63,072 bases of DNA, filler included, from Reclinomonas americana ATCC 50394 (GCA_048213135.1; 3 parts of 2 records of this genome joined end to end with filler, not necessarily neighbours in it), one strand, 5' to 3'; positions 1 through 63,072 are shown, counted from the whole stretch's first letter. Numbers and translations are program-made. Notes: generated from the sequence alone by a model not told the origin.

Positions 1-13400: not shown

Positions 13401-14448
13401 AAAGAGAGTGCCAGGCGTGAGAAGGACAAGGAGCAAGGCGCAGAAGAGAAAACTTCTCTGAACGAGAAGCTGCCAGCCAATGAGAATGCCACAACTGAAG
13501 AGAGACAAGGAGCAAGGCACCAAAGCGATACAACACTTGGTTGAAGAAGGGAGGAACGAGAAACCGCCAGACAAAGAGAATGCCGCACGTGAGGAGAGTC
13601 AAGGGCAAGAAACGGAAGGGCCACAGCTCGCCGAAAGGAGACAGACAAAGAGAATACAAGGTGAGAGAGACAAGGAGCAGGAAGCAGTGGAGATGACGAG
13701 AAGCCGCCAGACAAGAGAATGCCGCAGGCGAGGAGGTCGAGGACAAGACTTAAAAGGGCACTGTTGCACGGAGAGTCATGCCAACCCTCAAACTGAGAGA
13801 AGAGACCGAGGAGACGCTCCCCATCCCTCCCCTCCAGCAAACACCCTTCTCCCACCCTTCCTCCCTCCTCCTCCTTACCAATCGTCGGCGTGTACTTTGA
13901 CGAGAAGCTATGCTCCGTGTACTGCCTCACAATCGAGGTCTTCCCGGTCGCCGGCGCCCCCACCACTAAAATCTTCAACACAAACTCCGACACCGGCATG
14001 AGCTCGCCCGGCGCCAACTGCATCTGCGCCTGCCCCGCCGACGTTGTCAACGAGGCCGCTGCGGCCGAGGCCGTGTTCGCCCCCGCCAAGTTGCTGCTGC
14101 TGTGACTGTGACTGTGACTGGCCAGAGAGGAGGAGGAGATGCCGCTCACGGGTGCTGCACTGGCTGCGGTGGTTGCGGAGGAGGCGGAGGAGGATGACGA
14201 TTGCGCGGTCGTGGAATTCGCGGTCGTCGATGAGTTGCCATCTGCTGTGCGCAAATCGTGTGAGAGAACTGTGCGTGCGCGTGCGTGCGTGTGTCACCAC
14301 AAGAGCGCGTGTGTGTGTGTGTGTGACCACACTTTGGTCGTCTCATTTTTTTGCTCTCTCTTTCTTTTCTCGCGCGACGGCGCTGCTCACCTCCACCGCC
14401 TTTTCTAAACGCGCGTGTGAGCTTGTTATAGAGACCGGCCAGCGACAT
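10404..14448 (-). CDS. Atypical Rab/Ras-superfamily GTPase-like protein with long N- and C-terminal extensions
   Basis: MSLAGLYNKLTRAFRKGGG|..., LKILVVGAPATGKTS (G1), YTPTIG (G2), QFWDIPYPE (degenerate G3), VLVGNKFD (G4), FLSAKTG (G5). The downstream helical exons to the stop at 10404 are assigned with less certainty. Confidence 0.8.
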
Positions 14449-14533
14449 GATAGAGAGGCCGAGTTGAAGCCAAAGGTGCAAGTCGGTCCATTGCCGCTCT
14501 GATCACTTTGCATCAATTCGACCCATCGCTCTC

Positions 14534-16322
14534 ATGCGCGCTCTTGTTGTGTTTGCGCTCCTTGTCGTGGCGCTGCTGGCGAGCAATGCCGCGGCGCAGT
14601 GCGGATCGTGCCCGACGACGTCGGTGGCCACAGATGCGGCCACTGCATGCAGCTATGATTTCAACACGCTGATCACGAACTTGGCGCAGGAGAATGAGGG
14701 TGCGTGAGTGATAAGCGAAGAGGGGGAGGAAGAAGAGCAGTGCTGTGTGTGCGTGTGTGAGTGGGAGGAAGAAGGAGTGAGTGACAGGAGAGAAAAGAGG
14801 GGTGCGAGAAGAGAGCATCTTGTCTTGTGCATTGTGCCGTGCTCTGCGTCGCTTGTGTTCTTGCGTGCCTGTGATCAAGGAGTGCTCTTCTGTTCATTTC
14901 TCTGTATCCGGTGTGCGAGAAGCACTTTCCTCTTGATTTTTCTCTTTGTTGACGTTCTTCGTCTCCTCTGCGCACAGGCTGCACTCTGGGTGTGTACACT
15001 GACACCACTGGCCACGCGACGATTGGATACGGATTCAACGTTGCGACTCTTGTCAAGCACTACTTCCCTGCCATCCTCTCACACATTGGTACCGATACCA
15101 CAAACCACACAGCTTGTGCAATCTGGGGCGGACAGCATTCTCTCGCAGGCCGGCATCACCAATGTGTCTGTCAATGATCTTATCAATGGAGCTTGCCTGT
15201 CTCCCTCGCAGGCCACTGCCATTCTCTGTTGCGATTTCTTTCTCTCGCAGCTAACATTTACACTTGACCTTACCTTTTCTGTCGCCAGCCGTCGAGCTTG
15301 GCCAGGCCATTTCGTGCGCGCAGGGACTCGCCACCAGCTGGAGCTCTCTCCCCGTCACCGCCCAGGCTGTCATGACTGATATGGTGCGTCATGTCGGTCA
15401 CACGCATTCACCTCGTCAAGAGACTCATTGTTTTCTTGCCACAGTCGTTCAACCTCGGCTGCGGTGCGCCCTCATTTGCCACACACACACGCACACATAC
15501 TTGCACACACACACATACATACACACACACATACGCTTCCGTCTCTCTCTTCCTTCCCTCTCCTGCCTCTCACATTCCCCCTCTCCACAGGCGGCTTCTC
15601 GAGCTTCACCAACACTCTGGCCAACATCAACTCTGGCAACTGGTCTGGCGCCGTTGCGGGCATGATGAACAGCCTGTGGTGCTCGCAGGTGGGCACTCGC
15701 TGCACTCGCGATGCGGCGCTCATGGCCGACTCGGCGTCTTGCGGTGGCGGCGGCAGCGGTTCCAGCGGCTCGACGGGCTCTGGCTCCGGCAATTGTGACC
15801 CGAACTGCGCCAGCTTCTCCGGCTCCTCCGGCTGCGGCTGCAGCGCCTGCTCCGCCGGCTACTACGTCGACCAGGATGGTGTGACGTGCGACCAGTGCAC
15901 CACCGACCCGAACTGCGCGCAGGTCGGCCAGCTGTGCTCAGGCAACGGTGACACGGAGAACCAGTGCAGCTCGTGCGCCAGCGGCTACTCTGTCGATCAG
16001 GACGGTGTCACCTGCGACAGCGAGAGCTACGAGCAGGGTATGTTGTCGCGCAATCCACCCTATTGTGTCCGCTGCGGGCGTTTCTCACCGTAAACCTCCG
16101 CTTGCAGTTCCGGGCAGCAACAACAACAACAACAACTCTGGCAACTCTCGCACGCTGACGATTGTGCTGTCGACCGTCTTCTCGGTGGTCGGTGCTGCCG
16201 CAATCGCCATCTTGATCGTGCTGGTCATTCGCCACCGTCGCCGTCGTGCGCAGTCGCCGACGGAGATGGAGCTGCCGTCTCACGACAGCAGTGTCACCTA
16301 TGCGCGCATGTCGCAAGCGTGA
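14534..16322 (+). CDS. Membrane-anchored T4-type (GH24) lysozyme, copy A: signal peptide, lysozyme, one Cys-rich module, TM, cytoplasmic tail
   Basis: Spliced MRALVVFALLVVALLASNAAAQ...ENE|GCTLGVYTDTTGHATIGYGFN has the E-x8-D-x5-T spacing of T4 lysozyme. AVMTDM|SFNLGC|GGFSSFTNTLANINSGNWSGAVAGMMNSLWCSQVGTRCTR matches the T4 C-lobe pattern. TM is TLTIVLSTVFSVVGAAAIAILIVLVI, then RHRRRR and VTYARM. Confidence 0.85.
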
Positions 16323-16441
16323 GAACATTCTTTTATGTTCCACACAACTTGAGCCGCTGCAACGCAGCCGATTGTACCCTTACGACTTGATCGGTCCATT
16401 GCCCGTCTGAACACATCGCTTCAATTCGACCCATCGTTCTC

Positions 16442-18752
16442 ATGCGCGCTCTTGTTGTGTTTGCGCTCCTTGTCGTGGCGCTGCTGGCGAGCAATGCCGC
16501 GGCGCAGTGTGGATCGTGCCCGACGACGTCGGTGGCCACAGATGCGGCCACTGCATGCAGCTATGATTTCAACACACTGATCACGAACTTGGCGCAGGAG
16601 AATGAGGGTGCGTGAGTGATAAGCGAAGAGAGGGAGAGAAGAGCTGTGTGTGCGTGTGTGAGTGGGAGGAAGAAGGAGTGACGACACTTTGATGGGGGTT
16701 CAATTGGGTGAGAGAGTGGTTCAAAGTGTGTTTGTCTATCTTCTCTCTCGCGCGCTCTCTCTCTTCTCGTCTGTGCACGTGCGCGTGTGTGCATGTATGC
16801 GTGAGATGCGAGTGTGTGCGAGAAGAAGAGTGCGCATCTTGTCAGTCACACATAATTTTTTGTGCGCCTCTTCTGCTCATGTCACGCGCGCACACACACG
16901 CGCTCTCCTCTGCTTGCGCATGTGCGCCACTCTTGTGCGTGCGCGCTGCTCTCTCATCACGCATGATGCCCATGTCACATTTTTAGACTGAGCGCGAGAA
17001 GTTTTTTCTCATTGCGTTCTTCGTCTCCTCTGCGCACCAGGCTGCACCCTGGGTGTGTACACTGACACTACTGGTCATGCGACGATTGGATACGGATTCA
17101 ACGTTGCGACATGAATTTTTTTATTGTTCTCTCCAGCACAATCCATTTATTGACTGCTGGTGGATGATGATGATGATCGCAGCTCGTGCAATCCGGCGCC
17201 GATAGCATTCTCTCGCAGGCTGGCATCACCAATGTGTCTGTCAATGATCTTATCAATGGAGCTTGCCTGTCGCCCTCGCAGGCCACTGCCATTCTCTGTT
17301 GCGATTACTTTCTCTTGCAGCTAACATTTACACTTGATCTTACCTTTTCTGTTGCCAGCCGTCGAGCTTGGCCAGGCCATCTCGTGCGCGCAGGGACTCG
17401 CCACCAGCTGGAGCTCTCTCCCCGTCACCGCCCAGGCTGTCATGACTGATATGGTGCGTCATGTCGGTCACACGCATTCACTTGGTCAAGAGACTGACCG
17501 TTTTTCTCATTCCACGCAGTCCTTCAACCTCGGCTGCGGTGCGCCCTCACTTGCCACACACACATACACACCAAAAGAACCCACCCACACACGCAAACGC
17601 ACCACGCACACACACAAACACACCACACACAAAAGCACACCACACTTTCTCTCTCTCACACACACACTCACTCGCTTCCGTCTCCCTCTCACCACCCTTC
17701 CCTCTCCACACTCCCCCTCTCCACAGGCGGCTTCTCGAGCTTTACCAACACGCTGTCGAACATCAACTCTGGCAACTGGTCTGGCGCCGTGTCGGGCATG
17801 ATGAACAGCCTGTGGTGCTCGCAGGTCGGCAACCGCTGCACTCGTGACTCGGCTCTCATGGCCGATTCGGCGTACTGCGGTGGCGGTGGTGGCAGCGGCA
17901 GTAGCAGTGGCAGCGGCTCCGGCTCCAGCGGCTCGGGCTCTGGCTCGACCCAGTGCGACCCGAACTGCGCCACCTTCTCCAGCTCCACCGGCTGTGGCTG
18001 CAGCGCCTGCTCTGCTGGCTACTACGTCGACCAGGATGGCGTGACGTGCGACCAGTGCACCACCGACCCGAACTGCGCGCAGGTCGGTCAGCTGTGCTCG
18101 GGCAACGGCGACACGGAGAACCAGTGCAGCTCGTGCGCCAGCGGCTACTCGCTTGATTCGGATGGCGTCGACTGCGACTCGAGCAGCAGCGGCTCGACGG
18201 GCTCTGGCTCCGGCAACTGCGACCCGAACTGCGCCACCTTCACCGGCGCGACTGGCTGCGGCTGCAGCGCGTGCGCTGCCGGCTACTACGTCGACCAGGA
18301 TGGCGTGACGTGCGATCAGTGCACCACCGACCCGAACTGCACTCAGGTGGGCCAGCTGTGCTCCGGCAATGGTGACACCGAGAACCAGTGCAGCTCGTGC
18401 GCCAGCGGTTACACCGTCGACCAGGACGGCGTCGACTGCGACAGCGAGAGCTACGAGCAGGGTATGCCACTCACGAACTCACTTCTTCCTTGTCGCTGCT
18501 CTTGTGCTGTGCTCAACCTTCCCCTCCCCTGCAGTGCCGGGCAGCAGCAACAACAACAACAACTCTGGCAACTCGCGCACGCTGACGATTGTGCTGTCGA
18601 CGGTGTTCTCGGTGATTGGTGTTGCCGCCCTCGCCATCTTGGTGGTGCTGGTGATGCGCCAGCGTCGCCGCCGCGCTCAGGCGCCGGCGGACATGGAGCT
18701 GCCGACTCACGACAGCCGTGTCACCTATGCGCGCATGCAGGTGCAGGCTTGA
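16442..18752 (+). CDS. Membrane-anchored T4-type (GH24) lysozyme, copy B, with two Cys-rich modules
   Basis: Exons are near-identical to copy A with the same intron positions. The CDPNC...DGVxCD module occurs twice (about 17954-18177 and 18218-18442). Ends VTYARMQVQA*. Confidence 0.85.
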
Positions 18753-18803
18753 GCGGTATTTTTTCCCGTTCCTTTTGNNNNNNNNNNNNNNNNNNNNNNN
18801 NNN

Positions 18804-18911
18804 CTGCTCACCAGGACCATAAGGCAGCTGAAGGCGCAAGATAAGAAGCAGGCCGAGGCCGAGATGCAGAAGCACCTGGACGAGGGCTCAACCATGGCCA
18901 CCCTCTACTGA
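18804..18911 (+). CDS. C-terminal coding fragment on a small contig, probably the end of the 19143-19878 gene (contig inverted)
   Basis: Reads LLTRTIRQLKAQDKKQAEAEMQKHLDEGSTMATLY* from the contig edge. The neighbouring minus-strand gene breaks off at RRQQ at an N-gap. Confidence 0.5.
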   Translation: MLTRTIRQLKAQDKKQAEAEMQKHLDEGSTMATLY

Positions 18912-19142
18912 AATTGTATTAAACCCCGCACCAATCACACATATATACAGTCGGGACGGCGCATCATTCATTGGGCATCCACGACGGAGAGGGACAGAGT
19001 GGGGAGGTTAAAACAAAAAGGGAGATGGCAACAACAGGAACACAATTTCTCTCCCCCTTTTCTTTCCTTGCAATACAACACAAAACTGGGCACACACCCG
19101 GTGGCCCACAGAACGCAAAAAANNNNNNNNNNNNNNNNNNNN

Positions 19143-19878
19143 CTGCTGCCTCCTCACGGGCGTCACGTAGTCCTTGGGCGCGGCGGCCCCTCGCCCGCCC
19201 GTGGCCGCCCTCTTCGCCTTGCTCTTCTCCACCGCCACATCGACCTTGGTCGGCGACTTGTCCCGCGGATCGACATACGTCGACACATTCCATCCGGTCT
19301 TGCCCTCCAGCGCCTCATTCACCGGCAGCTCGCACCGCGAATTCATCGTCACATTCTTGCTCAACAGCCGCTGCTTCTGCTTCTCGTCCAGCAGCAGACG
19401 CGGATCCAGTCGAAATTTGGTGGTGCCCGCCGAAGGCGGCACATACTCTGTCTCGCGAAACACCTCCGGCAGCTTCTCCGCGCGGTAATTGTACTCCATG
19501 CGCGTGGCCTGATAGGCGTGATTGACGCGCATCTGCGCGCGGTCCTCCACCACGTGCCGATCCAAATTCACGCTCTGATTCCACGGCGTCCGTCCACCGA
19601 CCAGCGTCCGTGGCTGCAGATCCAGCAACGTCGCGTGCCGCAGCTCGCGCACGTGCTGTGGGACCTTGGTGGCGTCGAACACGGCCTCGCTGGCGGGGAA
19701 GTTGATGTTGGGGGCGGTGTCGATGCTGTTAAAGGAGAGAGAGAGAGAGAGGGAAGGTGAGCAGGTGCGAGAGAGCGAGGGAGAGGGAGGGAGGGAGGGA
19801 GAAGGAAAAGGAGAGAGCTACGAACCTTCCGGGTTGGCCGGCAAATTTGCTGGCGGCCTTTCCTCTTCGTTCTGCCAT
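19143..19878 (-). CDS. Hypothetical basic protein, 3'-truncated by a gap
   Basis: Exon 1 MAERRGKAASKFAGQPG|gt, then a large GC-rich exon IDTAPNINFPASEAVFDATKVP...KDYVTPVRRQQ. Confidence 0.65.
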
Positions 19879-20312
19879 GGAGAAACGCTGGAGGGAGTGA
19901 GAGAGAGAGAAAGTGAGTGTCAGAGTGAGGAGTGCAAGAGTCAAGAGCAGGGAGCAAACACACGCACCGACTTGTGATTGAAAAACGCTCGTGGACAGAT
20001 TGAAGGATGAGTCACTGCAAGTGGACAGATGCGCTTGATCGAGATGGGGGCTTGATGAGAGGGGGCGGGTGAATGCTTGCTCCGTGTCGACGAGTGTGCG
20101 TATGTGAGCAAGCGAGCGACGAAGACAGATCGCAGCGTCGACCGTGGACAAACACCGATGAGTCATCGCGACTGGACAAACACTTTTCATCGACGAGAGA
20201 GACATGAGGTGCGTGCGTCTGTCTGCATGAGTGGCACTTTGTGCATGTATCACACGCGAGAGAGCGAGTGAGTGAGATTGCGTGTGCAGCACATAGCGCC
20301 ATGTTACACACG

Positions 20313-21030
20313 ATGGCGGCAACTCTGTGCACGCACACACACTCTCTCACACGCACACAGAGCACAGAGATCAGACAGAGCACTCCCTTGCCTCTCTCTT
20401 CTCCCACCCTCCCCCCCCCTCTCTCTCCCTCGAAAAAAAGCAAGGAGTCAACTCACACTTGTCCCACAGCATCCAGTTCTCTCTTGGCGGCAACAAAGAC
20501 CACAAGAGCGCAGCTGCATCAGCTGCTGCTCCTGCAGCAGCAGGAGTGCGCTTCGCAGCAGCACCAGCACCACCCGCTGCTGCATTCGGGCACGACTCTG
20601 ACGACGAGGAGGAGATTGAGCGGCGTCGACTGGGCATTGGACGCACCGAGATGATCGACTCGATGGCCGGTGGACGCATGCGAGGGTACCTACACACCAG
20701 TACCGCTTCATCAGTTTCCTCCCGCGCTTATTTGCATTTCGTCATGTTTGTGTAGATCGGGACCGGCAGCTGCGGAAGACGCGCCGATTGTCATTCCATG
20801 TCAGGGCAATTCGTGGCAGCCGGGCTCGCGCGAGTCTCTGCCGTTGGTGTCGATGGCGGCGGGGCGGGTGAGTGAGGCGGCCAAGATGGAGGAGGCGGCG
20901 GCGGTGGATACGGCGGCGACGGCGGCGACGCGGTCGACGCATTTGCTGCCCAAGTCGATGAAGGTGGATGAGGGGAGAAGTGAGGAGGAGATGGCGTTGG
21001 ATAGGATGGCGGCGGATGCGATTTTGCAAG
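20313..21030 (+). CDS. 5' part of a possible GPKOW/MOS2/Spp2-like splicing factor; truncated at scaffold end
   Basis: Spliced MAATL|IQFSLGG...FGHDSDDEEE...|...APIVIPCQGNSWQP...LDRMAADAILQ. The FSL and VIP-x3-N-x-W-x-P motifs recall MOS2/GPKOW N-termini. The G-patch itself is not in view. Confidence 0.4.
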
Positions 21031-21113
21031 GTCAATGGGGGAAGGAAAGGGGAAGGGAGGGAGGGTAAANNNNNNNNNNNNNNNNNNNNNNNNNNNNNNN
21101 NNNNNNNNNNNNN

Positions 21114-21125
21114 TTAATTAATTAA
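21114..21125. other. Artificial six-frame-stop linker joining scaffolds
   Basis: TTAATTAATTAA flanked by N-runs on both sides; the gene to its left is cut. Confidence 0.9.
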
Positions 21126-21704
21126 NNNNNNNNNNNNNNNNNNNNNNNNNNNNNNNNNNNNNNNNNNNNAGATGGAGAAAGGAGTCTTATCATCCAGAGT
21201 TACCACAAGGTGGCATGGGTTCTTGCCTGTGGGAAGAGAGTACAGCATTGAGACGCTCAGGTACAGTCTTTGCGCAACTTGGCCAAGGTCAAGGGAATGA
21301 GTCTATCTGTCAGTTCTTTCCTTTCCTCTTGCTCTCTTTCTCTCCCTCTATGACATCCTGTCGCTTTCCTCTTATTCTCCCATCCAGTCCCTTTTCACTT
21401 TCCTTGCTGTATTTGTGAGCGGAGAAACTTGACTCATCGTCACAGAGCCTGTCGAGGGGTCGTTCGGGTAACTGAAGAGGAATGGCAAGGAGAGTCTATC
21501 ATCGTGTCATTCATTGTCCTCGACTACGCCGTGCACAACTCGGTGGCAAGCCCTGCCGCCCCCGCGCCCGCAAAACAGCAAACCCCATTCACCCACAATA
21601 CTCGACGAACTCCCCATCAAGGAGATCGGCGGATTTAACGCACAGAGAGCAGCAGAGCCAGCCACCAAGCCGCACAACAGAGTCCCGGACAGCGGAGGAC
21701 CAGA

Positions 21705-23097
21705 TCATCGCTTGACCCACTGGAAATTCTTGCGTGCCTTCTTCTGGCCCGGCTTCTTCCTTTCCACCATGCGCGGATCACGCGTCAGCATGCCCTCTGT
21801 GTCACCAATGTCAGTGGGACTTGCGCACACGAGTGAGAGCGCGATAGAACTGACCCTTTTTCAATGCTGGTCGCAGGGAGCCGTCCATGGCCTGCAATGC
21901 TCGAGCAATGCCGTGGCGGATTGCGCCCGATTGACCTGGCAGAGAGGGGAGGGTGAGATGAAGGGGCATGGGGAGAGGATGGGGGGAGAGGGATNNNNNN
22001 NNNNNNNNNNNNNNNNNNNNNNNNNNNNNNNNNNNNNNNNNNNNNNNNNNNNNNNNNNNNNNNNNNNNNNNNNNNNNNNNNNNNNNNNNNNNNNNNNNNN
22101 NNNNNNNNNNNNNNNNNNNNNNNNNNNNNNNNNNNNNNNNNNNNNNNNNNNNNNNNNNNNNNNNNNNNNNNNNNNNNNNNNNNNNNNNNNNNNNNNNNNN
22201 NNNNNNNNNNNNNNNNNNNNNNNNNNNNNNNNNNNNNNNNNNNNNNNNNNNNNNNNNNNNNNNNNNNNNNNNNNNNNNNNNNNNNNNNNNNNNNNNNNNN
22301 NNNNNNNNNNNNNNNNNNNNNNNNNNNNNNNNNNNNNNNNNNNNNNNNNNNNNNNNNNNNNNGATGGGAGAGCGATGGGAGAGCGATGGGGAGAGCGATG
22401 GGGAGAGCGATGGGGGAGAGAGGATGCGGGAGAGGATGGGGGAGCGATGGGGGAGAGGGTGGGGATGAAAAGCAAGGGTGGGAAGAGATGAGCGACGAAG
22501 AAAAGAATGAGCGAAGGTGTGAGAGAGAGAGAAAATGGACAAAAAAGGACAAGTTCTCGAGAGGATGTACAAGAGAGAATGCGCATTAACAGACTAGATG
22601 AGGATTCTATGACTGTCCCTTCTCCTCATCAAACTCACCAGTATGACCACCACCATGTACCAACACATCGATTTGCACACGCCCCAACACATCCGACGTC
22701 GTCAACGGCGCAATCGCCGCCTCCCTGTGTGCCACCCGCGGGAAGTACTCGGCAATCGACATCCACGCCGAGGTTGGCGAGAATGCGTTGCGCACGCGCA
22801 GTGATTCGTGCAGCTCAATCGGACCCGTCGATGTGTGGCGAATCCACACACGTGCCACGCTCTCCTTGCGTCGGCCAGTGCCGTAGGCGCGGCCGTCGGG
22901 GGCGATGAAGCCGGGGCCGAAGGAGGACTGTCGAAAAAGGGAAAGTGAGCAGGAGACAAATAGCTGGGAGAGACAGGCTGGCGACAAGAGAAGCGAGAGG
23001 AATGCGAAGAGTGCACGTGATACAATGAGCAGCAAGTGGGCTCAAATGTGCAAAGAACGCTGGCGGGAGAAGGAACAAGTGGAAAGGCAGAGATCGC

Positions 23098-23141
<44 letters not shown>

Positions 23142-24823
23142 GAGAGAGAGAGAGAGTAGAGACGAACGAACGACGACGACACGACGACGAACGGACGGTA
23201 CACGAGGACGACGACGAACGAACNNNNNNNNNNNNNNNNNNNNNNNNNNNNNNNNNNNNNNNNNNNNNNNNNNNNNNNNNNNNNNNNNNNNNNNNNNNNN
23301 NNNNNNNNNNNNNNNNNNNNNNNNNNNNNNNNNNNNNNNNNNNNNNNNNNNNNNNNNNNNNNNNNNNNNNNNNNNNNNNNNNNNNNNNNNNNNNNNNNNN
23401 NNNNNNNNNNNNNNNNNNNNNNNNNNNNNNNNNNNNNNNNNNNNNNNNNNNNNNNNNNNNNNNNNNNNNNNNNNNNNNNNNNNNNNNNNNNNNNNNNNNN
23501 NNNNNNNNNNNNNNNNNNNNNNNNNNNNNNNNNNNNNNNNNNNNNNNNNNNNNNNNNNNNNNNNNNNNNNNNNNNNNNNNNNNNNNNNNNNNNNNNNNNN
23601 NNNNNNNNNNNNNNNNNNNNNNNNNNNNNNNNNNNNNNNNNNNNNNNNNNNNNNNNNNNNNNNNNNNNNNNNNNNNNNNNNNNNNNNNNNNNNNNNNNNN
23701 NNNNNNNNNNNNNNNNNNNNNNNNNNNNNNNNNNNNNNNNNNNNNNNNNNNNNNNNNNNNNNNNNNNNNNNNNNNNNNNNNNNNNNNNNNNNNNNNNNNN
23801 NNNNNNNNNNCGCCTGGGTACGTTCAATGTGGAAACGGATGTGGAGGAACACGAGGCACGCAAAACAAGAGTAACCAGAGAGATGTGGGAACCAGAACAG
23901 CACGAGAGACAGAGAGCGCAAAAGAGGCGATTGAGGTGCAGAACACGAGACAAGAGTGGAAGGCAACGAAGAGCGCAGCAACAAAGGCTCAGGAAAGCAC
24001 AAGAAAGCGTGATCGAAGTGCGGCATTGGAAGAGTAAACGAGAGCATCCCGAATGATGCAGGCTCAACAACAGCGAGGCAAGATAACACGACAGATAGAG
24101 AGTGTAAGAAAGATGATTGAAGCGCACAAACTCGAGATGAGAGTGGAGGGCAACCGACAGCAGAGCACAGAAGTGCTGTAATTGAAGTGCAGTAACGAGA
24201 GTGGAATGCAAACACGCGAGCAGCAAAGGCTCACGAATGCAAGGTGGAAAGGCAGAGATCGCTGCACAGAGAGAGAGAGAGAGAGAGAGATAGAGAGACA
24301 GTGTGTGTGAGAGAGAGACTGGAATGCAAACGACAGCACAGCACAGGGCTCAAGCGAGCAGCAAAGGCACACGCAGACGTCTTGAGCACGATCAAAGTGT
24401 GGCACTTGAAGCACAGGAGAGCTGAATGCAAACGACAGCACAAAACACGAGACAGAGTGCCATTGAATGCAATTGATTCACCCATGCACCTCCTCCCTTC
24501 CCCTCTCTCTCCCCTCTTTCCCTCGCCCCTCCCAGTCATCGCATGCCCGCCACACACACCTGCTCGCCCTGCCCCTCCTGCACACCCGCACCACCTTCCG
24601 CCTTTGCCGCCGCCGCCGCCTCCTTCTTATCATACTTATCAAAGCCCTTGCGCACACGCAACAGGTGCCGTTGCCGCTCCTCCCACGCACTTTGCTCACT
24701 CAACAACTGCGCCACATCCGCCGCCGCAGACGGAAGCGGCGGGAACAGCGCACGCGACACACGCAAGAACCCAGAGCTGGGGCCTGCAGCAGTCGAAAAG
24801 AGACGCATACGAGTCGCCAGCAT
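21705..24823 (-). CDS. MRPS9: Mitochondrial ribosomal protein uS9m
   Basis: Presequence-like [11 protein letters not shown], then [36 protein letters not shown] and [29 protein letters not shown]. Confidence 0.93.
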
Positions 24824-24889
24824 GGTGGCCGCGATTGAAGTTGCATGGATAGACACCCAGTCGACCGATACCACCGCATCACACACACA

Positions 24890-25319
24890 ATGTCGCGACG
24901 AGAGGTCGACCGCACGTTCTCACAGGTGCGTCACGCATATAGCAAAGACTACGCTGCTGCATGCGCTTGTTTTGTGCGTGTTTTGGGGCGCTGATGTCTG
25001 GCGACATGGCGCGCACTAACAGGTTGAAGAGTGCCGCCGTGGTGAGTGCACGGATGCGGCGAAGCGACTGGAGTGGAGAGAGGCACAGACGCGCGAGAAG
25101 TTCGTTGTCGTGGAGCAGACCAAGATTGCGCGTGAGAGACTGGTCGAGTGTTACAAGAAGGAAGGCACGTCTTTTTTTTGCAAGTCGCTCTTCTTATGCT
25201 TGCTGCTCATCACTGAGTGCGCGTGCGTGTGTGTAGGCGTGAACCACAACCAAAAGTGCCGCTCATTGGCGCTGGCATACAAGGAGTTGCTCGGCAAGTT
25301 CCCTCTCTTCCAGGGATAA
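24890..25319 (+). CDS. NDUFB10: Complex I accessory subunit NDUFB10 (PDSW)
   Basis: Spliced MSRREVDRTFSQ|VEEC...REKFVVVEQTKIARERLVECYKKEG|VNHNQKCRSLALAY contains the C-Y-x2-EGVNH-x-QKCR signature. Confidence 0.85.
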
Positions 25320-25379
25320 ACTCACCAACAGCGACAGCGAGCGAAAGACACGCGCATGCAGCAGCGTTGTTGCAAGTCA

Positions 25380-26640
25380 GTGAAACGCGTTGTTTCACTG
25401 CTGCGCATAACACGTGCAGGGTTCGAGGGAGAAGCTCTTGTTGCAGAATGATGGATTGCAGCTGCCTGTCATTTGCTCTTCGGAGTCTTGCCTCCTTGCG
25501 CGCACAACACATGCAGGATCGCGGCAGAGTGTCGTGTTGATCACCTCCTGCGTAATGATTTACGAGCTGGGGAACTTGGACCACTGAGGCACCCAGCCAA
25601 TCACCAGCAGCATCTCGGCTTGTGGATTGCAGCTCGACACGATCCGCAGCATGCAGTGTCGACCGGGTCGAGGCAGAGGCTCTTGCCTGTCACCTCTTGC
25701 GCAGTCATGGACTTGCCCTGCAGGTGATGTGCTCTGCCACCTGCAGCATCTCGGCGTTTGGATTGCAGCTTCCAGTCTCGACACGATTCACAGCATGCAG
25801 TGTTGGATCGAGGCAGAGGCTCTTGCCTGTCACAATCATGGGCTGCAGTTGTGCATTCAGTGCTCCGCTATCAGCACCGCCTCGATATGTGGAGCAGCTG
25901 CCAGTTTCTCAACACACCAACCTCGCGTTTCCTTGTACGCCCGTAACAAATGCAGGACTGGGCAGAGATCGAGCCTGTCGCAACTTGCGGCAAGCAATGA
26001 TCGGTGAGGAGGTCCGCCACCAGCAGCATCTCGGCTTGTGGATCGCACCTGCCTTAGCACGATGCAAATGCCGTGAGGTAGAAGGTTATGCACGATGGTT
26101 CTCATGCTGTTTGGGCGAAACACTTCTGCACCCTGCCGGCCACCAGCAGCTGCGCCTCAGGCGTATGGATCGCAGTTGCCTCTGCACGATCCATTTGCCC
26201 TTTGGAGTCTCGGCTTCTTTCGTCCGAAGCCCATGCAGTATCGAAGCAGAGGTTCATGTCTGGCACCTCTTTCGGCAAGCAGTGATCGGTGAGGTGCTCT
26301 CAGCTGCGCCTGGTTGCAAATGCCTCTGCACGATCCCTTCGCTCATCGGAGTCTTTGCTTCTTGCGCCCATGACACCTGCAGAATCGAGGCATCATGCAC
26401 GATGGTTCACAAGTTCTTTGGGCGAAACACTTCTGCGTGCAGCACTTCAGGCGTATGGATTGCAGCTGTCAAGTCTCTCATCACGATCCCTCTGCTCTTC
26501 GGAGTCTTTGCTCCCTGCGCAGACACATGCAGGACGGGCAGAAGGTCGTGCACGATGGTTCAAAATTCTTTGGGCGAAACACTTCTGCACCCAACCAGTC
26601 ACCTGCAACACCTCAGGCGCAAGAATGCTGCTGCCAGTCT
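25380..26640. repeat. Degenerate scrambled repeats derived from the COQ3 3' coding region
   Basis: Recurrent CACCAGCAGCATCTCGGC.TGTGGATTGCAGCT and GGATCGAGGCAGAGGCTCTTGC blocks resemble 26785-27020. One minus-strand frame reads AEMLLVIGWVPQWSKF versus COQ3 EALLVAEHITGWVPPGTHQWTKF. Confidence 0.7.
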
Positions 26641-26767
26641 CAATCAAGATCAAGGCGGAAGCTGCGTCGGTCACGCCATGCAGAATCATCGAGTCAGCTC
26701 CCAGTTTCTCAACAGCAGTCGATCCTTTTCCTTTTGCCTCCCATCATTCACCCTCTACGACCACGCT

Positions 26768-27670
26768 CTATATTGCGTTCACAGGCTCCTTGTACGCCCA
26801 CAACATGTAGTTGACGGCGGTGTCTGTCGGATCAAGCCAGAAGCTCATGCGCAGCGGATTGACGCCGACACCGGTCACGTCCTGCACAATGAGCCCGCTG
26901 CGACTGCAATGATGCGCCAGCTCGCCCGGCGTGAGGAACTTGGTCCACTGATGCGTGCCCGGCGGCACCCAGCCCGTGATGTGCTCCGCCACCAGCAGCG
27001 CCTCGACATACGATCGCGCCGTGCGATTGATCGTCGACAGAAACACGGACGCGCCGGGCTTGGCCAGCTGCGCAAGCGAGGCCACAAGCTGCGGCACATT
27101 GGCCACATGCTCAATGACCTCCATCGCACACACAACATCAAACTGCCGCCCACTGGCCACCAGCTCCTCCGCCGTCGTGCACACATAATCGACTCGCGGC
27201 TTCTGTCTCGAGTTGAATCGCGCCACCTGCACGCTCTCCTCGACCATGTCGACGCCAGTGACCGAGTCGGCGCCCAAACGCGCGAGTGACTCGCTGAGAA
27301 TGCCTCCACCGCACCCAATGTCGACAAAGGAGAGGCCGCGGAAGGGCAGCGGCCCGGCACATTGCTCGTCGGAGAGGCGATCGGCGTAGACTTGACTGAC
27401 CACGCGACGAATGTAGTCCATGCGAATGGGGTTCATCTGCGAGAGAGGCAAAGTGAGTGGGCGAGTGAGGGAAAGAGGGAGAGTGAGAGACGTAACGCGA
27501 TGGAGTGCGCGGAAAGCTCCATCCGGTCGCCACCACTCATTGGCCAGCTTGCGGAATCTGCACGCACGCATGAGTGGAGAGAACATACAGGCAGAGGCTT
27601 GTCACTCTCACCGTGCAGCCTCTGCGCTGTCCACTGTGCTGACACATCGCCTGCTCAGTCGCCACAACAT
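26768..27670 (-). CDS. COQ3: Ubiquinone biosynthesis O-methyltransferase (UbiG/COQ3)
   Basis: MLWRLSRRCVSTVDSAEAA|RFRKLANEWWRPDGAFRALH, MNPIR, VDIGCGGGILSESLARLGA, FDVVCAMEVIEHV, STINRT, PPGTHQWTKF. Confidence 0.95.
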
Positions 27671-27708
27671 GACTTCTGTTGTCCTGCCACTCTCCCTTCG
27701 CCAACGAA

Positions 27709-30387
27709 ATGCTGCGCGCTTGTCGACGTCTGCTCAGCAGCAGCAGCAGCAGCGTCACGCACATCGACCGCTTCAAGCTGCCGCCCGCCTCTCCGGGACA
27801 ACGTCGCCCACTGACACAAAAGAACGAACTGACGCGCGAGCTGCAGACGCGCATTCGCACGCGCGGCCCTCTGTCCATTGCCGAGTTCATGTCCGAGTGC
27901 CTGACGAATCCGCGGCACGGGTACTACATGCGCCGCGATGTATTTGGCACCGGCGGCGATTTCATTACGGCGCCGGAGATCAGTCAGGTGTTTGGCGAGT
28001 GCGTCGGCGTGTGGTGCGCACTGGTCGCCGAGCAGCTGCAGGACGCGCCGCGAGTGCATCTGGTGGAGATTGGTCCGGGCCGGGGAACGCTCATGAGCGA
28101 TGTTATGAAGACGTTGGCGCAGGTGGTGTCTCGCGATCGCCAGCAGCAGGTGGAGGTGCACTTGGTGGAGGCCAGTCCGGTGCTGCGTCGCGTGCAGTAT
28201 GAGAAGCTTTGTGGCGGTTTGGGAGGCAAGGTGGAGGAGGTGGAGTTTAACCGGGCGTATCCGTCGCGGTTTCGTGGTGGCGAGTGGAGTGTGTCGTGGC
28301 TGCGGGCGTTGTCGGAGCTGCCGGCGGGGGAGGAGCCGGTGATTGTGCTGGCGCAGGAGTTGTTTGATGCGTTGCCGGTGTATCAGTTTGAGTATCGTGA
28401 GGGGCGCGGGTGGTGCGAGTTGTTGGTGGATGTCGATGAGTCGGCGGAGGGGTGAGCGACCTTGCTTTTCTCTTTGCTGGTGGGTGATGGCTCACTTTGC
28501 CGGTGTGGGGCAGTGCGCATGACTTTCGATTGGTGTTGAGTAAGCGGCCGACGTTGGCGTCGATGGCGTTTGCGGGGAGGTGGGGGGAGGGGGAGGGGGA
28601 GGGGGAGGAGAAGGCGGAGGGGGGAAGGAGGAGGAGGCCGGTGGAGGGGGAGAGGATGGAGGTGCGTGAAGGGAGAAGGGGAGGAAAAAGGGAAGGGAAG
28701 GGAGAGGAGGGGGAAGGGAGGGGAAGGGGAAGAGAGAGAAAGGAGGAGAAGGTGGTGGAAGAGGAGAATATGGAGAGGGTGGAGGAGGATGTGAGACTGC
28801 AGGGGAAAGAGTGCCAGTGTTGGTGTGTTGAACGAGAGAGTGAGTGAGGAAATGGTGGGTTGAGCAGAAGAAGTAGAAAACGGGAAGGAGAAGAAGAACA
28901 AGAACAAGAAGCAGAAGCAGGAGGAGGAGGAGGTCGAGGAAGAGGAAAAGGTGGTGAGCGGATGAGAACAATGTGCTGCAGTTGAAGGAAAGCAAGAGGG
29001 CATGTCTCTGTGCGAGAATGCAGAGAAAAGGGAGTGTGTGTGAGAGAGAGAGAGAGGAGGGAGGGAGAGGAGAGGAGTAACAAGTAGAGCAGATGTTGGA
29101 GGAAGAACCCAAGAACAAGAAGCAGGGGAAGGAGGAGAATTAGAAAATCTGGCAGGGAGGATAGGATAGTGTGCTGCAGTTGTGGTGCCAGTGTTGGAGT
29201 GAAGGACGAGAGAGTGAGAGATGAAATGGTGGGTTGAGCAGAAGAAGTAAAAACCGGAAAGAAGAAGAAGACCAGGAACAAGAAGCCGGAGGAGGAGGAA
29301 GAAAAGTAGGCGGCGGAGAGGGTTAGAATAATGTGCTGCAGTTGAACGAAAGCAAGAGGGTGTCAGTGTCACTGCGAGAGAAAAGCGGAGAAAATGGTGA
29401 GGGCGAGGAGAGGAGCAAGGGGTAGAACAGAGGCGGGAAGAGGAAACATGCTCAAAGATAGGAGAAGGATGAAATCTGTCAGTGGGAGGATGGGATAGTG
29501 TGCGGCAGTTGAGGCACCAGTTTCGGAGTGCAAAGAATGAGAGAGTGAGTGAGGAAATGGTGGGTCGAGCAGGAGAAGAAGGAGGTGGGGAGAAGAAGAA
29601 GACGAAGAAGAACTAGACCAAGGACAAGAACAAGAGGGAAGAGGAGGAGGAGGATGAGGAAGGGGAAAAGAAGGTGGAGGGAGGATGAGGATGATGTACG
29701 GCAGTTGAGGTACCAATGCCGCAGTGTATGAAACGAGAGTGAGTGCGGGAGAAGAATTATGCAACAGAGAGTTCGAAGACGACGAGAAAGTCGGGAGAGA
29801 GCGTGAGGAAGCGAGGTTGGGAAACGAGAGGCCAAAACCTTCTTCCCTGTCTCTTCTCCACTCGCTTACGTTTATCGTGCCCTCAGGTATCCCCCGCTAG
29901 CACACTACTGGCGCAGAGCATCGCCCAGCACCTGCGGAAACGACGCGGCGCCTGCCTGATTGTCGACTATGGCGAAGACAAGGCGATGCCGTGGACGCTG
30001 CAGGCGATTCGGCAGCACCAGTTTGTGGAGTTGTTGGAGTCGCCGGGCGAGTGCGATCTGAGCGTGTACGTCGACTTTGCGGCGTTGCGGAGCGCCGTGC
30101 AGAGCATGCCGGCGATCGCGACGCCGAATGCAGACGGTGCGCACGCGGTTACGGTGCACGGACTGCTCACACAGCAGGCGTTTTTGTGCGGTTGTGGGCT
30201 GGAGCCGCGACTGGAGGCACTGGTCGAGTCGGTGGTGGGTGCCGGAGAAGGGGAGGCTAAGGCGGAGGAGCTGGTGGATGCTTGTGTGCGGCTGATTGAT
30301 CCGGAGCAGATGGGTGTGAGGTACAAGGCGATGGCGTTGACGGCGGGGATTGCTAGTTGTCCTGTGTTTGGGGTGAGGGGGGAGTAA
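27709..30387 (+). CDS. NDUFAF7: Mitochondrial protein arginine methyltransferase NDUFAF7/MidA
   Basis: GPLSIAEFMSECLTNPRHGYY, FGTGGDFITAPEISQVFGE, LVEIGPGRGTLMSD, AQELFDALPV, LIVDYG, PGECDLSVYVDF, RLIDPEQMGVRYK. Confidence 0.95.
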
Positions 30388-30720
30388 AGGGACAGGGAAG
30401 GCGCAGGAGGTCAGAGATGTAGGGGTCATTCGAAGTCACGTCGGAGCAAATGTCGGAAAATGCATGGTGTGTTGGTCTGTGGCGATTAGGAGCGGGAGGT
30501 GTGAGATGGAAAGCGAGGCTGGAGAGCGTGCAATCGATGACGGTGAAGGCGATCGTGAAGTCGGAAGGTTCGAAATAAAGTCCTGTATGATAAGCACGCG
30601 AGGGCCCACGAGCTCGTACTGCAGAGACCTCCTCGAGAACAGCACGCGATCAAGTCGACTGACTGTGAGACGAGAGCAAGAAACACACTTCAACACGATC
30701 AAAGACCAACAACAAGGAGA

Positions 30721-33700
30721 ATGTCTGTGAGTTTGATTGTGTGGGGGACGCTTGTTGTTCGCACGCTTCTCTCTGTCTCTCATTCATCGCTTGTCGCTCG
30801 CTGTCCTTGTTTGTGCACAGTTTTCCGTGCATGTTAGTGCAGCGCATGATTCATCGCTGTCGGTGGTGGTGGAAGGAATGACGGGCACGACGACTCTCGC
30901 AGAGTTGCTTCGCGAGGCCACTCGCTTGCTGCGTGTAAAGAGTGGAGATGTGGAGTTGGATATTGTGGGGGTGGAGAAGCCAGTGGAGTACGACTTGGAG
31001 GATGCGAGTGTGCTGAAGCTGAAATCTCTGAGAATCAAACCGAACACGGATGTTGTTGTCAGCATGATGACAAGCGCAGCTCCGCTGGAAGGGAGGTGCA
31101 TGTGTGTGCGTGCGCGTGTGTGTGTGAGAGAGAGAGAGCTTATGTACGTGCTTGTCGCAATTGATTGACTGTTGTGCATGCACGTAGGAAGCGCCCCGCA
31201 GAGGGTTCTGCGCGTGACGCGCCACCTCTCAAGCGACAAAATACACTTGCACATGTGAGTTGCGCCAGTGACGAGCCGGCGTCGGCAACACCAATGGAAG
31301 AGGATGGCGACACCCCAGCGTCGACCACTGGCAGTGCAGCCGCACCGAGCGAGGATTCTTCGTCGTCAGAGGTGGTTCGTGGCGCAGTAGTCATTGATTT
31401 CTGTTCTCATTCTAGTGCGTGCTTCATGTCTTGTTGCACGCGTCCACTGCGCTCGTACGTCGTGTGAGTGTCTTTGTCACGCCTTCTTGATCGTCTGATT
31501 GAGAAAGCGCCTCTTTCTTTGTGTGGCATTTCCGCCAAGGTTGCCTACCATGCTGCAGTGTTGTTGCTCACTCGTGTACTCTCGCACACATAGTTTGCTG
31601 TGGAGGTCAGCGCTGGCGTTTCAACCGTGGGTCATTCCGTATCCGTGCTCGTAAGCGAACTTCGCTCGACCAGCACCGTCGGCACCTTGCTCGACCGTGC
31701 CCTTGTGGCTTTGCGGAGCCTGACGCACTGTGACAAACTGAAGATTATCGAGGTATTGCCACCGCTGAAGCTCCCGCTTGGAAAAAAGAAGAAAGCATCC
31801 ACTCGCCGAACGCAACTCGCTGCCGCGGGGATTATTGCAAACACGATAGTGATGGTGGTGGTCAAAGGGTTCGTACGCACGTGCATAAGCCATTGTGCTT
31901 CCTGTGATTTTACCTCTCTGACGCCGCGAGTAGGGTCACTGCAGAATCGCTGTCTCCGCCGCCTTCGGAGCCGATGCCAACAGAACCAGAGGGAGAGGCA
32001 TCCGGATCTGGACTGTCTGCGGAGCGGCGGTCAGTTTTCTATCTTCCCCTGCCAGCGTGTCACCGCACTGACACCCGACTGCAGGGTTATCAATTTCAAC
32101 CGCATGTACGCAGCCTGTGAGGTGGTGGAGGAGGCCGTGCGTCTTCGCTGTCAACGCGCTCTGGCGCAGTTCAGTCGCGATCATCCAGCCTTTGATGTGC
32201 GGGCGTGGGTACCGAGTTTCAAGCCCGTTGGCATGGATGCGGCAGCTGTAGAGGAGTGGCGTGCACGGCATGCTCCACTCCACCCTTCTCGAGTCAAGAT
32301 ATTCGAGGAAAAACGCCGGGCGATGTTGAAATGGCGGCGCGCTTTCGACGCGGACCCCTCATCTGACCCTTCTTGTGACGGATTCGACACAACGGCACTC
32401 CATTCAATAATGATGTATGGTGGCTTTGTCGAAGATGACGGTCGCAAGCTGCTGCTGATTGACAATGCTGACGAGCGGAAGGCCGTGGAGGAGCTGCGTG
32501 ACGTAAGAAATGAGATGGCGCACAAGGACTTCGCGTTGACCGACATCATTGTACAACGATACCTTGCTATAGACGGTGTCTTACTCGCCACTCTCTCTCG
32601 ATTGCAGTTGACGGCTGACGAGCGTGCTCGATTCTCCGCTCGTGTTTGCGATGCTAGTCTTGTAGACGTTTATATCAGTACATATTCAGTGCGACTTCAG
32701 CGACTGGCTGTGCGCGAGCTCTCATTCTACCAGCACGAAGAGAGTGTGCGCAAGGACTTGCAGATGTATGTGCCACTGCTGTGCTCTCGTGAGCGTGACG
32801 TCTCGTCGAGAGACAAGATGACGGATCTACTGACGGAGGTGGATGTTTTCCTCGCCGACACCAACACCGCCGATCGTGTGTTGGTGCTCTTTGGTAACAG
32901 TGGAGCAGGCAAGACCACCACCATGTCGGTGCTGGCCGAGAGAGCATGGCGGCAGTGGCAGACGAGAGAGAACAGACGAGTGCCTGTGCGTGTGCCTCTT
33001 GGTGCACTGCGCAATGCCGATGGGCGCCTGTTGGAGGAGGCATTGGAGCGACTGTCCCCCGAGTTGGGACTGGAGTCGGATGTGCGACGGCTGAAAGAAG
33101 AGCCACTGCTTTTGTTACTTGACGGGTATGACGAGTTGTACCGAGGTGTGAATCTGTTTGTCAAGAATCAGCTGGATGTGTGTCGCGATGTTAAGGTGAT
33201 TATCACCTGTCGTGGCGATTATGCACTCACGGCATTGGGTGGCGTGACGCAGTATCGACGGTATTTTGCACCGGTGGATGCGCGGGGACAGCTGTGCATG
33301 CAGTGGTTGACGGAGCGACACCTAGCACCATTCAACAGGGAGCAGATTGAGGAGTACATTGAGCGACTGGTACAAGTGGGTGGTAATGTCGATGGCGGTG
33401 AGGTGCGATGGTCGACTGCCGAGGAGTACATTCGTGCATTGAAGAGTGTACACGGACTGGACGCACTGGTGTCGAATCCGTTCCTGCTGACAGTGGTGGC
33501 TCGTGTGTTGCCACAGTTGGTGGCGAGTGGTGTGCAGCGGCCGACTCGGTGCGATGTGTTTGACCGATTCACTCGACAGTGGATTGTGAGAGAGCAGGAG
33601 AGACAAGCGAAACTCGGTGCGGAGCGTGTACCGGGTGAGGAGACATGTCTCTCATTCTGTGAGGGACTGGCACGGTTGATGCATGAGAAGAATGTGGTGC

Positions 33701-36210
33701 GTGCGTCTGTGACGGAGAGTCTGTCAGGTGGTGTAGAGGAGGATGACTTTGGTGGTGCGCCAATCGCCTTGCGACGAGTGGAGAAGGGACCGTTTGACAA
33801 GCTCCTCGGCCACAAGAACCAGCATGTGCGAGTGTGCTGTCCGATTGTGCGACGGTATGGGACGACGCAGTGGGGATTCGTGCATCTGTCGTTACTGGAG
33901 CACTGTGTGGCACGACATGTATTTGCATGGGAGACGTGGGACGAGGAGAGGAAATTGACGATGCAAGACGTGCAAAAGCATGTGCTGGGAGTGCGATTGT
34001 TGAACGACAGACCATCGTTGGTGGAACAGATGGCCGAGGTGGTGCGACGGTCTCCCAAGTTGCAAGCGAGACTCTGGGAGGTGATTTATTTGTCACGGGA
34101 GGTGGATGAGGAGCGATTGGTGACGGCCGCCGCGAATGCAGCGACAGTGTTGTGTGTGGCACAAGTGTCGTTCAGTGGGCGAGATCTGTCGGGAGTGCGA
34201 GTGAGGGGTGCGGATTTAAGGGATGCGGTGATGCACAGGACGGTGTGGAGGGGAGCGGATTTGCGAGGGGTGAATGTGTGCATGGCGTATGCGAGGGAGG
34301 CGGATTTCAGAGGGGCGAATATCACTGGTGTTGTGTGGCCGAGAACGCCAATGAAAGGGCATACAGGCACTGTTCGATGTGTTGCAGTTTCATCTTGTGG
34401 ACAACAAATTGCCGGTGGTTCCACAAACGGAGTGTTGGAGATGTGGCCGATAGCTGGCGAAGGAGGTTTTCGCATCACTGCGTTTTCGTCTGCCGTCGAG
34501 TCCGTTGCAATTTCTCCTGACAGCAAATATGTCGTTGGAGGGGCCGCGGATGGTTCTGTTTGTATCTGGTCAGTGGCCTCGAATCTTGAAACATGTGTGC
34601 AGCAATCGGTTGATTCAAATGCACCCGTAATGTCGATTGCAGTAACTCGTGACGGTTTGTTCGTCGTGTGTGGCATCGACGACAGTACTGTGCGCGTGTT
34701 TACGCTTATGGATGGCACCGAGCAGTGGTGTTTTTGTGACCATCTCAGTGGTGTGCTGGCTGTGACATCCACTTACGACAGCACATTGGCGGTAAGTGGC
34801 AGTCGTGACAAGACAGTTCGAGTGTGGTCGCTGATTACTGGAGCAAGAATGCGGTGTGTTTCTGGTCATGAGGGCCCGATTCGATCTGTTGCAACAGCCG
34901 CCGATGATCGTTGGATTGTCAGCAGCAGTGATGACGGCACGGTACGCACGTGGTCTCTCACTAGTGGAGAGCAGTTGCGACTCTTCAAGTTTGACACGAA
35001 GCAAAATGTGAGGTCCACCGTCGCCGTGTTGTCTGACGGCAACCACATTGCATGTGGGTGGTTTGATCACTCTGTGCGAGTGTTTTCTCTCATTTCGAGT
35101 TGTGAGGTCTTCCGATTTGACGGACACCTGGATGAAGTGTGTGCTGTATCAGCTGCGCCTAACGGACTGATTGCCAGCTGCAGTCATGACCAGACAATTC
35201 GTCTTTGGTCTATTAACGACCATGAACATGCGCGACGACTCGGTGGACATGGGACTGGAGTTCGATGCGTTGCATGCGGAATGACCCCTTTCGGGGCGCT
35301 TGCTGTCACCGGTGGCAACAATTCATATCTCCGGGTTTGGCTGATTGACACTGGCGAGGAACTGAATGCTTATCATGGGCACTCGGATTCCGTAAATGCT
35401 GTGGCATTCGTTGTTGTGAACGACGAGGTTCGATGTGTGAGCTGTGGAGATGATTGGACACTGTGGTCTCCAACTGATGCCTCGATATTATGGAAAAACT
35501 ATAGTCATCACGGCGAGGTGACAGCGCTGGCGGTTACCCCAGGTGGTTGTCATGTTTACAGCAGTTGTCGGGACGGACTTGTGCGTTTGCTGTCGCTGGA
35601 GAACGGCGATGTTGTTAGCAAGCTGGAAGGGCATTGCGGAGCCGTTGACGTGGTGGCAGTGAGCGCTGACGGGCAATTTGTAGTTTCCGGCGGCGTGGAT
35701 CGGGCGGTGCGTGTGTGGCGATGTGACTCTGGGGATGAGGTGCATCAACTTGTTGGCCACACTGCAAGAGTCACATGTGTGACGATTTCGAGTGATTGCC
35801 AGCATGTGGTCAGTGGCGCACGAGACAATACTGTGCGTGTGTGGTCTGTAACGAGTGGCAAACAAATTCGTCTGTTCAATGGGCACACAGCCACAGTTAT
35901 AGCTTTGTCGATATCCACAGATGACCTTCATGTTGTTAGTCGCGATACTACCGGTGTGGTGAATCGGTGGGGACTGCATAAGGGAAAGAAAGCTGCGGGC
36001 CACCCCGGTGATGAGATTTTTGCAAATTGTATCTGTGCTCTCGAGGCATCAGATCTTGTCCTTGGCATTACTTTCAGCAGGCAGGTCGTGGTTGTGAAAT
36101 CAACAACCGGATTCGTTGATCGAGTGCTGGGGTCTGTGTTTCCAGATATTATGAAGACCCAAATGTCCAATCTTGCATGGCCACGAGCACACATCATGGC
36201 CACAGACTGA
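30721..36210 (+). CDS. NLR-like STAND protein, copy 1: two ubiquitin-like domains, HEPN-like, NACHT, pentapeptide, about 13 WD40
   Basis: Start ATGTCT|gtgagt. FDTTAL...VEELRDVRNEMAH; Walker A GNSGAGKTT; Walker B LLLLDGYDE; VIITCR; NPFLL; FVHLSLLEH; GADLRDAVM...GADLRG; GH...W repeats. Confidence 0.88.

Positions 36211-63072: not shown

Follow-up and report, generated by a model that had tools for sequence, protein, structure and literature searches.

Adjacent genes for putative membrane-anchored GH24 lysozymes with cysteine-rich stalks in Reclinomonas americana

Introduction

Few enzymes have been studied as thoroughly as the GH24 lysozymes, of which soluble forms occur in bivalves, fungi and phagotrophic protists. 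T4 lysozyme, the product of gene e, is a soluble cytoplasmic GH24 protein of 164 aa, and Glu11, Asp20 and Thr26 have catalytic roles in it. Secreted GH24 proteins of eukaryotes include lyT4-2 of Dictyostelium (PMC2443395) and those of Goniomonas avonlea (PMC6260743) and Entodinium caudatum (PMC6925433). A fungal GH24 enzyme from Trichophaea saccata carries an SH3-like wall-binding domain (PMC10394673), and phage-type lysozymes have been described in bivalves, in a paper whose accessible text does not contain the word "transmembrane" (PMC5303276). In the accessible portions of these sources, the secreted eukaryotic enzymes have a signal peptide and are linked to the digestion of bacteria or to defence against them, and none is described with a transmembrane (TM) anchor.

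A search of titles and abstracts for membrane-bound lysozyme returned bacterial entries and membrane hen-egg-lysozyme transgenes, and no natural eukaryotic enzyme. We take the bacterial entries to refer to the lysozyme inhibitor MliC. The SAR endolysins of P1 and phage 21 reportedly belong to the T4-lysozyme family. In SAR endolysins, an N-terminal weakly hydrophobic helix keeps the muramidase inactive until periplasmic release, according to the available part of the source (PMC9239132). In Entamoeba histolytica, CPBF8, which has a signal peptide, a single TM segment near the C-terminus and a terminal YxxPhi motif, is reported, in the part of the paper at hand, to carry lysozymes to phagosomes (PMC3285589).

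Here, we analyzed two genes in a stretch of 63,072 nucleotides, filler included, from R. americana ATCC 50394 (GCA_048213135.1), hereafter the window. Compared with T4 lysozyme, the predicted window proteins gain a signal peptide and ten cysteines within the domain, followed by a linker, a Cys-rich stalk, a TM segment and a cytosolic tail; their genes are eukaryotic and rich in introns. They resemble the secreted eukaryotic enzymes, as far as the available text describes these, in the signal peptide and the putative link to bacteria, whereas the stalk, TM segment and tail are additional. Like SAR endolysins, they would hold a muramidase on a membrane. We rejected membership in that group, however: the tether of the window proteins is a C-terminal TM segment, and their N-terminal segment, of strong hydrophobicity, ends in a cleavage-type AAA. 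The layout of CPBF8 is also similar, but the cargo of CPBF8, as described, is a distinct, soluble lysozyme from a different family, whereas the window proteins would combine enzyme and "receptor" in one polypeptide; the comparison drawn here concerns the layout.

Results

Organization of the gene pair

The window contains two adjacent genes on the (+) strand, gene 1 at 14534-16322 (372 aa) and gene 2 at 16442-18752 (469 aa), separated by an intergenic spacer of 119 nt (16323-16441, from the gene 1 stop to the gene 2 ATG). The interval 14534-18752 proposed in the preliminary description was exact, beginning with the ATG of gene 1 and ending with the stop codon of gene 2. Exons were joined in a script by coordinates, after which both reading frames were open; they are open only once the introns are removed. 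Each gene has seven exons, and all 12 introns are of the GT-AG type, with the donors GTGCGT, GTTGCG and GTATG and CAG acceptors. The encoded order in both proteins is signal peptide, GH24 domain, Gly/Ser linker, Cys-rich module or modules, Asn-rich spacer, TM segment, RRRR and tail. For comparison, we retrieved 72 relatives (P0001-P0072).

Exon 1 of gene 1 (14534-14699) encodes the signal peptide (14534-14596), a Cys-bearing N-terminal stretch and the start of the GH24 domain with the Glu55 codon (14696-14698). Exon 2 (14978-15039) encodes Asp64 (15001-15003) and Thr70 (15019-15021) in the beta-hairpin region of the GH24 domain, and exon 3 (15113-15227) covers the middle of the domain, with a 2/3 junction that is continuous relative to P0002 and P0004. 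Exon 4 (15289-15383) also encodes part of the GH24 domain, and exon 5 (15445-15463) is a 19-nt microexon bearing the family-wide FNLG motif, in which the residues at P0002 N104 and G106 are invariant or nearly so in the family. Exon 6 (15591-16037) encodes the last third of the GH24 domain with Trp182, Gln185 and Arg189 (to 15742), the Gly/Ser linker (15743-15793) and a twelve-Cys module (15794-16018). Exon 7 (16108-16322) encodes the Asn-rich spacer, the TM segment (16155-16229) and RHRRRR with the tail (16230-16319), including YARM (16299-16310), before the stop codon (16320-16322).

Gene 2 follows the same plan, with exon 1 at 16442-16607 (signal peptide; Glu55 codon 16604-16606), exon 2 at 17041-17102 (Asp64 17064-17066; Thr70 17082-17084), exons 3 and 4 at 17183-17297 and 17359-17453, and the 19-nt microexon 5 at 17520-17538. 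Exon 6 (17727-18461) carries the C-terminal third of the GH24 domain, a linker (17879-17953), Cys module 1 (17954-18178), a second Gly/Ser linker and Cys module 2 (18218-18442). Exon 7 (18535-18752) carries the Asn-rich spacer, the TM segment (18582-18656), RQRRRR with the tail (18657-18749), YARM (18726-18737) and the stop codon (18750-18752).

In each gene, five of the six introns interrupt the GH24 part. Because these five introns and the 19-nt microexon split the coding part, the domain is absent from ORF lists, as the preliminary description had supposed; such an intron-split domain escapes annotation that relies on ORF lists. Searches of two large protein collections yielded no protein that matches the window genes, and the ORF around exon 6 of gene 1 (lengths 130-415), used as a protein-homologue query, returned nothing at E <= 0.001.

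The two genes are paralogous neighbours that can be aligned by blastn and pairwise alignment, which agrees with the tandem pair suggested beforehand. A blastn block matches 14483-14780 with 16391-16681 at 94% identity, and about 55 nt abutting the gene 1 ATG (14480-14533, + strand) align with 16388-16441 in front of gene 2, representing a candidate shared 5′ UTR or core promoter. The introns of the paralogues are 72-93% identical, with intron 6 at 72%. All 15 nucleotide differences in exons 1-5 are synonymous, and the GH24 part as a whole shows 26 synonymous and 5 non-synonymous changes (omega 0.054). Omega is 0.16 for the whole gene (dS 0.255), 0.16 for the stalk and 0.37 for exon 7/TM. A recent duplication of the two genes forms part of the explanation that we consider best.

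The GH24 lysozyme domain

Both the catalytic E-x8-D-x5-T motif and the GH24 fold had been proposed for the spliced proteins, and both were supported. By BLASTP, spliced gene 1 aligned with T4 lysozyme over residues 3-148 (26% identity, 54 bits, E 9e-14), and Glu55, Asp64 and Thr70 of both genes align to Glu11, Asp20 and Thr26 of T4 lysozyme. Additionally, Trp182, Gln185 and Arg189 occupy the positions of T4 lysozyme W138, Q141 and R145, and the start of exon 6 alone matched T4 lysozyme 110-149 in a PDB search (E 0.036). Against a profile of 19 more distant relatives, gene 1 scored 199.7 bits, T4 lysozyme scored 126.6 bits and 200 shuffles reached at most 5.3 bits. Searched exon by exon, Pfam PF00959 gave 13 bits for exon 2 (profile positions 7-24; cut-off 22.3) and nothing for the other exons. 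The same profile scored 34.4 bits in P0002 and 38.8 bits in P0004, and of 33 proteins retrieved by an exon 6 query, 19 exceeded the 22.3-bit cut-off.

Over aa 45-204, spliced gene 1 shares 58% identity with P0002 (E 4.5e-55), without a gap at any exon junction; its identity is 76% with P0001 and 48% with P0004. The T4 lysozyme fold was tested by proxy, on a model of the 58%-identical P0002 rather than of a window protein. The AlphaFold model of P0002 had a pLDDT of 80.5 overall and above 90 in the GH24 domain; all 50 Foldseek matches listed were T4 lysozyme or T4-lysozyme fusions (top E ~1e-7), and stand-alone T4 lysozyme chains superposed with TM-scores of 0.69-0.77 (0.72-0.77 for the top matches). 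Taken at the level of sequence, the presence of a GH24 (T4-type) lysozyme domain with a complete catalytic triad is confirmed for both proteins. The mature domain holds ten cysteines.

The Cys-rich stalk

The Gly/Ser linker and the Cys-rich module expected after the domain were both present, and gene 2 went beyond expectation in having two modules. The twelve-Cys module is 75 aa long and is present once in gene 1 and twice in gene 2. From its sequence it is a rod-like, disulfide-rich unit, and the Gly/Ser linker ahead of it is flexible. A model of the gene 1 module consisted entirely of beta-hairpins (pLDDT 86.4). The cEGF profile (PF12662; cut-off 26.6) scored 18.1 bits in gene 1 exon 6, 24.7 bits in one search of the gene 2 modules and 27.2 bits for the two gene 2 modules together, with no single stretch passing. 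Foldseek against the PDB returned nothing for the module model at E <= 1e-3, the best matches being DR5, megalin, R-spondin and netrin (E 0.08-0.3). VIA-align placed TNFR1 first as a low-confidence match (Z 3.8), and look-alikes in the ESM Atlas were VSP and Furin-like_2, whose scores of 0.82-0.89 lie below 0.9 and make them leads only. We also considered whether the gene 1 module is a recombinant of the two gene 2 modules; its flanks resemble module 2, and its core is equidistant from both, so that no clear chimera emerged.

Membrane anchor and tail

Hydropathy and sequence inspection recovered all of the membrane features that had been proposed, namely, the signal peptide, the TM segment, the basic stop-transfer sequence and the short tail. 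The signal peptide, called heuristically, has a hydrophobic stretch at aa 3-21 (hydropathy 2.47) and ends in AAA ahead of Gln22. The TM segment spans aa 318-342 in gene 1 (hydropathy 2.88), followed by RHRRRR, and aa 414-438 in gene 2 (hydropathy 2.83), followed by RQRRRR; the hydropathy scan found no further hydrophobic stretch in either protein. From the hydropathy profile and the basic cluster after the TM segment, both proteins are predicted to be type-I single-pass membrane proteins, and the architecture put forward in the preliminary description is borne out as far as primary structure can tell.

The predicted cytosolic tail is 30 aa long in gene 1 and 31 aa in gene 2, with YARM in both. 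A strict YxxPhi motif was present in three of eight tails, those of gene 1, gene 2 (YARM) and P0035 (YERL), for a motif so short that we roughly estimate its chance occurrence at about one in four 30-aa tails. The tails of P0002 and P0034 keep the Tyr without the hydrophobic fourth residue, and those of P0001, P0003 and P0012 have no Tyr.

A head, Cys-rich stalk, TM segment and tail with Tyr and Ser/Thr make up a receptor-like layout, which would suit a peptidoglycan sensor whose GH24 head binds and whose tail signals, with catalysis secondary or lost. However, the triad and the cleft W/Q/R residues are all kept, the head evolves at omega 0.054, and Pfam found nothing above cut-off in exon 7, leaving the tail without a recognisable signalling domain. 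We therefore regard a sensor as very unlikely and favour an enzyme, because the catalytic residues are intact and under strong purifying selection.

Relatives and phylogeny

The preliminary description knew of no described membrane-tethered, Cys-stalked lysozyme. With respect to published work this stands: no description of a natural type-I membrane GH24 form on a Cys-rich stalk was found in the literature searched, a search that covered papers without their supplements. The form is not unique, however, since a C-terminal TM anchor occurs in 7 of the 72 relatives, all unannotated environmental sequences, and is alike in the nearest of them. P0001, P0002, P0003, P0034 and P0037 have a GH24 domain, a spacer, a similar TM segment and RRRR in common, and P0012 and P0035 likewise end in a TM segment. 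The GH24 domains of P0001, P0002, P0003 and P0034 are 58-76% identical to those of the window genes, and gene 1, gene 2, P0002 and P0034 form one clade in the tree (support 99/98). P0002 and P0034 are each one continuous ORF, on contigs of 946 nt and 913 nt; therefore, lysozyme and anchor are read there from one uninterrupted stretch. In contrast to the window proteins, P0001-P0003 and P0034 are without the twelve-Cys module, and the Cys-rich stretch before the TM segment of P0035 is of another type (GGGxAC..RC). No names or papers were found for P0001, P0002, P0003, P0034, P0012 or P0035.

Most of the relatives are soluble and secreted. None of the 31 relatives P0042-P0072 has a C-terminal TM segment; these are of the soluble, secreted kind, and Cys-rich C-terminal extensions are common among them. 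On that pattern, the window genes might also encode soluble lysozymes with a Cys-rich tail, the TM exon being unused or part of another transcript. We consider such a gene-model artefact extremely unlikely: both paralogues preserve GT/AG, the phase and a reading frame that stays open across exon 7; P0001 and P0003 have a similar spacer, TM segment and RRRR, downstream of GH24 in one ORF; and omega in exon 7 is 0.37 while intron 6 is only 72% identical. The predicted join of exons 6 and 7 rests on splice signals, reading frame and relatives.

The prevalence of soluble relatives would also suit a membrane-bound precursor, in which TM segment and tail serve for sorting only and the linker is then cut to free a soluble lysozyme. 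Lysosomal acid phosphatase is such a case, a membrane precursor cut to the soluble enzyme after arrival. The long Gly/Ser and Asn-rich linkers would be exposed and cuttable, and retention of intron 6 in gene 1 would bring a stop 18 codons on and give a soluble form (ORF 15380-16093). However, no cleavage site is recognisable in the linkers, and stalk and TM segment are constrained (omega 0.16 and 0.37), the stalk even being duplicated in gene 2. Constraint and duplication would hardly be expected of a part that is to be discarded, and we judge a precursor distinctly improbable.

In the tree, the window genes lie inside a Cys-rich, apparently eukaryotic GH24 clade (80/76), together with EukProt entries and a protein of Symbiodinium, a photosynthetic dinoflagellate. 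In two relatives, P0004 and P0042, the lysozyme is fused to the lysosomal thiol reductase GILT (PF03227). For the domesticated phage or bacterial muramidase that the preliminary description had suggested, no donor could be named because the forks below the Cys-rich clade are open and the root, T4 lysozyme, is arbitrary. Each gene carries six spliceosomal introns; therefore, any transfer would be old.

Proposed function

With a probability of roughly 0.55, we propose that the two genes are nuclear, arose by recent duplication and encode type-I single-pass proteins in which an active GH24 muramidase would face the lumen or the outside, tethered in the endolysosomal/phagosomal system and sorted by its tail. 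Like T4 lysozyme, the GH24 head would cleave peptidoglycan at the MurNAc-GlcNAc bond, and the enzyme would stay on the endolysosomal/phagosomal membrane while cycling through the cell surface. Its own YARM motif, of the YxxPhi type, would sort it in place of a separate hydrolase receptor. With its one or two modules, the stalk would keep the catalytic head several nanometres away from the membrane, which would bring the wall of a bacterium, enclosed or attached, within its reach. Membrane anchoring probably lets the cell keep and steer a bacteria-degrading enzyme. This proposal assumes a phagotrophic host, and our leaning toward the endolysosomal system draws by analogy on the GILT fusions P0004 and P0042, the YARM and YERL tails and the Entamoeba CPBF proteins.

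The same type-I topology would place the enzyme outside the cell if it stayed in the plasma membrane, where it could act on touching bacteria in prey capture, pre-digestion or defence. The stalk's weak matches to surface receptors (TNFR, R-spondin furin repeats) and to VSP/furin-like clusters, leads only, point in this direction, as does a relative in a photosynthetic dinoflagellate. However, a Tyr-based tail motif usually drives internalisation, and the presence of GILT fusions among the clade members suggests lysosomes; we consider residence at the cell surface unlikely. Returning to the endolysosomal enzyme, we speculate, with clear reservation, that it might represent an undescribed eukaryotic lysozyme class in which hydrolase and sorting receptor are one chain, permanently tethered to the phagosome/endolysosome membrane and recycled with it, so that a small bacterivore would not lose it at egestion. 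The number of modules in the stalk might then set the reach of the head and tune access to the walls of different prey, and the shared TM/RRRR/C-terminal Tyr region in relatives might mark a conserved, receptor-free sorting route for lysosomal hydrolases.

If real and active, the enzyme would offer one way to send a wall-degrading activity to the bacteria-digesting compartment, or to display it on the surface, without a separate receptor. Together with about six environmental relatives, the window pair defines a small family that is open to direct testing. A search of the ESM Atlas with P0002 gave no usable match, and a metagenome scan with P0002, which did not return P0002's own contig, gave two further relatives only. 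The first (L002) is a secreted GH24 protein of 173 aa, and in the second (L003) a signal peptide and a GH24 domain are followed by a Pro-rich repeat that is truncated by the end of the contig.

Gene structure and duplication

The two genes lie head-to-tail on the + strand (14534-18752) of eukaryotic nuclear DNA with a G+C content of ~56% and numerous assembly gaps. After the exons were joined by coordinates, gene 1 (14534-16322, +) gave 372 aa and gene 2 (16442-18752, +) 469 aa, each from 7 exons, and both were open reading frames only once spliced. All 12 introns, six per gene, start with GT and end with AG. Intron length varies from 61 to 278 nt in gene 1 and from 61 to 433 nt in gene 2; the fifth exon is a microexon of 19 nt. 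The preliminary description held that introns had hidden the domain from the ORF track, and this was indeed the case: five of the six introns split the lysozyme domain, so that only fragments appeared in stop-to-stop ORF lists and single exons fell under the Pfam cut-off (exon 2 alone scored 13 bits for PF00959 against a cut-off of 22.3). When the spliced protein was searched against the window by tblastn, it returned the gene 1 and gene 2 loci only.

The similarity between the paralogues extends to the introns and upstream DNA (84-94% in blastn blocks; 72-93% identity per intron), which shows that the pair is a fairly recent tandem duplication. About 55 nt upstream of each ATG are nearly identical (14480-14533 versus 16388-16441). 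The spacer from the gene 1 stop to the gene 2 ATG measures 119 nt (16323-16441), and it must accommodate the 3′ end of gene 1 as well as gene 2's promoter and 5′ UTR, or else the pair must be co-transcribed. The GTTGCG donor of introns 2 and 3 is unusual (15040-15045 and 15228-15233 in gene 1, 17103-17108 and 17298-17303 in gene 2, all +); the remaining introns begin with GTGCG or GTATG, and the acceptor is CAG in every intron of both genes. Retention of gene 1 intron 6 would extend the frame by 18 codons to a stop (16038-16093) and yield a soluble lysozyme-plus-stalk product, while read-through of gene 2 intron 6 meets no stop over a long distance.

The lysozyme domain

Spliced gene 1 aligned with residues 3-148 of T4 lysozyme (reference sequence from AF158101) at 26% identity (54 bits, E 9e-14). 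This alignment placed Glu55, Asp64 and Thr70 on T4 lysozyme Glu11, Asp20 and Thr26, and Trp182, Gln185 and Arg189 on Trp138, Gln141 and Arg145; the catalytic and the cleft residues are intact. In a search of solved structures, the start of exon 6 alone matched T4 lysozyme best, over residues 110-149 (E 0.036). Gene 1 exon 6, used as a HMMER query against 1.84 billion representatives, gave 33 matches, 19 of which passed PF00959 and 2 of which narrowly missed it; the 12 family-less matches were chiefly fragments, with 2 proteins matching the cysteine module only. The spliced protein was 58% identical to the relative P0002 across aa 45-204 (E 4.5e-55), 76% identical to the fragment P0001 and 48% identical to P0004. 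No gap fell at any exon junction in these three alignments, which provides independent support for the splice model over exons 1-6. Gene 1 scored 199.7 bits and T4 lysozyme 126.6 bits against a profile built from 19 relatives, with the seven closest excluded; the best of 200 shuffled copies reached 5.3 bits.

The fold was tested by proxy, with P0002 modelled from alignment A1 in place of the window protein. The model had a mean pLDDT of 80.5, with values >90 throughout the lysozyme domain. All 50 of the Foldseek matches listed were T4 lysozyme or T4-lysozyme fusion entries (E ~1e-7), with TM-scores of 0.69-0.77 on the stand-alone lysozyme chains among them, and the GH24 fold match was thus obtained for this relative. 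Because of the T4 lysozyme alignment, the PF00959 scores of the relatives, the profile and the P0002 fold, we regard the GH24 assignment of the window genes as secure, with the Pfam and fold tests made by proxy.

The stalk and the membrane anchor

Hydropathy analysis revealed only two hydrophobic stretches, one N-terminal (aa 3-21, with a cleavage-type AAA end) and one close to the C-terminus (gene 1, aa 318-342; gene 2, aa 414-438). RHRRRR or RQRRRR follows the latter directly, and a 30- or 31-residue tail ends the protein. The head is connected to the anchor by a Gly/Ser linker (17 or 25 residues), a twelve-cysteine module of 75 aa, present once or twice, and an Asn-rich spacer. The mature GH24 part contains ten cysteines, which would suit an oxidising, non-cytosolic location. 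The cysteine module was modelled as a chain of beta-hairpins with good confidence (pLDDT 86.4), and Foldseek and VIA-align found no convincing match to it among solved structures. Its best matches were TNF-receptor, R-spondin furin-repeat, megalin and netrin EGF-type repeats (Foldseek E 0.08-0.3; VIA-align Z at most 3.8). Only when both gene 2 modules were scored together did Pfam cEGF exceed its cut-off (27.2 against 26.6 bits); no single stretch did so, and Atlas look-alikes (VSP, furin-like) scored <0.9. The module is probably a disulfide-rich, rod-like stalk of the EGF/furin/TNFR kind; on these fold, Pfam and Atlas matches, we gave it no family name.

Selection was estimated segment by segment with a Nei-Gojobori count. 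Across the 457 nt of exons 1-5 the paralogues differ at 15 positions, all of them synonymous. In the signal peptide plus GH24 part, 26 of the differences are synonymous and 5 non-synonymous (omega ~0.05); omega is 0.16 for the linker plus module, 0.37 for exon 7 and 0.16 for the whole gene (dS 0.255). These low values indicate that selection has maintained both copies in the proposed frame, anchor exon included. The pre-TM stretch, the TM and the RRRR are visibly similar in P0001, P0003 and the window genes, which argues that the anchor is inherited rather than a local accident. In view of both results, we give an erroneous join of exon 6 to exon 7 the slightest chance of the alternatives. Overall, the arrangement noticed beforehand, a tandem pair of spliced genes each coding for signal peptide, GH24, linker, Cys-rich module, TM, basic stop-transfer and tail, was borne out in every detail, and the sequence speaks strongly for a T4-type lysozyme tethered to a membrane.

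Relatives of the window genes

Protein searches retrieved 72 relatives, seven of which (P0001, P0002, P0003, P0012, P0034, P0035 and P0037) end in a TM helix that lies C-terminal to the lysozyme domain. P0034 and P0037 have their C-terminal half in common, and the cysteine-poor P0021 also has hydrophobic stretches at its C-terminal end. A C-terminal anchor was found in none of the 31 relatives P0042-P0072, which are mostly signal peptide plus GH24, often with another type of Cys-rich C-terminal extension. In a tree of 28 rows, made up of sequences other than fragments and P0042-P0072, gene 1, gene 2, P0002 and P0034 formed a clade (support 99/98). P0012 and P0035 formed a second anchored pair (95/91), which adjoins P0009 and P0004, a fusion to the lysosomal thiol reductase domain GILT (93/91). 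The Cys-rich sequences grouped weakly (80/76), separate from the Cys-free ones, several of which have bacterial architectures (PG_binding_1, or PAAR plus a chitinase domain). Source names of the relatives included 'GH24 family phage-related lysozyme', 'lysozyme', two EukProt entries and 'E [Symbiodinium sp. KB8]'. Scanning metagenome contigs brought in 2 further eukaryote-like relatives, one beside a eukaryotic-looking gene. The window genes thus fall within a Cys-rich, apparently eukaryotic GH24 clade, where the type-I anchor is a rare variant that may have arisen once or twice. A domesticated phage or bacterial muramidase, as suggested in the preliminary description, would be one possible ancestor.

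P0004 (391 aa) and P0042 (452 aa) have GILT (PF03227) fused to a Cys-rich GH24 domain, and the union of a disulfide reductase with a muramidase in a single secreted protein is a hint that the clade has a lysosomal setting.

Several further features were seen among the relatives. In many secreted relatives the C-terminal extension is built of GGGxAC...RC repeats (P0035, P0042, P0045, P0053, P0055, P0059 and P0067); the five scanned (P0035, P0042, P0045, P0053, P0055) showed no Pfam family in this extension, which may be a module for wall binding or a stalk that has yet to be described. P0050, P0056, P0057, P0058 and P0060 (~320-335 aa) carry a different Cys-rich C-terminal domain with the common ending GGY.C....GGC.W, and in the three scanned (P0050, P0056 and P0058) Pfam detected PF00959 and no other family. 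The metagenome relative L003 (2347-3111) has a signal peptide, GH24 and a Pro-rich repeat of ~8-residue units that is cut off where the contig stops; on the opposite strand, the adjacent gene resembles, by eye, a eukaryotic trafficking-complex subunit.

Putative mode of action

T4 lysozyme hydrolyses the MurNAc-GlcNAc bond of peptidoglycan, and by analogy the window lysozymes would do the same. From the topology, the head would face the secretory or endocytic lumen or the cell exterior. The roles proposed in the preliminary description, a tethered prey-digesting enzyme or a peptidoglycan receptor, would be plausible; for a peptidoglycan sensor as such, we see a slim chance. In both tails, YARM fits the YxxPhi pattern and lies seven or eight residues before the C-terminus; P0035 has YERL at its end. 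YxxPhi is a short motif, strict in just three of eight tails.

Several eukaryotes have known or annotated soluble GH24 lysozymes: Dictyostelium (lyT4-2, induced on bacteria; PMC2443395), Goniomonas (PMC6260743), Entodinium (PMC6925433), fungi (PMC10394673), bivalves (PMC5303276) and a pelagophyte (10.1101/2024.10.30.620910). The window proteins might likewise end as soluble enzymes if a membrane precursor were clipped, which seems to us rather improbable. Phage SAR endolysins are also membrane-tethered muramidases, but via an N-terminal releasable helix (PMC9239132). In the main articles of the open literature searched, we found no description of a natural eukaryotic GH24 enzyme with a TM anchor. 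Entamoeba receptors carry soluble lysozymes to phagosomes and have the same layout as the window proteins, with a signal peptide, a TM near the C-terminus and a terminal YxxPhi (PMC3285589). However, Entamoeba uses a receptor and a separate soluble lysozyme, whereas a single chain would serve as both enzyme and carrier in the window proteins, on an endolysosomal or phagosomal route. Because of the tail motifs YARM and YERL, the GILT-fused relatives P0004 and P0042 and the Entamoeba receptor layout, we lean towards this route, although the case is thin: the motif is short and strict in a minority of tails, and one relative comes from a photosynthetic dinoflagellate (the Symbiodinium sp. KB8 entry). 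An enzyme resident at the cell surface would have its head facing the exterior, and we consider it unlikely. A type-I GH24 muramidase that stands on a stalk and would be sorted by its tail is a format shared with a handful of unannotated environmental relatives.

Neighbouring genes

Among neighbouring frames in the window were matches to NACHT/WD40 proteins, to Ras-like GTPases and to a lipid flippase of the P4 type. Intron-split fragments of the P4-type phospholipid flippase (PhoLip_ATPase_N, E1-E2_ATPase) and of a Ras/Rab-like GTPase lie at 756-2480 and 11419-14293 (both -). Several very long open frames with many WD40 repeats (31594-36210, 36155-38059 and 39726-43892, +) and an open frame with a NACHT NTPase domain (45388-47592, +) look like a cluster of NACHT/WD40 (STAND-type) genes at 31594-47592 (+).
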